Part shown: piece after piece, positions 1 to 64,000 of the stretch | How positions within the stretch are numbered: the stretch's first letter is position 1 | Layout of the letters: every line of letters starts with the position of its first letter | Origin: Candidatus Saccharimonadales bacterium | Lineage (GTDB): Bacteria > Patescibacteriota > UBA1384 > 2-12-FULL-50-11 | DNA: 64,000 nt | NCBI GenBank assembly: GCA_035480235.1 | Contig: DATIHX010000008.1 | Location: forward strand, 96,104-160,103 | Reading direction: 5' to 3' | Made by a program: the position numbers and the translations under genes | Notes under the pieces: generated by a model | What the model saw: only the letters and a program-made list of their open reading frames with translations | Told to the model about the DNA's origin: nothing | The model's database searches: none

Positions 1-2470
1 GCGGGACGGATCCTGCTTTCAGCAATCTTTCTACGGTGTTAGGTGGGTAATGAGTCAATACATAGCTTCCGTCGCCTACGCGCCGCTCTTCGCCTGTGAT
101 GCCCCATTCCTTCAACCTGTCTCGTATCCATTTATCGCTTCTTGGAACCATCCGACGCAAGTCAGCCAGTGTCAACCATTTGCCAGCCCTGGGTACTCTC
201 CTAAGCAGTGCACGCATCCTATCGACGATAGAAGGCGGATAGTGCTCAGCAGTATACCCGCTGCTACCGAGCCGTTTTTGCCCTTCTCCGCTAAAGCTAA
301 CTAGGATCATCCGTCTAACTGTGGACTCGTCTGAGCCTAAAGCATTAACGACTTGATTCACAGTCAGCCAGTCACCAGATAGCGGGTACTTCTCGAGAAC
401 CTCCTTCAGAGCTTTAACCGCCGAGGGAGGATAGTGGGGTTTAACGTAACCCTTTGATAGGGAACGCCGATTCTCACTTTTAATCTCAAGTTGCTTGAGC
501 CGTAGCTTGACAATAGCCTTGCTGCTTCCAACCTCCTTTACAAGCTGGCTAACGGTGAGCCAGTCGCCTGCATCTGGAGCCTGCCTTCGGTATTTCTCCA
601 GCGCTTCTTGTGTTTCGGGGGGATAGTACTCAAATACTTGTCCTCCGGAATTTTGGCGCAGTTCAGACTTGGCCCCAATTTCTTGAAGCGCTACCTGAGC
701 CCACCCTAGGCTGAACCCGAGCGAGTCACTCATTTCTTTTGCCGTCCTCCAATCCTCCTGATAGGGAACGGTGGGGACAGCGGCCTTGACTGCTTCTACC
801 ACCTCCGGCGGATAAACCTCTACTGGCCGGCCAATCCGATCCAGCTGCTTCTCCGCTTTTTTCCGAAATGGTTTCAGGCGTGTCGCGATCCAGTTCTGTG
901 ACTTTCCGATCTCCTGACTAAGCTGGTAGCAGCTACGCCATCCTTCTTTTTGCCATGGAAACTCTTCATTCTCCTTTCTCAAGTCTTCAAGAACGTAAGG
1001 GGGATAGTGAAGAGCAACTCCTCTCCTGAACACGCGCTGTTGCGCAATATCAGCAAAACGAAGAAGTCGGACTGCTATCCAAGGCTCTGATCTGCCCAGG
1101 CATTTAGCCATGTGTGCAGCCGTCATCCAATCTTCCGCAGGTGGATAGAAGGGAGTGACGAGGTCAAAGACCGAGACCAGATCCCCGCCCCGAGTAAAAT
1201 CGGGAGGAACTTGAACGGTTGGAAGCACGTAATCGGGCCCGATGTACATGATGCCATTTGGAAGTTCTTGAAGAACTTCCGTCGGCATGAACTGAGCGAA
1301 GTTGTAGCTGTAGCCGTAGTTTTCGATCATATAGACGAAATCGACGATTAAGCAGAACTTCTTGCCCGGACAGATTCGCGTTCCCCGCCCCACTACTTGG
1401 GTGTAGCGGACCGCGCTCATCGTTGGGGCAGCCCAGACCACGCACTCGGTCATCGGTGCATCGAATCCCTCACCAATCACTTGGGGAGAGATGAGTACCT
1501 GGATCGAATCCGGGTGCTCGGGCGGAAGTTTATAGCGGAAAATCGCGTCGGTTGTGACGAATTCTCCGCTTAATGCCCTTGACTTACCTTGATTGACGGC
1601 TAGGCCGACGCTGTAGCCCATCTGCTTGAGAATCCGGGCAATCACGCACGCTTCCTGTTCGATTCGGTTGACAATGATGACCGTCTTCATGCCCGAAGGC
1701 AGGAAGCGCGTGCCAACTTCCGTCGCAATCCGTTCGAAAAGGTGCGGGTGATTGCCGAGTGCCTTGTTGATCCTTCGGTAGTTGAGCTTATTCATCTCTT
1801 TAACTTCCTTAGGCAACAAGACATGGGTATCGATTGCGATACCTGCCATCGGCGAGAGCCAACCCTTCATTATGCACTCGGGGAGAGGCATCGCGTCGAC
1901 GATCTCGAAGCCATACTCATTCGGCCACTTGTAGGCGCCGCTTGAGCGATAGGCCGTTGCGGTCAGGCCGACGATTGCATCAGGAGCAAGCTCCCGAAGA
2001 ATGTCGAGCCGTCTCCAGGTTCCAGAGTTGTGGACTTCGTCTACAATCGCCAGACCGAACTTGATGTCCAACCCTTTAGAGCGACGGTAGGCGGAAGCGA
2101 GTCCCTGCCAAGTCGCAAGGACAACCTTTCCTGACGTATCGGGGAAGACGCTATAGTCCGTACTTCCGGATTCCTGTTTGGCGTAATCGATCAGCACCTG
2201 CTTGCTCTGGTCGAGCAAGAGATTTTTGGCGCCAACGATCAGCAAGATTTTCTTGTGCGGCATTTGGCGAAGAATCCTCTGAATGATTACTCCTTTGCCA
2301 AAGCCGGTGGGCAGTGCCAGCATCGGGTGCGGCTTGTGGTGTCCATGAGTCCTCCAGTATTCGAGGACTCTTTTGACGGCGGCGAGCTGGCGCCAGTTGC
2401 GTCCTTTCGAACGCTTCTCGTCCAGCACTCCGTCTCTATTGATGTCCCCGGTTACACCGTGGATTGTCAT
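1..2470 (-). CDS. SF2 DEAD/DEAH-type helicase fused to tandem HTH-like W...HYPP modules; 3' end leaves window (partial)
   Basis: Hand translation from ATG 2470-2468 stays open to position 2, so it is absent from the ORF track. Motifs LPTGFGKG (I), AIVDEVH (II), TAT (III), QVVGRGTR (VI). GAGGAG lies 9 nt upstream of the ATG. The C-terminal half holds seven YPP motifs with a ~64-aa period. Confidence 0.85.
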   Translation of the reverse strand, partial: MTIHGVTGDINRDGVLDEKRSKGRNWRQLAAVKRVLEYWRTHGHHKPHPMLALPTGFGKGVIIQRILRQMPHKKILLIVGAKNLLLDQSKQVLIDYAKQESGSTDYSVFPDTSGKVVLATWQGLASAYRRSKGLDIKFGLAIVDEVHNSGTWRRLDILRELAPDAIVGLTATAYRSSGAYKWPNEYGFEIVDAMPLPECIMKGWLSPMAGIAIDTHVLLPKEVKEMNKLNYRRINKALGNHPHLFERIATEVGTRFLPSGMKTVIIVNRIEQEACVIARILKQMGYSVGLAVNQGKSRALSGEFVTTDAIFRYKLPPEHPDSIQVLISPQVIGEGFDAPMTECVVWAAPTMSAVRYTQVVGRGTRICPGKKFCLIVDFVYMIENYGYSYNFAQFMPTEVLQELPNGIMYIGPDYVLPTVQVPPDFTRGGDLVSVFDLVTPFYPPAEDWMTAAHMAKCLGRSEPWIAVRLLRFADIAQQRVFRRGVALHYPPYVLEDLRKENEEFPWQKEGWRSCYQLSQEIGKSQNWIATRLKPFRKKAEKQLDRIGRPVEVYPPEVVEAVKAAVPTVPYQEDWRTAKEMSDSLGFSLGWAQVALQEIGAKSELRQNSGGQVFEYYPPETQEALEKYRRQAPDAGDWLTVSQLVKEVGSSKAIVKLRLKQLEIKSENRRSLSKGYVKPHYPPSAVKALKEVLEKYPLSGDWLTVNQVVNALGSDESTVRRMILVSFSGEGQKRLGSSGYTAEHYPPSIVDRMRALLRRVPRAGKWLTLADLRRMVPRSDKWIRDRLKEWGITGEERRVGDGSYVLTHYPPNTVERLLKAGSVP

Positions 2471-2516
2471 GTACATTCACTCCTCGACCGTAACTGTCAC
2501 TGCAATTTTTTAGCAG

Positions 2517-2566
2517 TTCTGTCGGTCGAACAGGGGCTGCTTTGAGCCCATCTTCGACCGACAGAA
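2517..2566 (-). promoter_or_regulatory. 14-bp perfect inverted repeat in the predicted helicase 5' leader
   Basis: TTCTGTCGGTCGAA (2517-2530) and TTCGACCGACAGAA (2553-2566) with a 22-nt spacer. It lies between the predicted promoter and the ATG at 2470. Confidence 0.6.
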
Positions 2567-2600
2567 TATTACTTAAATGTTAAGCTGCAAATTCACCCGC

Positions 2601-2629
2601 AATGTACCACTTCTAACCTGAAAAGTCAA
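2601..2629 (-). promoter_or_regulatory. sigma70-like promoter for the helicase gene
   Basis: Minus strand reads TTGACT (2629-2624), 17 nt, TACATT (2606-2601). Confidence 0.55.
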
Positions 2630-2654
2630 GAGATTTAGCCATATTTTGCCTACC

Positions 2655-2681
2655 AAAAAAGACCTCTTGCGAGGTCTTTTT
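2655..2681 (-). terminator. intrinsic terminator after the Ser-rich protein gene
   Basis: GACCTC-TTGC-GAGGTC hairpin flanked by an A-run and a T-run. Confidence 0.7.
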
Positions 2682-2694
2682 CAGTCAAGGCTGT

Positions 2695-3258
2695 TTAGGC
2701 CAAGAGTTTCGCTTCTTTGCGAGCGCTTAAAAAGCGCTTCACAGAAGCAGCGAACAGGGTCATTGCACCAGGCAAGACCACTGTTTCGGCACCGGCTTGC
2801 GGCAGCGTGGTGGTGACGGTTTTAGTCGTCCCACAGCTGGTCACAGCTTTGGCGGCGCTGGAACTCGAAGAACTCGAGACAGCGGCAGCCGCGGCGGCCG
2901 AAGCGCTTGGGCAGTTCTGCGAAGCGACGATGGTTTTACCACCGGCACTGGCAGAAGCCGAAGAGCTGGCAGCAGAACTAGCGCTGGATGAGCTGGACGA
3001 ACCAGAACTCGAACCGGCACCAGAACCACTATTGCTGCCTGAACCCGCACTACCACTTGCACCAGCACCCGCAGAGGCACCAGCACCGGCACCGGCCGAA
3101 GCCGAACCGTGGCCAGCACTCGCGGAGGCAGAACTGGACGAGGACGAGCTAGAGCTTGAAGAGCTCGAGCTAGAACTCGAAGCAGCACTTACCAAGGCCG
3201 GAGTGGACAAGGCAATTGTTAAGGCAACTAAGATGGAAACAATAATTGTATTTTTCAT
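2695..3258 (-). CDS. secreted Ser/Ala/Gly-rich low-complexity protein with an LPxTG-like (LPQAG) C-terminal sorting signal
   Basis: N-terminal signal peptide MKNTIIVSILVALTIALSTPALVSA. The C-terminus is LPQAG, then a hydrophobic stretch, then KRFLSARKEAK. AAGGAG lies upstream of the start. Confidence 0.75.
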   Translation of the reverse strand: MKNTIIVSILVALTIALSTPALVSAASSSSSSSSSSSSSSSSSASASAGHGSASAGAGAGASAGAGASGSAGSGSNSGSGAGSSSGSSSSSSASSAASSSASASAGGKTIVASQNCPSASAAAAAAVSSSSSSSAAKAVTSCGTTKTVTTTLPQAGAETVVLPGAMTLFAASVKRFLSARKEAKLLA

Positions 3259-3319
3259 ATTATTCTCCTTTTAACATCTCACTTGCCTGAAGGCAAGTGG
3301 CATATTCTTTTACGTTTGT

Positions 3320-3348
3320 ATTACATTCACTTCCTCAACCAATGTCGA
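3320..3348 (-). promoter_or_regulatory. candidate internal promoter
   Basis: Minus strand reads TCGACA, 17 nt, TGTAAT. Confidence 0.4.
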
Positions 3349-3374
3349 CTGACTCATTAGTTAAAGAAGAAATG

Positions 3375-3407
3375 TCTCCACCCAATCGCGTTTGTGACGG
3401 GTGGAGA
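3375..3407 (-). terminator. hairpin after the Tat-signal protein gene
   Basis: TCTCCACCC / GGGTGGAGA 9-bp stem followed on the minus strand by a U-rich tract. Confidence 0.5.
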
Positions 3408-3419
3408 AAGGAAGGGGCG

Positions 3420-4268
3420 TTAGCCGCCAGAAGCGGCTGCCGCTGCGGACGCAGAAGCAGACGCCGAGGCGCTGGATGAACTCGACGACGAGCTGCTGCT
3501 CGAGGACGAGTTGTTGATGTTGTCGGACCGGCGAACCAACATGCCAATTGGGAAGGACGCCACTTTCAGAAAGTCCAGGACGTTGTCCCAGAAACTCTTG
3601 CTGTACACCCACTCGCGATCAGCCTGCAAATTGCCGGTGATCCTCAGGTGGTAGTGGCCCTGCTCGGCCGGCGGAACGGTGATGTTAATATCGCGCAGCT
3701 CAGGGACGAGCTGTTGGATAATCACATCATGTTCCACTGTAACTGCGTAGGGCTTGGGAATCTCGACCGTTTGGACGACGACTCGCTCTTCAGTCCAGAC
3801 CGGCACCGTCAACCTAACCACAAACGGGTAGGGTAACGGGTTGCCGCAGTTGTGCACCCAGCGGACAGTGGCACTAACCAACCAAACCCCGTCGCGTTGA
3901 ACGCGATCGTTGATGGTGGCGACCAGCAACTCACCTGCCCGGAGCTTGCCGGTACGAGTGTACTTCTTCTGCCCATCCCAAAACGCCAATTGCATCTTGG
4001 GGATGTCATAGTTGAAGCTGAAGCTAATCGTCTCATCGGCCTTATCCCGCGACAACGAGTGGAAGAACGGCAGCAACTCGTTCGAAGTGATCTCCGGAGT
4101 TAGACCGCCCTTGATGAAGGGGTGGCTGTCGAGCCTGAAGAAGCCTTGACCGTCCACCGGTTCGGGTTCCTGCGCAAAGAGCATTGCTGTCGCCCGTCGA
4201 GGTTTCAACAAAGCTGCGCCAGCGGCCGTGATGGCCGCCCCTAAAAGAAACTGACGACGTGTCATCAC
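3420..4268 (-). CDS. secreted protein with a twin-arginine (Tat) signal and a poly-Ser/Ala tail
   Basis: N-terminus MMTRRQFLLGAAITAAGAALL. C-terminus is S14 followed by ASASASASAAAAASGG. Confidence 0.75.
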   Translation of the reverse strand: MMTRRQFLLGAAITAAGAALLKPRRATAMLFAQEPEPVDGQGFFRLDSHPFIKGGLTPEITSNELLPFFHSLSRDKADETISFSFNYDIPKMQLAFWDGQKKYTRTGKLRAGELLVATINDRVQRDGVWLVSATVRWVHNCGNPLPYPFVVRLTVPVWTEERVVVQTVEIPKPYAVTVEHDVIIQQLVPELRDINITVPPAEQGHYHLRITGNLQADREWVYSKSFWDNVLDFLKVASFPIGMLVRRSDNINNSSSSSSSSSSSSSASASASASAAAAASGG

Positions 4269-5209
4269 TTACCTCCTTGCGGCCTCGTTCGCCGCACCTC
4301 ACACTGGTCGATGTTAATATTGGACAAGACTTCCATCTTGACCCAGACCCGGTGATAGCTGTCGGCACCAGAGCCGATCACCACCACCTCGACGACAGAT
4401 GCCGTCGCGACGACTTGGCCGTTGACGTAAACGGTTAGTTGTTCGCGAAGATTTGGAACCGGTTCGTTGCAACTCCACTTGATTGGCAGATAGCGGCAGA
4501 GCTTGATCGGAGCCGAATTGGCACCAACCTTTTCTTCCCGAAGCCGATTGTTTTCGTCGGTCAAGTCTTTAATGCGACGCATCAGATCGTCGGTATTGGC
4601 GCCACCTGTTTGGGCAGCGTCGCGTTTCCCTTGATCGTAAGCTTGCTTAATCGCCGCGTCGAGCTGACCAGCAGTCATGGATTGACCACCCTTGGTGGTT
4701 GCTACCGTTTCTGGAGCGTCAGTGTCGATGACGAACTGCGTTGCCGGAGCAGCTGAGGCGTCCTTATTCTGGTTGCCTTTACTGTCCTGGCCGACGAAGT
4801 AGGCTTCGATCGAATGTTCCAAGCCAAAGAACATGTCGTCGACCTGGATGTCGTGCGCGTTATGATTGGAAAGACCTTTGACGTGGATCTCCTCGTCCTT
4901 AAGCGCTCTAATACAACCACCACGAGGAAGACGAATTCTCCCTTGGTACGGTGGCGCATCAAATACGGCAACAATCGAGCCGTCAAAACGGATGCCGCAT
5001 GGACCAGGGTTGTGATCACCAGTCAGCGGCAAAACCCGGTAGTCCAGGTACGGACCGAGCAAGTCTTCACCAAGCCGGACCGCAACTCGGCCTTGACTGG
5101 TGTAGCGAATGTGCCATGACCCTATGAGCGCTGGCTTGACAGCCGCATTCGCTGACAAAGACAGCCCTAGGGTGAGAACGACGAAAATCAAAGCAAGAAT
5201 TTTTCTCAC
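4265..5209 (-). CDS. secreted hypothetical protein (Sec signal peptide)
   Basis: GTG start with AGGAG upstream. Signal peptide MRKILALIFVVLTLGLSLSANA. A 4-nt overlap with the downstream gene suggests translational coupling. Confidence 0.75.
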   Translation of the reverse strand: MRKILALIFVVLTLGLSLSANAAVKPALIGSWHIRYTSQGRVAVRLGEDLLGPYLDYRVLPLTGDHNPGPCGIRFDGSIVAVFDAPPYQGRIRLPRGGCIRALKDEEIHVKGLSNHNAHDIQVDDMFFGLEHSIEAYFVGQDSKGNQNKDASAAPATQFVIDTDAPETVATTKGGQSMTAGQLDAAIKQAYDQGKRDAAQTGGANTDDLMRRIKDLTDENNRLREEKVGANSAPIKLCRYLPIKWSCNEPVPNLREQLTVYVNGQVVATASVVEVVVIGSGADSYHRVWVKMEVLSNINIDQCEVRRTRPQGGK

Positions 5210-5455
5210 TTGTCTTTACTCCTCGCCCCATACGGGGCCTTGAATTCAATTTGCTAGTATGTTCAGTTGCGTTCGCAACCGGACGCTTCGAAGTTGCTGG
5301 GTTGAAGCCCAACAAGGCGCGAAGTTTTACCAGCGCCGTCTCAGCCAGGAGGAGGGAAGGAGGGAAACTGTCAATGCAAGGCAAGCCGAGCATTGGTGAC
5401 AGCTCTCCCTGATCCCAGCCGAGACGGCACCGATAAATTGATGGTTGCGAATGTA
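5210..5455 (-). promoter_or_regulatory. ~245-nt structured 5' leader of the secreted-protein operon
   Basis: It lies between promoter 5461-5489 and the GTG at 5209. Nested helices include 5335-5342/5421-5428 (GCCGTCTC/GAGACGGC) and 5368-5373/5397-5402. Confidence 0.45.
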
Positions 5456-5460
5456 CTTGG

Positions 5461-5489
5461 ATACTAGCATATGCTAGTTATTCTGTCGA
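5461..5489 (-). promoter_or_regulatory. extended -10 promoter
   Basis: Minus strand reads TCGACA, 17 nt, (TGC)TAGTAT. Confidence 0.6.
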
Positions 5490-5528
5490 TAAAACCGACA
5501 TATTATTAGCATATATTTCTCTCCTTTT

Positions 5529-5573
5529 AGCTCGTACATATTGAAGTACAAAAAAATATTTTTTGTACGAGCT
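5529..5573 (-). terminator. hairpin with two alternative pairings downstream of the small ORF
   Basis: AGCTCGTACA/TGTACGAGCT forms a 10-bp stem. The inner alternative is GTACAAAAAA/TTTTTTGTAC. Confidence 0.45.
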
Positions 5574-5704
5574 AGAAGGAAAGGGTGAAGCGGGGTTGCC
5601 GCTTCGCCGGATTAATCATTCTCGGTAAAAGTCGTTGGATCGTCGGAGTTACGAAAAATCGAATTCGCAACCATTTCTTCCGTGATGATCGAAACTGCCA
5701 ACCA

Positions 5705-5983
5705 CTAGAATTTTGAAGCAATAGCGGGATTGAGAATTACGCAAAGGGTCATCGGTATGTTGTTAGCGTTCTGATAACTAACCTTAACGATCCGCTGACC
5801 TTCATTGGTAATCTGGGGGACATCCATGTCGTGACCCTCTTTGAGCAGTTGCCGAATCTTGCTGCGAATATCTTGACCGTTCATCCTTTTTAATTGCTTA
5901 TAGTTTGAACGCTCTTTAAAACGATTAACGCAGTGCTGGGTGACATGAATTCCACCCCGGATTTTGAAATTTGCTTGAGCCAT
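5705..5983 (-). CDS. hypothetical small protein (92 aa from the second ATG)
   Basis: Track ORF 5705..5995. The ATG at 5983 is preceded by GGAGGGAG. Confidence 0.6.
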   Translation of the reverse strand: MAQANFKIRGGIHVTQHCVNRFKERSNYKQLKRMNGQDIRSKIRQLLKEGHDMDVPQITNEGQRIVKVSYQNANNIPMTLCVILNPAIASKF

Positions 5984-6123
5984 TACTCCCTCCATTCAGC
6001 CCGCGCATATATAATAGTGGTGAGCTGGATGGAGAGAACAAGATGTTAAGGTGGGTCGGTATATGCCACGGCTCTTTAGACCGCGGCGGCACGACCTGCG
6101 CCACTAATGAAAGTTGGGCGGGT

Positions 6124-6242
6124 CGGGCACCTAGCTGCCGGCTAGCACATTATGGCCAAGCTCCAAAAAGAGTAAATGGTAAAACCACCGAAACTTGTTG
6201 AAGTTGTTCTTAGCCCGTGCTAGTCAGCATTTTAGGTGCCCG
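6124..6242 (-). ncRNA. 119-nt rod-like imperfect hairpin within a ~280-nt leader (unclassified)
   Basis: CGGGCACCTA/TAGGTGCCCG (10 bp), GCTG/CAGC, CTAGCAC/GTGCTAG, GGCCAAG/CTTAGCC. The one mismatch is a G-U pair only on the minus-strand transcript. Confidence 0.35.
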
Positions 6243-6280
6243 CAACAAGTAAGTTTTTAGGCCCCTCGTTGTGTGCTCGA

Positions 6281-6309
6281 ATAGTAGCATATGCTCTTCC
6301 AAAAGTCAA
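6281..6309 (-). promoter_or_regulatory. consensus-like extended -10 promoter
   Basis: Minus strand reads TTGACT, 17 nt, (TGC)TACTAT. An AT-rich tract lies immediately upstream. Confidence 0.65.
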
Positions 6310-6430
6310 GACCTTTTGGGGCAATAATTTAATAACCAATATTCAAGTTACAAATAATATCCAAGTTCTTAATACTTAAATATTTCCCGTTTTAAGTATT
6401 ATTTATAACTTAGCTATTGAATATTATTAC

Positions 6431-7765
6431 TTACCTCGGGATGTATTGTGTTCCGCTGTCGGAATCTACGACTTCGTAGCCGTGCTGGAGGAGTTCGGCT
6501 TTGCGGTTGTCGGCCGTTAAGAAATCGCCTCTGGTCCGGGCGGCGTCACGGTCGGTAGCTAATTGCATCGCCTCGGCGTTCTTTTCTATTGGGGTGTACA
6601 CCAGGCCGAAAATATCCAAGAGTTTTTCTATTTCGGGTTTGCTGAGTGCGTCGGCGTGTTCGCCCCAGATTTGGAGGGCTAGCGGTGAATCCAGGTCGTC
6701 GTTGAGGGCGCTAATAATTTCTTCAAAGGTTTTATTATCTGAGTTCTCTGGGGCAACAGCATATGCCATAAAAATTTTCTTCCGGAGCGCGACACCTTGT
6801 TCCATCGAGGCCTTGGTGTAATCGAACGGTTTGCGGTAATGGGTTAGGTAGAAGGCTAGCCGAAGCTCGTTGGCCGAATACTGTTTGAGGGCGTCAGTCA
6901 CCAAGATACCGTTATGGAACGACTTGCTCATCTTTTGGCCGTTGACCGACAGCATGCCGGAGTGAACCCAGTAATGGGCCATCTCTTTGCCGGTTAGGCT
7001 CTCACTCTGAGCGATCTCGTTCTCATGGTGCGGGAAGACGTGCTCCACGGCCGAACCGTGAATATCGAAGGTATCGCCCAAGTATTTGCGGCTCATGGCT
7101 GAACATTCGATGTGCCAACCGGGGTAGCCGCGACCCCAGGGCGAGTCCCAGATGTAATCGTGGGTGGTAACGGGAGCAGCTTTCCAGAGGGCAAAATCGG
7201 CTGGCGAGCGCTTGTCTGAGGCCGTTTCTACCCGGGTTCCTGTCAGGACCTCGGTGAGGCCGCGGTGGCTGAGTTTGCCGTAATCCATATCTTTAGCAAC
7301 GCTAAAATAGACGTTATTCTGGGCAGTAACATATGCGAAACCTTTTTGAACCAGTTGTTCGATAAACTTGATAATATCTCCGATATGCTCCGAAGCTCTG
7401 GGAAATTGGTCCGGCGGGAGAATGTTGAGGCTCTTCAAATCTGACAGGTGGGCCTCGGTGAAGTGCTCAACAATCTGGCGTACCGTCTCGCCACTCTCCT
7501 GGGCCTTCTGTTGAACCTTATCGCGGCCGACTTCGGCGTCACCGGCTAGGTGGCCGACATCAGTGATGTTTTGAATGTATTCAACCTGGTAACCAGAGAA
7601 CCGCAAAAAACGATTCAAAAGGTCGAAACTCAGGTATGTCCGGGCGTGGCCGACGTGATCGTAGTCGTAAACGGTCGGACCGCAGACGTACATTTTCACC
7701 TTGTTCGGCTCAACAGGGTTAAAGTCTTCTTTCCGGCCGGAGAGGGTGTTGTAGAGCTGGAACAT
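6431..7765 (-). CDS. cysS: cysteinyl-tRNA synthetase
   Basis: HVGHARTY (HIGH-type) and KMSKS motifs over the full-length class I fold. Confidence 0.95.
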   Translation of the reverse strand: MFQLYNTLSGRKEDFNPVEPNKVKMYVCGPTVYDYDHVGHARTYLSFDLLNRFLRFSGYQVEYIQNITDVGHLAGDAEVGRDKVQQKAQESGETVRQIVEHFTEAHLSDLKSLNILPPDQFPRASEHIGDIIKFIEQLVQKGFAYVTAQNNVYFSVAKDMDYGKLSHRGLTEVLTGTRVETASDKRSPADFALWKAAPVTTHDYIWDSPWGRGYPGWHIECSAMSRKYLGDTFDIHGSAVEHVFPHHENEIAQSESLTGKEMAHYWVHSGMLSVNGQKMSKSFHNGILVTDALKQYSANELRLAFYLTHYRKPFDYTKASMEQGVALRKKIFMAYAVAPENSDNKTFEEIISALNDDLDSPLALQIWGEHADALSKPEIEKLLDIFGLVYTPIEKNAEAMQLATDRDAARTRGDFLTADNRKAELLQHGYEVVDSDSGTQYIPR

Positions 7766-7823
7766 TAAGTTAGTTGTACCTGAAATTGACGGCGAAAAAA
7801 AGCCAACCGCCGACCAACTTCCC

Positions 7824-7843
7824 GTATACGTTATAACGTATAC
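7824..7843. repeat. 20-nt perfect palindrome upstream of cysS
   Basis: GTATACGTTATAACGTATAC, 59-78 nt upstream of the cysS ATG. Confidence 0.9.
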
Positions 7844-7888
7844 AGTGAACTAGAAAACAAACCAATCTGCCGACAAGCCTTGCCGTGG

Positions 7889-8167
7889 TTACTCGTTGCC
7901 GTATTCGCTGCCGTAGGCCGGTTCGTCTTCTTCTTCCTCGGCGCGAAGGGCGTCGAGCGAGACGGTGTTTTCCTCGGCGCCGGCGGCAATTTCTTTGTCC
8001 GAGAGAAGGGCGTCGTCGGTAAGATCATCATCTATGTCGTCGCGTCCCTTTTTGGCTTTGACCGGTTCGTGGGTCATCGGTTCACCGCAGTTTGGGCAGA
8101 CGTCGCTAGCAACGCTGGTGGCGTGGCCGCAATGTTCGCAGACGTACATTTCTTCGTGATCAGACAT
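7889..8167 (-). CDS. small zinc-ribbon protein with an acidic tail
   Basis: CEHC...CPNC followed by a D/E-rich C-terminus. Confidence 0.7.
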   Translation of the reverse strand: MSDHEEMYVCEHCGHATSVASDVCPNCGEPMTHEPVKAKKGRDDIDDDLTDDALLSDKEIAAGAEENTVSLDALRAEEEEDEPAYGSEYGNE

Positions 8168-8251
8168 GATGGTTTAATTTTACTAGGAAATTTGGATTTG
8201 CAATAGAAGATGGATACCTCTCGTCTTTTTACTTAGCAACAGTAAAACAGA

Positions 8252-8275
8252 CTTGATATATTATAATATATCAAG
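8252..8275. repeat. 24-nt perfect palindrome (the core of the 54760-54799 palindrome)
   Basis: CTTGATATATTATAATATATCAAG, 85 nt upstream of the zinc-ribbon gene start. Confidence 0.9.
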
Positions 8276-8321
8276 GCGTTCGAGGGGAAAGAAGATTGTG
8301 TGTGTAAACTGGTAAGAAGCG

Positions 8322-8951
8322 TTAATTATTGTAGCTTCGGCGACCTTCGATGGCCCGGGAAAGAGTGAGTTCGTCGGCGTATTCGAGGTCACCGCCCACC
8401 GGCAGGCCGCGGGCGAGGCGGGTAACGATAATTTCTTTGCCGATTCGGCCGGCTTTGATCCGTTCGCGGATTTGTTCGTCGATATATAAGGAAGTGGCTT
8501 CGCCTTCCAGCGTTGGGTCGGGCGCCAAAATAACTTCTTTAACGCTGCCGTCTTCTAGGCGCTTGAGGAGCGATTCCACTTCCAAGTCCCCCGGCCCGAC
8601 GTTGTTGATTGGTGAAATTTGGCCGCCCAGGACGTGGTAACGGCCGTCGAACCGGGCTTTTTCTAGCGCCAGAACGTCCAGCGGTTCTTCTACTACTGCC
8701 ACTTTGTGAGCGACGCGGTCTTTGTCGGTGCAGATGTCACACGGATCGGTTTCGGCGACGATGTGGCAGATGTGGCAAGTGGTTAAGTTATCTTTGAGGG
8801 TGGAAAAAGAAGCGCCGAATTTTTTCAGTTCGTCGTCGCTCCGGCCGAGCAGGTAAAAGGTGAGGCGGTTAGCGGTTTTTGGCCCGATGCCGGGCAGCGA
8901 CGATAAGACTTCAGAGAGTCGTTGGATGGATTTGGGGAGAATCGATTTCAT
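8322..8951 (-). CDS. recR: recombination protein RecR
   Basis: HhH motif (LPGIGPKTANRL), C4 zinc finger and Toprim domain. The start is taken at the internal ATG (MKSILPK). Confidence 0.93.
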   Translation of the reverse strand: MKSILPKSIQRLSEVLSSLPGIGPKTANRLTFYLLGRSDDELKKFGASFSTLKDNLTTCHICHIVAETDPCDICTDKDRVAHKVAVVEEPLDVLALEKARFDGRYHVLGGQISPINNVGPGDLEVESLLKRLEDGSVKEVILAPDPTLEGEATSLYIDEQIRERIKAGRIGKEIIVTRLARGLPVGGDLEYADELTLSRAIEGRRSYNN

Positions 8952-9001
8952 CGCTTCGTCATTGTACTGGAAAAATCGAGCGTGGAAACATGGCAAGCCT
9001 C

Positions 9002-9030
9002 TTGACTTTTCGTCTGTTTTTTGATAGAGT
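9002..9030 (+). promoter_or_regulatory. promoter for the frameshifted gene
   Basis: TTGACT, 17 nt, (TGA)TAGAGT. Confidence 0.6.
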
Positions 9031-9065
9031 ATTTCAGAACATTGTTCATCGACATGGAGGCGAAA

Positions 9066-9547
9066 ATGATTTCAATTAATGGCCTTGATAAGGCTGCTGT
9101 TCTGGCAGCACTCTACAATGCGTCGCGGCCGCAGGGGATGGGCTTTATGCACTATGACCCGAAGCCGATGGAGGTTGAAGAAGCCCGAACTCTTCTGAGG
9201 GGGGGTCTTACTTAGAGTATCTGAAGGGTCGTGTTATGAAGATCGACCTTTCCACCGATGAGCTCGATCCCCGTCTCTACGACAGGGATAATGGCGACGG
9301 AACAGCCCAGAGGATTATCGAGATTCTGGCGGAGACGGGCGCGAGTAACAGCATCGTAGGTCAAGTGATTCATAGCGACGGGCGATCTAAAGCTGGGGAC
9401 GCAGTGCTGGAAAACCTACACGGCGACACGACTTTCGCACGGGATGGATCGGTTACAACAGTGATGGTTGGCCTTTCCGATGTTGCGGACGTCTTGGAGC
9501 CTGCGGTGAAAGCTGCCGTCGACAAAACGCCCCCACCCGGAGTCTAG
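9066..9547 (+). pseudogene. hypothetical ~160-aa protein split by a frameshift at a G7 tract
   Basis: ORF 9066..9215 (GGAGG 5 nt upstream) and ORF ..9547 join into one frame if the G-run 9199-9205 is read as G8 (...LRGGSYLEYLKGRVMKIDL...). Confidence 0.6.
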
Positions 9548-9558
9548 CTCACATACGG

Positions 9559-9590
9559 CCGTTATCGCATAAAAGCGATAACGGTTTTTT
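9559..9590. terminator. bidirectional intrinsic terminator
   Basis: CCGTTATCGC-ATAAAA-GCGATAACGG followed by T6. Confidence 0.8.
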
Positions 9591-9591
9591 C

Positions 9592-11856
9592 TTACTCGGT
9601 TTTGGCGACGGCAGCTTCGGTGGCTTCTTTCGTGAAGTCGCAATTAGAGCACTTGAGGCCGTCTTTTTTCTTTAATAGTAAGTGACCGCAGTCGGGGCAC
9701 TTTTCGGTGGTGGGTTCGTCCCAAAAAGCGGTTTTGCAAGCGGGGTAGTTGTTACAGCCCCAGAAAATTTTGCCGCGTTTGGAACGCTTCTTAACTAAAT
9801 CGCCTTTGGCGCAGTTGGGGCATTTGACGCCGGAGCTAACTTCCACGGATTTGGTGTATTTGCACTTCGGGTAGTTGCTGCAGCCAATAAACGTGCCGAA
9901 ACGACTTTGCTTCACAATTAATTCGCCGCCGTCTTCCGGGCATTTCTCTTTAATCATTTCTTGCAGAATTGGGCTGATGGCTTTTTCTTCGCTGCCGCCG
10001 GCCGTGCCCAAAAACGGCTCAGTGTGTTTGCAATCGGGGAAGCCGCTGCAGGCGTAGAACTTACCGAAACGGCCGAGTTTCAGCACGAGCGGCTTACCGC
10101 ACTTTGGGCAGATTTTATCTGTTTCCTCCACCACGTTTTTCTTTTCCAATGTCCCCTCTTTTTCTTTGAGGAGTAACGCAAACGGCTCGTAGAAATCCCG
10201 CAAAACCGGCACCAGCTGTTTGTCGCCATCGGCGATGTCGTCCAGCTCGTCTTCCATTTTGGCAGTGAAGTCATAGTCGATAATAGCCGGGAAGTTTTCT
10301 ACTAGTAAATCGGTGACCACGCCAGCCACGTCTTCCGGCACAAAGCGGCCGGTTTGCTTAGTCACGTAACCGCGGTCAACGATGGTGCTCATAATTGGCG
10401 CGTAAGTGGACGGCCGGCCGATGCCGCGCTTTTCCAGTTCTTTAACCAGCGTGGCTTCGGAATAACGAGCTGGCGGTTCGGTGAAGTGCTGCTCGGTTTC
10501 CATTTTCTTGACCGTCACCTTCTCGCCGGCGGTCATTTTAGGAAGTTTCACAAAACGTTCTTCCGAGTCTGGGTAAACTTTAAGAAATCCGTCAAAAGAC
10601 AGTTCGCGGCCGCGGGCAATTAAATCAATTTTAGCCGAACTGCCAACCCTGACGATGGTATTTTTAACTTCGGCCGGCGTCATCTGCGAGGCCATCGCCG
10701 CTTGCCAAATTAAGGTGTAAAGGCGGGCGTGGTCGCGCTCTAGGCTTTTGCTGGCCACTGCCGGCAGCAAGGCGAAATCGGTTGGGCGGATGGCTTCGTG
10801 GGCTTCTTGGGCGCCGCGAACTTTTTTGGTGAAAGTATTAGGCACGGCGGGTTGGTAGCGCTCACCGTATTGGCTAACAATCTGGGCGCGGGCTTGGGTT
10901 TTAGCAGTGTTCGATAAATTGTACGAATCGGTTCGCATGTAAGTAATTAGACCTTGGGCTGGGCGGCCGTCGACACTCATACCTTCGTAAAGGTCCTGAG
11001 CAATTTTCATTGTCCGTTTGGCGGAAAATCCGAGAACGCGCGAGGCCATCTGCTGCAAAGTGGAGGTAATGAGCGGCGGCGATGGGCGCAGCGTGGTGTT
11101 AGTTTCACTGATGTCGGCCACATTGAAATCGGCGTTTTTCAGTTGGTTTAAGATTTTGTCGACTTCGGCTTTGGTAGCCAGTTCCAACTTGGCGGTGGAG
11201 CCTTCTTTAACAAGCGTGGCCGGGAATTCGCCAGCGGCCGCTTTCAAGATAGCTTCCAATGTCCAGGATTCTTTGGGCACAAAAGCTTTAATTTCCCGTT
11301 CGCGCTCCACCACTAACCGCACGGCCACGCTTTGGACCCGGCCGGCCGATAAGCCGCGGTAAACTTTTTTCCACAGTAGCGGCGAGAGTTTATAGCCAAC
11401 TAAACGGTCTAGGGCTCGGCGGGCTTGTTGAGCATCAACCAGATTTTGATCGATATCTCTGGGGTTAGCTACCGCCTCTTGAACCGCCTGCTTGGTGATT
11501 TCCGAGAAGCTGACTCGGTGAATTTTGGGATTTGGTTTTTGGGGTTTGGTTTTTTCCAGGCCAAGAGCCTGGATAAGATGCCACGCGATCGCCTCGCCTT
11601 CGCGGTCTGGGTCGGGCGCCAGGTAAAGTTCGTCTGCGTCAGCGATATCTTTCTTTAATTCGGCTAGAACTTTTTTTGCCCGGACGATCGGCTGATAGTC
11701 GATGGCGAAGTCGTGATCCACATCGATGCCGAGTTTACTCTTCGGCAAATCGCGGACGTGGCCGAAAGAGGCTTTGACCGTAAAGTCTTTGCCAAGATAG
11801 CCAGCGATGGTTTTGGCTTTGGCAGGAGATTCGACAATAACAAGTTTTTTAGGCAT
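9592..11856 (-). CDS. topA: DNA topoisomerase I
   Basis: Toprim N-terminus, ITYMRTDS active-site region and multiple C-terminal C4 zinc fingers. Confidence 0.97.
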   Translation of the reverse strand: MPKKLVIVESPAKAKTIAGYLGKDFTVKASFGHVRDLPKSKLGIDVDHDFAIDYQPIVRAKKVLAELKKDIADADELYLAPDPDREGEAIAWHLIQALGLEKTKPQKPNPKIHRVSFSEITKQAVQEAVANPRDIDQNLVDAQQARRALDRLVGYKLSPLLWKKVYRGLSAGRVQSVAVRLVVEREREIKAFVPKESWTLEAILKAAAGEFPATLVKEGSTAKLELATKAEVDKILNQLKNADFNVADISETNTTLRPSPPLITSTLQQMASRVLGFSAKRTMKIAQDLYEGMSVDGRPAQGLITYMRTDSYNLSNTAKTQARAQIVSQYGERYQPAVPNTFTKKVRGAQEAHEAIRPTDFALLPAVASKSLERDHARLYTLIWQAAMASQMTPAEVKNTIVRVGSSAKIDLIARGRELSFDGFLKVYPDSEERFVKLPKMTAGEKVTVKKMETEQHFTEPPARYSEATLVKELEKRGIGRPSTYAPIMSTIVDRGYVTKQTGRFVPEDVAGVVTDLLVENFPAIIDYDFTAKMEDELDDIADGDKQLVPVLRDFYEPFALLLKEKEGTLEKKNVVEETDKICPKCGKPLVLKLGRFGKFYACSGFPDCKHTEPFLGTAGGSEEKAISPILQEMIKEKCPEDGGELIVKQSRFGTFIGCSNYPKCKYTKSVEVSSGVKCPNCAKGDLVKKRSKRGKIFWGCNNYPACKTAFWDEPTTEKCPDCGHLLLKKKDGLKCSNCDFTKEATEAAVAKTE

Positions 11857-11891
11857 GGAGTTTGCTTAGTATAACCTATACTTCTAGTTCT

Positions 11892-12075
11892 CAGCCAGGG
11901 CTGCCGTTCTATTCCAAAGGACAAGGGGCTTTTTGCGAGGCAGCCCCTTATCCTGTGGAGACTCCAATCCCTTCTCGCTTCTCTACGAGGTAAGGAGAAA
12001 ACCTCCGACTGCAAACCGGCAAATGGCACTGTTTGCTCCTCCGGTTTTAGGAACTATTTTATAGGCGACAAAAAG
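11892..12075 (+). ncRNA. structured intergenic repeat family, copy A
   Basis: Shares a conserved core and helices with 16825-17008, 38781-38971 and 51192-51383 (see findings). Confidence 0.6.
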
Positions 12076-12087
12076 AGAGGTAATACC

Positions 12088-12116
12088 TTGACTTTTTGGG
12101 ACGAATCTGCTAGTAT
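12088..12116 (+). promoter_or_regulatory. consensus-like extended -10 promoter
   Basis: TTGACT, 17 nt, (TGC)TAGTAT. Confidence 0.7.
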
Positions 12117-12158
12117 TCACCTGTTCTTTTACAGAACGGATACGGCAGGGAGGGATAC

Positions 12159-12770
12159 ATGAAAAGAATTACACTTGGGCTTCAACCTCGGAAAAGCTCC
12201 GGTGCCGGAGAAGTCCTTCTGGGACTTTTCGGAGGCACCCTATCGTTGCAGCGCATAGTCTTGGAGCGGGCATTTAAAGTGTTCCAGCCCAAGGCGCTTG
12301 ATTTCATCTGGCACATTCGGGAGAGCGAGAACCTCATTGCAGAGCCTCACCAGCTTTGGGTCGACTACCAGGCGTCGTTCGTCGATGCTGATTTCGAAGT
12401 TAGCGATAAGCTAACGTTGCTTGGTCAGTATTTGAAGGCGTTCGACGGACACCTCTTCAACGATAGCGAGGTGTGGGATGACGTGCTCCGCAATATGCCA
12501 GACACGCCCTACTGGAACCCCGAGTGGCCAATGCCAGCGCGCATCAAGGTCGGATGGGAGTATAGCAAGCCTCCGTACGATCTCACGGTTATCTATGGAG
12601 CTGACAGCGATGAGCAGATGGCCCACTTGCTCACACACCACCACCTCGACGACATCCTCAACGGGATGTTGCCAATCATTGAGGAATTTCTCAACAGAAA
12701 GGTACAAGAAATACTCAAGATGGATCCTTCGTGGTTCGATGAGGAATCAGAAGTCCTAGTTGAGGATTGA
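12159..12770 (+). CDS. hypothetical protein
   Basis: 203-aa ORF with GGGAGGG upstream, its own promoter and its own terminator. I recognise no motif. Confidence 0.7.
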   Translation: MKRITLGLQPRKSSGAGEVLLGLFGGTLSLQRIVLERAFKVFQPKALDFIWHIRESENLIAEPHQLWVDYQASFVDADFEVSDKLTLLGQYLKAFDGHLFNDSEVWDDVLRNMPDTPYWNPEWPMPARIKVGWEYSKPPYDLTVIYGADSDEQMAHLLTHHHLDDILNGMLPIIEEFLNRKVQEILKMDPSWFDEESEVLVED

Positions 12771-12779
12771 CCACAATTC

Positions 12780-12816
12780 AGCCGGACGAGACAAAATCTC
12801 GCCCGGCTATTTTTTT
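12780..12816. terminator. bidirectional terminator
   Basis: AGCCGGACGAG...CTCGCCCGGCT followed by T7. Confidence 0.75.
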
Positions 12817-13892
12817 AGACAATATTTGCCGGCGTCGTCTTGATGGACGAGCTCTAAAAGTTCCAATTGAGTAACGAGCGCCAGGAGGGTTTCGACCGGT
12901 TGGCTGGTTAGCTCAATTAACTGATCGATAGTCAGCGGTTCAGAGAGATTTTTGACGACAGTTTTGAGCTCAACGGTTAGATCTTCCGTGACGCTCCGCT
13001 TCGAACGCAACCCGTAATAATCGTCGAGTTGCTCGGCGTCGTCCAACAGCATCGCGCCTTTTTTAATTAAGAAATTGGTGCCTTCGGCTTGGTGGCGGGT
13101 GATGTCGCCCGGCACGGCAAAGAGGTCGCGGTTGTAATCGATGACGGATTTAGCAGTGGTCAGGCTGCCAGATTTTATCTTGGCTTCGATGACGACGGTG
13201 GCTGGCGCCAGTCCAGCTAAGATCCGGTTGCGGACCGGGAACTTCCAGGGCGCTGGCCGGTCGAGCGGCGGATATTCGCTAATTAGCGCTCCCCCATTTT
13301 CCACAATTTTATCACTCAAGCGGAAATGGTCGGTTGGGTAGATGGAGTCCAGGCCGCCGGCCAAAACGGCGATGGTTTTGCCATGACATTCCAGCGACCG
13401 TTCGTGGGCGGTTTTGTCGATGCCATAAGCTAAGCCAGAAGCGATGACGATCTTGCTAGCGAGTTTATCACTAAGTAAAGTTTTAACAGCCGCGAGCGCG
13501 TACGAAGACGGCTTGCGCGTTCCGACCACACTTAAAGCTTTTTGATGAGCTATTTTAATATCGCCGCGGTGGTAAAGCCAAAGCGGCGGATCGGGAATTT
13601 CTTTTAATAGTGGCGGATAGTTGGGGTCATCGATAGTAATAAGCTGAATATTTTTCGATTTTAATAGTCGTTCGCTGGCCGAAGTATTGGTTGGCCGGTT
13701 GACCAAAGCGTCGACTTGGCCGTTGGCTAAGCCGAGCTCGCGCCAGCCCATCTCGCCCATATCTAATAGTTCGCGACAGCTGGGAACTTTGGCCCGCAAA
13801 CGATTCCAACTAATCGGCCCCAGCGGTTGCAGCACCCCCAGCGCAATAATTTCCGCTGGCGTAATCCCCTTCAACCAAGCCTTCTTTGCCAT
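12807..13892 (-). CDS. dprA: DNA processing protein DprA/Smf
   Basis: GLAYGIDKTAHE and Rossmann-like DprA core, with a C-terminal winged-helix-like region. Confidence 0.9.
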   Translation of the reverse strand: MAKKAWLKGITPAEIIALGVLQPLGPISWNRLRAKVPSCRELLDMGEMGWRELGLANGQVDALVNRPTNTSASERLLKSKNIQLITIDDPNYPPLLKEIPDPPLWLYHRGDIKIAHQKALSVVGTRKPSSYALAAVKTLLSDKLASKIVIASGLAYGIDKTAHERSLECHGKTIAVLAGGLDSIYPTDHFRLSDKIVENGGALISEYPPLDRPAPWKFPVRNRILAGLAPATVVIEAKIKSGSLTTAKSVIDYNRDLFAVPGDITRHQAEGTNFLIKKGAMLLDDAEQLDDYYGLRSKRSVTEDLTVELKTVVKNLSEPLTIDQLIELTSQPVETLLALVTQLELLELVHQDDAGKYCLKK

Positions 13893-13991
13893 TTCGCGAG
13901 CGTTAGCGAACGGAAGAGAATGAATAACTCATTCCTTATATATACTGGAAAAAGTTCTAAAAGGTAATTTCGCTCATTCTTTCCATTCCCC

Positions 13992-14013
13992 ATTATATCT
14001 TTAAAGATATAAT
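13992..14013. repeat. 22-nt perfect palindrome
   Basis: ATTATATCTTTAAAGATATAAT. Confidence 0.9.
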
Positions 14014-14040
14014 AGAAACCTCTCTTACCCAAGAAATATG

Positions 14041-14074
14041 TACTACGTTATGCTTTATAAAGCATAACGTAGTA
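14041..14074. repeat. 34-nt perfect palindrome
   Basis: TACTACGTTATGCTTTATAAAGCATAACGTAGTA. Confidence 0.9.
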
Positions 14075-14158
14075 TTGGCAAATACTTATTAAATCCACCA
14101 TATGTGTTTAAACATATACTGCAAGTTGGTGACGAAAAACTGAATTCAGCTAACCCTA

Positions 14159-14187
14159 TTGACAGATCTTCCAAAAAATAGTATATT
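14159..14187 (+). promoter_or_regulatory. consensus -35 promoter
   Basis: TTGACA, 17 nt, TATATT. Confidence 0.7.
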
Positions 14188-14291
14188 TCCCTTACTTTCT
14201 GCGCTACGTGCGGCGCCCTGGTCCAGTAATTTACGATTGGGGTATATACATAGTAACAAGCTCGTTCGAGCGTAGGAGGGAACAAGGAAAG

Positions 14292-14317
14292 GCCGCCAGC
14301 AATGGTGGCTTTTTCTT
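14292..14317 (+). terminator. intrinsic terminator inside the leader (attenuator or sRNA end)
   Basis: GCCGCCA-GCAA-TGGTGGC followed by TTTTTCTT. It lies ~57 nt before the ATG at 14374. Confidence 0.7.
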
Positions 14318-14373
14318 AATGACAACTGACGTGGTAATTGATAGAATAACTCCAACGACTGTTTGGAGGAATA

Positions 14374-14694
14374 ATGGAGCACCTTAGAAAGATTGGAGCC
14401 AACGCAGAGGTTTACGAAGACTTGGGGAATCTCATCCTGACCGTCCGCAGTATGAGAGAAACATTTAGCGTTTCCTTGCCAAAAAGCCTTGCCGGCGAAT
14501 TAAGACAAATTCGCCACGTCAACCCGAAAGAGTTTGACAATATTATGGCCAGCCTAGCGAACCTCTACGAGAATTTTCACCTAGTAGCCATAATGACTTT
14601 TGGACTGTCTAAAACAAAACCGGAAGTTATGAACGAGCTCCGAGCCTTGATATGGAATTTTGGTAATAAGGTCAGCGATAAGATAGAAGGATAA
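14374..14694 (+). CDS. hypothetical protein
   Basis: 106-aa ORF with GGAGGA upstream. Confidence 0.7.
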   Translation: MEHLRKIGANAEVYEDLGNLILTVRSMRETFSVSLPKSLAGELRQIRHVNPKEFDNIMASLANLYENFHLVAIMTFGLSKTKPEVMNELRALIWNFGNKVSDKIEG

Positions 14695-14702
14695 AAACCG
14701 TT

Positions 14703-14729
14703 CCGCCACCTATCAAACGGTGGCTTTTT
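14703..14729 (+). terminator. intrinsic terminator
   Basis: CCGCCACC...GGTGGC followed by T5. Its 3' half (GGTGGCTTTTTCTTAAT) is identical to the terminator at 14303-14319. Confidence 0.7.
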
Positions 14730-14742
14730 CTTAATACTAACC

Positions 14743-14768
14743 AAAACCGGGCTGACGCCCGGCTTTTT
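14743..14768. terminator. bidirectional terminator after rplK
   Basis: AAAACCGGGC-TGAC-GCCCGGCTTTTT. Confidence 0.75.
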
Positions 14769-14788
14769 CTTACCCAGTTTCTTATTGG

Positions 14789-15214
14789 TTACTTCGCAAC
14801 TTCAATACCCATCGAGCGGGCGGTGCCTTCGATGATGCGCTCAGCTTGTTCGGGTGTCCGGGCGTTCAAATCTTTCATCTTGTTTTCGGCGATAGCCCGA
14901 ATTTGGTCTTTCGTCACCTTGCCAACTTTTTCTTTTTTGGCTTGGCCGGAACCTTTTTCTAACCCAGCGGCTTTGAGTAGTTGGTTGGCGGCCGGCGGAG
15001 TTTTAGTAATAAAGCTAAAAGTCCGGTCTTCGTAGACGGTCAGCTCAACCGGAATGATATTGTCGCCCATCGCCTTAGTAGCTTCGTTGAAGCCGGTGAT
15101 GAACTCCATCATGTTAACGCCGTGCGGGCCGAGGGCCGTACCGATCTGTTGGCCGGGGACGGCTTTACCGGCCGGTGCTTGGAGCTTAATAACGACTTTA
15201 ACTTTCTTGGCCAT
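14789..15214 (-). CDS. rplK: 50S ribosomal protein L11
   Basis: Typical L11 sequence ([18 protein letters not shown]...PPAA). Confidence 0.97.
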
Positions 15215-15549
15215 TAGAATCCACCTCGCGCGAAGGTTAGTAGGCTAAACAAATACGCCAAAACTAAGATAAATACTAAAAGAATAATTGCTTGGAGGCG
15301 GCCCAGCCAATTTTCCTCTCGGCCAAGGGTGAAAATCCCAAAAATAAAGCCACTGACTAACAGAATTGGGACGCCGGCAAAAACGATCGGGTAAAGAGCG
15401 GCTAGATATGGGTTGGTCGGGGCAACGCCGCTAAAGGGCGTCGCGTTGGCGTGATCGAGAATAACGTTGAGGATCGATCCGATCAGAGCTAAGCCGACGA
15501 CGATACTTAAAGTGAAAATATTTTTTGATTGGGGTTTGTAAATTGGCAT
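15214..15549 (-). CDS. small integral membrane protein inserted between nusG and rplK
   Basis: Three predicted TM helices. Its start and stop overlap the neighbouring genes. Confidence 0.6.
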
Positions 15550-16175
15550 TAGATTTTTTTAACTTGAAGAAAGTCGAGGTTAACCGGAGTTTCCCGGCCG
15601 AACATCGAAACCGAAACTTTAATTTTGCCTTTGACCGGGTCGACATCGGTAATTTTGCCTTCGTAACCTTTGAGCGGGCCGTCATTAATCCGGACCAAGT
15701 CGTCCACACTCAAGTCGACGGTGTGCTCCGGCTCGTCTTTGGCCATCCGAGCTTTAATCGAGTCGATCTCGGATTGTGGGATTGGGGTCGGGCGAACGCC
15801 AGAGCCCAAGAAGCCAGTAACGCTTGGGGTGTTGCGAACAACGTACCAAGATTCGTCCGTAACAATCATATTAACGAAGACATAGCCGGGAAACGATCGT
15901 TTTTCGACGGTTTTGCGCTTGCCGTTTTTAATTTCCACTTGCTTTTCTTTGGGCACAACCACCTCAAAAATGAAGTCTTTAAGTTTCAAAGTTTCAGCCC
16001 GTTGGTTAATATTTTCCGCTACTTGGTCTTCATAACCGGCGTAGGTGTGGATAACATACCAGCCAGCCACACCCGCTTGGCGGCCGAGTTCTTCCGGCTT
16101 ATCGGAGATGAGTTTGCTCTCGTCAATTGGAGCGGCGTCGATAGTGTCTTTAATGTCGTCAGTTTTGTCTGGCAT
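15549..16175 (-). CDS. nusG: transcription termination/antitermination factor NusG
   Basis: NGN domain plus KOW (GDLVRINDGPLKGYEGKI). Confidence 0.95.
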   Translation of the reverse strand: MPDKTDDIKDTIDAAPIDESKLISDKPEELGRQAGVAGWYVIHTYAGYEDQVAENINQRAETLKLKDFIFEVVVPKEKQVEIKNGKRKTVEKRSFPGYVFVNMIVTDESWYVVRNTPSVTGFLGSGVRPTPIPQSEIDSIKARMAKDEPEHTVDLSVDDLVRINDGPLKGYEGKITDVDPVKGKIKVSVSMFGRETPVNLDFLQVKKI

Positions 16176-16183
16176 TTTTTTAT

Positions 16184-16372
16184 TTAACGGTTAATTGCTA
16201 AAAGGAGTAATTTTTGGAGCAAATAGTCGACGCCGGCGAAAATCAGGGTGGCGACGGCCAAAGTGATAACCACCATCAGACTGTGGCGAATGACCGTATC
16301 GCGGTTTGGCCAGATAGTTTTCTTGCCTTCGTCAACGACGCCGTTAATGAAATTGATGGGAGCGAATTTCAT
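16184..16372 (-). CDS. secE: preprotein translocase subunit SecE
   Basis: 62 aa with a single TM helix, in the conserved position upstream of nusG. Confidence 0.85.
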   Translation of the reverse strand: MKFAPINFINGVVDEGKKTIWPNRDTVIRHSLMVVITLAVATLIFAGVDYLLQKLLLLAINR

Positions 16373-16737
16373 TACTTAGCGGCTTTCTTCGGTGCAGCTT
16401 TCTTGGCGGCTGGGGCTTTGGCTTCTGCTTTCTCGACTGGCTTTTCCGCAACTTTTCCGCCAATCGAAATCACTTCCAGCGCGCTCAGGTTCTGGCGATG
16501 GCCGTAGTGGCGAATGTAGCGAACTTTGTTTTTGAACTTCAAGCCGTGGATTTTTTCACCGCGCAGTTCTTCGGTAACTTTAAGGGTGACCGGAGTTTGG
16601 TCGAGTAAACTTTTGACAGTAATGGTCTCGCCGGCCTTCGTCTCCAGGCGGTTAACCTGGATTTTACTGCCCGCCAAAACGAGGTGCTGTTTGCCCCCGA
16701 GCTCGACGACGGCCCAATTGGTTTCGGTAGATGTCAT
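16372..16737 (-). CDS. rplU: 50S ribosomal protein L21 with a Lys/Ala-rich tail
   Basis: WAVVELGGKQHLV...HYGHRQ signature. Confidence 0.9.
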   Translation of the reverse strand: MTSTETNWAVVELGGKQHLVLAGSKIQVNRLETKAGETITVKSLLDQTPVTLKVTEELRGEKIHGLKFKNKVRYIRHYGHRQNLSALEVISIGGKVAEKPVEKAEAKAPAAKKAAPKKAAK

Positions 16738-16824
16738 ATTTTTAGAGTGTAACAGAGAATATTGTACTATTTTTTTAGAAATGCGTCAACGCGAGAAATA
16801 AGATCTTTTGAAGAATGCTTTTTG

Positions 16825-17008
16825 CAGCCAAGGCTACAGTTTTCATTGGAAAGGACAGGGGGCCTATTTGCGAGGCAGCCCCCTATCCTCTCCACTCCAA
16901 CCCCTGCACGCTTCTCACAGAGGTGTGGTGAAAACCTCCGGCTGCAAACCGGCAACTGGCACTGTTTGCTCCTACGGTTTTAGGAACTATTTAATAGCTA
17001 CAAAAAAG
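16825..17008 (+). ncRNA. structured intergenic repeat family, copy B
   Basis: Same architecture as copy A. Confidence 0.6.
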
Positions 17009-17029
17009 CTCGGGATTTCAAACCCGAGC
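17002..17029 (-). terminator. terminator of the membrane protein gene
   Basis: GCTCGGG-TTTGAAAT-CCCGAGC followed by T6 on the minus strand. Confidence 0.75.
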
Positions 17030-17038
17030 ATTGGGGAA

Positions 17039-17416
17039 CTATCTGGAGATAGAGGGCTTTTTTCGGTCAAACCACTCCACGAGGTTATGTGCCTGGAAGT
17101 ATACGAACCACCCCCAGACGAAATAAGCGGCCAGCAGCATTACCCAATCCAAGAGAAAGATGAGGAAGATTGAGAGAGAAAAGTGCTGGTTGTAGAGCTG
17201 CAGCTTGAGAAAGGCTGCTGCCGTCGCCGAGACGAATCCAGTAGGGTATTGGTACAAGAAAAGTGTATCATTGACCACAACCTTAACTGAAGCAAAGATT
17301 GTGAGGCCGGTCAGGATCAAAAAGCCTAAGACCGCCAGAATAATTAAAAAGAGCGTCATAACTTGCCTCCAAGCAAATGTTGAGAAAAGCTTAGCAAAAA
17401 TTCTCGAGAAAGTCAA
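17039..17416 (-). CDS. hypothetical membrane protein
   Basis: 125 aa with multiple hydrophobic helices. It overlaps the rodA stop. Confidence 0.6.
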   Translation of the reverse strand: MTFSRIFAKLFSTFAWRQVMTLFLIILAVLGFLILTGLTIFASVKVVVNDTLFLYQYPTGFVSATAAAFLKLQLYNQHFSLSIFLIFLLDWVMLLAAYFVWGWFVYFQAHNLVEWFDRKKPSISR

Positions 17417-18528
17417 GAGGCGAAGACGAATTTTTTGTGGCGGATGTGGATGGATTCGAGGATACCGAGGGCGGCGAGGTCGACGATAATGGCAGTGCCG
17501 CCGTAGGACATGAACGGCAATGGGATACCGGTAACGGGCAGTAGCCCGACGTTAATGCCGATATGAACCACTACTTGAAATAAGAGTTTGGCGGCAATAC
17601 CGATGGCCACGAGCTGGCCGAACGGGTCGGTCGACTCTCGGGCAATCGCCAGCACCCGCAAAATTAAGAAGGCGTAGAGGCCGAGCAGGATCATCGAGCC
17701 GACAAAACCGGTGGCTTCAGCGTAGCCGGCGAAGATAAAGTCGGCGTGCGGCACCGGTAAAAAGTTAAGGACCGTTTGCGAGCCTTGGCCGAAACCGCGG
17801 CCGGTCAGCCCGCCCGAACCGACGGCGATCAGGGCCTGGCGGACGTTATAGCCTTGACCCTCTGGGTCGGAAGCGGGGTTGAGAAATGTTGCGACCCGGT
17901 TTTTTTGGTAGGGCTTGAGGTGTCCCCAGGCCAGTGGGACAGCGACCACGAACAGCGCCGCGATCACGGCGAGCGTTCGCCAGTTCGGCTTGGCCGCTAA
18001 AAACAGGACGAGAAAGATCGTTAACAAGCAACCAGCGGTACCGAGGTCGGGCTGGGCCAGAACCAAACCAAAAGAGGCAACGGCCAGTAAAATATATAGA
18101 GTGGCGGCGCGCCAACTAACCTTGCCAATTCGTCCGCTCAAAAACTTGGCTCCAAAAATAATCGCGATCAGCTTGAAAATTTCGGCCGGCTGGACTTGAA
18201 AAAACCCTAGCGTCAGCCAACGGTGGGCGCCAAAAACCTTCAACACAAACGGCAGATGACTGGCCCACATCGGCAAAAGCGGCAACAGTAAAAGTAGGCC
18301 GATAATAAAGAGGGTTGAACTGACCGAGCCGATCGCCCGGTAGTCCGAGAACATAAAAATCGCCATGAAAACCAGGCCGATAAACGCGTATAGCAGCTGG
18401 CTGAGCGCTAACGAGGCGTGATGAGCAGCAAAGGTAATGGTGTAAATAGTGACGATGCCGGTGAGGAGTAACAAGAGCGGGATGAGAAGGGAGAACCAGT
18501 CAATTGGCAAGCTAAAGAGCTTGCGCAT
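17413..18528 (-). CDS. rodA: SEDS family peptidoglycan polymerase (RodA-like)
   Basis: FtsW/RodA/SpoVE family pattern of 10 TM helices, located outside the dcw cluster. Confidence 0.88.
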   Translation of the reverse strand: MRKLFSLPIDWFSLLIPLLLLLTGIVTIYTITFAAHHASLALSQLLYAFIGLVFMAIFMFSDYRAIGSVSSTLFIIGLLLLLPLLPMWASHLPFVLKVFGAHRWLTLGFFQVQPAEIFKLIAIIFGAKFLSGRIGKVSWRAATLYILLAVASFGLVLAQPDLGTAGCLLTIFLVLFLAAKPNWRTLAVIAALFVVAVPLAWGHLKPYQKNRVATFLNPASDPEGQGYNVRQALIAVGSGGLTGRGFGQGSQTVLNFLPVPHADFIFAGYAEATGFVGSMILLGLYAFLILRVLAIARESTDPFGQLVAIGIAAKLLFQVVVHIGINVGLLPVTGIPLPFMSYGGTAIIVDLAALGILESIHIRHKKFVFAS

Positions 18529-18947
18529 TACAGCTCGCCGTCTAAGGCGAGGTTGCCCAATTCGTCGGCCCGTTGGTTTTGCTCGCGACGGACGTGAACA
18601 AAACTCACCAGGTTATCGGCTTGCTCTAGTTTCATTTTTAATTTTTGAATCGCCTCAAAATGCGGCCGGAGCTCAGCGTTTTTCATTTTGTACTCGCCGT
18701 TCAGCTGCTTGACCATTAGCTCCGAGTCGGCAAAACAGGTAATTTCGTCGCTTCGCGGCGCCAGATCGTTCAGTTTAGTTAAGGCCGCCAGCAACGCTTG
18801 ATATTCGGCCTGGTTGTTGGTGGTGGCGGGAATGGTTTCGGCGTGCTCAATTATATCAGCCGCGGGAATTTCGATGACGTAGGCGATGGCTGCTGGGCCG
18901 GGGTTACCACGAGCGGCGCCGTCGGTGTGGATACGAATTTCAGCCAT
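18528..18947 (-). CDS. rnhA: ribonuclease HI
   Basis: IHTDGAARGNPGPAA...QAEY... RNase H fold motifs. Confidence 0.9.
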   Translation of the reverse strand: MAEIRIHTDGAARGNPGPAAIAYVIEIPAADIIEHAETIPATTNNQAEYQALLAALTKLNDLAPRSDEITCFADSELMVKQLNGEYKMKNAELRPHFEAIQKLKMKLEQADNLVSFVHVRREQNQRADELGNLALDGEL

Positions 18948-18984
18948 TGCTGTACTCTAGCAATTTCGAGCAAAACTCACAATC

Positions 18985-20010
18985 CTACGGAGTGACGTTA
19001 CCGGTTCCCCCATAGACATTAAAGTCGTAGATACTAAGTAAAGTGCCGGATTTGCGGTCGACGGTGGCCAACAGCGTCCGTTTGGTGGCGCCGGCGTAAC
19101 CGGTGGCGGTGATTTTGCTGACGGTGGAATCGAAGTTAACGTTGGCGCTGGTGGTGCCGCTGGAGCTGGTGACGGTGGAAAAGGTGGCGCCGACGCTGCC
19201 CAAATTGTAACAACTGGAGCCGACGCCGCTGGTGCCGAGTGGCCGAATGCGCAAAGTGCTCGCCACGCTGCCGCCGCCGGTACCGCCTCGTATCAGCAAA
19301 TTGGTTCCCTGGGCTGCCGAGTCGTAAGTGGGCTGGCTGCCGATTTGGCTAACGACCACTTGTGGCTGGAATTGAGTGCCGCTACCGTTTTGGTTGATTT
19401 GTTGAATCGTCACCGAGCAGCCGCTGGGGTTGCCGGTCCAGCTGAATTGATAGCGAAGATAATAGTCGTTGGTTGAATCGGGAAAACCGGTTAATTCCAA
19501 GCTGTCGTCTTGGGCGATCGGGCTGGCTAATGTCAGAGCGGCGTTGGTGGTTTTGTAGTCGACTTTCAAGTCGTAGTATTGGTGAACTGGGTTGTAGCCG
19601 CTGGTCGAGGTGATGGTAGTGTTATCCTGAACGTTGCCAACGGCACTGCCGGCGGTTAGGTCGTAGCGCTCAGCAGTACTTAAGACAGCCCCGTTGGTGT
19701 CGCGGCGAATGGTGTCGACGTTGCGGCCGAACCTAAAGCGAACCAAGCCGTCTTCGATGCCGGCTTTGGCGGCGTAATAAGCAGCGACGTTATCTTCGTC
19801 GGCCGACGACTGGCCAAACTGCACCAGCGCCAACCGCTGAACGCCGAGGGTTACCGTGACGATGCCGGCCACCACCAGCATAACGAAAATTAGACTACTC
19901 GCCGAGGATCGGCGAGCAGAATTACTGAATCTTCGAATTACTGAATTACTGATTTTTTCCGGATTTAGTAATTTAGTCATTGAGTTATTACGTAATTCTT
20001 TCTTAGTCAT
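18985..20010 (-). CDS. pilin-like/minor pilin protein with an AT-rich-encoded leader
   Basis: The start is taken at the ATG overlapping the upstream stop (ATGA). N-terminus MTKKELRNNSMTKLLNPEKISNSVIRRFSNS followed by a hydrophobic helix. Confidence 0.6.
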   Translation of the reverse strand: MTKKELRNNSMTKLLNPEKISNSVIRRFSNSARRSSASSLIFVMLVVAGIVTVTLGVQRLALVQFGQSSADEDNVAAYYAAKAGIEDGLVRFRFGRNVDTIRRDTNGAVLSTAERYDLTAGSAVGNVQDNTTITSTSGYNPVHQYYDLKVDYKTTNAALTLASPIAQDDSLELTGFPDSTNDYYLRYQFSWTGNPSGCSVTIQQINQNGSGTQFQPQVVVSQIGSQPTYDSAAQGTNLLIRGGTGGGSVASTLRIRPLGTSGVGSSCYNLGSVGATFSTVTSSSGTTSANVNFDSTVSKITATGYAGATKRTLLATVDRKSGTLLSIYDFNVYGGTGNVTP

Positions 20011-20816
20011 ATTGCTCCCGGCACCACCGTGGTATCTAAAGTGTAACAGGTGCCGGCGCCGAGGGTGGCGCAAGTTTGGGCAGCATCGCCGGCCGGTTTC
20101 AGATCGAAGTGGATTTTGACGTACGGCGAAGCCGTGGCGCTTTTGGCAGCGGCGATGTCGAGACCGCTAAAGACCGGCGTCAGGCCGCCAAGGCCGTCGG
20201 CGACGTAGGCGCTGCTCAACAAGTCGGCCGGGGTGGCTGGTGGGCTGGCCGCCGCACACGGCGCGGTTTGGCTGGCGACCACGGGGTTGCCGCCGCCAAG
20301 TGGGGTGCAAACCGACAAGCCGCGCAACTCGTAGACGTAAACGCTTGGCCGGTTATTGAGGGTTTGGGCGGCGTAGAGGCGCCAAACCAAATCCCCTGCC
20401 CCGGTGGCGCCTGGGTACTTCAACAGCAGTTCGGCTTCGTCACAGCCAAAAGCGTTACCCAACCGAACGCCCGTAAAGATGCTAGCCGGCGAGCCGCAGC
20501 TGCTTTTGAGCGAAGCTGGTTGGTCGACGGTATCCACGTAGTGCAAGTCGTTGGTGAGTTGGTCAGTCACCGACCGAGCGGCTTGAACTTGGGCCCGGAC
20601 GACGTTACTTTGGCTGCTAGAGCTGACCGAACGGGCAAAAGCGGCAATGGCCAGAACGATGAGGCCGGAAAAGATCAGCACCGAGACCAGGAGTTCGATG
20701 AGGGTGTAGGCTCGGCGAGAAGCTCTCGCCGAATGACTAAATCTCTGAATTACTGAATTACTGAGTCTATTTAGTAATTTAGTAATTTCGTAATTTCGTA
20801 ATTTTTTTCTGATCAT
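20007..20816 (-). CDS. type IV pilin-like protein (pseudopilin)
   Basis: 36-aa leader, then YTLIELLVSVLIF. ATGA overlap with the upstream gene. Confidence 0.75.
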   Translation of the reverse strand: MIRKKLRNYEITKLLNRLSNSVIQRFSHSARASRRAYTLIELLVSVLIFSGLIVLAIAAFARSVSSSSQSNVVRAQVQAARSVTDQLTNDLHYVDTVDQPASLKSSCGSPASIFTGVRLGNAFGCDEAELLLKYPGATGAGDLVWRLYAAQTLNNRPSVYVYELRGLSVCTPLGGGNPVVASQTAPCAAASPPATPADLLSSAYVADGLGGLTPVFSGLDIAAAKSATASPYVKIHFDLKPAGDAAQTCATLGAGTCYTLDTTVVPGAI

Positions 20817-21640
20817 TGCCCGCTCCCCCCGGTGCCAAAGTTGGCGCCACTGAATCCAGCCGTTTGCTCAAAGCCTTTCCAGTTGGTGAGTAATGTTGCC
20901 ACGTCGGCGACGGTGAAGCCGGTTTTATTGCTTGTAACAACCACCGAGCGAACTTTGACGGCGTTGCCGGCCGGGATGATGGTGGGGCTGTTGGTAGCAA
21001 CGCTGGAGAGTTCGTCGCGATTAAGACTGGCTTGAGTGTTGGTGCAGTAGTTGTTAGCGCTGTCGCAAGGGGCGGTGGTGTGCGAGCGGTCGCCGTCGCT
21101 GGCGATCGCTGAGCCGCCGGCGCTAGTGTTACAGCTATCGGTGGTGGCGTCCCGCCGGGTAACAGCCCCGACCGACTCCAGGCAAATCAGGCGAAAAGCC
21201 GTCAGCGACTGGCTGGTTTTGGCTTCGCTATTGGTGTTGTTAAGGGTAGTAAAATCGATGGTATTGCCCAGACCAGTGGCTTTAGTGAGCGCCCAATTGT
21301 TACCGTTTTGGCTTAACGTGTACCAGCCGTAATTAGCCGGGTCGGTGGCTTCGTTGAGCCAAATTGAGTTATTGCCGTCGTTGTTGCCCGCCAGTAAATT
21401 ATCGTCGCGATGAGCGGCGGTGAGCTCCAACCCCTCGCTGGCCCAACGGTTGAGAATGGTGACATCGGCGTTAACGGCTGTCCCCCGGATAATTGAGTTG
21501 TTGAGGCCAACAATCGCCCCGGAAACGATAAATAAGATACCCCCGGCAATTAGTACTTCCAACAACGTGAAACCCTTCTTAGAATTACTAAATAACTTAA
21601 TTTTAGTAATTTTATTATTTAGTAATTTTCTTATTGCCAT
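20813..21640 (-). CDS. type IV pilin-like protein
   Basis: MAIRKLLNNKITKIKLFSNSKKG then FTLLEVLIAGGILF. Confidence 0.8.
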   Translation of the reverse strand: MAIRKLLNNKITKIKLFSNSKKGFTLLEVLIAGGILFIVSGAIVGLNNSIIRGTAVNADVTILNRWASEGLELTAAHRDDNLLAGNNDGNNSIWLNEATDPANYGWYTLSQNGNNWALTKATGLGNTIDFTTLNNTNSEAKTSQSLTAFRLICLESVGAVTRRDATTDSCNTSAGGSAIASDGDRSHTTAPCDSANNYCTNTQASLNRDELSSVATNSPTIIPAGNAVKVRSVVVTSNKTGFTVADVATLLTNWKGFEQTAGFSGANFGTGGSGQ

Positions 21641-21651
21641 TTAGTCATTAC

Positions 21652-22335
21652 CTAGTTATAGGTTGAAGTTATTTTACCGGTAAAATTATCTACATTAACT
21701 GTGGCGGTGCGGCCGTTGAAAGTCAATTGGAAAAGCGGATGAGTAAAATTGGTGATGGTATCAACCTGCCAGCTCTTGCCAACTTTGCTGAAGCTGGTCA
21801 GCTGCTTGATCGGGGCTTTGAACGCCACCACGGCCGAGCTGGCCGACTGGTTAGCGAGGCTGTCGCCGCCCGAAAGTTGATCCTGTTCAACCAAGCAGCT
21901 ACTCGAAGTGGCGGCGGCGTTGATGCCGCAACTGCCGCCGTTCAAATCGGTAGAGAGCTTAACGATCCGGTAGCTGGTTTGCCCGCTCCCCGGGGCGATG
22001 AGTAGGGCGTAATAGGTGCTGTCTGGGTCGGCTTGAAAGTTTGAACTACCCGAAGAAAGCTGGGTAGAACCGGCCAGCAGCCGGACGTACTCAATTTTAC
22101 TTTCTAGCAAGGTGACGTCGTCGGCCAGACGATTAACAGAAAGTGACCGCGAGACATTAGTCACCAAGATGCCGGTTAACAGGCCAATAATGGCGATGGT
22201 GATTAATAACTCGACCAGAGTAAAAGCCCGCTTGCGAGGGAATATCGAATATCGAATTTCGAATTTCGAAACAAATCCAAAATACAAATTCTTAAATTTC
22301 GGATTTCGGATTTCGGATTTCGGATTTTCTTTCAT
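21652..22335 (-). CDS. type IV pilin-like protein
   Basis: The start ATG overlaps the pilD stop (ATGA). 37-aa leader MKENPKSEIRNPKFKN...RKRA followed by FTLVELLITIAIIG. Confidence 0.8.
   Translation of the reverse strand: MKENPKSEIRNPKFKNLYFGFVSKFEIRYSIFPRKRAFTLVELLITIAIIGLLTGILVTNVSRSLSVNRLADDVTLLESKIEYVRLLAGSTQLSSGSSNFQADPDSTYYALLIAPGSGQTSYRIVKLSTDLNGGSCGINAAATSSSCLVEQDQLSGGDSLANQSASSAVVAFKAPIKQLTSFSKVGKSWQVDTITNFTHPLFQLTFNGRTATVNVDNFTGKITSTYN
22240..22323 (-). repeat. two heptanucleotide tandem repeats inside the pilin leader coding region
   Basis: (GAATWTC)x4 at 22240-22267 and (ATTTCGG)x4 at 22296-22323. Confidence 0.9.
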
Positions 22336-23108
22336 AGCCCCATCCCCCCAAGGTACCAAGCGATAGCCGTGGTTCCCCAAAAAAGGGCGAGCAGGCCGCC
22401 GATAATCAGGAACGGCCCAAAGGGCACGGCGGTTTTCAGTTTAGCCCGTTTGGTTAAGAGTAAAATCGCCCCAAAAACGCCGCCGATCACAAAAGCCAAT
22501 GAGACAAAAACAATGGCGTTCGGGTAACCGGCCAGTAACCCTAGGCCGGCGGCTAGCTTCAAGTCGCCCTCGCCCATCCAGGTGCCGCGGCTGGGGTAAA
22601 CCAGGAGCGCCACCGGCAGAAAACCAATCAGTGCCCCGTACAAACTGTGCAATGGGTTCTGGTAGTACAAAAGCGAAAAAATGGCGGCGCCAAAAAGCAA
22701 AACGTAGGCAAAAAAGTCCGGGATCAACATCTCTTTAAGGTCGTGGAAAAACATCACTACCAAAGCGCCAATAGCGACGATAAAAGCGATGAAAGCGCCA
22801 ATTTGGGAGGCGAGGGTTAAGCTGGAAGTATTGAAAATTAAAAAGTAGCCGCCGGCCAGCAAAAAAGCCGTGGCAGTTTCCACTACCGGGTACTGCCAGG
22901 AAATTGGCCGGCCGCAGTAACGACAGCGGCCTTTGAGGGTGGCGTAACTAATAACCGGGATCAGGTCGTACCATCTTAAATCGGTGCGGCAGTCTGGGCA
23001 GTGGGAGCGACCGGTTAAAATGGTCCGCCACTCGTCAAAGCGCAAAATCACCACGTTCAAGAATGAGCCGAAGACTAAGCCGAAAACAAAAGCGACGATT
23101 CCCCCCAT
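22332..23108 (-). CDS. pilD: prepilin peptidase (A24 family)
   Basis: CPDC...RCRYC zinc motif, multi-TM, aspartyl peptidase A24 pattern. Confidence 0.93.
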   Translation of the reverse strand: MGGIVAFVFGLVFGSFLNVVILRFDEWRTILTGRSHCPDCRTDLRWYDLIPVISYATLKGRCRYCGRPISWQYPVVETATAFLLAGGYFLIFNTSSLTLASQIGAFIAFIVAIGALVVMFFHDLKEMLIPDFFAYVLLFGAAIFSLLYYQNPLHSLYGALIGFLPVALLVYPSRGTWMGEGDLKLAAGLGLLAGYPNAIVFVSLAFVIGGVFGAILLLTKRAKLKTAVPFGPFLIIGGLLALFWGTTAIAWYLGGMGL

Positions 23109-23197
23109 ACTTCATTCATAGTAACAGTTTTAGGCGCCGAGCAAAGGAGGGATTATCCCACTTTCAATTTTCCTTAATCGATAGATTCAATTCTACT

Positions 23198-23221
23198 AAA
23201 GGCAGGGTTTCCCCTGCCTTT
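23198..23221 (-). terminator. terminator after pilA
   Basis: AAAGGCAGGG-TTTC-CCCTGCCTTT. Confidence 0.75.
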
Positions 23222-23288
23222 AGAGTTTTTCAATGAAGTTGAAAAACTATTGCGGACCGCGATGCGGGACGCAAAGAGCCTGAAATCT

Positions 23289-23855
23289 CTATTGCGGACC
23301 GTAAACGACCCAAGCTCGGACGTTGTTACCCATAGTGGTTAACTGATACGCCGCGCCGTTACCTGGCGTTACTGTACCGGTCGCGCCGGCCAAGTACTCA
23401 CCGTTACCGGTGGCGACTGTGCCTTCCGTGCCGTTCTGCAAAGCCGCGGCCGCCGCATAGTTGGTGGTCGTAGCGTTCGAGGTGTATTTGGCGGTGTTGT
23501 AGCCAGTAAACACCTGCGAAGTCGCGCCGCCGGTGACGTACGAAGCCAAACAAGCGCCCAGCGTTACCCCAGCGTTGGCGCAGTTGGAAACCGTGCCGCC
23601 GTTGATGTTGACGCCGTTAGCCGCCGCCGTTGGGTAGGCCCCGGTCGTTTGATCGGAGTAGTACTGCTCCAACGTAGTCGAGAGCGTGCGCAAGTTATTC
23701 TTGGTTTGAGTGTCGGCGGCTCGCAGACGAGCACCGGTCAGCGAAGTAATAATCAACGCCGCCAAGATACCGATAATGGCGATGACGACGAGCAATTCAA
23801 TTAACGTAAACCCGCGCCGGCCAACCAAAGCAAAACCTTTTTTCATCTTATTCAT
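23289..23855 (-). CDS. pilA: type IV major pilin
   Basis: MNKMKKGFALVGRRG then FTLIELLVVIAIIGILAAL. It has its own promoter and terminator. Confidence 0.9.
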   Translation of the reverse strand: MNKMKKGFALVGRRGFTLIELLVVIAIIGILAALIITSLTGARLRAADTQTKNNLRTLSTTLEQYYSDQTTGAYPTAAANGVNINGGTVSNCANAGVTLGACLASYVTGGATSQVFTGYNTAKYTSNATTTNYAAAAALQNGTEGTVATGNGEYLAGATGTVTPGNGAAYQLTTMGNNVRAWVVYGPQ

Positions 23856-23939
23856 TGTTTCTCCTTTAAAGACTCATGAAGATTCAGCTTTCGTCGACCG
23901 CCCCTCTCGCAAACTATACCGGTGAAAGCCATTAACCTT

Positions 23940-23968
23940 ACTATCACCTGCCACATAATGGCTGTCAA
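23940..23968 (-). promoter_or_regulatory. pilA promoter
   Basis: Minus strand reads TTGACA, 17 nt, GATAGT. Confidence 0.6.
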
Positions 23969-23987
23969 GGTGACGCGGGAAAAAGCG

Positions 23988-25064
23988 TTATTGAATGACG
24001 CTGGAAAGGTTGTAGATCGGCACGATGATGGAGAAGATCAAGAACGCCACGCCGAGGCCGACAATCACAAAGACGATCGGCTCGACCAGCGCCGAGATAT
24101 TTTTAATCTGTTGGTTGGTTTGGGCTTCGTAGAAGTCGGCCAATTTTGATAAGACCTGTTCGAGTTTGCCGGTTTTTTCGCCGGCGGCGACCATTTCGGT
24201 GATGGCCGCTGGAAATTCGGGGAATTTGGCTAAGGTTTGGGAGATCGGGGCGCCGCGCTCGACGTTGCGGGCCACCACTAAGAGAGCGTCGCGGTAGACG
24301 ACGCTGTCGAGCACCAACGCCACCGAATCGAGGGCCGTAATAATCGGCACGCCGGCCGAGATCATAATGCCCAGAATCCGGGTGAAGCGGGCCATTTCCA
24401 AAGAAACGAACATCCCGCCGAAAACCGGAATTTTAATGACCCAAGTATTAATAAAACGCTGACCTTCTTCGCTCCGGACAAAGCGGATAATTAAGTAAAT
24501 TAATATTCCCAGGCCGATAATATAGAGGTACCAGTAGGCGATCAGCGAATTGGTCAGCGCTACGACCGTCCGGGTGGTCCAGGGCAAGGTGGCGTGGCTT
24601 TGTTTGAAGACTACTTCGAGGGCTGGGACGATCTTGGTGACCATAATAATGCCAACGAAAAACATCGCCACAATAATGAAAGCTGGGTAGAGTAAGGCCC
24701 CCAAAACTTTCGAGCGGAAGCCATAATCGCGCTCCAGTTCGTCGGCTAAGAGACCTAAAGCAACGTCGAGTTTACCCGAGGCTTCGCCGGCCGCCACCAC
24801 CGAAACAAAAACGTGATTGAAAACTTTTGGATGTTTTTGGATGGCATCGGAGAATTTGTAGCCGTTTTCCAAATCAGCGACGATCGCCGTTAAGGCCGTT
24901 TGAACGGCTTTGTTTTGCGACTGCTCGGCCAGCGAACGGGTGGCTTGGGCTAGCGGCAAGCCGGCATCCAGCATCACCGCCAGTTGCCGAGCCACAAACG
25001 ACCGATCCGACGCCGGCACCGTGCCCAAAATATTGGCAATAGACAGGCTTTGGGTCTGGGCCAC
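23988..25064 (-). CDS. pilC: type IV pilus platform protein (GspF/PilC family)
   Basis: Two GspF-like repeats with three TM helices. GTG start. Confidence 0.93.
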   Translation of the reverse strand: MAQTQSLSIANILGTVPASDRSFVARQLAVMLDAGLPLAQATRSLAEQSQNKAVQTALTAIVADLENGYKFSDAIQKHPKVFNHVFVSVVAAGEASGKLDVALGLLADELERDYGFRSKVLGALLYPAFIIVAMFFVGIIMVTKIVPALEVVFKQSHATLPWTTRTVVALTNSLIAYWYLYIIGLGILIYLIIRFVRSEEGQRFINTWVIKIPVFGGMFVSLEMARFTRILGIMISAGVPIITALDSVALVLDSVVYRDALLVVARNVERGAPISQTLAKFPEFPAAITEMVAAGEKTGKLEQVLSKLADFYEAQTNQQIKNISALVEPIVFVIVGLGVAFLIFSIIVPIYNLSSVIQ

Positions 25065-25129
25065 TAGAAATCTCCGATTTCTAGAATTACTAAATTACTG
25101 AATTTTTCCGGATTTAGTAATTTAATCAT
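25064..25129 (-). other. 21-codon AT-rich mini-ORF whose stop overlaps the pilC start (TAGTG)
   Basis: MIKLLNPEKFSNLVILEIGDF*. The nucleotide module is shared with the pilin leaders. Confidence 0.4.
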
Positions 25130-25197
25130 TTTGCGAAGTGATAACAGAGCGAATGTAAATGGATAATACATTTAGTAATTTAGTAATTATTTCCTCG

Positions 25198-26265
25198 TTA
25201 GTAGACCATCATCTTGAAGGCTTTCGGGTCGATCGCCCAAGCCAGCGCCGTGTCGATGGTAATCTCGCCGCGACTGACTAATTCGGCTAAGACTTTATCG
25301 AGGGCGATCATCCCTTCAGAGGCCGAGGTCTGAATAATGTTGGGTAGTTGGTGAGTCTTGCCTTCGCGGATGGTGTTACGAACGGCTGAGTTGGCCACCA
25401 TAATTTCGGTGGCCAGCACCCGCCCGCCCTGAACTTTCGGCAACAAACGCTGCGAGACCACGCCCAAAAGGACGTTAGCGAGTTGCATCCGCACTTGCAT
25501 TTGTTGATGCGGCGGGAAAACGTCGATAATTCGGTCGGCGGTTTGGGCGGCCGAGTTGGTGTGTAAAGTAGTGAACACCAGGTGGCCGGTTTCAGCCAGG
25601 GTTAAGGCGGCTTCGATGGTTTCCAAATCGCGCATCTCGCCCACTAAAACCACGTTCGGGTCCTCGCGCAAGGCGCTGCGCAAAGCCCGGCTGAAGGAAT
25701 TGGTATCAACGCCAACTTCTCGCTGAACGACGATCGACTTTTGATGCTCAAAAACGTACTCGATCGGGTCTTCGATGGTAATAATGTGTTCGGCCCGGGT
25801 TTGGTTGATATGCTCCACCAGCGCCGCCAAGGTGGTGGATTTGCCGTGACCGGTTGGGCCGGTAATGATCACAAAACCCTGGCTGGGCTCGGCAAAGCGC
25901 TCGAGAATTGGCGGCACGCCGAGTTGTTCCATCGTTTTAATGGCCACTGGAATCAGCCGCAGCGCCGCCCCGATGTTGCCCTTTTGGTAAAAAGCGTTGG
26001 TTCGGAAGCGCATCTTTTGGTAACCGAATGAAAAATCCAGCTCCCGCCGGGTAGTCAGCCGCTCTGTTTGCTCCGGCGTCATAATGCTGGAGAGTAGCCG
26101 TTCGGCCGTTTCGGCGGTCAGGACGCCTTGGTCGGTCAGCGCCAACAGCCGGCCGTCAACTCGCAAAATCGGTGGCGTCCCCACCGTGATATGTAAATCC
26201 GAAGCGTTTTTCTCGACCGCTAAGTCGAGTAAACTTTTCATCTGGGCAGTCAAAGCTTCAGCCAT
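25198..26265 (-). CDS. pilT: twitching motility ATPase PilT
   Basis: GPTGHGKST Walker A, 355 aa, PilT family. Confidence 0.95.
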   Translation of the reverse strand: MAEALTAQMKSLLDLAVEKNASDLHITVGTPPILRVDGRLLALTDQGVLTAETAERLLSSIMTPEQTERLTTRRELDFSFGYQKMRFRTNAFYQKGNIGAALRLIPVAIKTMEQLGVPPILERFAEPSQGFVIITGPTGHGKSTTLAALVEHINQTRAEHIITIEDPIEYVFEHQKSIVVQREVGVDTNSFSRALRSALREDPNVVLVGEMRDLETIEAALTLAETGHLVFTTLHTNSAAQTADRIIDVFPPHQQMQVRMQLANVLLGVVSQRLLPKVQGGRVLATEIMVANSAVRNTIREGKTHQLPNIIQTSASEGMIALDKVLAELVSRGEITIDTALAWAIDPKAFKMMVY

Positions 26266-26428
26266 TGTTAATTCCCTCCATGCTTATTCCCATCGTACAA
26301 TAAATAATTTTCATCGGCGAATCTGCCAACATTACAAATATCCAATAACCAATAATCAAGTAGCAAGGATTGAATATTAATTATTTGATTATTATTTGAA
26401 TATTGACTATTGATTATTGAAAATTTTT

Positions 26429-28903
26429 TCATTCGGTCGTTCCTGGTACTTCTTTAATCGAGGTCATGGTGACGCGCATCACTTCATCCACCGTCGTTAA
26501 GCCCTTGAGGGCTTTCATCAAGCCGTCTTGGACCATCGTCACCATGCCGTTTTTGATCGCCGCTTTCTGCAGCTCCGAGGCCGGGGCTTTCTTGACGGCC
26601 AAGTTTTCGATTTCTTCGTTCATCGCCATAACTTCGAAGATACCCACCCGGCCGCGGAAGCCATCGGTGCAGTTCGGGCAGCCTTTGCCGTGGTAGAAAA
26701 CCAGTTGCTCCAGATCCACCGCCTTCAACTGGCCGCTCGGCACGGCCGCCAATTCCCGTTGAGCCCGGGCCAACACCGCCGGCGGCACCGCCACTTTTTC
26801 CCGGCAGTCTTCGCAAATCCGCCGCACCAACCGCTGGCCGATGACGGCGTTTAACGACGAAGTGATGAGGAACGGCTCGATGCCCATATCGATCAAGCGC
26901 GGCAGCGCCCCCGAGGCTTCGTTGGTGTGAAGGGTGGAAAGCACCAAGTGGCCGGTCAGGGCCGCCTGGGTAGCCATCGCCGCCGTTTCCAAATCGCGGA
27001 TTTCGCCGACCATAATGACATTCGGGTCTTGGCGCAGCACCGAGCGCAAACCTTCGGCAAAAGTAAAGCCGATCTGCGGCATCACCTGGGCTTGGTTCAA
27101 ACCTGGCAGCTCGTACTCTACCGGGTCTTCCAGGGTAATAATGTTGACGCCGGGGCGGGAGATGCGCGTTAAAATGGAGTAAAGCGTGGTCGATTTACCG
27201 CTACCGGTCGGGCCGGTAGAGAGGATAATGCCGTACGGCTTGGCGATGTTTTTAATTAAGACGTCGAAGTTCGAGCCGGTCAGGCCCAACTGCTCCAGCG
27301 TTTGCATGCCCTCGGATTTATCCAGCAAGCGCATCACCACTTTTTCGCCGTGAATGGTCGGCAAGGTGGAAACCCGCAAATCGACTTGCCGTTTATCCAG
27401 CACCACATCAAACCGGCCGTCTTGCGGCACCCGGCTCTCGTCGATTTTCATTTTGGAGAGGATCTTAATGCGGGCGATGAGCGGCGCGTGCAAAAAGCTC
27501 GGCGCCTTAACGATGTCGTGCAAAATGCCGTCGATCCGGTAACGAATCCGCAAGTACTCTTTTTCGGTTTCCAGGTGGACGTCGCTGGCCCGCATCCGGA
27601 TGGCTAAGAACAGCACCGCTGCCACTACTTCCGGCACCATGCCGGTTTTGAAGACTTCGGCCAAATCAGCGGTGGAAGTGACTGGTTTTTTGATCAATTT
27701 ATCGAGGTCTTGGTCTTCCAATGAGGCCTGCTGGGCCTCGGCCATCCGGGCCAGCTCCTTCACCGACTCGGCTGTTGGCCGGTTGACGATATCGCCAGCC
27801 GTTAAGGTGACCAATGTTTGCTCGCCGGCGGCTGGCGGTTGGCTTTCACTCCTTAAAATCGGCGACGGGGTGGCCGAAGCTGGCACGGTTTCGCCGGTGG
27901 CAGCGCCTGGCGGGGCACCGGCCGTTTCCGCCAGAGGCGCGGCCGAAGGCAGCGCGCTTGGTGGTTGTTCGACCTGGCGAGCCGGATGGTAATACTTGGC
28001 TTCGGGGTAGAGCTTGAGCGCCGCTTCAAAAGAGGCCGTCGTCGTGCGGTAGCGGTCGATCAGCAGTTTGTTCCGGTTTTCGATGTAGGCCAAAATTTCT
28101 TTGACGTGGAGGCTCTCGGGTTCCACCATCGCCACTTTAATCATCGGCGGCTCGAATGGCCCGGGGTGGCGGCTGGCGTCAAAAACAATCAGTTGGTACC
28201 GTTTGGCTACCGCGTAAGGGATTTGGTTGAGAGTGGCCGGCGGAATTGCTTGGCCAGTTAAATCAATGGTTTTACCGACGCCTTCGACGGTTTTATGGAG
28301 CTCGGAATGTGCCGGCGTCGCGGCGATTGGCAGGCTTTTGGGCGGGGCCGGCGGAAGCGGCAGAATGTCGAGCGGAGCCGGTTTCAACTCGGCCGCTGGT
28401 TGGTCGTAGGCTTTAATCACCACCGCCTCGGCGTCGCCCGGCGGCACCACCACCAATTTAATATGGAGGCCTTTTTCTTTGCGCAGCCGCACCAACGCCC
28501 CCGGGGCGTCGCGCTGCAACAGCGCCGGGTCGGTAACGGCCAGGGTCAAAACGGCATTTTTCAGCTCGAAGGGTAGCACCTTATAGCGTTCGATCGCCTC
28601 GCGCGGCAAGAGCTTGACCACGCTGGGGTTAATCGGCCGGTCAACTAACCGTTCAAACGGTAAGCCAAAAAATTCGGCCAAGAGCTCCAAGAGCGGCTGC
28701 GGCTCAACCAGCCGGTGGTGCAGAATATAGGCGCGAATTTCGGCGATGGTTCGGCCGTGCAAAACTTGCCGGAAGCCGGGTTTCAGCAGCCCTTTTTCCA
28801 CCAAAAAATTCAGCAAACTCCGGGCAGAAGCGCTGGCTGGGGCGGAGAGATCGCCGGGCCGCGCTACCTTGTCCTCAACCGGTAAGTGGGTGTTGGCCGG
28901 CAT
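26429..28903 (-). CDS. pilB: type IV pilus assembly ATPase PilB/GspE with a long N-terminal extension
   Basis: GPTGSGKST, tetracysteine CEDC...CPNC, N-terminal GspE_N-like domains and a Pro/Ala-rich linker. Confidence 0.93.
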   Translation of the reverse strand: MPANTHLPVEDKVARPGDLSAPASASARSLLNFLVEKGLLKPGFRQVLHGRTIAEIRAYILHHRLVEPQPLLELLAEFFGLPFERLVDRPINPSVVKLLPREAIERYKVLPFELKNAVLTLAVTDPALLQRDAPGALVRLRKEKGLHIKLVVVPPGDAEAVVIKAYDQPAAELKPAPLDILPLPPAPPKSLPIAATPAHSELHKTVEGVGKTIDLTGQAIPPATLNQIPYAVAKRYQLIVFDASRHPGPFEPPMIKVAMVEPESLHVKEILAYIENRNKLLIDRYRTTTASFEAALKLYPEAKYYHPARQVEQPPSALPSAAPLAETAGAPPGAATGETVPASATPSPILRSESQPPAAGEQTLVTLTAGDIVNRPTAESVKELARMAEAQQASLEDQDLDKLIKKPVTSTADLAEVFKTGMVPEVVAAVLFLAIRMRASDVHLETEKEYLRIRYRIDGILHDIVKAPSFLHAPLIARIKILSKMKIDESRVPQDGRFDVVLDKRQVDLRVSTLPTIHGEKVVMRLLDKSEGMQTLEQLGLTGSNFDVLIKNIAKPYGIILSTGPTGSGKSTTLYSILTRISRPGVNIITLEDPVEYELPGLNQAQVMPQIGFTFAEGLRSVLRQDPNVIMVGEIRDLETAAMATQAALTGHLVLSTLHTNEASGALPRLIDMGIEPFLITSSLNAVIGQRLVRRICEDCREKVAVPPAVLARAQRELAAVPSGQLKAVDLEQLVFYHGKGCPNCTDGFRGRVGIFEVMAMNEEIENLAVKKAPASELQKAAIKNGMVTMVQDGLMKALKGLTTVDEVMRVTMTSIKEVPGTTE

Positions 28904-28906
28904 CCA

Positions 28907-29173
28907 TTAGAATCCGGCAAAAACGTTGTCGCGGCCGACTTCGCTCGGCTGAACATTGACCGGCACGTTCGACGGCACGTTCAGCTGGCTAACTTGCTTG
29001 TTTAAGGGGTTGGTAGACGCAAAAAGGTCGCGGGGAATGGTCGGCACCACCCGGGCTTTGGCGGTGACAGCAGCGCCCTTAGGCAAACTGAAAATTAGTT
29101 CCAAAATGAAGGCGACGATGACAATAATTAACAAGCCGATGCCGATCCAGGTTTCAATTTTACTATTTCGCAT
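28907..29173 (-). CDS. small single-TM pilus-cluster protein
   Basis: 88 aa with an N-terminal TM helix. The call rests on position only. Confidence 0.5.
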   Translation of the reverse strand: MRNSKIETWIGIGLLIIVIVAFILELIFSLPKGAAVTAKARVVPTIPRDLFASTNPLNKQVSQLNVPSNVPVNVQPSEVGRDNVFAGF

Positions 29174-29678
29174 TAACTACTCCTTGATAGACGAGCCCAA
29201 GCTGAATGGTGACGTTTAAGTTGCCGCTTTGGTCAGTGGCAACCGACTGGCTTTTCACCACCGCCGTCCGGATATTTTTATTAACGGCCGAAAGAAAAGC
29301 GCTGACCGCCGCTTGGCTACCGGTAAACGACAGGTGAACTGGCACCTGGGAGCCATCCGGCGTGCCGACGTTCACTTCGTTAAAGGTGACGCCACTACTG
29401 GAACCCAAGCCCTCCACCATCACTAGCACTTCCGGCACTTGGGCGGCTTTCGGCATCGCTAAAAAGAGGGCGGTCAGGGTGGCGGTGACGCCGCTGCCTT
29501 GGGCGCGGATGGCGTCGAGGTCGCTTAAGCGTTGGTTGTACGAGGCCACCTCCAGGTTAGCAACTTTCGCGTCTAAGGTGTTGGCGGAAAAGGCCTTAAC
29601 TTGGCCGTTAATCAGCCCAAACCAACCGACAATCGCCGCCAGCAGTAAAATCAGGCCGAGATGGCGTTTTTTCTTCAT
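29163..29678 (-). CDS. PilO-like pilus assembly protein
   Basis: N-terminal TM helix plus coiled coil. The call rests on position in the cluster. Confidence 0.55.
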   Translation of the reverse strand: MKKKRHLGLILLLAAIVGWFGLINGQVKAFSANTLDAKVANLEVASYNQRLSDLDAIRAQGSGVTATLTALFLAMPKAAQVPEVLVMVEGLGSSSGVTFNEVNVGTPDGSQVPVHLSFTGSQAAVSAFLSAVNKNIRTAVVKSQSVATDQSGNLNVTIQLGLVYQGVVNAK

Positions 29679-30292
29679 CGCAATACCCCTAGGTTAATTT
29701 GGCCGGAAATCGAAAAGGTTACTTGCCGGCTGCCGGAAGTAGCGGCGGTGAAGCCATTGGTGGCCAAGGTAACAGTGGAAAACGGCGTCGGCGTTCTAGC
29801 CTGTCCTTGCTGCCAAACCACCAAAGCTTTGGCCAAGCTGTCCAACGAGGCGGTTTTACCGTCGGCTTTAAACTGGCCGGCGTCGGTGATCGACAGGGTG
29901 GTCAGCTGGACGTTTTTGGGCGTCACGGCGTTGAGCTGGCTATAAAATTTCCCCCAGTCAACCTTACTGCTCAAAGCCGAGGCCAAGAGCGTGTTGCCGG
30001 AGAGGACCTGGTTGACTTCGTCGTTGATGGTTTTGTAATTGGCGGTTTGCAGCAAGGTTTGTTTGGCCGCTAAGGTTTTGTTGGCCGAGCTAATCCGGCT
30101 TTTTTGGTACAAATTTAACCCGACCAGCAAAATGATTTGAACCAGCACCACGAAAAAGATGATCGTCCCGAAGGTGTCGATGGTGTAGGTGTTAGCCGTG
30201 ACAGCGGCGATATCTTCCTTGAGCTGCGGTTGTGGGTTGCTGGGCAACCCCGTTTGCGGTTCCAAAATCCCCTCCTTACTTCTTATATTCAC
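29675..30292 (-). CDS. PilN-like pilus assembly protein
   Basis: Single TM helix plus a coiled-coil periplasmic region. The call rests on position. Confidence 0.55.
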   Translation of the reverse strand: MNIRSKEGILEPQTGLPSNPQPQLKEDIAAVTANTYTIDTFGTIIFFVVLVQIILLVGLNLYQKSRISSANKTLAAKQTLLQTANYKTINDEVNQVLSGNTLLASALSSKVDWGKFYSQLNAVTPKNVQLTTLSITDAGQFKADGKTASLDSLAKALVVWQQGQARTPTPFSTVTLATNGFTAATSGSRQVTFSISGQINLGVLR

Positions 30293-30386
30293 TGTACACG
30301 GCGGGCAAAAGAGGTGTCAATGCTTGAAAAATAGACCCGTTCCAGGTATCGTCGAGCTAATTGAACATTACAACTTGGAGGTTGAT

Positions 30387-31085
30387 GTGAACAAACGAGA
30401 ATTAGTTATTGCCATGTGGGCAGCCGGCATTATTCGATTCGCTGGAGAGGAGGAGGAAGGCTTCCGCTGGCAGCTGCACCGCCCTGGTCGGTTTCCGGAG
30501 GCGTCACTATCGCCGATGAAAATCGAATTTCGCTCAGCGGATACCGACAAGGAAAGACACGCTATAGTAGGTCTTCTGAAACTTAAAGCTGGAAAAGTGA
30601 TCGGCGACTACGTACGCCAAGAAAAATTAACGCCTCCCCAGCTGGTCTGCGGTGTGCCGAACGTTGGCATGACCGTAGCGGCCGGGCTTGTTCAGTACTG
30701 GCCATCGGTATCACAACCCCCTAGATTCTTCGCCGGTCTTCGCAAGCTTAACGATGAAATTAGCCTCAACCCACTGGCAAACTGGCCGAACAACGCCGAA
30801 GTTATGTTGGTTGACGACGTTTTGTCACACGCCGACAGTAAACTTCAAGCAATTAATATCTTAAAAGGACGAGCTTCAGTAAAAGCCATTGCCGTACTGG
30901 TTGACTATCAATTAGGCGGGCAGGCGAAGCTGGAAAGCGCTGGGGTGAAGGTGCTGGCCGTTATGCACGCAACAGAACTGTTGAACACGCTCGTGGATGA
31001 CAATCTCATTCCCTGGAGCACCCACAGTCGTTGCCTTCGTTGGTTTGAAGAAATTCGCCAGCTGACAGCTGCCGTCCGTGCTTGA
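30387..31085 (+). CDS. phosphoribosyltransferase (orotate PRTase-like)
   Basis: GTG start 5 nt after GGAGG. PRPP-binding loop VMLVDDVLSHADSKL. Confidence 0.72.
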   Translation: MNKRELVIAMWAAGIIRFAGEEEEGFRWQLHRPGRFPEASLSPMKIEFRSADTDKERHAIVGLLKLKAGKVIGDYVRQEKLTPPQLVCGVPNVGMTVAAGLVQYWPSVSQPPRFFAGLRKLNDEISLNPLANWPNNAEVMLVDDVLSHADSKLQAINILKGRASVKAIAVLVDYQLGGQAKLESAGVKVLAVMHATELLNTLVDDNLIPWSTHSRCLRWFEEIRQLTAAVRA

Positions 31086-31097
31086 TTCCCCACTCTT

Positions 31098-31120
31098 CCC
31101 GGCTCGTCCGGGATTTTTTT
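31098..31120 (+). terminator. intrinsic terminator
   Basis: CCCGG-CTCGT-CCGGG followed by T7. Confidence 0.7.
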
Positions 31121-31544
31121 AAATAAATTTTGTGTATTCAATAAAGTCCGTGTGTTGCATATCGTTTGGGCGGCGAGCGGTTTCTTTATAGCTGAGCTTT
31201 TCATAGAATTTTATGGCTGGCCAACCGTCGCCGGTTACTAGTCGAATCTTGTGCGCCTTATTCTCTACGGCGTACTCTTCAATCTTCGCCATTAGCTCGG
31301 TGCCGATTCCTTGGCCGCGTCTATTATGAGCAACGATTAAGTCGTTGATAGTACAGACACCGCCTTGAATTTTTCCCTGAATGATTCCTAATATTTCACC
31401 GTTATCTTCGGCCGAAAGATAGAATGGACGAGTAGTAAAATCAACATCAGCCGTACCATAATGCTCTTTATCGGCAATTGGCCATTCAATTTGCTCAAAC
31501 CTTTTAAGAGCATCCGATTTTTCTGTAACAAGATTTATATTCAT
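31119..31544 (-). CDS. GNAT family N-acetyltransferase
   Basis: RRGQGIGTELM acetyl-CoA motif. The start is taken at the internal ATG (MNINLV). Confidence 0.85.
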   Translation of the reverse strand: MNINLVTEKSDALKRFEQIEWPIADKEHYGTADVDFTTRPFYLSAEDNGEILGIIQGKIQGGVCTINDLIVAHNRRGQGIGTELMAKIEEYAVENKAHKIRLVTGDGWPAIKFYEKLSYKETARRPNDMQHTDFIEYTKFI

Positions 31545-31728
31545 GCAGCCCTTACACGACGCAATACGCAACCTCTCGCTGGAGTTTGAAGTTGATCTTA
31601 GCCATCTCAATAGTCTAAATAATAAGCTCAAACTTGTAACAGTCAATTCTTTTTCAGCTAAGGGTTTGCTATATTAGCATCGGTTGATACGTTGCCCAGA
31701 AAAGTGGCAGCTAGACCAAGGAAGTATC

Positions 31729-32505
31729 ATGCCAAGAACGTTAACATTAGAGCGCGAGCTCCTTCGCACCTTTAAGAGGTTGGACAAGTGGTCCGACTTC
31801 CTCGACCTATGGCCCCAGGTTGACACCGAAGAGGAGGCAAACAGTCTACTCTTCGTCGGGACTAAAATACTGTTAAGCACCACCCTACTGGACGCAAAAG
31901 CATTTTTGGAGGTAAGCGAACGGGCAGATTTTTATCTAACCATCAGTAATCACTCCAATCGCACATTGGCCACGACTGCCCAGCAACTAATCGTGAAGTA
32001 TCTTCTCCCGCAAGCTCAGACCGAAAACAGCTGGGCCGAATTGCATCTGAAGTTTCTGAAGTTTCTCGAGGAGCCGCTAACGAGCCTCTATGAGCCGCCG
32101 TATCCCCGTTTTGTTCACCAATACTTGTCAGATAGACTACTGAAAGCCACGCTTGGAGCAAAGCCCCGGTTAACGGCTCTAACACCGGTTTCCCCAGAGC
32201 TTCTAGGCCCACTAGTCGCTTGGGGCCTGGTTAGTGAACTTAGCTACTATCAGCTCACCGACTCCCAGAGGAAGCTCCTGGTGGAGTACTTTTCAAAGTA
32301 TCTCAAAGAACGGGAGCTCAGTCCGCTGGGTGCGTTCCAGAATTTTTACCCGAACGCGGGTTGGGATCGGATTAATAATGAGGTCTTGAGACATGGGGTG
32401 GATCAGCGGGTAGCTGAAGCCTTAGTTAGTATTACAGGCCACCAAGACTTTCACGCAGCCGCTCAAGGCCGGGAACCAACAGCGCTCCTCAAGGCCCTTG
32501 CTTAG
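31729..32505 (+). CDS. hypothetical protein
   Basis: ATG preceded by AAGGAAG. I recognise no motif. Confidence 0.6.
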   Translation: MPRTLTLERELLRTFKRLDKWSDFLDLWPQVDTEEEANSLLFVGTKILLSTTLLDAKAFLEVSERADFYLTISNHSNRTLATTAQQLIVKYLLPQAQTENSWAELHLKFLKFLEEPLTSLYEPPYPRFVHQYLSDRLLKATLGAKPRLTALTPVSPELLGPLVAWGLVSELSYYQLTDSQRKLLVEYFSKYLKERELSPLGAFQNFYPNAGWDRINNEVLRHGVDQRVAEALVSITGHQDFHAAAQGREPTALLKALA

Positions 32506-32659
32506 CCTATCTTTCTTCCCCGGAAAATCCGGGGATTTTTATTTCTGCAGGGGTTAGTTGACGCATTTCAAACAGCAGCTATAAATGCCGATGATGATTT
32601 CAAATTAAAAGATTTAGTCACGACTTTCAACTTATCAGGCGATTTATTAGCCACCAGGG

Positions 32660-33040
32660 CTAGCTAGTAATGTACCGACTCCCGGATTTTGAATAAGCTT
32701 CAACTTCGTATTTGTTGTCACTGTAACCTTTAGTTAAAGATTCGATTGTGTAAAGAAACGGGTGGATGAACGGTTCTCTTTCATACTGCTGGACGTGAAT
32801 CAACTCGTGAGCTAAATCTTTTTCATCAGCTGTCGGTCCTAGCTGAACGACACTGCCATTAACTAACGCTCTGATGCCCTTTTGACCCGGCAACCAAGAG
32901 TACCACCAAAAGCTCCTCACCTTAAAAATAAAGGCAAACGGTTTACGTGATACAGCCAAGCTGAGGGGAAGCGACAAAAGCACTAAAACCAAACCCACTA
33001 TAGTCCAAGGCAGATTCAGTATGAAGCTAATTAGTTTCAT
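32660..33040 (-). CDS. membrane-anchored HExxH metallopeptidase-like protein
   Basis: N-terminal TM helix and LAHELIHVQQ motif. Confidence 0.6.
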   Translation of the reverse strand: MKLISFILNLPWTIVGLVLVLLSLPLSLAVSRKPFAFIFKVRSFWWYSWLPGQKGIRALVNGSVVQLGPTADEKDLAHELIHVQQYEREPFIHPFLYTIESLTKGYSDNKYEVEAYSKSGSRYITS

Positions 33041-33692
33041 CGAGCCGGAAGAGTCCGTAAGTCATAAAACCGAAGCCAGTTCCCGGCCCGATGGCCGAAT
33101 TCAGTTCTTTAATTTCAAGGTTATTTTCTTTCGCTAATTCCGGCAGTAACTTTAAATCTGCAAAATCACCCCAAGAAAGATATACTCTTGCCCCCGGCTT
33201 TAGATGACTTTTTAACTCACGGAAAAATCGTTTAGTTGCTTGGTTGTTTTCGTCCCAAAAACAGATTTCGGTTTTATTGGATGGTTTTTTAGCCGTAAAA
33301 GGTGGATTGATTGTTATTACGTCGAATTTTTTGTCTTTCACTGGTTCAAATAAATCCCCTTCGATGAACTCGATATTCTTCAGTCCTAATTTCTTTTTAT
33401 TAAAGTTAGCGTTCTTGACCGCTTCTGGATTAAGGTCAACACCAATAACGTGACCCGCTCCGAGCGTGGCTGCTTTTAGGGCAATAACTCCCATTCCAGT
33501 ACACAGGTCAAGCACCTCGTCGCCTTTATAAACCTCCATTACCTCACACATCAATCGACTATCTGAGCCGCCGCCATAGACGTGAGGAAAGATTGTTAGG
33601 TCTAAATCCACCAAGTTCTTATCGTATGGGTCACTTAGTGTACTGATTTTTTTAATTTCTTCCGCCTGACGTTGCAAAGACGCTTTTGTCAT
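33027..33692 (-). CDS. class I SAM-dependent methyltransferase (NPPF type)
   Basis: DLCTGMGVIAL motif I and ITINPPF motif IV. The start ATG overlaps the SET gene stop. Confidence 0.85.
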   Translation of the reverse strand: MTKASLQRQAEEIKKISTLSDPYDKNLVDLDLTIFPHVYGGGSDSRLMCEVMEVYKGDEVLDLCTGMGVIALKAATLGAGHVIGVDLNPEAVKNANFNKKKLGLKNIEFIEGDLFEPVKDKKFDVITINPPFTAKKPSNKTEICFWDENNQATKRFFRELKSHLKPGARVYLSWGDFADLKLLPELAKENNLEIKELNSAIGPGTGFGFMTYGLFRLDETN

Positions 33693-34189
33693 CTCATTTT
33701 TCCTAGGATAAACCAGGCGAAGTTGTTGCCGTATTTTTGTTGGAGCTCCGGCTTTTGCCAATCACGGCCGGTAATATGATGGCGGCACGTGGGGTTGCCA
33801 CAGCTACACTCAAAGTTATCGTCGTTATTAAAAATCGTGGCGTAGTCGACGCTTAACTCTTCACCGGCGTGAATATCCCGTAGAGCCACGCAGGCGATTT
33901 GCCCATTGATAGCCATATTCGGCTCACAGCAGTGGTTGAAGAAAATCATCGACTCTTCGAACTCGTCCTTAGTCAGCGGAGCCATATAAATATCATCGGT
34001 AATTTGAATATGAGAGTGATTAACAATATCCCAATTAGCCTCTAGAGTTGCCCGGTCAATTAGATGGCCATTTTTAACGGCTAATAGCTCACCTTTTTTA
34101 ATAGCCTCTTTTGCAAAAAAACCTCGGCCGCTGATGTGGCTCGGCTTTCCTTTTTCGGTCTTTGGTGAAATCCACGAAGCAACACTCAT
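33689..34189 (-). CDS. SET-domain protein (putative lysine methyltransferase)
   Basis: GRGFFA..., FFNHCCEPN, ELSVDY and post-SET CSCGNPTCR. Confidence 0.85.
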   Translation of the reverse strand: MSVASWISPKTEKGKPSHISGRGFFAKEAIKKGELLAVKNGHLIDRATLEANWDIVNHSHIQITDDIYMAPLTKDEFEESMIFFNHCCEPNMAINGQIACVALRDIHAGEELSVDYATIFNNDDNFECSCGNPTCRHHITGRDWQKPELQQKYGNNFAWFILGKMR

Positions 34190-34260
34190 AGACGTATTTT
34201 ACTCCTGGGATTAGGATTGTCGAGCTATAACTTTTTAATAGAATTGGCTAGTTCGGGGAA

Positions 34261-34977
34261 ATGTTCAATAAATGTTTGGTGGTCAAGGGCGAGCGTAAAC
34301 ACGATATGACCAAGTACGATTCTGAGTGGTTCACGCTCAAAAAGATAGTTAAATGCAAAAAGTGTGGTCGAGCCGTTTCCTCTTATTGGGGTCGCAAGAA
34401 CATCTACCTCCGCTGTAGCGGCTCAGGCCAGAATAGCTGTGGCAACCCAAATACCGCCGAATCGCTCGTCATTGGCCCGATTATCGATGATATCGCTCAA
34501 GCTCAAGTACCCGAGAATCTTATCCCAAAAGTGATTGCTGAACTAAAGAATCGGCACGAAAACCAGCAGCTCTATTTCACGCAAAATATCGAGCAAACCA
34601 GGAAAGAGTACGACGGAATCAAGGAAAAAATGAAAAGAATTTACTACGACCTAATGGACGGTCGTATTACTCCGCAGCTGCACGACGAAATCGCAAATGA
34701 ATTAGAAGGTCGGCAGCAGATTCTTAACGACCGGCTCAAAAAGCTAACGAGTGATAACAAAAGCTTCCAAGTAACCGCTTCTTACCTGTTAGACCTCGCC
34801 CAGCGAGCTTCTGAGCTTTTCAAATGTTCGAATTACGAGCTTAGACACAAGCTTCTGAGTTACATGCTTTCGAACATCGAATTAGAGGACAAAAAGCTCT
34901 CGTATGTGCTCAACGACCCCTTTAAAACCATCATCGAGCAAAAGAAAAAGGCCCAAGCTGGACCTAATTCTACTATT
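34261..34977 (+). pseudogene. C-terminal fragment of a large serine recombinase (zinc ribbon plus coiled coil, no catalytic domain)
   Basis: CKKCG...LRCSG...CGN zinc-ribbon pattern and coiled coil. The resolvase N-terminus is missing. The ORF tail reads through the antisense of tRNA-Trp. Confidence 0.6.
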
Positions 34978-35051
34978 TGGCAGGGACGGGGAGAATCGAA
35001 CTCCCAGTTCGGGTTTTGGAGACCCGTGGTTTACCATTAACCGACGTCCCT
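34978..35051 (-). tRNA. tRNA-Trp (CCA)
   Basis: Folded by hand: acceptor AGGGACG/CGTCCCT, anticodon loop CTCCAAA, T-arm GGGAG-TTCGATT-CTCCC, CCA encoded. Confidence 0.92.
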
Positions 35052-35096
35052 AAAGAACTGTTTAATCTTACCAATTGTTGCTCTTTGGGTCGAGGT

Positions 35097-35120
35097 AAGA
35101 AAAAAGGCCCCGAAGGGGCC
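35097..35120 (-). terminator. terminator after the kinase-like gene
   Basis: GGCCCC-GAA-GGGGCC followed on the minus strand by a U-run. Confidence 0.75.
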
Positions 35121-35128
35121 GTGGTAAT

Positions 35129-35701
35129 TCAGCGATAGAATTGGATAACTTCCCAGTTGTCGGTAGCCCAGCACTTCAAAAACTGATGAAGATTAGCCAA
35201 CTCCCCGGTGTTGTTAACGACAACATCCGCCATCGCGATGGGACCGCCAGTCTGAAGGTTCTCCAGCTGGGCGTGATCACGAGCGATAGCATCCTCACGA
35301 GAAAGCGCCCGATCAGGCCGTTTGGCGGCTCGATCATAGCGCAATTCTGGCGGGGCCCAGACGGCCATAACGATCATTTGAGGAAACCTCTCCTTGAGAA
35401 ATAGGTACTCAGCCCAAGAGTAAAGGCCATCAATGACCGTGTCTCCCAACTTGAGTTTCGCCTCAATCTCTTCCAGGTTAAGCAATGCCATTGCCGCCGG
35501 GCCGTGATCCCTGCGGAGCTGTTCGCGAAGCGGTTTCTCATGTTCCTGGGTGTGGGGTAATCCTTTTTCATCAAGAACCCTCAAGACCGTGCCACCGAAA
35601 TAGACCTTCTCAAAACGCATATATTCGACGAGGTACGAGACAACCTCGCCCTTTCCGCTGAAGGGCATCCCTACAACGGCAATCAGACGATTACTTGCCA
35701 T
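35129..35701 (-). CDS. P-loop nucleotide/nucleoside kinase-like protein
   Basis: Walker A VVGMPFSGKGEV, ~190 aa, kinase-sized. Confidence 0.6.
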   Translation of the reverse strand: MASNRLIAVVGMPFSGKGEVVSYLVEYMRFEKVYFGGTVLRVLDEKGLPHTQEHEKPLREQLRRDHGPAAMALLNLEEIEAKLKLGDTVIDGLYSWAEYLFLKERFPQMIVMAVWAPPELRYDRAAKRPDRALSREDAIARDHAQLENLQTGGPIAMADVVVNNTGELANLHQFLKCWATDNWEVIQFYR

Positions 35702-35748
35702 AGCGGAATACTACTTGTTTTCAACCGAGATGTCCAGACCCTCAGGCC

Positions 35749-35913
35749 TTACTTACTCTCTTTGTGAGCGGTGGCTTTTTGGCAACGCTTGCAAAACTTC
35801 ATCAACTCCAGGCGGGTTGGGGTTTTGACTTTGTTTTTCTCACTATAATAGTTCCGTTCTTTGCAGACGGAGCATTCCAGCGTGATGCGTTCGCGGGTGG
35901 ATTTCTTGGCCAT
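35749..35913 (-). CDS. rpmG: 50S ribosomal protein L33 (zinc-binding type)
   Basis: Hand-translated 54 aa, [54 protein letters not shown]. It falls below the ORF-track size cut-off. Confidence 0.9.
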
Positions 35914-35969
35914 TTGTTTTTCTAGTTTATCTGAAAAATATTAAACTGTCCAGATTATATTGTTTTTTG

Positions 35970-36041
35970 AGCCGCCCGTGGGAATTGGACCCACGACCCC
36001 TTCCTTACCATGGAAGTGCTCTGCCACTGAGCTAGGGCGGC
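35970..36041 (-). tRNA. tRNA-Thr (GGT)
   Basis: Acceptor GCCGCCC/GGGCGGC and anticodon loop ATGGTAA. The T-loop reads TCCAATT, with C at position 55, which is unusual. Confidence 0.82.
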
Positions 36042-36093
36042 GATTGGCTAACAGAACAATTTTACCAAAAAGTCTACTGAAAAATAAGAGAAG

Positions 36094-36181
36094 GCTGGGG
36101 GTAGGAAGTCGTCGAGTACTCCTCCGGAAACTCGTCCGCGAGTAAGCGACAATACTCGCGAACTCGTTAGCGAACCCCAGC
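36094..36181 (-). other. tRNA-Tyr-derived tRNA-like element or pseudogene
   Basis: It shares the acceptor stem (GCTGGGG/CCCCAGC), the AACGAG D-region and the CCTAC T-stem half with tRNA-Tyr. The interior is replaced by other hairpins. Confidence 0.4.
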
Positions 36182-36205
36182 AAAGCTGACGGTTCGAGCC
36201 TCTAG

Positions 36206-36244
36206 CACACATAAAAGCTCCCGATTTGGGAGCTTTTATGTGTG
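36206..36244. terminator. 17-bp perfect hairpin directly after tRNA-Tyr
   Basis: CACACATAAAAGCTCCC-GATTT-GGGAGCTTTTATGTGTG. Confidence 0.6.
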
Positions 36245-36326
36245 CTGGGGGTAGGATTCGAACCTACGAAGACACAAGGCCAGCAGATTTACAGTCTGCC
36301 CTCGTTGACCGCTTGAGTACCCCAGC
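36243..36326 (-). tRNA. tRNA-Tyr (GTA)
   Basis: Acceptor GCTGGGG/CCCCAGC, anticodon loop CTGTAAA, long variable arm and T-arm GTAGG-TTCGAAT-CCTAC. Confidence 0.92.
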
Positions 36327-36390
36327 AAAAACATAAGGTGCTCACTAATTCTAACAAAAATATGGTTAGAATTCGACAGCGGGCGATAGC

Positions 36391-36981
36391 TTAACGCTTT
36401 TTGGCCAGTAACCAATCTGGCTCTGGAATAAAAGTAATTTCTTTCCAGTTATCGATCTCATGCTCAGTAAAGTCGTAATATTTTTGGTAGGCGGTCTCGA
36501 CGCTACCGTGCATCGCCTCTTGCCAGTTCAACTCAAGCTTCTGAGCTAGCTCTTTTAACTCGCTTTCTGAACTAGCTTCAAGCTCGACAAAAGTTGGGAT
36601 CCACGGCCAGGTATCGATAGTAATCTCACCAGTCCCAAATTTCCATTTTTCCCTTTTAGTTTCTTGATAGGCCTTTTGCTCCAGCCCAATTGCGATTAAC
36701 AAATCGGCGGTCTTTTGAAAATCGCCAACCGTCGTTTCGATTTCCTTAGTGCCGTGCAGCGAGCGGTCATTAAGCTGTTTGTAAGTAAAGGTAATTTTGT
36801 CGCCTTCGTCGCGGACCCGAACCCAACCGCCGATTTTTTCAAGGCGTGAATCTGGATAATCAAAAACGATCCGGCGCATTTGCCGTTCGGAATACTCCAA
36901 TCTTGCTCCAAGTTTTTTAAGCAATTTCCGGAGCTTTTCTGGGTCGATATCTAAAAACTTGGCTTCAACTTCTACTTCCAT
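36391..36981 (-). CDS. CYTH-domain protein (CyaB/thiamine triphosphatase-like)
   Basis: N-terminal EVEVEAKF (ExExK) signature, 196 aa. Confidence 0.8.
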   Translation of the reverse strand: MEVEVEAKFLDIDPEKLRKLLKKLGARLEYSERQMRRIVFDYPDSRLEKIGGWVRVRDEGDKITFTYKQLNDRSLHGTKEIETTVGDFQKTADLLIAIGLEQKAYQETKREKWKFGTGEITIDTWPWIPTFVELEASSESELKELAQKLELNWQEAMHGSVETAYQKYYDFTEHEIDNWKEITFIPEPDWLLAKKR

Positions 36982-36983
36982 CG

Positions 36984-37056
36984 AGCCACCTGTCGGATTT
37001 GAACCGACGACCCGCGCATTACAAATGCGCCGCTCTGGCCGCTGAGCTAAGGTGGC
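36984..37056 (-). tRNA. tRNA-Thr (TGT)
   Basis: Acceptor GCCACCT/AGGTGGC, anticodon loop TTTGTAA and T-arm GTCGG-TTCAAAT-CCGAC. Confidence 0.92.
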
Positions 37057-37149
37057 AAAATCTCAAAATTCTGCGAATTTTGGTGGGAACAAAATACAAA
37101 GATGCGGGATTCACGAACAAGCTATATTTTACCCTAAAAACCGGGAAAC

Positions 37150-37764
37150 TTAACCGTTTAAGAGCTGTTCAAGCAGCGTTCGGTACTTCGGCGTCACCGG
37201 GTCAATCGTGATCGCTTCCCGCACCGACGCGATGGCTTTTTGCTCGTCTTTATTGCCCATATAGGCTAGCGCCAAGTTGTAGTGGCGACTGGGGTTGTAT
37301 TTATCGAGTTTAACGGCCACTTTCAACGACTCGATAGCGTCGGAAAAACTTTTTTGCTGCAAGTAAAGCAGGCCGAGCTTGGCGTAGGCCCGGGCGTCTT
37401 TGGGGTTATTGGCGGCGGCTTTGAGGAAAAATTGCTCGGCTTCGCTGTATTTTTTCTCTTTTAAGAGCCGGTCACCCTCTTCAAAATGGCTGGATAGCTC
37501 TGGTTTGTCGCTCATCGGCTCTTCTTGCCAAAACTGGTGTTCGCCACCCAAGCTGACTGGCACCCCAGTCGGCCGGCCGGAGCGAACCCGTTCGCGCTGG
37601 CGAATTTGGGCGATCGTCCGCGCCCACAAACGGTTGAGCGCCGCCATCACCGCCTGGGCGGACCGGTTGAGTGTTTGGCCGATGGCGCCACCGCTATAGA
37701 GCCGGCGGGCCAGTAAAATAATCACTAGCGCCACCGCCACAAAGAAAATAATCTGGCTAAGCAT
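37150..37764 (-). CDS. membrane-anchored TPR-repeat protein
   Basis: The start is taken at MLSQIIFFVAVALVIILLA. C-terminal TPR-like repeats. Confidence 0.7.
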   Translation of the reverse strand: MLSQIIFFVAVALVIILLARRLYSGGAIGQTLNRSAQAVMAALNRLWARTIAQIRQRERVRSGRPTGVPVSLGGEHQFWQEEPMSDKPELSSHFEEGDRLLKEKKYSEAEQFFLKAAANNPKDARAYAKLGLLYLQQKSFSDAIESLKVAVKLDKYNPSRHYNLALAYMGNKDEQKAIASVREAITIDPVTPKYRTLLEQLLNG

Positions 37765-38374
37765 TCTTCTTGTTTTTACTCTGATTAGCCGGCCGCTGCA
37801 AGAGGAACCGGTCGATAACCAGTTTTTGGTTGCAGTTGTGCTCCAGGCGGGTAACGGCTGCTTCCAGGGCCGACAAGCAGTTGCCGTCGGCCAACTCCCC
37901 AAACTGGTCTAGTTGGTAGTGCAGCTCCCGCCGAAACAGCTCAATCAGCCCGGTCCGGTCTTTAGCGCTTTGTAAAATTTTCAGGTCCGCCGAGACCTCG
38001 CCAGTTAACACCGGCTGAAGCTGGGCGGCGGCAGCCTGGCCGATCACCACTTGAAGGCGCGAACGAACGGTGGGCAACAACCCTTCGGCCGAGCGGACTT
38101 CCAGGATGATGGTTAAGGCCGGTGGTGGTTCTTCCAAAACTTTTAGGAGCGTATTTTGGTGGATGACGCTCAAGGCTTCGGCGTTTTTGATAAGCGCTAA
38201 GCGTTGCGCACCATGCGGGCGCTGGTAAAAGGTGGCGATTAGTTGGCGGAGCGTTTTCACTTCCAGACCCCCGGCGTTTACCGTCAACCGGTCGACTGGC
38301 AACACATCGGTTAGCGCCGCTTCGTCGAGCTGGCCGACTACCACATACGACCGGCCGGGCAGGAAATTTGGCAT
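37757..38374 (-). CDS. holB: DNA polymerase III delta-prime-like subunit (short form)
   Basis: LLKVLEEPPP and PTVRSRLQ motifs. The N-terminal P-loop region is lacking. Confidence 0.75.
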   Translation of the reverse strand: MPNFLPGRSYVVVGQLDEAALTDVLPVDRLTVNAGGLEVKTLRQLIATFYQRPHGAQRLALIKNAEALSVIHQNTLLKVLEEPPPALTIILEVRSAEGLLPTVRSRLQVVIGQAAAAQLQPVLTGEVSADLKILQSAKDRTGLIELFRRELHYQLDQFGELADGNCLSALEAAVTRLEHNCNQKLVIDRFLLQRPANQSKNKKNA

Positions 38375-38428
38375 GAAGGCATTGTAGCGCAAGCGCGGCG
38401 CCGAGCAAGAAAGGGGCTTGCGCAATCT

Positions 38429-38457
38429 TTGACGGCTAGGGCGGCGTTTGGTATCAT
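38429..38457 (+). promoter_or_regulatory. promoter giving a leaderless or near-leaderless transcript
   Basis: TTGACG, 17 nt, TATCAT. The ATG lies 8 nt after the -10. Confidence 0.6.
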
Positions 38458-38465
38458 ATACCTAC

Positions 38466-38750
38466 ATGCCTTTTGAAGACAAAACCCTCAAGTGCAAAGA
38501 GTGCGGCCAAGATTTTATATGGACGGCCGGCGAGCAGCAATTTTTTGCCGACAAAGGTTTTACTAATAAGCCGACCCGCTGCAAAGACTGCCGCAAGATG
38601 AACCGCCAAAAAGTGGAAGCGGAATACTACAAAATTACCTGTTCTGATTGCGGCCAGATCGGCGAGGCGATGTTTAAGCCGAAAGATCCAGATGCCAAGA
38701 TTTATTGCAAAAACTGCTTCGAAACCCGCTTTTTGACGAAGGCAGCCTAG
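38466..38750 (+). CDS. double zinc-ribbon protein
   Basis: CKECG...CKDC and CSDCG...CKNC. Confidence 0.75.
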   Translation: MPFEDKTLKCKECGQDFIWTAGEQQFFADKGFTNKPTRCKDCRKMNRQKVEAEYYKITCSDCGQIGEAMFKPKDPDAKIYCKNCFETRFLTKAA

Positions 38751-38780
38751 GCTGCAGAACTATTTTTTATTTACTGTCTT

Positions 38781-38971
38781 ATGTGGCTAGCGCCACTGAC
38801 TATTATTTGAGGGTGAGGGGGCTAATTTGCTAAGCCGCCCCCTACACCCTCAAACTCCCTACCCCCGCAAGCTTCCTTTGCGGGGCAGTGGTGCAAGCTG
38901 ATGGCTGTCAACCGGCAACTGGCACTGTTTCCTCCATCAGCTTGAAGAACTATTTTATCGGCGGCAAAAAA
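38781..38971 (+). ncRNA. structured intergenic repeat family, copy C
   Basis: See findings. Confidence 0.6.
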
Positions 38972-38984
38972 TTGGGGAAAAGCA

Positions 38985-39013
38985 TTGACAATTAGTTCGA
39001 AATATGCTATAGT
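38985..39013 (+). promoter_or_regulatory. consensus extended -10 promoter
   Basis: TTGACA, 17 nt, (TGC)TATAGT. Confidence 0.72.
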
Positions 39014-39037
39014 TTCTCGGTGTGACGCAACACAAAT

Positions 39038-39295
39038 ATGATTATGCGCACACCACTAAACGGCCTTCGGCCGCCAACAGCATTGCCGCAAGGCATTACT
39101 ATCGTCAACGTTCAGGTACTTTGGGCGACGGGAATACCTGTCTTTGTAAGCCTACCAGCTGGTGTTGAACTAGCTAGTCAGGACTTCATTGGTGGTGTTA
39201 TCCGTTTACCTAAAGGCTCTTACTACTGGAGCTGGCAACTTACCATCTGGGTAGAGTGTCTAACCGAAGTAGTCAGGAGCGGCACTTGGATATGA
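39038..39295 (+). CDS. hypothetical small protein
   Basis: 85-aa ORF lying between a consensus promoter and a terminator. Confidence 0.6.
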   Translation: MIMRTPLNGLRPPTALPQGITIVNVQVLWATGIPVFVSLPAGVELASQDFIGGVIRLPKGSYYWSWQLTIWVECLTEVVRSGTWI

Positions 39296-39299
39296 ATTC

Positions 39300-39328
39300 T
39301 TTGCTCGCCTTCCCAGGCGAGCTTTTTC
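39300..39328. terminator. bidirectional terminator
   Basis: GCTCGCC-TTCCCAG-GCGAGC followed by T5. Confidence 0.75.
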
Positions 39329-39562
39329 TTACGCGGATTTGGCGGGAGTTGAAGTAGCGGCAGCGGGGACGCGGGCGGTTTTGGAGTTCAGGCCGGCGGC
39401 TTTGAGAGTCCGGCGGCAACGGGAACAGATATACAAACCGTTCCACTTTTGAAGGTTTGGCCGCATCAGCCGCTTGGTTTTATGCAGCGACTTGGGGCGG
39501 TTGTTGGCGGATACGGCAGTTTTACCGCAGAGCGCACAAAATGTATTTTTCGAAACTTCCAT
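39329..39562 (-). CDS. rpmB: 50S ribosomal protein L28
   Basis: CALCGK...NNRPKSLHKTKRLMRPNLQ pattern. Confidence 0.88.
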   Translation of the reverse strand: MEVSKNTFCALCGKTAVSANNRPKSLHKTKRLMRPNLQKWNGLYICSRCRRTLKAAGLNSKTARVPAAATSTPAKSA

Positions 39563-39634
39563 TTTATGAAGCCTCGGCGGAATAAAAGAAAGATAACAAT
39601 TTCATCTGGTACGTCCCATGATATACTAAACCGG

Positions 39635-40270
39635 ATGTCTCTTCAAGCGCTCGGCCCGAGTTTATTGCAGGCCGTTATCCTTATTGTCATCTTACTTTTC
39701 AGCTTATCGGTTCACGAAGCGGCCCACGGCGCGGTGGCTTATTTATTTGGCGACGACACCGCCAAACGGTTTGGCCGGTTAACGCTTAACCCGCTGGCTC
39801 ACTGGGACCGCGTTGGGACGACGTTACTCGCGGGGCTGATTTTACTCAACGCTTTCGGCATCGCCGTGCCGGTGATCGGCTGGGGCAAACCAGTGCCGGT
39901 GGACGAAAGCAAAATGGACAATCCCCGCTTCCAGGGCCTGCAAGTGGCGTTAGCCGGCCCGATGAGCAACTTTATTTTAGCGGCGATCATCGCCTTAATC
40001 GCCCGTTTCATCCCGATGCCAGCTTGGCTCAGCAGCGCGTTGGCTTTAGCGGTTTTTATTAATTTATTCCTAATGTTTTTCAACCTGCTGCCGATCCCGC
40101 CGCTCGACGGCTCGCGGATTTTGCGGCTTTTTATCAGCGACGAGGCCTACTACCGCCTCGCCTCCAACCCTATTCTTTTCTTCGTTATTTTCTTTGTAGT
40201 GATTTACTACTTGGCCGCGCCGCTCCAAACCCTCACTAGCCATTTGGCCGGCTTTCTACTGGGCGGGTAA
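39635..40270 (+). CDS. site-2 protease family (M50) membrane metalloprotease
   Basis: HEAAHG motif and multi-TM. The start is taken at the ATG 7 nt after TATACT. Confidence 0.8.
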   Translation: MSLQALGPSLLQAVILIVILLFSLSVHEAAHGAVAYLFGDDTAKRFGRLTLNPLAHWDRVGTTLLAGLILLNAFGIAVPVIGWGKPVPVDESKMDNPRFQGLQVALAGPMSNFILAAIIALIARFIPMPAWLSSALALAVFINLFLMFFNLLPIPPLDGSRILRLFISDEAYYRLASNPILFFVIFFVVIYYLAAPLQTLTSHLAGFLLGG

Positions 40271-40287
40271 TAATAATTGTGGTTTGA

Positions 40288-40419
40288 CCAGAAAACAATT
40301 TTTGCTGACTTACGCAGCCGATTTGCTTGGTTCCGAGGTTACTGCCGAGGAAAATCGGCGAGGAATTAAGTGAGGAGCCGCTGGAAGCGACGAGCGGTCG
40401 AGGAAATTCGGTTTTCTGG
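40288..40419 (+). ncRNA. 132-nt closed multi-helix domain in an ORF-free region (unclassified; strand uncertain)
   Basis: CCAGAAAAC/GTTTTCTGG closing helix, GCCGATTT/AAATCGGC and CCGCT/AGCGG. Confidence 0.35.
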
Positions 40420-40701
40420 CCTAGGCACCGCCTTTTTCGCTTCCCTCCATTGAGCTGACAACCAAAATCCCCTATTCTAAACTCTGCTTCGCTGCTGATT
40501 TTACGAAGTGGCTCGTAATAATTTCACCGGGAATCTGCCCGTTGGGCGGCGCTCTGTTTTACTCGGCGTCGATCGGCCATAGCCTTGGCTAAGACCAGAG
40601 GATTCCGTTCTTCCCAGTATTGCTTGGTTGGGATTCGTCTCGATTTGGCATTTTGGGGCCAAGAAAATCGGTGCCACTTCGTTACTCGGTAGCGGAGCTT
40701 G

Positions 40702-40947
40702 CGGAGTGTGGCGCAGTTGGGCCGAAGCGGTAATGAGAAGCAAACTGCTTTGCTTCGAATCGCTGAGGCGGGTTTTGGCCTGTCGCATACTTGCGACGAC
40801 AAAACCCCGGAAGCGCGCAAAGCATTTTGGTCAGGCCATAGCGCAGTTGGTAGCGCGTCGGGCTGGGGGTCCGAAGGTCGTGAGTTCAAATCTCACTGGC
40901 CTGACCAAGATGCTTTGAGGTCGCTGGTTCAAATCCAGTCACTCCGA
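40702..40947 (+). other. tRNA-shaped scaffold whose helices bracket tRNA-Pro (nested or disrupted tRNA)
   Basis: Acceptor 40702-40708/40940-40946, D-stem 40711-40714/40813-40816, 8-bp helix 40818-40825/40910-40917 and T-arm 40923-40939. Confidence 0.45.
40832..40907 (+). tRNA. tRNA-Pro (GGG)
   Basis: C1-G72 acceptor CAGGCCA/TGGCCTG, anticodon loop CTGGGGG, T-arm GTGAG-TTCAAAT-CTCAC, CCA encoded. Confidence 0.92.
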
Positions 40948-40997
40948 CAGAAGAGTTGCCCTTCAAGAGCAAAACGGTGTATACGTAAAGGAAGGTA

Positions 40998-42932
40998 ATG
41001 ACCCAAACCGAGAATACCTTTTCAGTTGTTAAGCTACACTCTACTGAGCGACCAGCTGATCGTTTTATCGGCGCCGAAACCGAGCAACTTATCGCCAGCG
41101 GCCAAGAAGTCCTTTTGGTTAGCTTGGTGGAAATAAACAATCGCTGGCAGACCGCCATCGATTTGGGGAAAACCATCCATTCGGCCTTTGTAAAAAGTTA
41201 CAAAGAAAGCACCCAGCGGTCGCTCTTAACCAAATTCGAAAGCGCCCTGAAAACGCTCAATCAGCTGCTCGACGACGCCGAAGCCAAAGCGACAGAGCCG
41301 GTCCATTGCGCGCTCGGGGTTTTTTCGGGCGGGCAGCTCTATTTTTCCACTATTAATTACGGCCACATTCTGCTCTGGCGGCGGCAGAAACTCAGCCAAA
41401 TTAGTGGAGCTCATTTGGCGGGCGAACGGTTCGCTTCGGTGACCAGCGGCGATATTAAAAAAGACGATTGGCTGATTTTTGGTAGCCAAACGCTGAGAGA
41501 ACTAGTAAAGAAAAATGACGGCGAAGGCTGGGAGACGGGCGATAAAAAAACACTGCTCAAGGACATAGCCGAAAGCGCTGAGGCGACCGACTACCCGTTG
41601 CTGGCCGCTATTGCCGTGGCGCCAAGCCAACTAAGCCAGTTCGAAACGATCAAGCTCGACGTTAGCGGCGCCAAACCAATCGTTACTATTTCTGGTATTT
41701 TGGCCAGCTTAGCGACGGCCGGGCAAGCCATCAAAACTATTTTTAGCCGCTCTGTCACTGCAGCAAAAACCCGAAAAAAACCCGCCAAGCCCGCCGAAGT
41801 GAAGGGGTCAGAGCCAACAGACGAAGGCGATCAGCTACAAGGTGAGTTAGCAGCTCCAACGCCGAAACGCCGCCGTTTTCCGGTTATTCCAGTGCTGGCT
41901 GGCGTGGTAGTACTTGCCCTGCTGATCGCGGGCGGCATTATTATCCGCAACGAATTTCGCCGCGTCGGCAAAGTACCGACCGTAGCCGCTTCAAATATCA
42001 GCGATTTAGCCGCGAAAACCGCAACCAAAGATATGTTCGCTTTTATCGAACAAAATCTGACCGTCGACAATTACAAAAACTTAACCGCTAAACAGCGAGC
42101 TGCTTTCGGCCAAACGCTGGCCGCTCAAAATATCGGTATCGTTGACCAAACCGCCAAGGCCGCGACGTTGGATAACCCGATCGTGGCGATGGACAACACC
42201 GCCGGCAGTTTGTATTTGATCGACAATACCGGCCAGCTCTGGCGTCAGCAGACCAGCACTCCAACCAAAGTGACGCAAGCGAGTTTAATCGCCAACCCGG
42301 TTAGCTTGGCGGCGCTGGCCGACAATAAAATACTAGTCGCTGATCAAGCTGGGGCGATCTGGTTATTTGACGGCTCGGCTAGCCAGCCGGTTAATCTAAC
42401 CTTACCGACGACGCTGACTCAGGGGCCGAAACTCTTGCAAAAATTCGGCAGCAGCAATTTATATATTTACCAAACTTCCACCGGCGCTATTTATAAAGTG
42501 GGCGGCTTTGTTCACGATATCGTGCCGACCGGCAGCACCACTACGCCCGGGCCGGACGGGACCACCCCCCCGCCGCCGCCCTGGGTAGCTAGCAGCGTTT
42601 TGAATTTCGGCACTTTTGATGACTGGGCCGTGCCGGGCGATTTCATCGGCGGGGTCGATAGTGGCGTCATTAAGAACTTCACCAAAAATAAATTGGAGAA
42701 TTTGAGCGTCCAATATTACACCGACAATACGCCGCTCCGCTTGAGTTTAACCGCCACTGCCAACCAACTGGCTGTCGCTCGTGGCAAATTCGTGACAATT
42801 TATTCAACCACCGATGGCGGTAAGCAGAGCGAAAAAGCTCTGGTTTCCGACGCCACAATTACCGATCTCTCTCCCGGCCCCGGCGGCAGTTTGTTCGTCG
42901 CGGCTGGCAAAACCCTCTTCAAAATTCCGTAA
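40998..42932 (+). CDS. large hypothetical membrane protein (cytoplasmic N-domain, one TM helix, extracytoplasmic C-domain)
   Basis: 644-aa ORF with TM helix FPVIPVLAGVVVLALLIAGGIII and a proline run before the C-terminal region. Confidence 0.75.
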   Translation: MTQTENTFSVVKLHSTERPADRFIGAETEQLIASGQEVLLVSLVEINNRWQTAIDLGKTIHSAFVKSYKESTQRSLLTKFESALKTLNQLLDDAEAKATEPVHCALGVFSGGQLYFSTINYGHILLWRRQKLSQISGAHLAGERFASVTSGDIKKDDWLIFGSQTLRELVKKNDGEGWETGDKKTLLKDIAESAEATDYPLLAAIAVAPSQLSQFETIKLDVSGAKPIVTISGILASLATAGQAIKTIFSRSVTAAKTRKKPAKPAEVKGSEPTDEGDQLQGELAAPTPKRRRFPVIPVLAGVVVLALLIAGGIIIRNEFRRVGKVPTVAASNISDLAAKTATKDMFAFIEQNLTVDNYKNLTAKQRAAFGQTLAAQNIGIVDQTAKAATLDNPIVAMDNTAGSLYLIDNTGQLWRQQTSTPTKVTQASLIANPVSLAALADNKILVADQAGAIWLFDGSASQPVNLTLPTTLTQGPKLLQKFGSSNLYIYQTSTGAIYKVGGFVHDIVPTGSTTTPGPDGTTPPPPPWVASSVLNFGTFDDWAVPGDFIGGVDSGVIKNFTKNKLENLSVQYYTDNTPLRLSLTATANQLAVARGKFVTIYSTTDGGKQSEKALVSDATITDLSPGPGGSLFVAAGKTLFKIP

Positions 42933-42961
42933 AAAAAATCCCCGAAGACTCAGCTTCGGGG
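42932..42961 (-). terminator. terminator (U-run on the minus strand)
   Basis: CCCCGAAG-ACTCAG-CTTCGGGG with an A8 run on the plus side. Confidence 0.7.
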
Positions 42962-43058
42962 ACAAGTGTTCACTTCGCCCACTCTTTCAACCGTCGTCGG
43001 TAGATTTGGGCGACGATCGCTACCTGGCTAGCGGCGTACTCCTTAATTGGCTGTTTGG

Positions 43059-43979
43059 TTACGGGTGAGTTCGTTTGCTGTCGTGAGCAGCTAACAGCCC
43101 CGTTCTAGTGAGCCAAATAATTTGAATCCTGCTCAAACCCGTCTCATTTACCACGTCTCTCATCCGCAGCCACTGCTCTTCTTCGAGAAGTTGATGGCTA
43201 GCCAAAGCTTTCTCGAGTTCGGCCTGCCAGCTGTCAGGATGATGAACGGTCTTTCCGGGGTTGAGGTAGTAACCCCTGGCCCCTTTTTCAAGACTGCGAA
43301 GCCTTTGATGACAGGCAGGCGAACAAGTTCTCCGCCGGCGCATCCCCTTGACAATAAGGTTATTGCATTCGGGATTCTCGCACTTGCTTTTATCAAGCAA
43401 CGCTGAGAGCTCCGCGAAGCCTTCTCGTGTCAGAACGATTCGATTGCGGTCAACCCGCCGCCAACCGGCAATTCTCCCTGTTAAGCACCAATTTTCAATC
43501 GTTTTCTCATCCTTAACACCCGTTTTAGTGCACGCCTTCTTAAGGCTGACGCAAGACTTCTTCAAGGCCTGGGGGCCGAAGAGTTTCTTAATCAACCGCA
43601 ATCTCCGGTGAACAGGGGGGTAATGCGGCCAGGTTGACAAGGCAAGTGTCTTAGCGATGTATCCGATGGAGTAACCTTGCCTATAAAGTGCCCAAACAAC
43701 GAACAAAGACTTCAGCTCGTAATATCCTCTTGGTCGCGGCCGAACTCCTTCTGTTGTATGCCGAACTGGTTGATCAAGCTTATTGAAAACAAAACGGAGC
43801 TGACCGCTGGATAGATCCAATTGATCCAGGATTTCTTGGAACGCATAGCCCTGGTCGATCAACGTCTGAACCTCCCTCATCCGGCGCTGAATACGAAGTT
43901 GGGTACTGCCTTTTACCTGACCGGGTCGTTTGGCTTTAACCACCCCAAGAGGTGGCGTGCGATCTAATTGTTGAGACAT
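43059..43979 (-). CDS. multi-HTH protein with a zinc ribbon and a HYPP module
   Basis: The start ATG is preceded by GGAGG. Excisionase/MerR-like HTH segments (ETGLSRIQIIWLTRTGLL; TIENWCLTGRIAGWRR), CENPEC...CSPAC and WPHYPP. Confidence 0.7.
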   Translation of the reverse strand: MSQQLDRTPPLGVVKAKRPGQVKGSTQLRIQRRMREVQTLIDQGYAFQEILDQLDLSSGQLRFVFNKLDQPVRHTTEGVRPRPRGYYELKSLFVVWALYRQGYSIGYIAKTLALSTWPHYPPVHRRLRLIKKLFGPQALKKSCVSLKKACTKTGVKDEKTIENWCLTGRIAGWRRVDRNRIVLTREGFAELSALLDKSKCENPECNNLIVKGMRRRRTCSPACHQRLRSLEKGARGYYLNPGKTVHHPDSWQAELEKALASHQLLEEEQWLRMRDVVNETGLSRIQIIWLTRTGLLAAHDSKRTHP

Positions 43980-44028
43980 CCGATACCTCCGAAGGTGGAA
44001 ATGTGCGCCCGAAAATCCGAGCAATTGA

Positions 44029-44057
44029 ATAATACTTGAATTGGCTTAAGAAATCAA
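44029..44057 (-). promoter_or_regulatory. promoter of the multi-HTH gene
   Basis: Minus strand reads TTGATT, 17 nt, TATTAT. Confidence 0.6.
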
Positions 44058-44061
44058 GAGA

Positions 44062-45666
44062 CTAAGTGCTTTTTTCTTTGACCATCTTGCTCGGCGCAGA
44101 AATCCCCATCAACTCCAGCGTTCGCTTGACGGTAATACTCGCTGCTTTCAAAATTGCTAAGCGGGATTGAGCGATTTCCGCTGGTTCGCCCAGCACCCGG
44201 AGCTTCTCGTAAAACGTGTGAACGTCGGTGGCCAAAGCTGTAGCGAAATGGGCCAGTTTGTGAACTTCCAAACTTCCGCTGAGTTCGGCCACCAAATCCG
44301 GAAATTGAATAATCCGCAGCAATAACTGCCGCTCGGCTGGCTGCGACAAAACGATTTTTTCCGGCAACTCAAACTCGTTTTCCTTGGAAAATTCCCGAAA
44401 GATCGAGGAAATCCGGGCGTAGGCGTATTGAATATAAAACACCGGATTTTGGCTGGAACTCGACTTGGCGATATCAAAATTAAAATCGAGATGGCTATCA
44501 ACCGAGCGTGACAGGAAAAAGAACCGGGCGACGTCAGCACCGACTTCATCCAACACTTCATCCAACGCCACGTAATTGCCGGCTCGTTTACTCATCTTCA
44601 CTTCTTTGCCTTTTTCAAACAGCCGAACAATTTGGGTGATCACCCAATCGAGCTGGCCGCCCCAGGTGTAATGATCACGGAGCACCCCTTCAATAACCAT
44701 GTTCATTTGACGAGTGTACTGGAAGTGGTCAGCGCCGCCGACCCAAATCAACCGGTGATAACCACGTTGGATTTTGTAGCTATGATAAGCGATGTCGTTC
44801 GCAAAGTACGTCGGCAAGCCGTCGGAACGGACCAAAACCCGGTCTTCCGAGTCGCCAAAACGAGTGGTCGAGAGCCAAGTGGCGCCGTCAGCGTCGTAGG
44901 TGAGGCCGCGCAGCTTCAATAAATCCATCGTTTTTTTATAAACGCCGGTTTGATGCAACGATTTTTCCGAGAAAAACTGATGGAAATTAATCCCTAACTG
45001 ACGCAAAACCGGCTTAATCATCGTTTCCATGATAATCACCACCGCCTCTTCGCCGGCGTCGCGATCGGTTTTAGCCTTAATTCGGCTCCGGAGCTCGTCG
45101 ACGTACGGACCGCTATATTGTTTGGCTGGATCGTCGCCGTGCAAAACCGAGTGGCCCAGGTGATCGACTTGGGTGCCGGTATCGTTCAAGTAGAACTCCC
45201 GCATCACCGTACAGCCGTAGAGCTCGAGGACCCGGGCGATCGCTTCGCCCACAAAGGCGCCGCGACCGTTAGCCAGCGTTAATGGCCCGGTTGGGTTAGC
45301 CGAAACATATTCCAACAAAACCCGGGTTTCTTTGCCGGCATCGCTTTTGCCGAAATTGTCGGGCGATTTCAATATTGCCGCAACAGTAGTGGCCAAATAA
45401 TCGTCGGTGACGGTGAAATTAATAAAACCGGGCGTGGCGACGTTAACCGAGCGAAAACTCTGATGAGCCGTTAACTCGGCGACAATTTTTTGAGCCAGGG
45501 CCACCGGGGCCTGGCCGGCCGGCTCGGCGCCGACCAAAGCGACGTTAGTGGAAAAATCGCCGAAAATTGGTTTTTTCGCCGGCTCGATAGCAAAAACCGG
45601 TGGCTCGGCTTGAACCACTTTTTTATAAGCCTGACGAATATGTTCGCGCAGTTCGCCTAAAACCAT
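44062..45666 (-). CDS. argS: arginyl-tRNA synthetase
   Basis: SANPTGPL (HIGH-equivalent), MSKRAG and a DALR anticodon-binding C-terminus. Confidence 0.95.
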   Translation of the reverse strand: MVLGELREHIRQAYKKVVQAEPPVFAIEPAKKPIFGDFSTNVALVGAEPAGQAPVALAQKIVAELTAHQSFRSVNVATPGFINFTVTDDYLATTVAAILKSPDNFGKSDAGKETRVLLEYVSANPTGPLTLANGRGAFVGEAIARVLELYGCTVMREFYLNDTGTQVDHLGHSVLHGDDPAKQYSGPYVDELRSRIKAKTDRDAGEEAVVIIMETMIKPVLRQLGINFHQFFSEKSLHQTGVYKKTMDLLKLRGLTYDADGATWLSTTRFGDSEDRVLVRSDGLPTYFANDIAYHSYKIQRGYHRLIWVGGADHFQYTRQMNMVIEGVLRDHYTWGGQLDWVITQIVRLFEKGKEVKMSKRAGNYVALDEVLDEVGADVARFFFLSRSVDSHLDFNFDIAKSSSSQNPVFYIQYAYARISSIFREFSKENEFELPEKIVLSQPAERQLLLRIIQFPDLVAELSGSLEVHKLAHFATALATDVHTFYEKLRVLGEPAEIAQSRLAILKAASITVKRTLELMGISAPSKMVKEKST

Positions 45667-45667
45667 A

Positions 45668-45733
45668 TCAATAAAGAATTATTAAATTACTGAATTTTTG
45701 AATTACAAAATTAGAATTGAGTAATTTAGTCAT
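45668..45733 (-). other. 21-codon AT-rich mini-ORF ending 1 nt before the argS ATG
   Basis: MTKLLNSNFVIQKFSNLIILY*. The module is shared with the pilin leaders. Confidence 0.4.
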
Positions 45734-45822
45734 TGAGTTATTTAGTAATTTGGCCAGGCGGAATTGATCGTACCGACTAAACAACAACCCCAGTATATTC
45801 TTCACTTAGCCAATCAGCAACA

Positions 45823-46689
45823 CTATTGCCCGACGTAGTAATTGTATGGTCCAGGATTGGTGGTACCGCCACCACCACCGCCCGTGTCCGGTACGCAAAC
45901 GCCGTTAACCAAGATTTGGCCGACTGGGCAGCTGGTGGTACCGCCGCCCCCACCGCCGCCATCGCAAGTTGTTGTGCCGTCGGGGTTAACGTGGCAAGTC
46001 CCGCCTCCCACTTGAGCGTGGGCAACAGTGGCAAAAAGCCCACCTGGCGGTAAAATCGTGATATAGTTTGTTGCTATTTTCACCCCGCTAGCGCTACGTG
46101 AAATAACATGTTGATCGCAGTCATAGGGCTGGCCGCCAAAGCTGGCGATCCAAACGTGGCTGAGGCGAACGCACTCCAGCTGGTCGGCGCTGCCGGCGGC
46201 GAATTGGTGTTCCAGCGATGTTGTCAAACGATAGTGTTTGGCCACGGCCGCTACAGAAGCGGCCCCGCTGGTTTCGGTAGTTGAAAGGTTGAAATAATAG
46301 GAAAAGGTCGGCGAGCGAACGTCGTTGGGAATAGTCGGCAGGTAATGGCTGAAGGTGCCGCAGCCATCGCTGTAGGAGGCTAATTGGCTGGTTTTTGTCC
46401 AAACCAGTGTTGGGCTGGGGTTGAGGCCACCGCCCGGGTAAACGCCAACGGCTGATTGATCGCTACAGGTTTTATCCAACTGCCGGGCGCTAAAAGCTTG
46501 AGCGATTTGGTTTAAATCGGATTTACGCACCGCGTCGCGGGCTTGCGCCTGGGCTTGAGCGTAAACGTAGGTGCCCAGCGCCAAGAGTATGCCGATGATG
46601 GCGATAACAGCCAGCGACTCAATGAGAGTAAAGCCGCGACGAGCATGATTGGAGATCAGTGATTTAGGGCTTAGAATCTTAAGCTGCAT
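45823..46689 (-). CDS. type IV pilin-like protein with a Gly/Thr/Cys-rich C-terminus
   Basis: MQLKILSPKSLISNHARRG then FTLIESLAVIAIIGILLAL. GGGGGGTT repeats near the C-terminus. Confidence 0.85.
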   Translation of the reverse strand: MQLKILSPKSLISNHARRGFTLIESLAVIAIIGILLALGTYVYAQAQAQARDAVRKSDLNQIAQAFSARQLDKTCSDQSAVGVYPGGGLNPSPTLVWTKTSQLASYSDGCGTFSHYLPTIPNDVRSPTFSYYFNLSTTETSGAASVAAVAKHYRLTTSLEHQFAAGSADQLECVRLSHVWIASFGGQPYDCDQHVISRSASGVKIATNYITILPPGGLFATVAHAQVGGGTCHVNPDGTTTCDGGGGGGGTTSCPVGQILVNGVCVPDTGGGGGGTTNPGPYNYYVGQ

Positions 46690-46726
46690 CTTGCGGTTAT
46701 TTTCGTAAATCTTAATTCCTCAATCT

Positions 46727-47905
46727 TTATTCCTTGCCCTTGTAGTGTAATTCATAAAACCGGTGCTTGCCAATTTGCAAAGCCGCTGGGCCGGTCGTGA
46801 GATTAATTTTGGTCGTTGGATTGTTCGCCACTTTTTTACCTAAGCGAACCGCCCCTTGTTCAATTAAACGACGGGCTTCCGAGCTACTTTCGTGAGTGGC
46901 GATGACCACGGCTTGGATTACGGTAATTTCCGAGTCGGGTGAGTCGACTTTTTTGACCAATGACGGGTCGAGCTGTTTGTCGCGGAAAGTTTTATTGAAA
47001 ATACTTTCAGCTTGATCGGCGACCTCTTGGCCGTGGTAAAGGGCCACTATTTGAGCGGCGACTTCGGCTTTAGCCTCGCGCGGGTGAGGCTCGAGTTTTT
47101 TGACTTGCGCATCGTCCATCACAGCCGCCAAGACGGCATAATCTTTAATGATACTGTCTGGTATGCGCATTAATTTGCCGAACATCTGATCGGCTGGCTC
47201 GCTTAAACCCACGTAGTTACCGAACGATTTACTCATTTTTTTAACGCCATCTAGCCCGAGTAATGGCTTCATACAAATCACCGCTTGCGGCTGTTTGCCC
47301 AGCTTCTTTTGGAGCTCTCGGCCCATCAGCATATTGAGACGTTGGTCCCAACCGCCAATCTCCACGTCGATCTCTAAATGAACGGAATCAATGCCCTGAA
47401 CAATTGGGTAAAAGAGTTCGTGAAAACCGACCGATTCCTTGTTTTTTAACCGATTGGCGAAATCTTCACGCTCAATTAAAGTATTTAACGACACCTGCAT
47501 AGCCGTACCGATAAAACTACCGAGCGTTAACGGTTGTAGCCACTCCGAATTGTAGATGATATGGGTATTTTGAACGTCTAAAACCAATTCCGCTTGTTTC
47601 AGATAGGTTTCCATATTGGCCCGGATCTCGGCTTCGCTCAAAACCGGCCGGGCGTTCTGCCGGCCGGACGGGTCGCCGATTGAGGCCGTAAAATCACCGA
47701 TCACGAGATAGCATTGATGACCGAGCTCTTGGAATTGCTTGAGTTTGCGTAGCACTACGGCGTGACCCAGGTGTAAGTCGGGGCTGGTTGGGTCGACGCC
47801 GAGCTTAATATTCAGCGGTCTCTCAGAGGCCAAGAGTAAGTTAAGCTCACCCTCCGTGATGATTTCTTGGATGCCCCAGGTTAATATCTCGCTCGTGGCT
47901 TGCAT
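46727..47905 (-). CDS. tyrS: tyrosyl-tRNA synthetase
   Basis: DLHLGH, KMSKS and a C-terminal S4-like domain. Confidence 0.95.
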   Translation of the reverse strand: MQATSEILTWGIQEIITEGELNLLLASERPLNIKLGVDPTSPDLHLGHAVVLRKLKQFQELGHQCYLVIGDFTASIGDPSGRQNARPVLSEAEIRANMETYLKQAELVLDVQNTHIIYNSEWLQPLTLGSFIGTAMQVSLNTLIEREDFANRLKNKESVGFHELFYPIVQGIDSVHLEIDVEIGGWDQRLNMLMGRELQKKLGKQPQAVICMKPLLGLDGVKKMSKSFGNYVGLSEPADQMFGKLMRIPDSIIKDYAVLAAVMDDAQVKKLEPHPREAKAEVAAQIVALYHGQEVADQAESIFNKTFRDKQLDPSLVKKVDSPDSEITVIQAVVIATHESSSEARRLIEQGAVRLGKKVANNPTTKINLTTGPAALQIGKHRFYELHYKGKE

Positions 47906-47909
47906 TGCT

Positions 47910-47939
47910 TTGACTTAGTATATCTCTGTACAATATAAG
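47910..47939 (+). promoter_or_regulatory. promoter of the PBP gene (leaderless-type spacing)
   Basis: TTGACT, 18 nt, TATAAG. The ATG lies 6 nt after the -10. Confidence 0.55.
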
Positions 47940-47945
47940 TTGTCG

Positions 47946-50828
47946 ATGGCGAAGAAATTCCCAATCCGCTGGCCCCGATTCCGTAACCCGCTGAAAAACC
48001 CGGTCAACTTAACTCAGATCCAAAAGAATCTTTTTGGCAAAAAATCAGCCAAAAGTTTCCGCTGGAGCTGGAAAACCGCTGGGAAGATTTTCCTGTGGGG
48101 GCTGGCGGCTTTTGTTTTAATTATTGTTTTTCTATTCGCCTGGTACGCCAAAGACTTGCCGACGCCTGGCAAACTCAAAACCCTGATCGCCGCCAGCGGC
48201 TCCACCCGCCTTTATGACCGCAACGGCGGCGCCCTCTACACCATTTCTGGCGACAAGCGGCAGATCGTCATCGACTCGAATCAAATTCCTCAAAATGTTA
48301 AACAGGCGACTGTGGCGATCGAGGACAAACGCTTTTATTCCAACCCTGGCGTCGACGTTCGTGGCATCGCCCGGGCGGCCTTTGTGGACCTCTTCCATCG
48401 CGGCGGGCTGCAGGGCGCTTCCACCATCACCCAACAATTAGTCAAGCAAACGGTGGTGAACGGCACCAGCCGCTCGCTCACCTATAAAATCAAAGACGCC
48501 ATTGTGGCGATTGAAGTGGAGGCGCTCTTCACCAAAGACGAAATTTTAACGATGTATTTGAACGCCATTCCCTACGGCGGCAATAACTACGGCATCGAAG
48601 CGGCGGCTCGGGCTTTTTATGGGGTCAGCGCCAAAGACTTAACTTTAAGCCAAGCCGCCACCTTGGCTTCACTGCCCCAGCGACCAACGACCCTTTCGCC
48701 GTACGGCCCCCATACCGACCTGTTGCTTCAGCGCCGCAATTACACGCTGGACGTGATGACCAAACAGGGCAACATCACCACTGCCCAAGCCAAAGATGCC
48801 AAAGCTCAAGCCCTCGGCACCATTGCCCGGGGCGCCGCCGATTCGTCAACCGCCCCGCATTTCGTGCAATACGTCAAAGACTGGTTAGTTAGTTACTTCA
48901 AAGCCCAACTCGGCGACGAGCAGCTAGCCGAAGCGAAAGTGGAAGACGGCGGCCTGAAAGTTGTCACGACGCTTGACCCAAGCAAACAAGGCCTGGCCGA
49001 ACAGGCGATCCAGCAAGGCGTGGCCACTACCCTCAAACGAGCCGGGGCCAGCAACGCCTCAATGGTTTCGCTCGATCCGAAAACCGGGCAGATCTTGGCG
49101 ATGGTCGGCTCGATCGACTACTCCAACTCGAAATTTGGTCAAGTTAATATGGCGGTGTCACCGCGGCAACCCGGTTCCAGTTTCAAGCCGATCGTCTACG
49201 CCACCGCTTTTAAAGGTTCGTTCAGCCCTGGCACCACTTTATTTGACTTGAAAACTGATTTTGGCGGCGGTTACGTGCCACAAAACTACACCGGCGGTTT
49301 TGTGGGGCCGATCACCATCCGTAACGCCATCGGTAACTCGCTCAACATTCCGGCTGTTAAGACGCTGGGCTTAATTGGCGTGGACCAAGCTTTAAAAACC
49401 GCTAGTGATTTGGGAATTACCACGCTCGGCACCGACCCGGGCAAATACGGCTTATCGCTCGCTTTGGGCTCTGGCGAAGTTCGAGTGGTTGATATGGCTG
49501 CCGCCTACGGCGCGTTTGCCAACAACGGGATGGCGATGGGCAGTACCCCCATTTTGAAAATCACTGATTCCAGCAATAAAGTGCTGGTGGACAACACTAA
49601 CCCGCCGGCCGGCAAACAGGTTTTGGATCCGGCTATCGCCTACGAAATTTCCAATATGCTCTCTGACGTCAACGCTAAAAAACCAGAATTTGCCCGAGTG
49701 CTGAACGTCCTAACCTTGCCAAACCGCCCCGTCGCTACCAAAACTGGGACCTCCAACAACACCCGCGACGCTTGGACGATCGGCTACACACCGCAGCTGG
49801 TTACCGCCGTTTGGGCCGGCAACAACGACAACACGCCGATGGGTAGCGCTTCGATCGGTGCCATCGCTGCCGCCCCGATGTGGGAACAATTTATGCAAAA
49901 TGCGCTCAAAGATCAGCCAGTTGTGCAGTTTGATAAGCCGTCAACCGTCACCACCGCCACTATCGATCGGTATTCTAATTTACTGCCCAGCCCCAACGAC
50001 CCGGCCACCACCACCGACATTTTCGCCCCCTGGCAAATCCCCACCAAGCCCGACGGCACCCACGTTTCGGTCCGGGTCTGCCGCGAAAACGGCCTGCCCG
50101 CCGACAGCTCAATTCCCGACGCCCTCACCACCACCAAAATTTTCACCGCCGTTCACTCGGAAATGCCCAATAACCCCAATTGGGAGGGGCCGGTTCATGC
50201 CTGGGCGGTCGCTAACGGTTTGTACGGTCCGCCGCCGAGCGATAAATGCACCAGCGGCAATAACACCGCGCCAACCGTGACGATTACTAGCCCGGCCAAC
50301 CACGCCACCGTCAGCGGCCCGACTGCGATTGCGGCCGACGCCAGCGCGCCGAGCGGCGTTGCGTCGGTTCAATTCAGTATTGATAATACGGCGATTGCCA
50401 CCGACTCCGACGCGCCGTATTCCACCAGCTACGATATGAACCAGCTGACGAGCGGCTCGCACACCATTTCGGCGCTGGTGACCAGCAGCTCTGGTTCCAC
50501 GGCCACCAGCCAAATTACCGTCACCGTTTCGAGTGACACGACGGCGCCGCACGAAGTGAGTAGTTTCAACGGCACGGCGATTGTTGGCGGCGTCACCTTA
50601 ACTTGGGCGAATCCGAATGATTCGGACTTTGTCACCACCCGCATTTATTATCGCCGTCAAAATTCCGGCTCAGTCTATACGGTATTGCCGGTGAACGGCG
50701 CGCCCGGTTCCAGTGGCAACGCCACCATCACTGGCCTGGCTCACGTCGCCTACGAGTTCGTCGCTAAAACGGTGGACTCGAGCGGTAACGAATCCAGCGG
50801 TACGACAATCTTTCTTACCCCGCTATAG
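47946..50828 (+). CDS. class A penicillin-binding protein (PBP1A) with C-terminal Ig/FN3-like domains
   Basis: GT51 motif EDKRFYSNPGVD and transpeptidase motifs SSFKP and KTGT. N-terminal TM helix. Confidence 0.93.
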   Translation: MAKKFPIRWPRFRNPLKNPVNLTQIQKNLFGKKSAKSFRWSWKTAGKIFLWGLAAFVLIIVFLFAWYAKDLPTPGKLKTLIAASGSTRLYDRNGGALYTISGDKRQIVIDSNQIPQNVKQATVAIEDKRFYSNPGVDVRGIARAAFVDLFHRGGLQGASTITQQLVKQTVVNGTSRSLTYKIKDAIVAIEVEALFTKDEILTMYLNAIPYGGNNYGIEAAARAFYGVSAKDLTLSQAATLASLPQRPTTLSPYGPHTDLLLQRRNYTLDVMTKQGNITTAQAKDAKAQALGTIARGAADSSTAPHFVQYVKDWLVSYFKAQLGDEQLAEAKVEDGGLKVVTTLDPSKQGLAEQAIQQGVATTLKRAGASNASMVSLDPKTGQILAMVGSIDYSNSKFGQVNMAVSPRQPGSSFKPIVYATAFKGSFSPGTTLFDLKTDFGGGYVPQNYTGGFVGPITIRNAIGNSLNIPAVKTLGLIGVDQALKTASDLGITTLGTDPGKYGLSLALGSGEVRVVDMAAAYGAFANNGMAMGSTPILKITDSSNKVLVDNTNPPAGKQVLDPAIAYEISNMLSDVNAKKPEFARVLNVLTLPNRPVATKTGTSNNTRDAWTIGYTPQLVTAVWAGNNDNTPMGSASIGAIAAAPMWEQFMQNALKDQPVVQFDKPSTVTTATIDRYSNLLPSPNDPATTTDIFAPWQIPTKPDGTHVSVRVCRENGLPADSSIPDALTTTKIFTAVHSEMPNNPNWEGPVHAWAVANGLYGPPPSDKCTSGNNTAPTVTITSPANHATVSGPTAIAADASAPSGVASVQFSIDNTAIATDSDAPYSTSYDMNQLTSGSHTISALVTSSSGSTATSQITVTVSSDTTAPHEVSSFNGTAIVGGVTLTWANPNDSDFVTTRIYYRRQNSGSVYTVLPVNGAPGSSGNATITGLAHVAYEFVAKTVDSSGNESSGTTIFLTPL

Positions 50829-50886
50829 GGCTTGATTTTTCTACCTTTTTGGCACACACTACTCTTAACACTCGTCTGGGAGATGA

Positions 50887-51159
50887 ATGCGCATGCTTAA
50901 CTTCGTCCTAATCTTGATTGTTTGCCAGCTTGCTTTGGCTATTTACTCCTTCCTGGAGGGAAAATGGGGCAAGAAAAACTCCTCCAAGCTACTCCTTGCT
51001 GGAGTAACGACTATGACTACCTATCTTTCGTTTCTGTTGCTAGCACCACTGCTGAAGGATAATCTGTCACCCTATCTTGTGGGAAGCAGCATCTCTTTGT
51101 TTGTCTGTTTGCTCAGCTATTACTGGGGCTTAGTCAGCTCTCGTAACAATGCCGCCTAG
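50887..51159 (+). CDS. small membrane protein
   Basis: 90 aa with three hydrophobic helices. Confidence 0.55.
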   Translation: MRMLNFVLILIVCQLALAIYSFLEGKWGKKNSSKLLLAGVTTMTTYLSFLLLAPLLKDNLSPYLVGSSISLFVCLLSYYWGLVSSRNNAA

Positions 51160-51163
51160 TTCC

Positions 51164-51187
51164 GCCGCGCGCCAGCGCGGCTTTTTT
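51164..51187 (+). terminator. intrinsic terminator
   Basis: GCCGCGC-GCCA-GCGCGGC followed by T6. Confidence 0.8.
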
Positions 51188-51191
51188 GATT

Positions 51192-51383
51192 CTTTTTGCC
51201 GTCAATACAATAGTTCCTAAAACCGGAGGAGGAAACAGTGCCAGTTGCCGGTTGACAGCCGGAGGTTTTCTCCTTGTTCCCGACCAGGGAAGCGTGCCGG
51301 GGTACGGGGGTTTGGGGGCCTAGGGGGCGGCGTCGCAATAAGCCCCCTGGCCCCCAAATAATAGTAAGTGGCGCTAGCCACAT
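51192..51383 (-). ncRNA. structured intergenic repeat family, copy D
   Basis: Inverted orientation. It begins 10 nt after the radA stop. Confidence 0.6.
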
Positions 51384-51393
51384 AAAATGGTGA

Positions 51394-52707
51394 TTACTTA
51401 ATCGTAAATAATTTCGGCAGATCGCGGATCGAGTTGAATTTTGTCGCGACGGTGTAACCGAGCCGTTTAGCTTCTTTGGCCCGGCGCTCGGCGCCAAAGG
51501 CGGCTCGGACTTCGCCGAGCAAACCGACCTCACCAAAAATCACCAACTTCGGCGGTAAGGTTTTTTTATTTAAGCCGGAGACGCAGGCGGCACAGACGGC
51601 CACATCAACGCCGGGATCTTTCAGCGTAAAGCCGCCAACCACATTCACATAAACATCGTAGGAGCTAAAAGCGGCGCCAAGACGATTTTCCAAAACCGCC
51701 AGCAGTAGCGTTAAACGATTAGCATCGATCCCCTGGGCTGTTCGTTTCGGGTAACCGAAACTGGTTTTCGTCACCAGCGCCTGAATCTCTACCACAAACG
51801 CTCGGCTTCCTTCCATCGTCATCGTCAGCGCTCGGCCGGGCACGTCTTCCGTTAGAAGCCCGGCAAAAATCCGGCCTGGGTCGGCCACTACTTCAAAGCC
51901 GGTTTCGCCGAGCTGCCAAATACCGACTTCTTCGGTCGAACCAAACCGGTTTTTATCGGGCCGAAGCACGCGCAGGCCGGTCCGGCGTTCGCCTTCCAGA
52001 TACAAAACCACATCGACTAAATGCTCCAAAACTCGTGGCCCGGCCATCACCCCTTCTTTGGTCACGTGGCCGACCAACAAAATTGCGACGCCGGTCAGTT
52101 TGGCGAGTTGCTGGAAGCGCCAGCCGTTATCGCGCACTTGGGTGAGCGACCCGGGTGCGCCTGGTAAGGCGTCGTCGTAAATAGTTTGGATAGAATCGAT
52201 CACCACCAGTGCCGGTTTTTCGTTTTTAATGGCCGCGATAATTTTATTGATGTTGCGTTCAGGGCTAAGGCGGAGTTTGGTTTTATTCAGACCCAGGCGG
52301 GTTGAGCGCAAGTGAATTTGCTCCAACGATTCTTCAGCCGAAAAATAGAGCGAATTTGGGACGCTGGCGGCCAGTTGTAAAAGCAGCGTACTTTTACCGA
52401 CGCCCGGGTTGCCAGCGAGTAACATAATCGAGCCCGGCACAATGCCGGGGTCGTCCCCGCCTAACACTCGGTCGAATTCGGCCAGCCCGCTTTGAATGCG
52501 TAAGTGTTTGGCAACGGTAATTTGGCTAATTTCCGTCAGCTCAGCTGGGTCACTATTAACGGCGACGCCGCCCCGGCCAGTGACAGTCGGTTCGATCGCC
52601 TCTTCCACGATCGTATTCCACTCACCACAGACCGGGCATTTGCCGGCCCACGAACCAAAATGCGACCCGCAGCTTTCGCAAACAAAACTTTGTTTCGGCT
52701 TGGCCAT
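51394..52707 (-). CDS. radA: DNA repair protein RadA/Sms
   Basis: C4 zinc finger, GNPGVGKST, KNRFG and a Lon-like C-terminal domain. Confidence 0.95.
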   Translation of the reverse strand: MAKPKQSFVCESCGSHFGSWAGKCPVCGEWNTIVEEAIEPTVTGRGGVAVNSDPAELTEISQITVAKHLRIQSGLAEFDRVLGGDDPGIVPGSIMLLAGNPGVGKSTLLLQLAASVPNSLYFSAEESLEQIHLRSTRLGLNKTKLRLSPERNINKIIAAIKNEKPALVVIDSIQTIYDDALPGAPGSLTQVRDNGWRFQQLAKLTGVAILLVGHVTKEGVMAGPRVLEHLVDVVLYLEGERRTGLRVLRPDKNRFGSTEEVGIWQLGETGFEVVADPGRIFAGLLTEDVPGRALTMTMEGSRAFVVEIQALVTKTSFGYPKRTAQGIDANRLTLLLAVLENRLGAAFSSYDVYVNVVGGFTLKDPGVDVAVCAACVSGLNKKTLPPKLVIFGEVGLLGEVRAAFGAERRAKEAKRLGYTVATKFNSIRDLPKLFTIK

Positions 52708-52732
52708 TGGTTTCAAGCTGCCAGGAAATTAA

Positions 52733-52987
52733 CTAAAAGAAAAGAGGCCCCGGTTGGGCCTCGATGCGATAGGATGTTTTGGGCTTCGATTCCTCGAAGG
52801 CCTTACCATGGCCGGTTTGGTCACTGACATAGGCGAGAAATGAGAACGCCAGGCCTAGAACCATAAGGCCAATTCCGCCAATCATTCCCCTCAGCTGTAC
52901 CTCTCCCTTGCTAAGTAACCAAGCGAACATAAAGGCAACTGCCCCAATGAACGAGACCCCCGAACTAATTATCAACACTGCGATCAT
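52733..52987 (-). CDS. small membrane protein
   Basis: 84 aa with two TM helices. Confidence 0.5.
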   Translation of the reverse strand: MIAVLIISSGVSFIGAVAFMFAWLLSKGEVQLRGMIGGIGLMVLGLAFSFLAYVSDQTGHGKAFEESKPKTSYRIEAQPGPLFF

Positions 52988-53040
52988 ACTTCACCAACCT
53001 ATAAAGGATTGGTGTTACTATACCAGAAATCGCTGACAAT

Positions 53041-54720
53041 TCAAGAGTTTCGAGTGACTTTTTCAATCCTGTGATCGGTCGGCTGGTAGTCGGCGAGTTT
53101 GAATTGTAAACGAGTATTACCGTTCCAGTGGTTTTGCTCCAAAGCGCCAAAAAGGTGGGCGGTAGTATGCGGCGATTCGGCGAAACGGCCGGCCAGCCCA
53201 AAACCAACCACTTCCAAATCTCGGCCGTCCAATTTAGCTTGCCATTTCAAATGCCTGCCGTCTTTACCCATCGTCCGCGGGCTGTCGAGCTTGGCATATT
53301 TAATAATGAATTTTGGTGACGGATTAGCTTGCCCAAACGGCGCCAATTTTTCCACTGCCTTGGCAGTTGTTAAACTAACTTCGTCCGGGGTTAAAATCGC
53401 GTCGGCCGTTAAGACCGGCACTAAATCTTCTGGCGCAATATTTTTTTTGGCGTGAGCTTTCAAACTATCAACGAATTTTGGCAGCTCGGTTTTTTTCAGC
53501 CGTAAACCGGCGGCTTGCTGATGGCCACCGTGACTAAGTAGGTGCTCGGCTGAGAAATCCAAGCCGTCAATGATTGAGTACTCGCCGATCGACCGAGCGC
53601 TGCCGGTCAATTCCTCGCCCTGACCAGTCAAAATAACCACTGGTCGGTTGTGCCGATAACTAAGTTTGCCGGCTGAGAGACCAATCACCCCGGCCGGCCA
53701 AGCATCGCCGGCTATCACAAAAAGATGGTCGTCAATTTTATTTTGAGCCCACAACGCCTTCTCGGCTTCCGCCGTCGCGGTTTCCATTACCCCTTGGCGT
53801 TCGGTATTGAGTTGGTTAATGATTCGAGCTTTTTCTTGGGCCTCTTCGATGGTTTTGGCCATCAATAATTCAAAGGCCGGGTAGTTGTCGCCCATTCGGC
53901 CGGAAGCGTTAAGGCGCGGCCCCAAAACGTAGCCCAAATTTTCGGCCGAAAGTTTAAGCGGATCGAGGCCAGCGATATCAAGCAAAGCTTGTAAACCTAG
54001 TCGCTGAGTTTTACGCAACACTTGCAAACCGTAGTGAACGAGCAAGCGGTTCTCGCCCTTCATCACCATCATGTCGGCGACGGTCGAGATGGCCACTAAA
54101 TCTAAAAGCCACTTGCGAAAACCTTCGGTCAATATGCCAGGGAAATCGGCCGAAAGCGCTTCCACAAACTTGTAAGCCAAGGCGCAGCCGCAGAGATAGT
54201 TGAATGGGTACTTCGAGCCGGGGACGTACGGGTCGATCACGGCGTCGGCCGGCGGTAATTCGGTTTTCGGCAAGTGATGATCGAGGACAATCACTGCTAG
54301 GCCGAGTTTTTTGGCGAGCGTGATTTCTTCAACGGCCGCGATGCCGGTATCAACGGTAATTAATAATTGTGACGATTTGGCCGCTATTTCAACGTCTTTC
54401 AATTTCAAGCCGTAGCCATCGGCCCGGGTGGGAATGACCACCTTATACCGAAGTCCGAGCCGTTCCATCAAAGTCGCCAGCACCGCTGAGGCGGGTGTGC
54501 CGTCGGCGTCGTAATCACCGAAGATTGTCACGAACCATTTGGCTTTGACGGCTTTTTTCATTAATTCCCGGGCCGCTTTCATATCGGGCAACAAATTTGG
54601 GTCGTGCAGATTGGCAAAATCGAGCGCCAAATCGGTTTCGGTGAGTCCGCGAATTTTGGACAAGTGCGTTACTAAATCGTCATCTTGGCGGGCGTAAACC
54701 CGCCATCTGGTTTTTGGCAT
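53041..54720 (-). CDS. recJ: single-stranded-DNA-specific exonuclease RecJ
   Basis: DHH family motifs (GDYDADG, VLDHH) and a DHHA1 domain. ATG at 54720; the alternative GTG is at 54729. Confidence 0.93.
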   Translation of the reverse strand: MPKTRWRVYARQDDDLVTHLSKIRGLTETDLALDFANLHDPNLLPDMKAARELMKKAVKAKWFVTIFGDYDADGTPASAVLATLMERLGLRYKVVIPTRADGYGLKLKDVEIAAKSSQLLITVDTGIAAVEEITLAKKLGLAVIVLDHHLPKTELPPADAVIDPYVPGSKYPFNYLCGCALAYKFVEALSADFPGILTEGFRKWLLDLVAISTVADMMVMKGENRLLVHYGLQVLRKTQRLGLQALLDIAGLDPLKLSAENLGYVLGPRLNASGRMGDNYPAFELLMAKTIEEAQEKARIINQLNTERQGVMETATAEAEKALWAQNKIDDHLFVIAGDAWPAGVIGLSAGKLSYRHNRPVVILTGQGEELTGSARSIGEYSIIDGLDFSAEHLLSHGGHQQAAGLRLKKTELPKFVDSLKAHAKKNIAPEDLVPVLTADAILTPDEVSLTTAKAVEKLAPFGQANPSPKFIIKYAKLDSPRTMGKDGRHLKWQAKLDGRDLEVVGFGLAGRFAESPHTTAHLFGALEQNHWNGNTRLQFKLADYQPTDHRIEKVTRNS

Positions 54721-54759
54721 GAGCCCCACTGTAACACAAGTTCAAAAATACTCTTCGCT

Positions 54760-54799
54760 CACGTACCCTTGATATATTATAATATATCAAGGGTACGTG
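54760..54799. repeat. 40-nt perfect palindrome upstream of recJ
   Basis: CACGTACCCTTGATATATTATAATATATCAAGGGTACGTG. The inner 24 nt are identical to 8252-8275. Confidence 0.92.
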
Positions 54800-54946
54800 T
54801 TTTATGCTTTGCGGGAATACCTCAATTGGTAAGCCGCGCGGGGGAGCAGTCACCGAAGGCGAAGCGGCAGGCGAAGAAGTAGCTGCCAAGGGCGAAAGTC
54901 TGGGAGATTCATTGATGAGTCCAGCTCACAACACCGGCTATCTTGG

Positions 54947-55744
54947 TTATTGGACATAAGCGCTGCCGGGAACGCGTAAATCCACATGGTCGTGGATGGC
55001 GTCGTGTTTGGCTTTGAGGATTTCTATGAGCGTTGCCACTTGGCCGGTGGCCGGTTGATCGAGGGTGAAAAGCGCACTGATTGGGCTATTAGCGGCAAAG
55101 GGGACGGTTGGGTCGGTGGAAGCGGTTAAGCTCGCCCCGACTTGAAACAAACTATCGCCGATAAATAATTGGCTGGTCGTTAAATGGCTACTGGTAAGAG
55201 CGGTAAAAAGTTCAACGTATTTTTCGACGGTTTGGCGCGAGGCCACGGTTTGGCCCAGGTGCGGGGCGCTCCCGCCGCGATCTTCTATTATTATTGCCCC
55301 GGTTGGTGGTGTGGCGGCAGCGTAGGCAAAACCGTCCGCATCAACCGCCATAATTTTATCTCCGGCCTTCCAATAGAGGGTGGCATGGCGAAGCGTAACC
55401 GCACATTTGAGCGTGCCGGGTATCCCCCGCCGGCAGTTAAGCTGCGAGAGAGTTGGCAAGCTATTTTTGACCCGCGTCACATCGGCAAACAAGGTGCCGG
55501 ATAGTAAAGAATCGCCTTTGAGTTTTTGCAAAGCGGCTACTAATTCTGGTGTGCCGCCCCCCGCTAACTCGACCGTTTGGACCCGGAAAGCCGGCAGTTG
55601 GCCGACGATATAAAATGCCACCACTAGCGCCAAAAGGCAAAAGAGCGGCCAGAGCTTACGATATTGGGAGAGGTCTAACCGGGCTGGCGGCGGCCGGTAC
55701 GACGCATTAAAAACTTTCGGCGTTCGCCGAGCTCGGCCCATCAT
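54947..55744 (-). CDS. ftsQ: FtsQ-like cell division protein (TM helix plus POTRA)
   Basis: Single TM helix followed by FRVQTVELAGG (POTRA-like). The start is uncertain (55744 or 55801) and overlaps the murB end. Confidence 0.7.
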   Translation of the reverse strand: MMGRARRTPKVFNASYRPPPARLDLSQYRKLWPLFCLLALVVAFYIVGQLPAFRVQTVELAGGGTPELVAALQKLKGDSLLSGTLFADVTRVKNSLPTLSQLNCRRGIPGTLKCAVTLRHATLYWKAGDKIMAVDADGFAYAAATPPTGAIIIEDRGGSAPHLGQTVASRQTVEKYVELFTALTSSHLTTSQLFIGDSLFQVGASLTASTDPTVPFAANSPISALFTLDQPATGQVATLIEILKAKHDAIHDHVDLRVPGSAYVQ

Positions 55745-56699
55745 CCGTTGCTGCCGCTCCCTCATCTGGCCAGTATCCCAAAAAATGGAGCCGCTCATCA
55801 AGCGGGTAGCCGCTCCCCGCCGCCAAAGCCTTCAATTCGCTGACAACTTGGCGAAAAACTTGGGCGTTAGCGCGGTCGTGCCGCCGCTTAATGAGGCCGG
55901 TCGTTGGGTCGAAATGAACGCCGAGTTTCCGCCAGCGGTTGAGGGCGGCTTTATCGTTCAATTCAACCGGCCAGTTTTGCACGAAGACTTGCCCCAGCGC
56001 CGGGCGGGCCAACAGCGGTGCCCGGGCCTGCCGAAAAGTTTTCAAGCGCCGGAGAATCTCCGTTTGGTCAATTTGGGAAAACTGGAGCCGAACGCTTAAG
56101 ATTACCGGCGTTTCGATGATTGAGTCTGGGAACATCCGCCCGAAGGCCGGGCTGGCAATTTCTGAACCGCTGACGCTAATTACCTGGCCGGCCGCGCCGC
56201 CAGGCACAAACAAAATTAATTCTTTGACCGCGCCCAAAATATGTTTGCCGGTGAAGCCGGCGTTGGTGGCTACCGCGCCGCCGAGGGTGCCTGGCACAGC
56301 CGCTAAAAACTCCAGACCGCCCAACCCTTGGGCGGCCGCCACATTTAATAATCGGTCAGTGGAAACACCCGAATCAACAACGATATGGCTGGTCTGGTGG
56401 TCGCCCATTATTCGGTTACTCCGATTAATAATGACTAGGCCAGGGAAACCGATGTCGGAGGCCAGCATCCCCGAGCCGCCGCCAACCACGGCGAGCGGCA
56501 CCCGAAACTGGCTGGCTAGCCGGGTGGCATCAATCAAGTCGGCAACGGCGTTGGCTGTCACCAAATATTCGGCCGTGCCACCTAACTTTGTAGAAAAATA
56601 CTGGCCCAGCGGCTGGTGAGCGCTAAACTGCTCACCGAAGCGAGCACGAAGTTCAGTGGTAAAACTAGCTGGTTTTTCTGGCTTTGCCCGCGCGCTCAT
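55707..56699 (-). CDS. murB: UDP-N-acetylenolpyruvoylglucosamine reductase
   Basis: FAD-binding VVGGGSGML and a MurB C-terminal domain. Confidence 0.9.
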   Translation of the reverse strand: MSARAKPEKPASFTTELRARFGEQFSAHQPLGQYFSTKLGGTAEYLVTANAVADLIDATRLASQFRVPLAVVGGGSGMLASDIGFPGLVIINRSNRIMGDHQTSHIVVDSGVSTDRLLNVAAAQGLGGLEFLAAVPGTLGGAVATNAGFTGKHILGAVKELILFVPGGAAGQVISVSGSEIASPAFGRMFPDSIIETPVILSVRLQFSQIDQTEILRRLKTFRQARAPLLARPALGQVFVQNWPVELNDKAALNRWRKLGVHFDPTTGLIKRRHDRANAQVFRQVVSELKALAAGSGYPLDERLHFLGYWPDEGAAATDDGPSSANAESF

Positions 56700-56708
56700 C
56701 GCCGGCCG

Positions 56709-58121
56709 CTATTCGGTCCGGCCTAGCTTATCGTAAATCTTATAGACGTCGCCGGCGCCAATCAGTAGCACCACGTCTTTGCTGGTGACGAAACTTTTCA
56801 AATAGAGCGCTGCTTCGTCGAGCGACGAGCGGTACTCGACGTCCGGCTTCAAAAGTTTCGTCGCATCGATTAGATCTTTAATCGTCACATAGCCGGATTT
56901 TTCCCGGGCTGAGGCCCAGATATTTAACAAAATTAACTTGTCGGCCTCCCGCAAGGCCGAGGCGAACTCTTTGAGCATTTTGCCGGTTCTTGAATAGGTG
57001 TGCGGCTGGAAAACGGCGACGATCCGCTTGGTGGGAAAACGGCGGCGGGCGGCATCGAACAAAAACCGCAAAGCCGTGGGGTGGTGGGCGTAATCGTCGA
57101 AAATTTCGGCGCCGTTAAACTGGCCCAGTAACTCGAACCGGCGCTTGGGTGCGGCAAAATGTCGGAGGGCTTTAACAATCGCCGCTTCGGTAACGCCCAG
57201 TTGCAAAGCCATCAAAACCGCGGCGGTCGCATTCAAGACGTTGTGGCGGCCCGGCAAGGTTAATTCAACCGGTCCGATCGTTCGGTCGGCGGCCTTAATT
57301 TTGAAGGTTAGCTGGACGGGCGTTTCTTTTAAATCGGTAATTTGATATTTGGCGCCCGGTTCGAAGCCGAACGTTAGCACCTCGCGGTCGACGCGCCGCG
57401 CCGCCAACCGCCGAACTAGCGGCCAATCGCTGCAGGCCACCATCACCCCATCGCGCGGCAGCTTCAAGCTTAAGCGGTAAAAGACGTTATAAATTTGCTC
57501 GACCGTTTGGTAAACGTCGGGATGGTCGTATTCGATGGAAGTCACAATTAAATGTTTGAGCGGTAAATCCAGAAATTTCGCCTCTAAGTCGGTGTCGGAT
57601 TTTTTGTACTCGTCGGCTTCGGCCACAAAATATTTGCCGTCGCCGATATGGCCGTTGCCGGACAGGCCGGGAATATCACTAGTGCCAATCGAGTAACTGG
57701 GCGAGAAGCCGGCGCTCACTAGAATGAAGGCCAGCATTGAGCAGGTAGTGGTTTTGCCGTGGGTGCCGGCGACGCCGACGCCTTCAAAATTATTCATCAG
57801 CCGGCCGAGCATCTCGGAACTGGAGATAATTGGCAGCCGTAAACTCTTGGCGGCTTTGAATTCGATGTTGGTCGGACCAAACGAGGCGCCGACCACCACC
57901 AAATCCGGCTTGTTGGCTTTATTTAAGTGAGCGGCGTCAAAGCCGTTAAAATACTTTAGATTATGCTCTTTCAGCAAATGATCCGTTATAAATTCCTCGG
58001 CCACGTCGCTACCCCTAACTTCGTAACCGAGCTCTTTGGCCATCACCGCCAGGCCGCTCATCGCCACGCCTTTGATGCCGATGAAATAGACCGACTTCGG
58101 CTCGGGCTTCGGCTTAGCCAT
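56709..58121 (-). CDS. murC: UDP-N-acetylmuramate--L-alanine ligase
   Basis: GIKGVAMSGLA and GTHGKTTT. Confidence 0.95.
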   Translation of the reverse strand: MAKPKPEPKSVYFIGIKGVAMSGLAVMAKELGYEVRGSDVAEEFITDHLLKEHNLKYFNGFDAAHLNKANKPDLVVVGASFGPTNIEFKAAKSLRLPIISSSEMLGRLMNNFEGVGVAGTHGKTTTCSMLAFILVSAGFSPSYSIGTSDIPGLSGNGHIGDGKYFVAEADEYKKSDTDLEAKFLDLPLKHLIVTSIEYDHPDVYQTVEQIYNVFYRLSLKLPRDGVMVACSDWPLVRRLAARRVDREVLTFGFEPGAKYQITDLKETPVQLTFKIKAADRTIGPVELTLPGRHNVLNATAAVLMALQLGVTEAAIVKALRHFAAPKRRFELLGQFNGAEIFDDYAHHPTALRFLFDAARRRFPTKRIVAVFQPHTYSRTGKMLKEFASALREADKLILLNIWASAREKSGYVTIKDLIDATKLLKPDVEYRSSLDEAALYLKSFVTSKDVVLLIGAGDVYKIYDKLGRTE

Positions 58122-59238
58122 TGGTTATCTCCGTCATCACTTTGTTTAAAGTGCCAGCTTCGTCGAAATAGTTGTGAAGAGTTTGCCCCAGTTGCTCCCG
58201 CTGCTCGGCGTTAGTTAGTAAATCTTCAACGATGTTAGCGAATAATTCCGGGGTTAGTTGGTGCTGTTCGCGCACCACTGCCGCGCCGGCTTTCTCCAGA
58301 ATCTTGGCGTTAATCACCTGGTGGTTGCCAGCTGCTGTGGGCAGTGGAATGAGAAAAACTGGCTTTTTAAAAAGTGCCGCTTCGGCCGTGGTAGTGGCGC
58401 TCGCCCGGGTAATTAACAGGTCGGCCATCTGAAAATAAAGCGGCAGTTCGCGGTCGATGAAGCTATACGGCTTGTAGTGATTTTGATCCTTGGCCGGCAG
58501 TTGGTTTTTTAGGGCCATACACTGCTCATACTCCTTTTCGCCCGTTAAGTGAACCACGTCGGCGCTAGAGAGCAAGCGGCCGAGAGTTTTTTTAACATAA
58601 GCGTTGATGGCGATGGAACCTTGACTGCCCGGCAAAATCAAAACTAATAGTCGGGCTTTTTTTGGCGCTTTCAGTGCCGCCGCTTGGCGGAGTGCCCGGC
58701 GGATCGGCATCCCCACTTGCTGGAAGCGGCGGTCGGCAAACGGAAAAACTGATGGCGAAAAGTTGGTCAAAACCCGCCGCGCGAAACGGGCGCCAATTTT
58801 GTTGGCCAATCCCATCACTGCGTCCGATTCATGCACCAGAATCGGCACTCCGACCAATTTGGCCGCCACCACCATCGGCACCGCTACCGCCCCCCCCTTA
58901 CTAAAAACTAACCGCGGCCTGAGGCGGCGCAGTATTGCGAAGGCCTGAAAAAACCCCACCAGCACCCGGCCGGCATCGGCCAAGTTAGCGAAAAACGCCG
59001 ACCAATTGCCGTAGCGGCGCAATTTGCCGCTCATTATTCCCAGAAACGGCCAGCCCAATTCGGCCATCATTGTTTCTTCGCGGCTTTGCCGAGAACCAAC
59101 AAAAATAAACGGCAGTTGCCGGCTTTTTAACTCTTCGCCGATGGCGATAAGCGGCGTTATATGGCCGCCGGTCCCACCGCCAACTAACAAGATTGGACGA
59201 TTTGGGAGCGGACGAATTTTCCGACCGTTTTCTGCCAT
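58114..59238 (-). CDS. murG: undecaprenyldiphospho-muramoylpentapeptide beta-N-acetylglucosaminyltransferase
   Basis: GGGTGGHITP, GT28 family. Confidence 0.95.
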   Translation of the reverse strand: MAENGRKIRPLPNRPILLVGGGTGGHITPLIAIGEELKSRQLPFIFVGSRQSREETMMAELGWPFLGIMSGKLRRYGNWSAFFANLADAGRVLVGFFQAFAILRRLRPRLVFSKGGAVAVPMVVAAKLVGVPILVHESDAVMGLANKIGARFARRVLTNFSPSVFPFADRRFQQVGMPIRRALRQAAALKAPKKARLLVLILPGSQGSIAINAYVKKTLGRLLSSADVVHLTGEKEYEQCMALKNQLPAKDQNHYKPYSFIDRELPLYFQMADLLITRASATTTAEAALFKKPVFLIPLPTAAGNHQVINAKILEKAGAAVVREQHQLTPELFANIVEDLLTNAEQREQLGQTLHNYFDEAGTLNKVMTEITNG

Positions 59239-59241
59239 CTC

Positions 59242-60357
59242 TTAATCTGTAGTTTCTCTGGAGCAATTTGTCAAAAGCCCGAGCATCGCCATCGAAACAA
59301 CCAGCGACGAACCGCCGTAACTAACAAACGGTAGTGGTACGCCGGTTAAGGGGATGGCGCCGAGCATCCCGCCGATATTAATTAAGGCTTGCACGATAAT
59401 AACTGTCGCCACCCCTACCGCCACCAGTTGAACAAATTGGCTGTTAGCCCGGCCAGCCAGTAAATAACCGCGCCAGGCCAAAAATACAAAAGCCACAATT
59501 ACCAGTGAGGCTCGCACAAAACCGAGCTCTTCAGCAATCACTGCAAAAATCGAGTCCGTGTAGGCTTGCGGCAGGTAAGCGTACTTGCTAATTCCCTGGC
59601 CGAAACCGACGCCCCACGGCCCGCCGCTGCCGATAGCGATCACCGCTTGCTGGGTGTGGTAGGCGCCGCCCAAGGTGTCGGTACTTTGGTTGTTTTGATG
59701 CAAAAACGTCGTCAGCCGAGCCGCCCGGTACGGCGCAATCAGAATTAAGCCCACAATCGCCACGCCGATCACGGCTAACACCCCCCCAAATTGCCACCAA
59801 CTGGCTCTGGCGACGAAAAAAATCGTCAGCGCTAAAGCCACTAAAATCAACATCGTCCCCATATCTTTCTCTAAAATCACCAGGCCGCCGATCGCCGCCA
59901 GAATTCCCAAAAACGGCAATAGGCCTTGGGTAAAACTCTTAATTTTATCGCCCTTGGCGGCAAACCAGCCGGCTAAATAAATAACCAAAAAGAGTTTGGC
60001 AAATTCTGACGGCTGGAACTGAAAAAACCCTAAATTAATCCAGCGGTGAACGCCAGCGATTTTCGGGCCGATCACCAAAACCAAAACCAAGAGCACCAAG
60101 GTCGCAATTAAATACCGGGACCGGGCAGCGTACAATCGGTCCAGCGGCAGGCGCAAAAAATAGAAAAAACCGGCCAAGCCAATCAACCAAAAGATCAACT
60201 GACGAATAAAAAAATAATATTGGTTGCCGAAATTATTAGCGGCAATAATTTGCGAAGCCGAAAGCACCATCACTAAACCAAACAGCGACAAGATAATACC
60301 GACCGTCGGGATGCTCACATCAATGCGTTTGTGCAGACGAAGTTTAAAGCTGCTCAT
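59242..60357 (-). CDS. ftsW: SEDS protein FtsW
   Basis: FtsW/RodA family within the dcw cluster. The start is taken at MSSFKLRL. Confidence 0.9.
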   Translation of the reverse strand: MSSFKLRLHKRIDVSIPTVGIILSLFGLVMVLSASQIIAANNFGNQYYFFIRQLIFWLIGLAGFFYFLRLPLDRLYAARSRYLIATLVLLVLVLVIGPKIAGVHRWINLGFFQFQPSEFAKLFLVIYLAGWFAAKGDKIKSFTQGLLPFLGILAAIGGLVILEKDMGTMLILVALALTIFFVARASWWQFGGVLAVIGVAIVGLILIAPYRAARLTTFLHQNNQSTDTLGGAYHTQQAVIAIGSGGPWGVGFGQGISKYAYLPQAYTDSIFAVIAEELGFVRASLVIVAFVFLAWRGYLLAGRANSQFVQLVAVGVATVIIVQALINIGGMLGAIPLTGVPLPFVSYGGSSLVVSMAMLGLLTNCSRETTD

Positions 60358-61705
60358 TGACCGCCCCTTGAAACTTCTCACCGCGGTCAGCCGCGTTCTC
60401 AAACATATCTTTGCTAGCGCAAGCTGGGCTAAGTAACACCGTGTCGCCGGCCTGGGCCCGGGCCTTCGCCAACTGGACAGCCTCAGCCATGCTGGCGGCC
60501 TCAAAAATCGGCAGCGCCTGGTTGAGTTTTTCGATCGCCGTTTTCAGCCGTGGCCCTTCTTCGCCGAGCAAAACCACTATTTTGATAGTTGATTCAACGA
60601 CAGTTCGGGCTAAATCTTCAAATTGCGCGCCCTTGCGCGAGCCACCACCGATCCAAACCAGCGGCGTTTCAATACTTTCAATCGCCGCCATCGCCGCGTC
60701 CGGCGCCGTCGCGTACGAGTCGTCCACGTAAGTCACGCCGCCGAACGTCCCGATAGTTTGCAGGCGATGCGGCAGCGGCTGAAAGTTTCTTAAGCCTTGC
60801 TTGATAGCTGGGACATCACATCCTAATTCCCGCGCCACCGCCGTGGCTAAGGCCGCGTCCAAATAGATGTGGCGGCCCTTCAGGCCGAGTTCCTTAAAAT
60901 TAATCATTTCGTTATGACCAACATCAACTTCGCCGGTTGGCTCAACGACGATATCGCCCCTTTCTTCGCCGACGCCCAAACGGCGCGCCGTCGAATTGTT
61001 AGCGATGTCTTGAACAATTTTGGAGTCGGCGGCGTAGACCAAAAAGTCGGTGGTGGTTTGAAAAGCGGTGATGTTAGCCTTGGCTTCAGCGTATTTTTCA
61101 AAAGTCGGGTGAAAATTCGGGCTACGAGCAGACAGCGGCGCTAAATGATCCGGAACAATCGGCAAGGTGACGGCGATGTGCGGGCTGTGACTAATGTCTT
61201 CAAGCTGAAAACTCGAAAGTTCCATTACTACCACAGTGTCCGGGTGAATGTCGTCTAGAACTTCAAAGATGACTTTACCGATATTGCCGGCCACAATGAC
61301 GTCGCGGCCGGCTGATTCCAAAATCGAACCAATCATTGTGCTGGTAGTGCCCTTGCCCTTGGTGCCGGTGACGCCAACGGTGACCCCCAGCCCGAGGGCG
61401 AAAAAAAGATCCATCGCCGAAGTCCGGACCGGCTGGGCCGTTTTGTCCTTTAGAGCCTCATCGACTCGGGCGACGGGCAGCCCCGGCGAACGGAAAACGT
61501 AATCGAATTGATCGAGGTTCTCTAAATGGGCGTCACCGATATTCAACCGGACGTGGCCTTCGTAAACATTCGCCAATGTTACCGGCCACTGCTCGCAAAG
61601 CGTCACTACCGCCCGGTGTTCCAGCAGGTGGGAAATGAGGCTCATATTTTCCATTCCGGCACCGAGCAAAGCGACTTTTTTGTCCTGAAAATCCGACCAC
61701 TGCAT
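60344..61705 (-). CDS. murD: UDP-N-acetylmuramoylalanine--D-glutamate ligase
   Basis: GTKGKGTT and Mur ligase domains. The start is taken at MQWSDF. Confidence 0.93.
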   Translation of the reverse strand: MQWSDFQDKKVALLGAGMENMSLISHLLEHRAVVTLCEQWPVTLANVYEGHVRLNIGDAHLENLDQFDYVFRSPGLPVARVDEALKDKTAQPVRTSAMDLFFALGLGVTVGVTGTKGKGTTSTMIGSILESAGRDVIVAGNIGKVIFEVLDDIHPDTVVVMELSSFQLEDISHSPHIAVTLPIVPDHLAPLSARSPNFHPTFEKYAEAKANITAFQTTTDFLVYAADSKIVQDIANNSTARRLGVGEERGDIVVEPTGEVDVGHNEMINFKELGLKGRHIYLDAALATAVARELGCDVPAIKQGLRNFQPLPHRLQTIGTFGGVTYVDDSYATAPDAAMAAIESIETPLVWIGGGSRKGAQFEDLARTVVESTIKIVVLLGEEGPRLKTAIEKLNQALPIFEAASMAEAVQLAKARAQAGDTVLLSPACASKDMFENAADRGEKFQGAVNEQL

Positions 61706-61794
61706 CTCTTTGAGTATGCCAGAATTAGCCTGAGAAAAGAACCGACAAAATATGTTATTGTGAGGACAAAGCTGAACCTTGGGAGTATAAACTG

Positions 61795-62043
61795 ATGGAC
61801 GCAAAAACCTTACTTGAGCAATTCCGGGAAGAGAAGATCTCCCCTCAAGCATTTCATGAATCGGTCAATTGCTTGTCGGCAAACGAGAAGCGAAAATTTC
61901 AAGTGTTAGCCCGTGAGAAGCTTCGCCAAAGTCTGAAAGACGGTAGCCTAATGAGACGGGTCTACGACGCGGCTCGACCAGTTCTCGAAAGACATGACAT
62001 GATAATGCGTTACGACGGCCAATCCGGCCGTTACCGTGTCTGA
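61795..62043 (+). CDS. hypothetical small protein on the opposite strand inside the dcw cluster
   Basis: 82-aa ORF followed by a strong terminator. Confidence 0.55.
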   Translation: MDAKTLLEQFREEKISPQAFHESVNCLSANEKRKFQVLAREKLRQSLKDGSLMRRVYDAARPVLERHDMIMRYDGQSGRYRV

Positions 62044-62052
62044 CAACTTTTC

Positions 62053-62075
62053 AGCTCCTTCGGGAGCTTTTTTTA
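62053..62075 (+). terminator. intrinsic terminator
   Basis: AGCTCC-TTCG-GGAGCT followed by T7. Confidence 0.8.
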
Positions 62076-62113
62076 TAGCCGCCCTAAAGCGGCTAAGTTT
62101 TCAGTACTAGAAA

Positions 62114-63139
62114 CTATCGTCCAATCACGTACACAAACAACCCCAAAAGCGAGGCAACAAAAGAGATGACCCAAAAGCGCATGGTTATTTTTGGCTCGGG
62201 CCAGCCAAGCGCCTCCAAATGATGGTGAACCGGTGCTGAAAGAAAAATCTTCTTGCCGTGCCGGAGTTTTTTACTGAGAATTTGCAAAATGGTGGTAATG
62301 CCTTCGGCGTAAAGAATAAAAGCAATCAGCGGCAGGATAATGACCGTATCGGTGAGGAAGGCTAAGACAGCGATAGTAATCCCCAGCGCCATCGCGCCAG
62401 TATCGCCCATGAAGAAGCGGGCCGGATAGATATTAAACCACAAGAAGGCCATCAGCGCCCCGAGCATGGTGCCGCAAAAGGCCGCCAGTTCGGTCTTGCC
62501 TTGCAGGAGCGCGATAATGCCAAAAGCGGCGAAACAACTGGCGGCGGTGCCGCCGAGCAGGCCGTCCAGCCCATCAGTTTGGTTGGCCGAAAATGTCGTA
62601 AAGACCACCACCAGCACAAACAACGGGATGTACCAGGCGCCGATCGTTTGCACGCCGAGGCCGGGAATGGATAAGACATTAAAGCCGAGTTTGGAGTAAA
62701 ACCACCAAGCACCAATTAAGGCGATGACGGCGTAGAGCAAGAGTTTCCAGCGAAATTTTAGGCCGCCGCGGTTCGGCCCGACGCCGTAGATATTCATCAA
62801 GTCGTCGGCCGCGCCCACCAGGCCGGTGGAAACTAGCACAAAAAGCGGCAGCCAGGTTTGGGCCCGACTTAAGTTCATTAAGAGCGTAATAACGGCGACG
62901 GTAATCCAAATCAGCAACCCGCCCATCGTCGGGGTATTTTCTTTGTGCTTGTGCAACGAATAAAAAATTGGGGCCTTTTTCTCGTCGAAACCGGTTTGGC
63001 GAATTTTTTTACCCAAACGGTTTTTGTATAAAAAGTCGGTGAAGAGCGGCGTCCACAAAATAGCGACGATAAACGACAAGCTAGAAAGCCAGAAGGTTTT
63101 GGCCAGGGCGAAATGGGTGACGTCAAGTAGGTTACTCAT
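62114..63139 (-). CDS. mraY: phospho-N-acetylmuramoyl-pentapeptide transferase
   Basis: 10-TM MraY pattern with the NxxNxxDGxDGL-like motif (ANQTDGLDGL). Confidence 0.95.
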   Translation of the reverse strand: MSNLLDVTHFALAKTFWLSSLSFIVAILWTPLFTDFLYKNRLGKKIRQTGFDEKKAPIFYSLHKHKENTPTMGGLLIWITVAVITLLMNLSRAQTWLPLFVLVSTGLVGAADDLMNIYGVGPNRGGLKFRWKLLLYAVIALIGAWWFYSKLGFNVLSIPGLGVQTIGAWYIPLFVLVVVFTTFSANQTDGLDGLLGGTAASCFAAFGIIALLQGKTELAAFCGTMLGALMAFLWFNIYPARFFMGDTGAMALGITIAVLAFLTDTVIILPLIAFILYAEGITTILQILSKKLRHGKKIFLSAPVHHHLEALGWPEPKITMRFWVISFVASLLGLFVYVIGR

Positions 63140-64000
63140 GGATGTTGGCCTGGTTTTCTAGCGCGGTAATTATCTTTTCTAAATGAAGCGAGTGCGACCC
63201 CTTCACCAGCACTGTATCCCCATCTTTCAAAATTGCCAAGATGCCTTTGGCGGCCTCGTCGGCGGTCGCGTACCACTGGTCAGGTTGATAATGCTTGGCT
63301 AGCTCACCGACTCCAATAATTAGGTTGACACTTGATCGGGCTAATTGCCCTATTTGACCGTGAAATTTTGCCTCCCCTGGCCCCAATTCGCGCATCTCCC
63401 CCAGGACAGCGACATGCCGGCCGGGCAGCAGCCGCAACCGGTTGAAGGCCGCCTCCATCGCTAACGGCGAGGCGTTATACGAGTCGTCCAACACTCGCCA
63501 CGAGCCGATTCTTTTCTCATCGAAGCGGTGCTCGGGTTGGTGATAATTTTTCAGCCCACTGGCAATTTTTTCGGTATGGACTTTTAGTTCGGCACCAACC
63601 GCCTTGGCAAATTCGGTGGCGATAAGTTCCAGCGGCGTCACAATTTCCCGGACTTTGGCTTTGGCTCGCGAACGGTGCGCTTCGCGGTACGGGTCGGCGT
63701 GGTTTAAGAAAACGACGCCGGTTGGTTTAGTCCGCTCGGCCAGGAACCCTTCGTCGTGCGCCATCTCGGCCTCATCTTTGTAATTCATTAAATGAGCCGG
63801 CCCGACGATGGTAATGACGCCGTAATCCGGCTGAAGTTTTTTGGTAATTTTGTCTAAATCGCCGGTTTGGTCGGTGCCGAACTCGAGCACTAAGTATTTT
63901 GGCAGCCGGCCAAATAGGCCGCGCCACTTGGCGCTAATTAAGATTTTTAGCCAACCCCAAAACCCGACCTTGTGCTTGTAAAAATCGATCTCAAAGCCCA
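63132..64000 (-). CDS. murF: UDP-N-acetylmuramoyl-tripeptide--D-alanyl-D-alanine ligase (5' end beyond window)
   Basis: The frame stays open upstream of the track ORF to position 64000 (checked by hand). Mur ligase middle and C-terminal domains. Confidence 0.88.
   Translation of the reverse strand, partial: GFEIDFYKHKVGFWGWLKILISAKWRGLFGRLPKYLVLEFGTDQTGDLDKITKKLQPDYGVITIVGPAHLMNYKDEAEMAHDEGFLAERTKPTGVVFLNHADPYREAHRSRAKAKVREIVTPLELIATEFAKAVGAELKVHTEKIASGLKNYHQPEHRFDEKRIGSWRVLDDSYNASPLAMEAAFNRLRLLPGRHVAVLGEMRELGPGEAKFHGQIGQLARSSVNLIIGVGELAKHYQPDQWYATADEAAKGILAILKDGDTVLVKGSHSLHLEKIITALENQANIHE

Follow-up and report, generated by a model that had tools for sequence, protein, structure and literature searches.

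A structured multicopy intergenic element of a narrow Patescibacteria clade, probably a mobile or recombining interspersed repeat

An element of about 185 nt occurs four times, always between genes, in the 64-kb stretch of DNA that was analysed here (the window), and we put at roughly 55% the probability that it is a lineage-restricted, non-coding, non-autonomous mobile or recombining interspersed repeat which behaves in the manner of MITE and REP elements. It is multicopy, its helices covary, its occupancy of orthologous sites is patchy, its copies show mosaicism or gene conversion and some of them have decayed, and its taxonomic range is narrow. A sequence-only reading of the window had proposed a novel ncRNA or an RNA-like mobile repeat; the structured, multicopy, non-coding element stands, and the mobile repeat is preferred to an ncRNA gene because of the patchy occupancy, the assembly breaks within the element, the mosaic and decayed copies, the inconsistent orientation and the lack of a promoter together with a terminator.

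A covariance model built from six full-length copies (R1), run over the window with its filters off, gave four strong matches at 11887-12071 (+), 16820-17003 (+), 38779-38967 (+) and 51196-51385 (-), all of them full-length copies scoring 178-207 bits, and these positions agree to within a few bases with those claimed for the four copies in the sequence-only reading. Run over the loci of relatives, the model, which that reading had suggested as a check, recovered further copies. The remaining matches in the window scored 20 bits or less and were all antisense echoes of copies A-D; thus there are no hidden degenerate copies in the window. The four copies, given in the orientation first chosen for them (hereafter the original orientation), are as follows.

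11887..12078, + strand: copy A, 178.5 bits with R1
16820..17008, + strand: copy B, 178.9 bits with R1
38779..38971, + strand: copy C, 203 bits with R1
51192..51385, - strand: copy D, 207.3 bits with R1

The core AACCGGCAANTGGCACTGTTT has four exact matches in the window, at 12014, 16947 and 38910 on the forward strand and at 51233-51253 on the reverse, where 0.02 would be expected by chance. With this excess, and with reading frames and indels of a non-coding kind, chance similarity or a fragment of a coding gene or pseudogene is a negligible prospect.

In the original orientation copy A is made up of the following parts.

11892..11903, + strand: P0, a small terminal hairpin, CAGC-CAGG-GCTG
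11914..11958, + strand: P1, a long two-part hairpin, CCAAAGGA-C-AAGGGGCT, loop TTTTGCGAGGC, AGCCCCTT-A-TCCTGTGG
11959..11997, + strand: a C-rich linker (ACTCC..CCC) and P2, a hairpin around a conserved CGCTTC
11998..12048, + strand: P3, a closing helix AAAACC/GGTTTT around the core TCCGACTGCAAACCGGCAAATGGCACTGTTTGCTCCTCC
12049..12078, + strand: the tail, AGGAACTATTTTAT..GGCGACAAAAAG

The core, the tail, the two 5' subfamilies and the stems quoted in the sequence-only reading are all present in the sequence. The counterpart of P0 in copies C and D is GTGGC-TAGC-GCCAC. P1, which in copy A coincides with an 18-nt inverted repeat (I1) that is 89% complementary, has the stem variants GGGGCT/AGCCCC and GGGGGC/GCCCCC, with AGGA/TCCT, GAGGGTG/CACCCTC and GGGGGCC/GGCCCCC, and its loop and stem are the part common to all variants. 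In a hand alignment of 10 copies in the original orientation, analysed separately from the alignment used for the pair counts below, a bulged or mismatched A on the 3' side of P1 is kept at the same place in all 10, as is the loop motif TTGC(G/T)A. P2 is found in every copy of the same hand alignment, with a pairing register that shifts relative to CGCTTC, which corrects the earlier account of this hairpin as keeping one GCTTC loop; a closing helix CTCC/GGAG in the region of the linker and P2 is predicted by RNAalifold on the complementary strand. About 31 nt of the P3 core are invariant in copies A-D and in two relatives (G2 and G3 below), the closing helix being AAAACC/GGTTTT or, as a variant among the window copies, CAAGCTGATGG/CCATCAGCTTG. 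Two variants of the core, GCAAAC..GTTTGC and GTCAAC..GTTTCC, lie three linked substitutions apart.

The ends of the element read CTTTTTTGYAGC, and a T-run and an A-run bracket it. Copy B has a 10-nt terminal inverted repeat, TTTTTGCAGC/GCTACAAAAA, at 16819-16828 and 16997-17006, and its orthologue in G2 has one of 13 nt, GCTTTTTTGTAGC/GCTGCAAAAAAGC; such terminal repeats of 10-13 nt (CTTTTTTG[C/T]AGC) are clear at the B locus only, in this genome and G2, the other loci having a looser T-run/A-run with G-Y-N-G-C, and T-runs are common in spacers generally. No direct repeat that could be a target-site duplication flanks any of the four window copies, the borders of the insertion at the A site, with a similarity of 9/12, are unconvincing as a duplication, and the flanks of the element hold no conserved target motif.

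The official pair counts were taken from a plain sequence-only MAFFT alignment (A7) of 6 full-length copies, on which P0, the two-part P1, a short P2, the P3 closing helix and the inner core pairs were scored. Pairing in A7 extends to 92.1% of cells, and of the 40 pairs 14 are altered on both sides; only about 10 copies, several of them orthologous, were available in all, and the statistics are thin. None of 500 shuffles reached the observed pairing, compensatory count or covariation score, and controls in which the partner was slid by 1-3 columns gave 39-56% pairing and no more than 6 pairs changing on both sides. These results uphold the compensatory change that had been noticed by eye. By helix, both sides change in 3 of 5 pairs of P0 (helix 1) and in 7 of 15 pairs of P1 (helix 2), and 3 of 6 pairs of the P3 closing helix (helix 4) are compensatory, whereas the 11 inner core pairs (helix 5) show no covariation, being invariant or broken. 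The helices that had been claimed are borne out in part: P0, P1 and the P3 closing helix are supported by compensatory substitution beyond the controls, but the inner core pairs never vary between paired states and the invariant core has no such support. The structure is under selection.

The description of the copies as free of ORFs needs a similar qualification, as several frames are open across copies; however, the open frame differs from copy to copy, the indels are not multiples of three and no ORF conserved in frame or length was found in six-frame translations of 8 copies. As no frame is conserved between copies, the element is non-coding. A protein database search with all six-frame peptides of the element gave no matches, and a type I toxin-antitoxin repeat of the Sib/Ibs kind was rejected for want of a conserved small hydrophobic ORF on either strand.

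As for the strand that folds, 8 of 8 copies do so more stably on the complement of the original strand. Measured against dinucleotide shuffles, the z score of copy A is -1.65 for the original strand and -3.48 for the complement, that of copy D is -2.30 and -3.63 respectively, and the RNAalifold consensus is -46.8 kcal/mol with 44 pairs for the complement against -38.7 kcal/mol with 40 pairs for the original strand. For the predicted structure of the complement the tally is 18 G.U pairs to 7 A.C mismatches; for that of the original strand it is 8 G.U to 10 A.C, despite the bias of the prediction towards its own strand, and P0 and P1 in the hand alignment, read in the original orientation, contain 8 A.C versus 1 G.U. 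The change between the two core variants turns two Watson-Crick pairs into tandem G.A/A.G on the complement and into U.C/C.U on the original strand. Folding energy, consensus fold, wobble asymmetry and core variants together favour the complement, which we regard with some confidence as the strand that would fold; the strand chosen in the sequence-only reading is thus probably the wrong one. This evidence fits RNA and single-stranded DNA alike, and G-rich strands profit generally from G.U pairing.

A folded complement would also suit the main rival explanation, a family of trans-acting sRNA genes in which the complement would be transcribed into an RNA of about 180 nt, starting just past a conserved TAAAAT box; the core would then perhaps be the functional part that binds a target or a protein and the variable stems its scaffold, a division of labour that belongs to the same reading and is as unlikely as the family itself, which we hold to be an outside chance, if a real one. 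The helices covary, three species share the core of about 31 nt unchanged while the 5' two-thirds are only 56-80% alike, the complement beats shuffles with z = -3.5 and -3.6, and 6 of 7 copies have a TANNNT box at a constant distance ahead of P3. On the complement the tail indeed reads CTTTTTGTCGCC-TATAAAAT-AGTTCC, a T-run followed by a -10-like box, but it has no -35; none stands at a workable spacing from the box, whereas the other promoters of this genome have a clear TTGAC(A/T/G)-17-TAnnnT, and no terminator follows P0 on the complement. No sigma-70 promoter was found within the element, strong ones lying outside it and firing away (after A and after C), and the last helix is not followed by a terminator of its own, those after B and D belonging to convergent genes; no promoter and terminator pair is conserved across the copies. 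The promoters after A and C were considered as part of the element and dismissed, as they are about 55% identical over 42 nt and mostly in the promoter consensus.

The distribution of the element among relatives weighs further on this rival. Syntenic DNA was fetched through homologues of RadA and TopA, of which those with names come from Patescibacteria or Berkelbacteria at about 61-65% identity, and the window itself is 99.99% identical to a contig of GCA_964636455.1. The genomes compared are given below.

G1: this genome; locus, the window
G2: GCA_034680565.1; TopA 92%, RadA 89%; loci L051 and L062
G3: runs SRR21686417 and SRR21686418; TopA 86%, RadA 87%; loci L052, L053 and L065
G4: SRR28521187; RadA 86%; locus L054
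G5: GCA_964463625.1; TopA 81%, RadA 88%; loci L063 and L066
More distant relatives: Logan contigs; TopA 74% and 71%; loci L064 and L069

Covariance-model matches place the element in G2-G5, with patchy occupancy of the orthologous spacers.

Upstream of topA: filled in G1 and G3 (L065), empty in G2, G5 and L064
3' of radA: filled in G1, G2 and G3, empty in G4 (34-bp spacer) and G5 (radA and a PBP gene abut)
ftsW-rplU spacer: filled in G1, G2 and G5, empty in L064
mraY-murF spacer: filled in G4 only, empty in G1, G2 and G3

At topA, G2 is empty, with 24 bp from the dprA stop to topA, although it is closer to this genome than is G3, and in G3 the filled site differs from that of G1 in its spacing to topA and to a conserved TATACT box. 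No copy was found in the 37 kb available from the distant relatives (TopA 71-74%). Four independent short-read contigs (L052, L053, L065 and L068) end within the element, which is a signature of a multicopy repeat; L068, 100% identical to the window, breaks off inside the core of copy C, at 38916. Within this one genome A and B are 83% alike, against 73% for B and its positional orthologue in G2; that orthologue is a mosaic with a P0 of the A/B type and P1 and P2 of the C/D type. Among damaged or altered copies, that of L065 has a damaged inner P1, that of L054 carries an insertion of about 50 nt, and in L063 (G5) another hairpin, a perfect one, has taken the place of the entire core within a compensated closing helix, AAAATCTG/CAGATTTT. 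In this the element behaves as a young repeat family would that is turning over, with exchange between its copies, and not as vertically inherited RNA genes would. Against an sRNA family in particular speak a presence that varies among genomes with 86-92% identical TopA, the toleration of decayed copies, including one (L063) without the core, and a copy in G4 that sits antisense within the mraY-murF operon.

The genes around the four window copies show a further regularity. Three of the copies have an ORFan on their tail side.

12088..12770, + strand: promoter (12088-12116) and 203-aa ORFan (12159-12770), tail side of copy A
17039..17416, - strand: 125-aa membrane ORFan, tail side of copy B
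50887..51159, + strand: 90-aa membrane ORFan, tail side of copy D

Copy A lies between the start of topA (11856, - strand) and the promoter of the 203-aa ORFan, and together with this promoter and ORFan forms an insertion between dprA and topA relative to G2, G5 and L064. Copy B has the rplU promoter (16761-16789, - strand) on one side and, on the other, the terminator of the 125-aa ORFan (17008-17029, - strand); on the tail side of the same locus G2 has an unrelated 73-aa ORF and L064 has nothing. That copy B brought the rplU promoter with it was rejected because L064, where the site is empty, has this promoter as well. In G2 rplU is annotated as extended to 210 aa, an example of a mis-annotated ORF. 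Copy C begins 30 nt past the stop codon of a gene for a zinc-finger protein (zf_Tbcl); after it come a strong promoter (38985-39013, TTGACA-17-TATAGT) and, on its tail side, a putative unannotated transcript unit of about 310 nt. Copy D begins 11 nt past the radA stop, and next to it comes the terminator (51164-51181, + strand) of the convergent 90-aa ORFan, which is 49% identical in G2 and is absent along with the element in G4 and G5. In 4 of 4 window copies, therefore, the P0 end adjoins a conserved feature of the backbone (topA promoter, rplU promoter, zinc-finger stop, radA stop) and the tail end adjoins lineage-specific content, and at empty sites ORFan and element are missing together. 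The orientation of the element relative to flanking genes is inconsistent, whichever of its strands is taken. For a bias towards one replication strand the GC-skew profile is too weak and 4 copies are too few.

This arrangement bears on a second rival, in which the element would be a structured recombination site or guide RNA of a gene-cassette or transposon system and would mark the end at which small lineage-specific genes enter, by analogy with integron attC sites, the right-end RNAs of IS200/IS605 (TnpB) elements or the bridge RNAs of IS110; we think it quite improbable. Backbone genes on the P0 side and accessory content on the tail side of all four window copies are as this rival would have them, with the 203-aa, 125-aa and 90-aa ORFans and the putative transcript of about 310 nt, an unrelated ORF taking the place of the 125-aa ORFan in G2, and joint absence of ORFan and element at empty sites; a conserved bulged base in P1 and a structure kept over sequence are likewise typical traits of single-strand recombination substrates. 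However, there is neither the R''/R' frame of attC nor an array, no gene for an integrase, TnpA, TnpB, IscB or an IS110-type protein was found in the fetched DNA, the two ends do not have similar hairpins, no target motif is conserved, and the G4 copy has no ORFan. The tail-side regularity keeps the idea of a cassette boundary alive, but four sites are too few to set it apart from coincidence with spacers that are variable in general. Were such a system to exist, the element on its complement might be the substrate or guide RNA of an undescribed Patescibacteria machinery which inserts small cassettes, attC-like or bridge/omega-RNA-like and outside the known integron and IS families; this speculation by analogy is as improbable as the rival from which it derives.

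The same neighbourhoods could also be read in terms of a cis element kept by the host, which might stabilise 3' ends, terminate transcription or insulate tightly packed genes from one another. Such cis roles have been described for REP, ERIC and Correia elements. Copies C, D, L051, L053 and L054 begin 6-30 nt past the stop codon of a co-oriented gene, P0 with its U-rich stretch was flagged as terminator-like, as was P3, bracketed by A4 and U4, on the complement, and the element always lies between a conserved gene and an accessory gene. Copies A and B, however, follow divergent promoters, and so no single cis role fits all copies; moreover, the terminator-like stems are weak (4-6 bp), copy C lacks a U-tract after P3, spacers of 0-34 bp suffice in the genomes whose sites are empty, and an invariant core of 31 nt would be superfluous for such a role. 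We rate a cis element as very doubtful.

Searches for known families agree with the earlier statement that the element could be assigned to no familiar RNA family: at the gathering threshold Rfam 15 found five tRNAs and nothing else in the whole window, and in permissive Rfam scans copies A, C and D reached 14-22 bits at best, where the family thresholds lie at 34-105 bits, all of these matches being to generic hairpins. Exact-core scans of GTDB (one genome per species), JGI metagenome contigs and viral contigs returned chance matches only, with dissimilar flanks; the exact core was a poor choice of pattern, the loop and stem of P1, and not the core, being common to all variants. A pattern based on P1 had no match in viral contigs, blastn against phage and plasmid records found none either, and literature searches turned up no description of interspersed structured repeats in Patescibacteria. 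No transposase, integrase or other partner gene was seen among the Pfam-annotatable neighbours in some 250 kb of fetched clade DNA (about 64 kb from this genome and about 190 kb from relatives).

Several specific candidates were set aside. An integron attC is excluded by the absence, in a regex search of either strand of every copy, of an R'' RYYYAAC / R' GTTRRRY frame, and by the dispersed arrangement without an integrase; a REP/RAYT or IS200/IS605-derived element by P0 and P1 being unlike P3 and by flanks which share no motif; and a riboswitch or cis-regulatory leader by neighbours as different as topA, rplU, the zinc-finger gene, radA and mraY-murF in mixed orientations. On inspection, a sigma-54 promoter (TGGCAC-N5-TTGC) was rejected, the spacing from GG to GC being 10 instead of 12 and the C/D variant having no GC, and no convincing match was seen to a LexA/Cheo box, a DnaA box, parS or dif.

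We thus return to the mobile or recombining repeat. What we infer of the mechanism (transposition or spread by recombination only, the intermediate, a partner protein and the role of the core) is that the element would spread, or be exchanged, among the intergenic spacers of one narrow Patescibacteria clade, and that some machinery which copies, moves or processes it would recognise a folded single strand, RNA or ssDNA and most likely the complement. Such recognition likely explains why compensatory change preserves P0-P3. At the tip of P3, the invariant stretch of about 31 nt would be the probable site of sequence-specific recognition, and any effects on neighbours, for instance on transcript ends or promoter spacing, would be by-products. 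Gain and loss could have come about by homologous recombination between strains instead of transposition. There are points which count against the mobile reading. The asymmetric build, with four different hairpins and an invariant core, is more like that of an RNA gene than of a classical MITE; a core of 31 nt that is identical across species whilst the stems change also fits a trans-acting RNA; and there is no partner gene in the fetched DNA, no duplication and no conserved target motif, and the inverted repeat is clear at one locus only (two orthologous copies).

The genomes of Patescibacteria, or Candidate Phyla Radiation, are very small and streamlined. The element would point to recent genome flux within the clade, would account in practice for assembly breaks and for mis-annotated ORFs, and would offer a way towards the enzyme or RNA pathway by which it is recognised; should it prove no more than a selfish repeat, it adds modestly to the MITE-like elements of bacteria.

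Amongst the closest known systems are the ERIC/IRU and YPAL repeats of enterobacteria and the Correia elements of Neisseria, which are non-coding intergenic sequences of 100-190 bp, present in many copies in either orientation with an occupancy that varies between related genomes, and which have hairpins kept by compensatory change and may carry or abut promoters and terminators. The present element resembles them in size, in being non-coding, in its place in intergenic spacers, in variable occupancy and in compensated hairpins. However, each of these families is in essence one long imperfect palindrome made from terminal inverted repeats, with TA duplications in the case of Correia, whereas this element is asymmetric, with four different hairpins, an invariant core, short T-run/A-run ends and no detectable duplication. 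With the BOX elements of Streptococcus pneumoniae it shares a modular, mosaic make-up, subfamilies which mix modules, conserved alongside variable modules and the want of an assigned transposase; but boxA, boxB and boxC vary in copy number, and here the order of modules is fixed and only the 5' modules and the tip of P3 are exchanged.

The REP/BIME-RAYT system and the miniature elements derived from IS200/IS605 (PATEs) have strand-specific imperfect hairpins and a conserved extrahelical or mismatched base, as does the element, which like them tolerates G.T on one strand only, as is expected of an ssDNA substrate; they have no classical inverted repeats or duplications, and the element has no duplication and a clear terminal repeat at the B locus only. 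Yet they need similar hairpins at both ends and a conserved target of 4-5 nt at one end, and the element has neither, nor was a Y1 transposase seen. The attC sites of integrons, for instance those of Vibrio cholerae, also came to notice at first as a family of repeats, and they likewise keep structure over sequence, have extrahelical bases and adjoin small ORFans, but the element differs from them in having no RYYYAAC...GTTRRRY, in occurring as dispersed singletons with no nearby integrase and in its length (about 185 nt against 57-141 nt). Multicopy sRNA or type I toxin-antitoxin repeats such as QUAD/Sib-Ibs of E. coli, with about four dispersed intergenic copies of some 150-190 nt and a conserved structure, are a match in number and form; in contrast to these, the element has no conserved small hydrophobic ORF and no promoter-terminator pair, and its copies come and go between close relatives. 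Of the marks of a classical MITE, multiple copies and polymorphism for presence and absence at orthologous sites are found here, but a target-site duplication is not. Belonging to no catalogued family, and not displaying the full set of features that defines any of them, the element nevertheless works in the same way as the ERIC, BOX, Correia and REP-type repeats.

At three copies of the repeat a lineage-specific ORFan lies next to the element, each time on the tail side (the flank beyond its tail end):

window 12088-12806, ORFan of 203 aa on the tail side of copy A, no Pfam match
window 17039-17416, ORFan of 125 aa on the tail side of copy B, no Pfam match
window 50887-51159, ORFan of 90 aa on the tail side of copy D, no Pfam match

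At the empty sites of relatives, that is, the orthologous spacers which do not carry the element, the ORFan and the element are both missing, and at the rplU site the ORF of this genome is completely different from that of the relative G2. The rplU annotation itself is 210 aa in G2 (L062 5039-5671), as opposed to 121-133 aa in the other genomes. The extra length is an annotation artefact of the repeat, since the ORF call in G2 extends backwards across the element.

The regions upstream of topA were compared in three genomes:

window 11857-11891, this genome
L062 9977-10000, relative G2
L065 148-197, relative G3

In all three, the only signal preceding topA is a conserved TATACT box approximately 13 nt before the ATG, and no Shine-Dalgarno sequence was present in any of them. 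The proximity of the box to the start codon, together with the missing Shine-Dalgarno sequence, suggests that the topA leader is very short or absent.

Signs of rearrangement were also seen in relatives. G5 (L063 4360-4512, minus strand of the locus) has a tandem duplication of the rplU promoter region (..AAATCGTCAACG..) along with a fragment of the 5' end of the element (..CAAGGCTACAG..); the border of the element seems to have been rearranged locally. In G4, the copy between mraY and murF contains approximately 50 nt of inserted sequence within P3, the hairpin enclosing the invariant core (L054 1140-1200). This insert is similar to the spacer that natively precedes murF in this genome (window 61900-62000, minus strand), the two having the pattern TTCTC..TTG..CGA.AATT.AC.GATT in common, and on the strength of this similarity the G4 copy may be a chimera.

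Within copy B, the left end (TTTGCAGCC, window 16821-16829) and the first bases of the core (GGCTGCAAA, window 16940-16948) match as perfect complements. This copy also has three occurrences of GCT(A/G)CA: one in the 3' strand of hairpin P0, one in the core and one at the right end. The two regions may form an alternative pairing over a long range, or the end may have been duplicated internally.

GC skew is positive between approximately 4 and 32 kb of the window and falls to zero or below between 32 and 64 kb; its cumulative maximum lies near 30-40 kb. Throughout the window most genes lie on the minus strand. The change in skew may reflect a weak switch related to replication, or else an effect of composition.

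Beside copy C lies a candidate transcription unit, convergent with the L28 gene:

window 38985-39335, plus strand, candidate unit (promoter, approximately 310 nt, intrinsic terminator)
window 38985-39013, plus strand, near-consensus promoter TTGACA-17-TATAGT opening the unit
window ~39305-39332, plus strand, intrinsic terminator (GCTCGCCTTCCCAGGCGAGC and a T-run) closing the unit
window 39329-39562, minus strand, L28 gene

No convincing ORF was found in the approximately 310 nt between promoter and terminator, and the unit is a candidate for an unannotated ncRNA. When compared with Rfam, its sole signal was to RprA, a sub-threshold score (32.6 bits against 70) which is explained by the terminator.

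Follow-up and report, generated by a model that had tools for sequence, protein, structure and literature searches.

Operators of dimeric bacterial regulators, e.g. of the LexA, Fur or TetR type, measure about 16–20 bp, and the dif site is a single site of 28–34 bp in which two arms are placed around a non-palindromic centre of 6–8 bp. A chromosomal origin combines clustered DnaA boxes with an AT-rich unwinding element and a switch in GC skew. As regards quasi-palindrome correction (the Ripley model), one report on E. coli describes template switching as correcting quasi-palindromes to perfect or more perfect inverted repeats (PMC7202029), and a bias of such correction towards perfect inverted repeats has been put forward to account for the conservation of these repeats in Proteobacteria (PMC5941160). 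REP and BIME elements are extragenic, lineage-specific palindromes that RAYT transposases (Y1, IS200/IS605-type) mobilise and that are present in many near-identical copies per genome, the REP hallmarks being a GTAG or CGTC tag at one end and an imperfect stem-loop whose unpaired loop or edge residues are needed for cleavage by the RAYT; strengthening of the REP palindrome abolished this cleavage (PMC3733652). The Correia elements of Neisseria are MITEs, which are bounded by terminal inverted repeats and a target-site duplication; these small intergenic insertions can separate genes and bring promoter-like sequence with them.

The palindromes described here lie in the window (the whole stretch of DNA that was analysed, 64 kb of the genome of a Berkelbacteria-like member of the Patescibacteria) and resemble each of these systems in part. 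With quasi-palindrome correction they share imperfect orthologues of perfect repeats, clustered multi-nucleotide changes that exactly complement the other arm, and a symmetry that outlasts sequence drift; they differ in being much longer (up to 34–40 nt) and devoid of a spacer, in belonging to the newly expanded spacers of one lineage, with one palindrome duplicated between loci, and in that the mechanism is inferred here from two-taxon comparisons. With the operators of dimeric regulators the likeness lies in one dyad upstream of dprA (site B) and its paralogue upstream of cysS, both of which are 7-6-7 dyads that lie upstream of promoters and keep their sequence and position in two genomes, whereas the long palindromes are oversized and unconserved, and no regulator was found. 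Like REP and BIME elements, the palindromes are extragenic and 20–40 nt in length, are sometimes clustered within about 100 nt, are lineage-specific and lie between genes that include DNA-repair genes, but they have no conserved tag, their stems are loopless, perfect and AT-rich rather than GC-rich, nearly every copy differs in sequence, and no RAYT was seen among the window ORFs scanned. Small insertions that separate genes and bring promoter-like sequence, as upstream of recJ, recall the Correia elements, from which the inserts differ in having no terminal inverted repeats or clear target duplication and in a similarity that is limited to the palindromic core.

Perfect AT-rich palindromes in the window

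A sequence-only reading of the window had reported palindromes of 22, 34 and 10 nt upstream of dprA and a related one upstream of cysS, and all four were found at the positions that it gave (Table 1), as were their TTATAA and TTTAAA centres, which occur in four and two cases, respectively. The 10-nt core, to which imperfect arms had been ascribed, is correctly placed but is better described as the middle of a 20-bp 7-6-7 dyad, site B. Similarly, the half-site ACGTTAT is indeed shared between the cysS-upstream palindrome P1 and the 34-nt palindrome P4, but its length had been misjudged, as the common sequence is the 8-mer TACGTTAT, located in the outer arms of P4 (P of about 0.012 against composition-matched palindromes). 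A census of the whole window added two palindromes missed by that reading, P2 and P5, of which P5 contains the 24-nt sequence of P2 exactly. All five palindromes of at least 20 nt are intergenic and AT-rich (65–91% AT in the arms), and the centre-to-centre spacings within the dprA cluster are 52 and 55 bp, i.e. about five helical turns. The hairpins that the palindromes can form are very stable (−22.2 kcal/mol as DNA, z = −7). Since the ordinary hairpins of the window, mostly GC-rich terminators, have non-palindromic loops, the zero-spacer palindromes are treated as a separate class.

Table 1. Palindromic and dyad sequences of the window and the two transcription units that border the dprA-upstream spacer (a slash separates the arms)
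Feature	Position	Strand	Sequence	Description
16-nt palindrome	5463–5478		ACTAGCAT/ATGCTAGT	perfect
Interrupted palindrome	5528–5574		TAGCTCGTAC...GTACGAGCTA around GTACAAAAAAATATTTTTTGTAC	
P1 (site A)	7824–7843		GTATACGTTATAACGTATAC (GTATACG-TTATAA-CGTATAC)	20 nt, perfect; between small Zn-ribbon gene and cysS
P2	8252–8275		CTTGATATATTA/TAATATATCAAG	24 nt, perfect; recR/Zn-ribbon spacer, within about 105 nt of extra DNA
dprA (DNA_processg_A)	12807–13892	minus		a small insertion has shifted the start by 37 nt relative to the ancestral ATG (13929)
P3	13992–14013		ATTATATCTTTAAAGATATAAT (ATTATATCTTT/AAAGATATAAT)	22 nt, perfect, zero-spacer, 91% AT, centre TTTAAA
P4	14041–14074		TACTACGTTATGCTTTATAAAGCATAACGTAGTA	34 nt, perfect, zero-spacer, centre TTATAA
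Site B	14100–14119		ATATGTG-TTTAAA-CATATAC	20-bp 7-6-7 dyad, 8/10 pairs; core TGTTTAAACA at 14105–14114
Small-RNA-like gene	14159–14318	plus		divergent from dprA; no Rfam family
P5	54760–54799			40 nt, perfect; P2 core plus 8 symmetric nt on each side; recJ-upstream spacer

The excess of palindromes is far beyond chance. In the whole window, five perfect palindromes of at least 20 nt stand against 0.06 expected from dinucleotide shuffles, and eight of at least 16 nt against 1.35. When intergenic DNA is shuffled segment by segment, which retains the local AT content, the expectation falls to 0.0115 for at least 20 nt (five observed) and to 0.138 for at least 16 nt (seven observed), and the focal spacer (13893–14158) has two palindromes of at least 16 nt against 0.01 in its shuffles. 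The density, which had been called unusual on inspection, is borne out against the shuffles as well as against close relatives. An origin of the palindromes in the assembly is improbable: chimeric reads do not yield short internal palindromes, and a second assembly (L017), which may have been built from the same reads, is identical bar one mismatch in 16.6 kb.

The dprA-upstream palindromes occupy a spacer of about 265 nt with 31% GC between two divergent transcription units, P3 being located about 63–84 nt upstream of the ancestral dprA start. The intergenic AT-rich region had been put at 480 nt; this description holds for the spacer of about 265 nt, but the remainder is a conserved, unannotated small-RNA-like gene, as judged from its promoter (TTGACA-17-TATATT at 14159–14187), a predicted transcript of about 125 nt, and a 3′ end formed by a terminator hairpin and a T-run. 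The segment 14153–14319 is 70–87% identical to five related genomes, in most of which it is conserved above the adjacent coding DNA, and the region has a conserved fold with covariation, including compensatory changes in the terminator hairpin. A search with Rfam 15 over the window returned five tRNAs only at the gathering score, and the best hit within 13850–14450 (E = 0.33) indicated no family. In the wider neighbourhood, the palindromes are flanked by cysS, a small acidic Zn-ribbon gene, recR, topA, dprA, rplK and nusG, with recJ 40 kb away, and the nearest named homologues of DprA, CysS and RecJ belong to Candidatus Berkelbacteria and other Patescibacteria. Besides dprA and recJ, the window also holds type IV pili genes, and two lineage-specific neighbouring ORFs (106 aa and 203 aa) have no Pfam match. 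P2 is followed downstream by the conserved promoter of the Zn-ribbon gene. That the palindromes themselves act as bidirectional or sigma-70 promoters was rejected, as scans show no promoter built on them.

Related lineages and the sister genome

The comparison set consisted of syntenic regions from six related lineages (118 kb), which were reached through protein searches, a scan of genome contigs with DprA having returned distant homologues only (at most 42% identity). The order rplK–dprA–topA–recR–Zn-ribbon–cysS is kept in contigs of five related lineages, with a DprA identity of 63–84%, and the order murB–ftsQ-like–recJ in two lineages, with a RecJ identity of 80–82%. Across the 118 kb there is no AT-rich perfect palindrome of at least 16 nt, and the sole palindrome of at least 20 nt is GC-rich and 20 nt long. 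The spacers that bear the palindromes are expanded in the window lineage only: the recR to Zn-ribbon spacer measures 154 nt in the window against 42–85 nt in the relatives, the Zn-ribbon to cysS spacer 123 nt against 53–77 nt, and the ftsQ-like to recJ spacer 226 nt against 4–6 nt, and the distance from dprA to the −35 box of the small RNA is 229 nt against 161 nt in the sister genome. Because they are located in spacers that are expanded here only, the long palindromes are regarded as young and lineage-specific.

In the sister genome, which is represented by three contigs from one sample (L012, L029 and L030) with 81–84% protein identity to the window, the orthologous spacers contain no counterpart of P2, P4 or P5, and the region of P3 (on L012) shows a short quasi-palindrome at most. 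The sister does have shorter, imperfect dyads at several orthologous positions, and a 28-nt quasi-palindrome overlaps the start of its dprA. Site A of the sister, GTATGTGCTCAAACACATAA (GTATGTG-CTCAAA-CACATAA), has 7 of 10 pairs, as compared with 10 of 10 in P1 of the window; the two sequences differ at 8 of 20 positions, yet P1 is perfectly symmetric, the differences in its arms including two reciprocal ones (G:C to A:T and T:A to C:G) and its centre being the palindromic TTATAA instead of CTCAAA. The sister's site A precedes a U-run. At 5463–5478, the window reads ACTAGCAT/ATGCTAGT and the sister TATGGCAT/ATGCTAGT, so that three differences within 4 nt of the left arm give the exact complement of the unaltered right arm, and the 30 nt that follow are identical in the two genomes.

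Site B behaves differently from the long palindromes. Its sister counterpart, GTATGTG-TTTAAG-CACATAT, is identical to it at 18 of 20 positions and lies 41 nt upstream of the −35 box of the small RNA, the corresponding distance in the window being 39 nt, whereas the spacer around it can scarcely be aligned; on account of this identity, the fixed distance to the promoter and the unalignable surroundings, site B is taken to be a sequence-constrained element, and it is probably a protein-binding dyad upstream of the small-RNA promoter. The sister's sites A and B are paralogues identical at 16 of 20 positions, which makes the relation between the dprA and cysS palindromes firmer than the sequence-only reading had it, and within the window the arms of the two sites have diverged (14/20). 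The interrupted palindrome at 5528–5574 is kept as a structure in three lineages; one of its pairs differs by a compensatory substitution (T:A to C:G), and G:U-type changes occur as well.

Several further resemblances were considered and set aside. The similarity of P1 to site B with its flank is marginal (4 of 500 shuffles, before multiple-test correction), and both the 19/25 in-register match of P3 with site B and two direct repeats of 10–11 nt in the dprA spacer are at about the level of chance in AT-rich DNA. Flank similarity is not significant between P2 and P5 or between P2 and 5489–5516. In a metagenome scan, the 22-nt core of P2 was present in nine contigs representing eight distinct loci of 24–50% GC with unrelated gene contexts, and in all but one of these loci it is central to a longer palindrome with different outer arms. 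A widely conserved motif was not accepted on these grounds, as TA-rich centres may coincide by chance in a huge collection and the flanks and genes are unrelated. One of the contigs carries a second, unrelated perfect palindrome of 28 nt.

Proposed template switching and competing explanations

The explanation which is tentatively preferred here, and to which somewhat less than an even chance is given, is that of a fast-evolving small family of dyads whose new and old members have been made perfect and longer through template-switch (quasi-palindrome) correction, with copying on occasion. In this model, a small family of AT-rich dyads would reside in the spacers of a Patescibacteria clade; its old members, site B and the structure at 5528–5574, would be functional, and the long palindromes P1–P5 would be young, having been born within the spacer DNA that expanded in the window lineage. 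A nascent strand would take as its template either the arm opposite or its fellow nascent strand, by which an imperfect inverted repeat would become perfect or longer, and symmetry would be kept during sequence drift. The palindromes would further extend outward, as suggested by P5 in comparison with P2, and at least one of them would have been copied into a second spacer (P2/P5), with P3 and P4 presumably having no sequence-specific function.

Template switching is proposed because the symmetry persists, because changes occur in clusters and agree with the complement of the opposite arm, because the palindromes appear to grow outward, and because their centres are symmetric. Clustered multi-nucleotide changes that raise the complementarity of the arms are found at site A and at 5463–5478. 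The composition of P5, i.e. the P2 core with 8+8 additional symmetric nt and unlike flanks, points to outward symmetric growth, which would not be needed by a shared binding protein. It should be noted that at the changed arms the distant relatives cannot be aligned or do not have the site, so that the direction of change, which would be from imperfect to perfect, rests on the comparison of two taxa, and the sister could equally have lost symmetry there. Classical intrastrand snap-back leaves an untemplated loop; the perfect centres would require a cross-fork (interstrand) template switch. Moreover, template switching accounts for at most half of each palindrome, the other 50–180 nt of new spacer DNA are outside its reach, and the identical 24-nt core of P2 and P5 at two loci needs an extra copying mechanism. 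Judging from the conserved dyads (site B, and 5528–5574 in three lineages), part of the family is under selection, for which reason the young palindromes may possibly be functional too.

It is conceivable, though on the whole unlikely, that the palindromes are bound by one or several regulators, dimeric or tetrameric, which control dprA, the small RNA, cysS, recJ and the Zn-ribbon gene; these might possibly constitute a DNA-uptake and recombination regulon. A symmetric protein dimer reads precisely such even dyads, whose symmetry runs across the centre, the sites are interpreted as lying upstream of putative core promoters without overlapping them, and the spacings of the dprA cluster are close to five helical turns. 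Furthermore, site B keeps its 18/20 identity at a fixed distance from the small-RNA promoter and is paralogous in the sister, at 16/20 positions, to the site that precedes cysS, the identical sites of P2 and P5 are upstream of two genes, and a quasi-palindrome of 28 nt covers the sister's dprA start. However, P2, P4 and P5 are missing from the sister and P3 is a quasi-palindrome there at most, even though the target genes and promoters are conserved, and none of P2–P5 is present in the more distant relatives. The perfect symmetry over 34 and 40 bp exceeds that of a normal operator, the outer 8+8 nt of P5 are not part of P2, and the arms of sites A and B have diverged to 14/20 in one genome, though a single protein would need to read both. 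A search for half-sites revealed no isolated or degenerate ones elsewhere in the window, the sites have no DNA-binding gene next to them (the small lineage-specific ORFs are those without a Pfam match), and the two identical 24-nt sites suggest recent copying rather than convergent selection. We know of no operator consensus that any of the palindrome sequences fits. A conserved sequence together with a conserved position relative to a promoter is found for site B, and not for P2, P4 and P5. The operator array that had been suggested for the dprA cluster is plausible for site B only; P3 and P4 have no perfect counterpart in the sister, and no cognate regulator was identified.

Rather improbable is the explanation that the palindromes are REP-like, MITE-like or other non-autonomous elements spread by a RAYT-like or other transposase, with the dprA cluster being BIME-like. 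The palindromes are intergenic, 20–40 nt long, clustered, lineage-specific and situated within inserted DNA, the P2 sequence recurs unchanged in P5 at a second locus, GTAG/CTAC is present at the ends of P4, and a metagenomic contig with the P2 core has the second, unrelated 28-nt palindrome, all of which would agree with mobility. The same holds for the junction sequence of the recJ insertion, which seems to be duplicated on both sides and is too diverged to call. Nevertheless, P1, P2, P3 and P5 have no GTAG or CGTC tag, and P4 has GTAG symmetrically at both ends; in all five palindromes the stems are perfect, with zero spacer and no unpaired loop. Any one sequence is present in at most two copies in the 64 kb (the P2/P5 core), to which half-site searches added none, the flanks of P2 do not significantly resemble those of P5, and the inserts have no terminal inverted repeats, the repeat scans showing central palindromes only. 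No Y1 or other transposase was detected among 38 ORFs scanned against Pfam (36 of the window, i.e. most of its genes, and 2 of relatives). Four of the palindromes gave zero matches in 2.9 M viral contigs, from which a viral origin was likewise rejected. Of the inserted-element remnant that had been considered in the sequence-only reading, what stands is lineage-specific spacer DNA; a recognisable mobile element, with terminal inverted repeats, a transposase among the ORFs scanned or a convincing target duplication, is not seen.

A more far-reaching proposal, which is regarded as highly improbable, is that an active, undescribed process of the CPR lineage makes perfect AT-rich palindromes, lengthens them and copies them into spacers, where DNA-uptake and recombination genes would have recruited the products as upstream elements, either regulatory ones or cruciforms that respond to supercoiling. 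One possible route would be the integration of hairpin-protected single-stranded DNA via the competence machinery, and another possibility would be a mobile mechanism that is specific to palindromes and dispenses with a classical transposase.

That the palindromes function as RNA hairpins, i.e. as terminators, 3′-end stabilisers or 5′-UTR structures of the flanking genes, is very doubtful. It is true that P1, P2 and several metagenomic examples lie 20–55 nt downstream of a co-directional gene, that the sister's site A is followed by the U-run, that the hairpins are very stable (−22.2 kcal/mol as DNA), and that the changes in 5528–5574 are compensatory and of the G:U type; a terminator scan also weakly flags P4 on the minus strand and P5 on the plus strand. 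Yet no transcript is predicted across P3, P4 and site B, which are located between divergent promoters, P1, P2 and P3 have no U-tract behind them, and the T-run of P5 is antisense to both neighbours. Canonical GC-rich terminators with loops and T-runs are present elsewhere in the window, and neither palindromic loop nucleotides nor the total absence of G:U pairs is needed for a function as RNA. An intrinsic terminator, which consists of a GC-rich stem, a loop of 3–8 nt and a U-tract directly 3′ of it and is placed downstream of a gene, was rejected as a candidate, the matches being weak and limited to P4 (minus strand) and P5 (antisense strand).

Finally, a replication origin or terminus, a dif/Xer site, or a nicking or telomere-resolvase-type site is extremely unlikely: AT-rich, meltable perfect palindromes do resemble DNA-unwinding elements, nick sites and resolvase targets, and topA, recR, dprA and recJ are among the neighbours, but DnaA boxes with at most one mismatch number 10 in the window against 9.2 expected, with none in the spacer and no cluster, dnaA and dnaN were not seen nearby, the GC skew, proposed earlier as a check, has no inflection at 14 kb, a dif or ori that exists in a single copy could not take the form of five different palindromes at four loci within 64 kb, all five centres are palindromic, and the sites are missing from the syntenic relatives.

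Implications for the lineage

To our knowledge, almost no cis-regulatory elements are known in Patescibacteria. The analysis flags as candidate regulatory features the 20-bp dyad, the unannotated small-RNA gene next to it and a multi-copy structured RNA family. Should the palindromes be operators after all, they would define a lineage-specific regulon which spans dprA and recJ, two genes at the heart of the DNA-scavenging lifestyle of these bacteria. The metagenomic contig with a second palindrome hints that palindrome-rich genomes may be a recurring type.

If, on the other hand, the preferred model of dyads perfected by template switching is true, the window and its sister would be a clean natural example of the birth and perfection of bacterial palindromes, in a host from a reduced lineage that is uncultivated and about whose repair repertoire little is known, and the imperfect and perfect states at orthologous positions would make template-switch mutagenesis testable in this lineage with population metagenomic reads.

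Structured RNA-like elements

A structured, RNA-like sequence with four copies in the window is preceded by a TATAAAAT box, contains the invariant core AAACAGTGCCAGTTGCCGGTT and has three helices, in which 12 pairs covary. The relatives carry it too, and their assemblies appear to be broken at this element. An Rfam search with it returned nothing at the gathering score and nothing at E<0.1.

In the small-RNA-like gene divergent from dprA, the promoter is of the sigma-70 type and near-consensus, and the terminator shows compensatory changes; in the comparison with most relatives, the conservation of the gene exceeds that of the adjacent coding DNA. Its transcript, of about 125 nt, is predicted to form a long helix in which CUUUCU is paired with a GGAGG-like stretch; no Rfam family fits the gene. 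The strongly conserved non-coding region 5' of the 314-aa gene likewise has no match in Rfam and could be a leader or a riboswitch-like element. It includes a GC hairpin, an interrupted palindrome (5528-5574) and an AAGGAG box followed by a mini-ORF of 12-15 codons (MLII...), and the stretch 5325-5474 within it is also conserved and structured.

Positions of the elements and ORFs in the window and on related contigs (L012 and L029, sister genome; L011, L014, L015 and L018, comparison with relatives; L021 and L024, metagenome scan)
Feature	Position	Strand	Remarks
Multi-copy structured RNA-like element	11892-12074, 16825-17006, 38816-38971	-	~150-185 nt; four copies in 64 kb
Same	51191-51352	+
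Same, further copies	L011:6096-6267; both ends of L012
Small-RNA-like gene	14159-14318	+	unannotated; conserved; divergent from dprA
Same, orthologues	L012:2238-2402, L011:9647-9806, L015:9805-9935, L018:2453-2590, L014:7032-7160
Conserved non-coding region	5210-5620; L029:4411-4815, L011:19120-19520	- (sense)	5' of 314-aa gene of unknown function
ORF, recombinase zinc-ribbon domain	34261-35040	+	beside tRNA-Trp
ORF, resolvase-type HTH_7 domain	43059-44024	-
Lineage-specific ORF, 106 aa	14374-14694	+	rplK-dprA slot
Lineage-specific ORF, 203 aa	12159-12770	+	dprA-topA slot
-10-like boxes near start codons	8168-8205, 7766-7790, 13930-13945		conserved in relatives
Palindrome AAGATTATGGGTTTAAACCCATAATCTT	L024:7399-7426		28 nt
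Palindrome TCCGCCAGCTGGCGGA	L021:2542-2557 and 5543-5558		two copies

Hairpins, palindromes and possible traces of mobile DNA

Adjoining the 3' end of tRNA-Tyr is a 43-nt hairpin (36204-36246; AGCACACATAAAAGCTCCC gattt GGGAGCTTTTATGTGTGCT), in which a loop of 5 nt separates perfect 19-bp arms; it is probably a bidirectional terminator. The two ORFs with recombinase- and resolvase-type domains may be leftovers of integrated mobile DNA in the 30-36 kb segment of the window, which is lower in GC. Additional long palindromes are found on the metagenomic contigs that were retrieved with the core of P2, a 24-nt palindrome of the window. The putative pilin and LepA/MurJ-type genes on L024/L021 were read from ORF translations, and a homologue of a window protein has been shown only on L027, another contig of that scan.

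Insertions at dprA and recJ and the position of putative promoters

The slots on either side of dprA are variable, and relatives carry other, unrelated ORFs there, which marks both as small insertion hot spots; neither lineage-specific ORF has a match in Pfam. Compared with the sister genome, 37 nt (13893-13929) have been inserted directly 3' of the ancestral dprA ATG (13929), with the ATG repeated at the downstream junction. The ancestral ATG now starts a 9-codon ORF, and dprA starts at 13892, without an obvious Shine-Dalgarno sequence.

Between the ftsQ-like gene and the downstream recJ, which abut in the relatives (gap 4-6 nt), 226 nt (54721-54946) have been inserted. The distal half is GC-rich, and no related sequence was found for it; the proximal part holds P5, a 40-nt AT-rich palindrome, and a TGn-extended -10-like box (TGTTACAGT) located 8 nt 5' of the recJ ATG, which suggests a new, nearly leaderless recJ promoter. 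At the Zn-ribbon gene, cysS, recJ and, in the ancestral state, dprA, a -10-like box precedes the start codon by just 3-10 nt. These boxes are conserved in relatives, and the pattern suggests that leaderless or near-leaderless mRNAs are widespread in the clade.

Follow-up and report, generated by a model that had tools for sequence, protein, structure and literature searches.

A promoter, a structured non-coding stretch and an intrinsic terminator stand in front of an orphan gene, ORF106, and the question that this locus raises is whether they make up a leader of that gene or a gene in their own right. The initial annotation had offered three readings, a transcription attenuator, a riboswitch-like leader and an independent small RNA (sRNA). 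Judging from the comparative sequence analysis presented here, 14159-14317 is very probably a complete and independent gene for a structured small RNA with a predicted length of about 124 nt, and not the leader of ORF106. It has the form of an ordinary stand-alone bacterial sRNA gene and represents a new structured RNA family, outside any Rfam family. The elements of this gene in the window (the whole 64-kb stretch of DNA that was analyzed) are as follows:

14159-14187, plus strand: sigma-70-type promoter of the sRNA, with the −35 box TTGACA at 14159-14164, a 17-nt spacer and the −10 box TATATT at 14182-14187.
14194-14317, plus strand: predicted small RNA of about 124 nt, with its 3′ end within the U-tract.
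14195-14205, plus strand: 5′ strand of helix P1, CUUUCUGCGCU, which pairs with 14269-14279.
14207-14214, plus strand: 5′ strand of helix P2, CGUGCGGC, in irregular pairing with 14260-14268 (GCUCGUUCG).
14215-14243, plus strand: hairpin P3, formed by GCCCUGGUC (14215-14223), the loop CAGUAAUUUAC (14224-14234) and GAUUGGGGU (14235-14243).
14244-14259, plus strand: bulge J3/2, on the 3′ side only, 16 nt, AUAUACAUAGUAACAA, with a conserved AAUAR-like motif.
14269-14279, plus strand: 3′ strand of P1, AGCGUAGGAGG.
14284-14317, plus strand: intrinsic terminator T1, with a GC core at 14292-14298/14303-14309, the loop GCAA and an extension formed by an A-tract and a U-tract.

Both signals that had been claimed for this region are present. 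The promoter, TTGACA-17-TATATT, agrees with the consensus at 11 of 12 positions and was the top promoter-like site within 12.5-16.5 kb in the promoter scan, and the terminator has its core, GCCGCCA-GCAA-TGGTGGC followed by TTTTTCTT, at 14292-14317, with a stem that grows to 14284-14317 via A/U pairs in the MFE fold. The non-coding stretch is more structured than expected by chance (136 nt, −55 kcal/mol, z = −4.84). Transcription from this near-consensus sigma-70 promoter would start at about A14194, a position derived from the −10 box (7 nt past it) that lies 1 nt before P1, so that a stable stem, the base of an 85-nt hairpin, would form right at the start of the RNA. This hairpin comprises P1 (11 bp), P2, P3 with its AU-rich loop of 11 nt, and the 16-nt one-sided bulge on the 3′ side. 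The strong intrinsic terminator, four nucleotides past the hairpin, would then end the transcript.

The surroundings of this unit in the window are, in order, topA (9592-11856, minus strand), a gene for a hypothetical protein of 203 aa (plus), dprA (12807-13892, minus), an intergenic region of 481 nt, ORF106 (plus), rplK (14789-15214, minus) and the genes for a membrane protein of 111 aa, nusG, secE and rplU, all on the minus strand. The nearest named relatives of the DprA protein are Berkelbacteria, and the host is a bacterium of the candidate phyla radiation (CPR, Patescibacteria), a group with tiny genomes in which few non-essential elements are retained. A public entry for the protein of ORF106 assigns it to Candidatus Saccharimonadales. 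Since ORF106 is an orphan, the relatives of the locus had to be reached through the neighboring gene, DprA. A contig scan with the DprA protein recovered no CPR relative; its 10 loci were all distant and belonged to other phyla, and they were used solely as negative controls for the covariance model of the RNA, R1. The related loci were retrieved through the contigs of DprA homologues, plus one more through a DNA-pattern scan of metagenomes. The strict pattern (TACTTTCTGCG-N50-80-GCGTAGGAGGG) had no match in the JGI metagenomes and a looser one had six, of which only L028 and L031 were real, the latter being the same contig as L024; the other four (L026, L027, L029, and L030) had neither the promoter nor the helices nor the terminator, gave no R1 score and were discarded.

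Homologues of the RNA appear in 12 other Berkelbacteria-like CPR loci, with DprA identities of 46-84%, so that the family comprises 13 loci (the window, L013, L015, L016, L018, L019, L021, L022, L023, L024, L025, L028, and L032). In all 13, L21-secE-nusG-rplK is followed by a variable slot, by the RNA, which is encoded on the opposite strand, and by dprA-topA, with recR next in the 12 related loci, and in each of these 12 the RNA lies just upstream of dprA and divergent from it. There is one copy per locus, recovered with nhmmer E-values of 1e-17 to 1e-35 and with R1 scores of 71-125 bits across the 13 loci. L032 was fetched after the model had been built and thus offers an independent test of R1; it scored 76.5 bits (E = 1e-18). 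Eight DprA loci from other phyla (among L003-L012) gave no R1 match, which indicates that the RNA is lineage-specific and no general companion of dprA. The −35 box TTGACA is invariant and the position of the −10 box constant across the six close members, and the distant ones have TTGACA/TTGACT-17-TGnTAAATT, i.e., an extended −10. The structure is thus flanked, on its own strand, by a promoter and a terminator that belong to it and are conserved, as in an independent sRNA gene. The independent sRNA, the third of the readings initially offered, is the only one to survive this comparison, with promoter, RNA, and terminator conserved together at 12 other loci.

Comparison of the predicted transcript with those of L013, L015, and L019 gives identities of 90.5, 91.4, and 83.2%, respectively. 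For the same loci the values are 69.7, 59.9, and 59.2% at the third codon positions of rplK and 78, 71, and 66% over the DNA of dprA. The alignments therefore point to a non-coding stretch whose rate of evolution is about that of a ribosomal protein gene and far below that of synonymous sites, a pattern that indicates purifying selection on the transcript. Coding capacity does not account for it, since indels of 1-2 nt separate close relatives, and there is no ORF common to the 13 RNAs, either as a leader peptide or otherwise. One mini-ORF inside the terminator (MVAFS) was considered and set aside, being present in the window and L015 only.

Every member of the family shares the same architecture, consisting of P1, P2, P3 with its AU-rich loop, a one-sided bulge of about 16 nt, a linker (4 nt in the window, 4-6 nt across the family), and the terminator. 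P1 has 11 bp in the window and 11-12 bp across the family (CUUUCUGCG.. with ..CGUAGGAGG). The apical loop of P3 is AU-rich, 11 nt long in the window and 10-12 nt in the family, with the consensus YAGYAAAUWWC, and the bulge J3/2 is identical in three of the five close relatives and reads CAAUAAU... in the distant ones. Pairs were counted on an alignment of 12 sequences, for P1, P3, and the terminator only. In P1 95.8% of the cells are paired over the 10 pairs counted, three of which change on both sides, with an invariant U·G; in P3 four of the six counted pairs change on both sides; and in the terminator (14 pairs, 96.4% paired) six do. The three elements taken together have 93.9% of 360 cells paired, compared to 48-63% after a shift of the partners by 1-3 columns, and none of 500 shuffles matched any of five measures, with 13 pairs changing on both sides. 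The sliding of partners is the fairer control, since the shuffles ignore relatedness and the 13 sequences, all from one lineage, are a small and phylogenetically correlated sample. RNAalifold independently recovered the same helices, with 14 compensated pairs. The secondary structure is thus maintained in the relatives by compensatory change, as expected of an independent sRNA gene.

P2 behaves differently in that it could not be aligned to one column register, either by MAFFT or by model-based alignment, so that its support comes from the folds of the individual sequences. All family members have a helix at this position in their MFE folds, with a sequence that is unrelated from lineage to lineage (GUGCG/CGCAC, CACUAUC/GAUAGUG, CAAUAUC/GAUAUUG, CCAACC/GGUUGG, CUUGGC/GCCAAG), and between L021 and L022 there is a clean change from C-G to A-U. 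The folds of distant members are also very stable (z = −7.5 and −5.3). The strand of the RNA is fixed by the G·U pairs of P1 and P3, which are invariant or occur frequently and would become A·C mismatches on the other strand; in agreement with this, the hairpin folds with −32.8 kcal/mol (z = −2.9) on the plus strand vs. −15.2 kcal/mol (z = +0.9) for the complement. Around this core the family tolerates modular additions, namely a structured insert of 86 nt between hairpin and terminator in L018 and 5′ domains of about 60-220 nt, with covarying hairpins of their own, in L021, L022, L024, L025, L028, and L032. A pseudoknot between apical loop and bulge was looked for by eye; the 4-5 possible A-U pairs are indistinguishable from chance, both elements being AU-rich.

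Given its slow evolution, the three compensated helices and a chromosomal position that stays fixed down to about 46% DprA identity, the RNA makes a solid candidate for a functional RNA that is confined to its lineage. The non-coding RNAs of CPR bacteria are poorly known, and a literature search found neither a published description of this RNA nor any paper on CPR non-coding RNAs; the new family is a well supported addition to them, and R1 provides a concrete family model for searches in metatranscriptomes.

The order promoter, structured RNA, intrinsic terminator, and gene on the same strand is also that of attenuation leaders and terminator riboswitches, and was the basis of the leader reading in the initial annotation. 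According to this explanation the RNA would sense a signal and decide on the formation of the terminator, controlling in this way ORF106 or, ancestrally, a HIT-like gene. To weigh it, the region behind the RNA has to be considered:

14319-14347, plus strand: promoter-like site of ORF106, ATGACA-17-TGaTAGAAT, 10/12 to consensus, with the TG of an extended −10.
14350-14369, plus strand: hairpin in the 5′ UTR, CUCCAA-cgacugu-UUGGAG, overlapping the RBS GGAGG at 14365-14369.
14374-14694, plus strand: ORF106, an orphan gene in the variable slot behind the RNA and no part of the RNA gene.

ORF106 had been said to be an orphan, and this is confirmed: it found only itself among 5.8 billion clustered proteins, and it belongs to no Pfam, PHROG, or PADLOC family. 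An exhaustive HMMER search of 1.84 billion representatives gave one further match, P0122, a low-complexity repeat protein of 1013 aa rich in N and T, which we have treated as compositional and not as a homologue since its score was summed over eight weak repeats. The single-sequence AlphaFold model (pLDDT 69) had nothing below E = 0.4 in a Foldseek search against the PDB. It had also been stated that there is no separate promoter for this gene. The sequence speaks against this, since the site at 14319-14347 begins directly past the RNA terminator and would place a transcription start about 20 nt upstream of the ATG, which itself lies at 14374, 56 nt past the U-tract. With a promoter-like site, an RBS and a terminator of its own, ORF106 is predicted to be a separate transcription unit, and L015 and L019 have promoter-like sites at the same relative position ahead of unrelated downstream genes.

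The occupation of the slot is what weighs most against a leader. A HIT-like gene follows the RNA in L016, L022, and L028, in L015 it comes after an orphan of 318 aa, and in L018 there is no intact gene but a weak HIT-like relic; in the four loci with the gene it lies about 25-155 nt behind the RNA on the same strand, a recurrence that speaks for the leader reading. So does L028, where about 25-40 nt between terminator and start codon leave little space for a full promoter and coupling by read-through is possible. However, in L013, L023, and L032 the slot before the convergent rplK is empty, in L024 and L025 it holds a convergent M3 peptidase, in L019 and L021 there are orphans of 312 and 238 aa and of 132 aa, respectively, and in the window no remnant of a HIT-like gene was detected. 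Over the 13 loci the RNA is thus followed by no gene, a HIT-like gene, any of five unrelated orphans or a convergent gene, and the element does not stay with any gene that it might control. An RNA that is kept, with its promoter and terminator, while the downstream neighbor changes or vanishes is no leader of that neighbor, and the attenuation layout, with 12 other loci in which the following gene is missing, different or convergent, has to be given up.

The RNA itself holds no switch either. Each of the 13 RNAs was folded without the 3′ strand of its terminator, mimicking the nascent transcript, and in 13 of 13 the core fold was kept (92-100%) and the GC part of the terminator 5′ strand was never captured. 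Between three and eight A/G-rich nucleotides of this strand do find partners, some of them in front of the predicted start, and this stabilizes the fold by 0.4-7.5 kcal/mol (no more than 4.2 in 12 of the 13); in the window these A/G bases pair with a CCUU that is probably upstream of the start, and gain <2 kcal/mol. P1 could not feed an antiterminator, being a helix of 11-12 bp at a distance of 4-6 nt from the terminator. The conserved antiterminator pairing that the initial annotation suggested looking for in relatives is therefore absent, as no alternative rivals the terminator in any of the 13 RNAs. Neither did the proposed Rfam scan give a leader, with five tRNAs as the only matches in the whole window at the gathering thresholds (Rfam 15). 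At E ≤ 10, the window region, L021, and L023 gave sub-threshold chance matches, mainly on the terminator (Phe, Thr, and Leu leaders, ctRNA, RNAI), those to the Phe, Thr, and Leu leaders scoring 19.9-24.8 bits vs. gathering thresholds of 50-55 and covering mainly the terminator plus a few stem positions beside it. It is conceivable that the conserved bulge and loop shape a ligand pocket, but there is no riboswitch or leader family match beyond the terminator itself, no leader peptide, no competing pairing and no constant downstream gene, and the genes inserted in the window, L015, and L019 have promoter-like sites of their own. A cis-acting leader, riboswitch-like or not, is thus very unlikely. 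The layout of promoter, structure, terminator, and gene is no attenuator here, and comparative data were required to reveal it.

A second explanation is that the RNA descends from a known housekeeping RNA (6S or small SRP RNA, for instance) and has diverged so far that the Rfam models miss it. 6S RNA is about 150-200 nt long, its 5′ and 3′ ends pair in a closing stem, and its central bubble involves both strands; it binds the sigma-70 RNA polymerase holoenzyme and templates the synthesis of pRNA. Small SRP RNA (4.5S) has a GNRA apical tetraloop and the symmetric and asymmetric loops of domain IV. The strong consensus promoter, a long and irregular hairpin of about 120 nt and the strong conservation in a reduced genome give the family the look of a constitutive housekeeping RNA, and with 6S RNA (ssrS, RF00013) it also shares a large internal loop and, in some relatives, a co-oriented downstream gene, as in ssrS-ygfA; the bulge even contains a −10-like motif, (C/U)AUA(A/G)U. 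However, at about 124 nt it is shorter than 6S RNA (about 180 nt), and in the folds of 12 members the internal loop is a one-sided bulge and no two-strand bubble, the 5′ and 3′ ends are unpaired and form no closing stem, and the RNA ends in an intrinsic terminator. The apical loop, 10-12 nt and AU-rich, has nothing of the GNRA tetraloop and domain IV loops of SRP RNA. With lax filters and a cutoff of E ≤ 10, neither the window region nor L021 or L023 matched any 6S (RF00013 included), SRP, 5S, or riboswitch model. We consider this explanation extremely improbable.

Conservation might also act at the DNA level, if the stretch were a compound regulatory or insulator element with a promoter divergent from that of dprA and a transcript without function. 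Its bidirectional terminator would shield dprA from rplK read-through, and its promoter would overlap that of dprA in some relatives. T1 is indeed also bidirectional, owing to its A-tract and U-tract, the RNA terminators of L015 and L018 score on the rplK strand as well in the terminator scan, and in L013 the sole terminator between the convergent units is that of the RNA, 17 nt from the stop codon of rplK. In the preferred reading, too, the RNA terminator has this second task: it works in both directions, facing the convergent rplK operon as well, and some relatives have no other terminator there. On the other side of the RNA the spacer between its promoter and dprA is not conserved (20-267 nt), and in L032, L022, L023, L024, L018, and L019 the −35 box and the start codon of dprA either overlap or have 0-40 nt between them; L032 also has a promoter-like site for a leaderless dprA, which overlaps the promoter of the RNA. 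The RNA and dprA promoters may thus influence each other, although this would leave the covarying helices unaccounted for. The roles of promoter and terminator leave the conservation of the 85 nt between them unexplained, and likewise the compensatory changes in P1, P2, and P3 and the strand-specific G·U pairs, and a purely DNA-level element seems most improbable to us.

The preferred reading, an independent sRNA gene, would make the RNA a conserved unit between rplK and dprA, kept with or without a following gene. Its conservation, strand, and structure, the absence of a switch and the independence from the downstream gene are observations, and from them we infer that it acts in trans. Among known systems, the closest in form are stand-alone sRNAs (Hfq-independent ones, such as RsaE/RoxS of Firmicutes), which share the own sigma-70-type promoter, the length of about 120 nt, the intergenic position, a 5′ stem at the first nucleotides, conserved single-stranded loops and a Rho-independent terminator. 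The differences are that the RNA matches no model of sequence or structure, that covariation here extends to 46% DprA identity, deeper than is typical of base-pairing sRNAs, and that large domain insertions are tolerated. The mode of action that we favor, tentatively and with somewhat less than even confidence, is that of a protein-bound RNA, as suggested by the pattern of conservation. The sequence of P1, and not just its pairing, is near-invariant, and the same holds for two single-stranded AU-rich elements. The RNA is also conserved to 46% DprA identity, a depth at which base-pairing sRNAs normally have decayed beyond recognition, and it tolerates large insertions around a constant core, which is typical of ribonucleoprotein RNAs. 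A base-pairing regulator acting via the apical loop or the bulge comes next, as a possible but less probable mode, and what remains is divided between something unforeseen and an action in cis or as an antisense RNA, either on the dprA promoter or on rplK. One more specific proposal would be a so far unrecognized ribonucleoprotein or housekeeping RNA with a dedicated protein partner, perhaps a stand-in for 6S RNA, which to our knowledge has not been reported in these bacteria, with its terminator acting as a recombination hot spot that captures promoter-bearing orphans; we regard this combination as rather unlikely.

The terminator is involved in a recurrent pattern of duplication, for which three further features of the window are needed:

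14301-14320, plus strand: direct repeat copy 1, AATGGTGGCTTTTTCTTAAT, the 3′ half of T1.
14705-14735, plus strand: terminator T2 of ORF106, GCCACC-tatcaaac-GGTGGC followed by TTTTTCTTAAT, with repeat copy 2 at 14716-14735.
14743-14772, both strands: bidirectional terminator T3, shared with the convergent rplK (14789-15214, minus strand) and homologous to the HIT/rplK terminator of L016.

It had been noticed initially that the terminator of the orphan gene reuses the 3′ half of the one in front of it, and this holds true, as a 20-nt direct repeat with 19 of 20 positions identical (14301-14320 and 14716-14735), which is confined to these two sites in the window, with 0.02 chance matches expected. 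The same recurs in L015, where the order is RNA, terminator, inserted gene, terminator copy, HIT, and rplK, and the gene for the 318-aa protein is bracketed by a 30-nt repeat of the RNA terminator, 93% identical (5648-5677 and 4564-4593). Direct repeats of the 3′ end of the RNA thus bracket the inserted DNA in both loci, as in a duplication of att sites, and this second, independent case suggests that genes have been inserted at the terminator of the RNA with a duplication of the target. The 3′ ends of tRNA and tmRNA genes are duplicated in a comparable way, as attL and attR around integrated DNA, and the two situations have in common that the 3′ half of an RNA gene is directly repeated beyond a lineage-specific insert, here twice independently. 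They differ in that each insert here is a single gene, of about 0.4-1.1 kb, without a recombinase domain and with no integrase or other recombinase in or beside it, and that the repeats include a hairpin terminator and no tRNA arm. No similarity to phage or plasmid collections was found over 13893-14790, and the viral contig collection gave no DNA-pattern match. We describe the duplication of the terminator around orphans as a recurrent pattern, to which insertion at the terminator, but also replication slippage or the re-use of terminators, may have led. Repeated around unrelated orphans, it offers a small and testable example of how new genes might come into reduced genomes. T2 also resembles the terminator of the unrelated insert in L019, GCCACC-cgtcaaac-GGTGGC (GCCACCCGTCAAACGGTGGC).

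The predicted small RNA gene (window 14194-14317, + strand), which in the window and the 12 related loci lies on the strand opposite dprA, is in several of them tightly packed against the start of that gene. Its promoter abuts or overlaps the dprA start in three related loci, L032 (3982-4010), L018 (5952-5980) and L019 (5935-5963), with 20 nt from the -35 box to the dprA ATG in L018 and 37 nt in L019, while in L032 the -35 box covers the first dprA codons. On the opposite strand of L032, a promoter-like site (3967-3994) that would serve a leaderless dprA overlaps the RNA promoter. In another relative, L013, the conserved TATATAAGGA is immediately followed by the dprA start. In the corresponding region of the window (13893-13960, - strand), the equivalent ATG opens an ORF of only nine codons and the called start lies 40 nt beyond it, so that the true 5' end of the window dprA is uncertain.

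The spacer between dprA and the RNA in the window is AT-rich (32% GC), and within it, with the dprA promoter and the divergent RNA promoter on either side, sits a perfect 34-nt palindrome (14041-14074, TACTACGTTATGCTTTA and TAAAGCATAACGTAGTA) that occurs only once in the window. It is flanked by two shorter ones:

Window 13992-14013, AT-rich palindrome with TTTAAA at its centre
Window 14101-14118, AT-rich palindrome with TTTAAA at its centre

The last of these, third of the three in the spacer, has a counterpart in L013, and outside it the spacer shows no conservation. A palindrome of this spacer could act as an operator for dprA or for the RNA, or as a terminator on the - strand. The longest palindrome found in the window, a perfect one of 40 nt, is located at 54760-54799 (CACGTACCCTTGATATATTA and TAATATATCAAGGGTACGTG).

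Some members of the RNA family carry extra domains. L018 has an 86-nt insertion, folding as two hairpins, after the conserved hairpin and before the terminator (5770-5860, - strand); in its place, distant members carry 5' domains of 60-220 nt, the first hairpin of which covaries across L021, L022 and L032.

Downstream of the RNA terminator, the 5' UTR of the orphan gene ORF106 contains the hairpin CUCCAA-cgacugu-UUGGAG (window 14350-14369); the GGAGG ribosome-binding site overlaps its 3' arm, an arrangement that could limit translation of the gene. In L015, an unrelated 318-aa orphan gene lies between two direct 30-nt copies of the RNA terminator (5648-5677 and 4564-4593); this duplication is a second case like that of the window, and independent of it. 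Beyond the second copy lies an intact, uncalled HIT-like ORF (4105-4533). Upstream of the called start of the L016 HIT-like gene (2002-2370), homology to that gene goes on in a different frame (2379-2420), reflecting either a frameshift or a misassembly.

As for the neighboring ribosomal protein genes, rplU (L21) precedes the secE-nusG-rplK cluster in the window and all related loci, and the order rplK then rplA is absent from all 13 (window rplK, 14789-15214). A conserved membrane protein of ~111 aa, belonging to no family, is encoded between nusG and rplK in the window, L013, L018, L021 and L022. Past the called rplK stop codon, L032 retains a short relic (3718-3773) still coding the usual L11 C-terminus (..AVEVAK*), pointing to a minor rearrangement of the rplK 3' end, which lies beside the RNA terminator.

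Follow-up and report, generated by a model that had tools for sequence, protein, structure and literature searches.

A structured non-coding element in four intergenic slots of a Candidatus Saccharimonadales genome, one of them upstream of rplU

We analysed a 64-kb stretch of DNA from a Candidatus Saccharimonadales bacterium (the whole of it is called the window here), where the region between rplU, encoding ribosomal protein bL21, and the gene for a convergent 125-aa membrane protein holds a unit that the initial annotation had placed at 16825-17008 and had called copy B of a repeat family. A covariance model recovers this copy with limits of 16818-17008. The 88 nt that had been given as its distance to the rplU start are those between 16825 and the ATG at 16737, and its other end lies, as had been described, at the terminator of the membrane-protein gene. 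The T-run of this terminator is on the minus strand and its stem abuts the end of copy B. The hairpin differs in sequence at every orthologous locus, so we count it as part of the neighbouring gene, outside the element. On the rplU-sense strand the operon downstream of copy B is rplU-secE-nusG-rplK, and its promoter is kept in six orthologous loci as well as in a relative that lacks the element (L127). An ACTATTT string at 16768-16774 had been likened to the conserved tail of the element; it falls within the rplU promoter, in the 17-nt spacer beside the -10 box, and the resemblance is coincidental. The coordinates of the features are collected in Table 1.

Table 1. Copies of the element in the window, flanking features, and helices of copy B
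Feature	Position	Strand	Remarks
Copy A	11885-12075	leaning minus	199.7 bits with covariance model R1
Copy B, whole unit	16818-17008	leaning minus	R1 207 bits, E 1e-52; R2 199.8 bits
Copy C	38777-38971	leaning minus	206.1 bits with R1
Copy D	51192-51387	orientation opposite to A-C	203.9 bits with R1
rplU (bL21)	16372-16737	minus	Pfam Ribosomal_L21p; identical protein in GCA_964636455.1
rplU promoter, TTGACG-17-TACAAT	16789..16761	minus	contains the ACTATTT string
Membrane-protein ORF, 125 aa, convergent	17039-17416	minus	
Intrinsic terminator of the membrane-protein gene	17002-17029 (stem 17008-17029)	minus	outside the family unit
Locus A, topA start	11856	minus	on one side of copy A
Locus A, promoter of a 203-aa ORFan	12088-12116		on the other side of copy A
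Locus C, 100-aa treble-clef zinc-finger gene			27 nt between its stop codon and copy C
Locus C, strong promoter	38985-39013	plus	beyond copy C
Locus D, radA			7 nt from its stop codon to copy D
Locus D, terminator of a convergent 90-aa gene			beyond copy D
P1, short GC hairpin GCAGC/GCTAC, 5 bp	16824-16837		T-rich tract 16838-16847 on the plus strand; 3 of 5 pairs changed on both sides
P2, GC-rich hairpin, 16 bp	16848-16893		14-nt conserved loop 16864-16877, CTATTTGCGAGGCA; 10 of 16 pairs changed on both sides
C-rich linker and variable hairpin P3	16894-16930		CCCCTG 16901-16906 / CAGAGG 16918-16923
P4 (11 bp) capped by P5 (6 bp)	16931-16981		14-nt apical loop CGGCAACTGGCACT, 16950-16963
Tail	16982-17001	minus	contains ATTTAA 16989-16994 (ATTnTA in the family)

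The covariance model R1 was built from copies A-D and used for full-model scanning of the whole window. A search of this kind, which the initial annotation had proposed, yields exactly four copies, scoring 200-207 bits. Outside these four no match exceeds 26 bits; opposite-strand matches to three of the copies themselves reach 14-25 bits, and the window otherwise stays at or below 10 bits. The core 26-mer of copy B occurs four times in the window against 0.00 expected. The element is about 175-195 nt long, and the copies are dispersed singly, 5-22 kb apart, and are 65-82% identical to one another. Copy B is one of four old, diverged paralogues of a structured non-coding element, which appears confined to a small clade of Candidatus Saccharimonadales. 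A weak model match at 35830-35940, with GGAACTATTA, is coding sequence of rpmG (L33) and hence no degraded copy.

We describe the fold in the orientation in which the element was first read, here called the annotated strand (plus for copies A-C), using an alignment of 12 sequences from one narrow clade. P1 looks like a terminator on the plus strand, its counterpart in copy D was flagged as resembling one, and in the orthologues at the radA locus P1 lies 7-20 nt past the radA stop codon. P2, which was also recovered as an inverted repeat in copy B, has 16-17 bp across the copies and a conserved loop TTGCGARGC (UUGCGARGC as RNA). P3 is the less certain helix, with a register that varies among copies. 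Its loop carries a near-invariant CACGCT (16907-16912 in copy B) that is complementary to the GCG of the P2 loop. This GCG/CGC complementarity holds in every sequence and is unchanged in 9 of 10 rows, while copy C alters both sides to GCU/AGC, a single compensatory event. This suggests a candidate loop-loop contact between P2 and P3. P4 is fully paired in copy C and L132 and contains a 3x3 internal loop in the others, including copy B, and the apical loop of P5 is conserved in most copies, with a different sequence in L133 and L135. A further helix that would close the ends by pairing a T-run with an A-run was considered and dropped, as it is present in copy B and L126 and inconsistent elsewhere.

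Both-sided changes affect 9 of 11 pairs in P4 and 3 of 6 in P5, and over the whole fold 26 of 42 pairs (22 of 38 in an earlier alignment). With the proposed partners 85.7% of the cells are paired; sliding the partners by 1-3 columns lowers this to 53.4% at most, and the observed values were never reached in 500 shuffles. The element folds into at least four helices (P1, P2, P3 and P4/P5) that are kept by abundant compensatory evolution. The compensatory substitutions exceed those in both the shuffled and the slid controls, as for a structured RNA, or a single-stranded nucleic acid, under selection.

Three open reading frames cross copy B, at 16762..16983 (plus), 16767..16955 (minus) and 16808..17173 (plus), and the initial annotation had taken them to be products of a conserved nucleotide element and not of a gene. 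The peptide strings that it had cited in support are shared to a smaller extent than stated: SGCKPATGTV is found only in 16808..17173, since 51156..51536 reads SGCQPATGTV, so the ORFs over copies B and D have no exact string longer than PATGTV in common, and the ORF over copy A shares only four-residue strings with those over copy B. The conclusion itself holds. Owing to indels the 5′ halves of the copies fall into different reading frames, the frame that is open elsewhere is interrupted by a stop codon in copy C, and a minus-strand mini-ORF that follows GGAGG-GTG has 5, 16 or more than 50 residues depending on the copy. A profile of the KTSGCKPATGTV frame, run against 1.84 billion representative proteins, gave two weak, irrelevant matches and no protein family. 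Protein-level conservation of the crossing ORFs, the finding that the initial annotation had said would speak against it, was not found among these proteins, and neither a frame conserved between copies nor protein homologues, the marks of a protein gene, were seen. That one of the ORFs encodes a small protein is therefore exceedingly improbable, even though the KTSGC[KQ]PATGTV frame is open across the whole element in copies A, B and D and in L126. The substitutions, moreover, compensate at the level of base pairs, which speaks against a protein. On the other strand, the GGAGG and GTG start led a public annotation (P0003, GCA_034680565.1) to extend rplU by 89 residues through the element, which is plainly an artefact. 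The element is non-coding, and the three ORFs that cross copy B are spurious.

For comparison with relatives we used contigs that encode close homologues of the neighbouring proteins. The slot upstream of rplU, for which the initial annotation had proposed such a comparison, is occupied in six genomes, namely the window, L126 (141 bits), L132 (90 bits), L133 (60 bits), L135 (55 bits) and L130, whose copy is cut by the contig end. The rplU products of these relatives are 61-81% identical to that of the window, and in each the element lies between the terminator of the upstream gene and the rplU promoter. It is absent at rplU in L127, L136, L139 and L140, where the spacer between RodA and rplU is 0-113 nt. 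The radA slot is occupied in three, the window, L159 and L160/L161: the L159 copy scores 144 bits, starts 8 nt past the stop codon and lies on the same contig as L126, and the L160 and L161 contigs end inside the copy. The topA/dprA slot is occupied in two, the window and L130, where the orthologue of copy A stands at the contig end. Since orthologous copies occupy the rplU, radA and topA slots, at least three of the four slots are older than the divergence of these genomes.

The age of this divergence can be judged from four-fold degenerate sites, which are saturated, with 37% identity in radA and 41-54% in rplU and nusG. Orthologous copies of the element are 79-86% identical, a value similar to, or higher than, that of the coding sequences over all their nucleotides, and for the spacer right beside copy B no alignment is possible between the window and L130. 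The element fills four intergenic slots in 64 kb and is conserved as strongly as the neighbouring essential genes. Because orthologous copies have stayed this similar while synonymous sites are saturated, the adjacent spacer is unalignable and the paralogues are only 65-82% identical, the comparison indicates that each copy has been under long-term purifying selection and is a product neither of recent transposition nor of mobile decay. Strong conservation together with compensatory evolution marks the element out as a good candidate functional RNA specific to this lineage.

The dispersed, intergenic copies and the metagenome assemblies that break inside the element could also be explained without any RNA function, by a non-autonomous mobile repeat of the MITE or PATE type, perhaps with an origin in IS200/IS605, or by a structured DNA or single-stranded DNA site that serves recombination or replication. 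An ORFan gene lies next to every copy, and at locus A this neighbour has been replaced by an unrelated ORF; hairpins of single-stranded DNA likewise tolerate G.T pairs, and copy B has a 10-nt terminal inverted repeat. Copies A, C and D have neither consistent terminal inverted repeats nor target-site duplications, however, and no integrase or transposase was found among the Pfam-scanned ORFs of the window. The paralogues are not near-identical copies at non-orthologous sites, and their orthologous positions persist despite the saturation of synonymous sites. By blastn there was no match in plasmid and phage collections, and a search for the P2-loop motif in viral contigs gave 15 loci, none of which was confirmed by the covariance model. 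A simple repeat, moreover, needs neither conserved unpaired motifs nor a fold of several helices. We thus regard this explanation as improbable, and the element as very probably selected, structured, non-coding and non-mobile. The only recombinase signals in the scanned ORFs are a serine-recombinase zinc-ribbon fragment at 34261-35040, with some 4 kb to the nearest copy, and a weak HTH of resolvase type at 43059-44024; neither is beside a copy.

Known repeats and recombination sites differ from the element in the same respects. BOX, RUP, ERIC/IRU, Correia/CREE, Bacillus bcr1 and REP/BIME sequences occur in many, nearly identical copies per genome, mostly with terminal inverted repeats or target duplications, and at positions that are not conserved between species. 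The element resembles them in being multi-copy and intergenic with stable predicted folds, in lying near terminators and promoters, and in giving rise to spurious ORFs and assembly breaks, but differs in its divergence between paralogues, its orthologous positions and the compensatory evolution of its stems. With attC sites and the ends of IS200/IS605 elements it shares the retention of structure over sequence, strand asymmetry and small variable ORFs nearby. An attC site, however, is a single bulged hairpin of 57-141 nt with R″/R′ core sites, found in tandem cassette arrays next to intI, and IS200/IS605 ends flank or accompany tnpA or tnpB, whereas the element comprises four or five helices with conserved loops over about 190 nt and forms no arrays. 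By the features tested, it is neither an attC site nor a MITE.

The surroundings of the copies follow a common plan. At loci A and C, strong canonical promoters start 13-14 nt past the tail and point away from the element; at B and D and their orthologues, the convergent or upstream gene terminates, with a hairpin and T-run, directly at one edge. P1 and its T-rich tract lie 7-27 nt 3′ of the stop codons of the zinc-finger gene (C) and radA (D) and resemble a terminator of these genes, and on the remaining side of A and B transcription leads outward, into topA at A and, from the conserved promoter, into rplU at B. Thus, in every slot the core of the element is insulated from its neighbours by a terminator before the core or an outward promoter. 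The small genes adjoining the copies are mutually unrelated and gave no match in Pfam or PADLOC.

Two of these slots could nevertheless be read as regulatory, with the element acting in cis on the rplU-sense strand for the rplU operon at locus B and for topA at locus A, either as a long structured leader or as an upstream promoter with an antitermination or regulatory RNA. The position upstream of rplU is kept in six genomes, and copy A lies 29 nt from the topA ATG, with no canonical topA promoter found between the two and with topA cut off from dprA by an inserted cassette. Against this, downstream of the element rplU is served by a conserved canonical promoter and a 5′ UTR of its own, which L127 has as well, and the four related loci with a short RodA-rplU spacer do without the element altogether. 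On this strand copies C and D face the 3′ ends of convergent genes, which leaves them no gene to regulate, and D is equally conserved. A role in cis is therefore quite improbable. Adjoining rplU, the element also recalls the L21 leader (Rfam RF00559). It is not that leader, since it lies upstream of the rplU promoter and not in the 5′ UTR and gave no match to RF00559; its remaining copies, moreover, stand beside topA, radA and a zinc-finger gene.

The initial annotation had also described copy B as divergent from rplU, on the opposite strand. Its place is correct; the strand had been assumed, and the evidence leans toward the rplU-sense strand (minus for A-C, plus for D). On that strand the tail contains a TAnAAT-type hexamer in 8 of 10 copies, in the forms TAAAAT, TACAAT and TATAAT; copy B has TTAAAT, without the A at -11, and L133 has no clear match. 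The box follows directly on the terminator of the upstream gene, with 4-10 nt between it and the A-run at which P4 begins. We found no -35 partner for it, the other promoters here being canonical (TTGACA-17-TATAAT), and in copies A-D the opposite strand has no promoter-like site. Since neighbouring transcription stops before the core or fires away from it, the core would need a promoter of its own, and the TAnAAT box, a putative -10, is the only conserved candidate. No intrinsic terminator was found at the rplU-sense 3′ end of the element at loci A-D or in the orthologues.

Base pairing and folding energies bear on the same question. Non-Watson-Crick cells in P1, P2 and P4 are mostly A.C or C.A on the annotated strand (21 vs 6), and these become G.U on the rplU-sense strand. 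Two internal P2 positions illustrate this: they read U-A and G-C in L132 and L135 and C.A and A.C in copy B, L130 and L133, with C.A and A.G in copy A and partly C.A/A.C in L159. The folding energy is lower for the reverse complement, i.e., the rplU-sense strand, in all eight copies tested, and the mean z-score is -4.1 there vs -3.3 on the annotated strand. In the model-guided alignment the consensus energy is -37.3 vs -28.0 kcal/mol and the structure conservation index 0.49 vs 0.42, again in favor of the rplU-sense strand; independent MAFFT alignments hardly separate the two strands (-24.3 vs -22.2 kcal/mol). On the non-Watson-Crick pairs, the folding energies, the TAnAAT box, and the fact that P1 would otherwise be a terminator at the 5′ end, we consider the rplU-sense strand to be somewhat more likely than not the functional one.

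The same structured RNA may instead be made from the annotated strand as a C-rich sRNA, which would be the 3′ UTR of radA at locus D and of the zinc-finger gene at locus C, would come from unrecognised promoters at A and B, and would pair with Shine-Dalgarno regions through unpaired CUCC, CCCC and CCUCC. Copies C and D, and those of L159 and L161, do start 7-27 nt past the stop codon of a gene that runs in the same direction. The unpaired linker, C-rich here, is G-rich on the other strand, which is unusual, and C-rich unpaired stretches occur in many Gram-positive sRNAs. In P3 and the apical mini-helix the G.U pairs fall on the annotated strand, and z-scores prefer it for copy C and, slightly, for D and L135. 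However, P1 with its U-rich tract would then place a terminator at the start of the RNA and so cut off its own transcript, no conserved promoter was found for this strand at loci A and B, and the recurrent internal mismatches of P2 would be A.C or C.A. Nor would P4 end such a transcript: we rejected it as an intrinsic terminator, as copy C has CAAG/CUUG in place of the A-run and U-run, and so no U-run, yet keeps the helix. We consider this alternative unlikely, although it carries real weight. On inspection by eye we also discarded a CsrA-type GGA sponge, because L132 and L135 have not kept these motifs.

Among known RNAs, the closest parallel to the behaviour of the element is a family of paralogous sRNA genes. 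Such families of stand-alone sRNAs include Qrr1-5, the streptococcal csRNAs, Listeria LhrC1-5 and the C-rich sRNAs of the RsaE/RoxS type, which have recognisable promoters, Rho-independent terminators and known partners and are mostly 70-150 nt long. The element has in common with them several diverged paralogues per genome, one fold, conserved single-stranded motifs and conserved intergenic slots of its own; it differs in its length of about 190 nt, in a TAnAAT box that lacks a -35, and in having no terminator of its own in the favored orientation. It matches no Rfam family. With Rfam 15 at gathering thresholds the whole window gave five tRNAs only, leaving the element unmatched, and a search of copies B and D and three relatives' loci at a permissive E-value gave weak miRNA- or snoRNA-type hairpins far below threshold. 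Scans for an exact pattern of the apical-loop core in 185,579 species genomes, JGI metagenomes and viral contigs gave chance matches only, the reason being that this sequence gives way to another in the more distant orthologues, L133 and L135. In the literature we found no description of such an element. It is an undescribed, lineage-specific structured non-coding RNA or repeat. The Candidate Phyla Radiation bacteria, e.g., the Saccharibacteria, have tiny genomes, from which, to our knowledge, hardly any non-coding RNAs other than the universal ones have been described.

The element may well be a family of putative stand-alone structured small RNA genes, a reading that we hold at a little under even confidence. 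We infer the promoter, strand, ends and trans action of such an RNA from the features above, and the mechanism as a whole is tentative. Transcription would start from the -10-like TAnAAT box just past the upstream terminator, on the rplU-sense strand, and the helices of the transcript would form in the order P4/P5, P3, P2, perhaps with the contact between the P2 and P3 loops; the RNA would end at P1 or be trimmed back to it. On the opposite strand, P1 would serve as the terminator of the convergent radA and zinc-finger gene. Through its conserved loops the RNA would then work in trans, probably as a regulatory RNA or one that binds a protein, and at loci A and B read-through could add to the transcription of topA and rplU. 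Rather doubtful, in our judgment, is that the element represents a new compact, lineage-specific class of RNA, with a long GC hairpin in loop-loop contact with a second hairpin, a third, capped helix and several paralogous genes in fixed, insulated slots, and with a role other than ordinary antisense regulation, such as an RNP subunit, a ligand sensor or a ribozyme.

The element also has a practical cost, since it produces spurious ORFs, the wrong rplU extension in GCA_034680565.1, and broken metagenome assemblies. Because of these artefacts, a covariance model of the element would improve the annotation of these genomes.

In public annotation, rplU encodes a protein of 210 residues (P0003, GCA_034680565.1), and we conclude that residues 1–89 of this protein are a spurious extension running through the structured non-coding repeat element; the extension begins at a GTG preceded by GGAGG. 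The rplU 5′ UTR (window 16738–16760 and its orthologues) reads ATTCTCTGTTACAC[T/A]CTAAAAA, is near-invariant among relatives and lacks a Shine-Dalgarno sequence. In one related locus (L135, 4361–4512), the rplU promoter region is tandemly duplicated (CGTTGACGATTT...) between the element and rplU.

Within the element, the 5′ arm of helix P1 (TTTGCAGCC, 16821–16829 in copy B) is perfectly complementary over 9 nt to the junction of helices P4 and P5 (GGCTGCAAA, 16940–16948). This complementarity is restricted to A/B-type copies, where it could allow alternative pairing of the two segments.

Logan metagenome contigs terminate within the element at three loci, rplU, the topA side and radA (the starts of L130 and L131 and the ends of L130, L160 and L161). 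These breaks indicate that the repeat disrupts short-read assemblies, and they show indirectly that those genomes also have several copies.

When the two loci window 12145–12775 and L130 3701–4348 are compared, the ORFs adjoining copy A are found to be precisely exchanged. Both have the same element tail, promoter (TTGACT-17-TAGTAT) and 5′ UTR and, further downstream, the same terminator; between these shared flanks L130 carries a 215-aa ORFan unrelated to the 203-aa ORFan of the window. In four other related loci (L126, L127, L133 and L135), topA directly adjoins dprA and the cassette is absent.

Features at rplU, beside element copies and in the low-GC stretch
Feature	Location	Strand	Remark
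Annotated rplU extension through element	L126 10001–10267		P0003, GCA_034680565.1
203-aa ORFan beside copy A	window 12159–12770	+	
259-aa ORF, serine recombinase zinc-ribbon domain only	window 34261–35040	+	overlaps tRNA-Trp (34978–35051)
~300-nt unit with the near-consensus promoter TTGACA-17-TATAGT that drives it	window 38985–39330	+	
85-aa ORFan inside ~300-nt unit	window 39038–39295	+	
Own terminator of ~300-nt unit	window 39304–39330	+	

The ~300-nt unit that follows copy C has a z-score of −4.3 for its predicted fold and matches neither Rfam nor Pfam; a gene for a small protein and a further non-coding RNA are both possible identities. The window stretch at about 30000–36000 has a GC content of 0.46 versus ~0.52 and contains ORFans together with GNAT, SET-domain and methyltransferase genes, as well as the 259-aa ORF with the recombinase zinc-ribbon domain; an element that once integrated here may have left this stretch behind.
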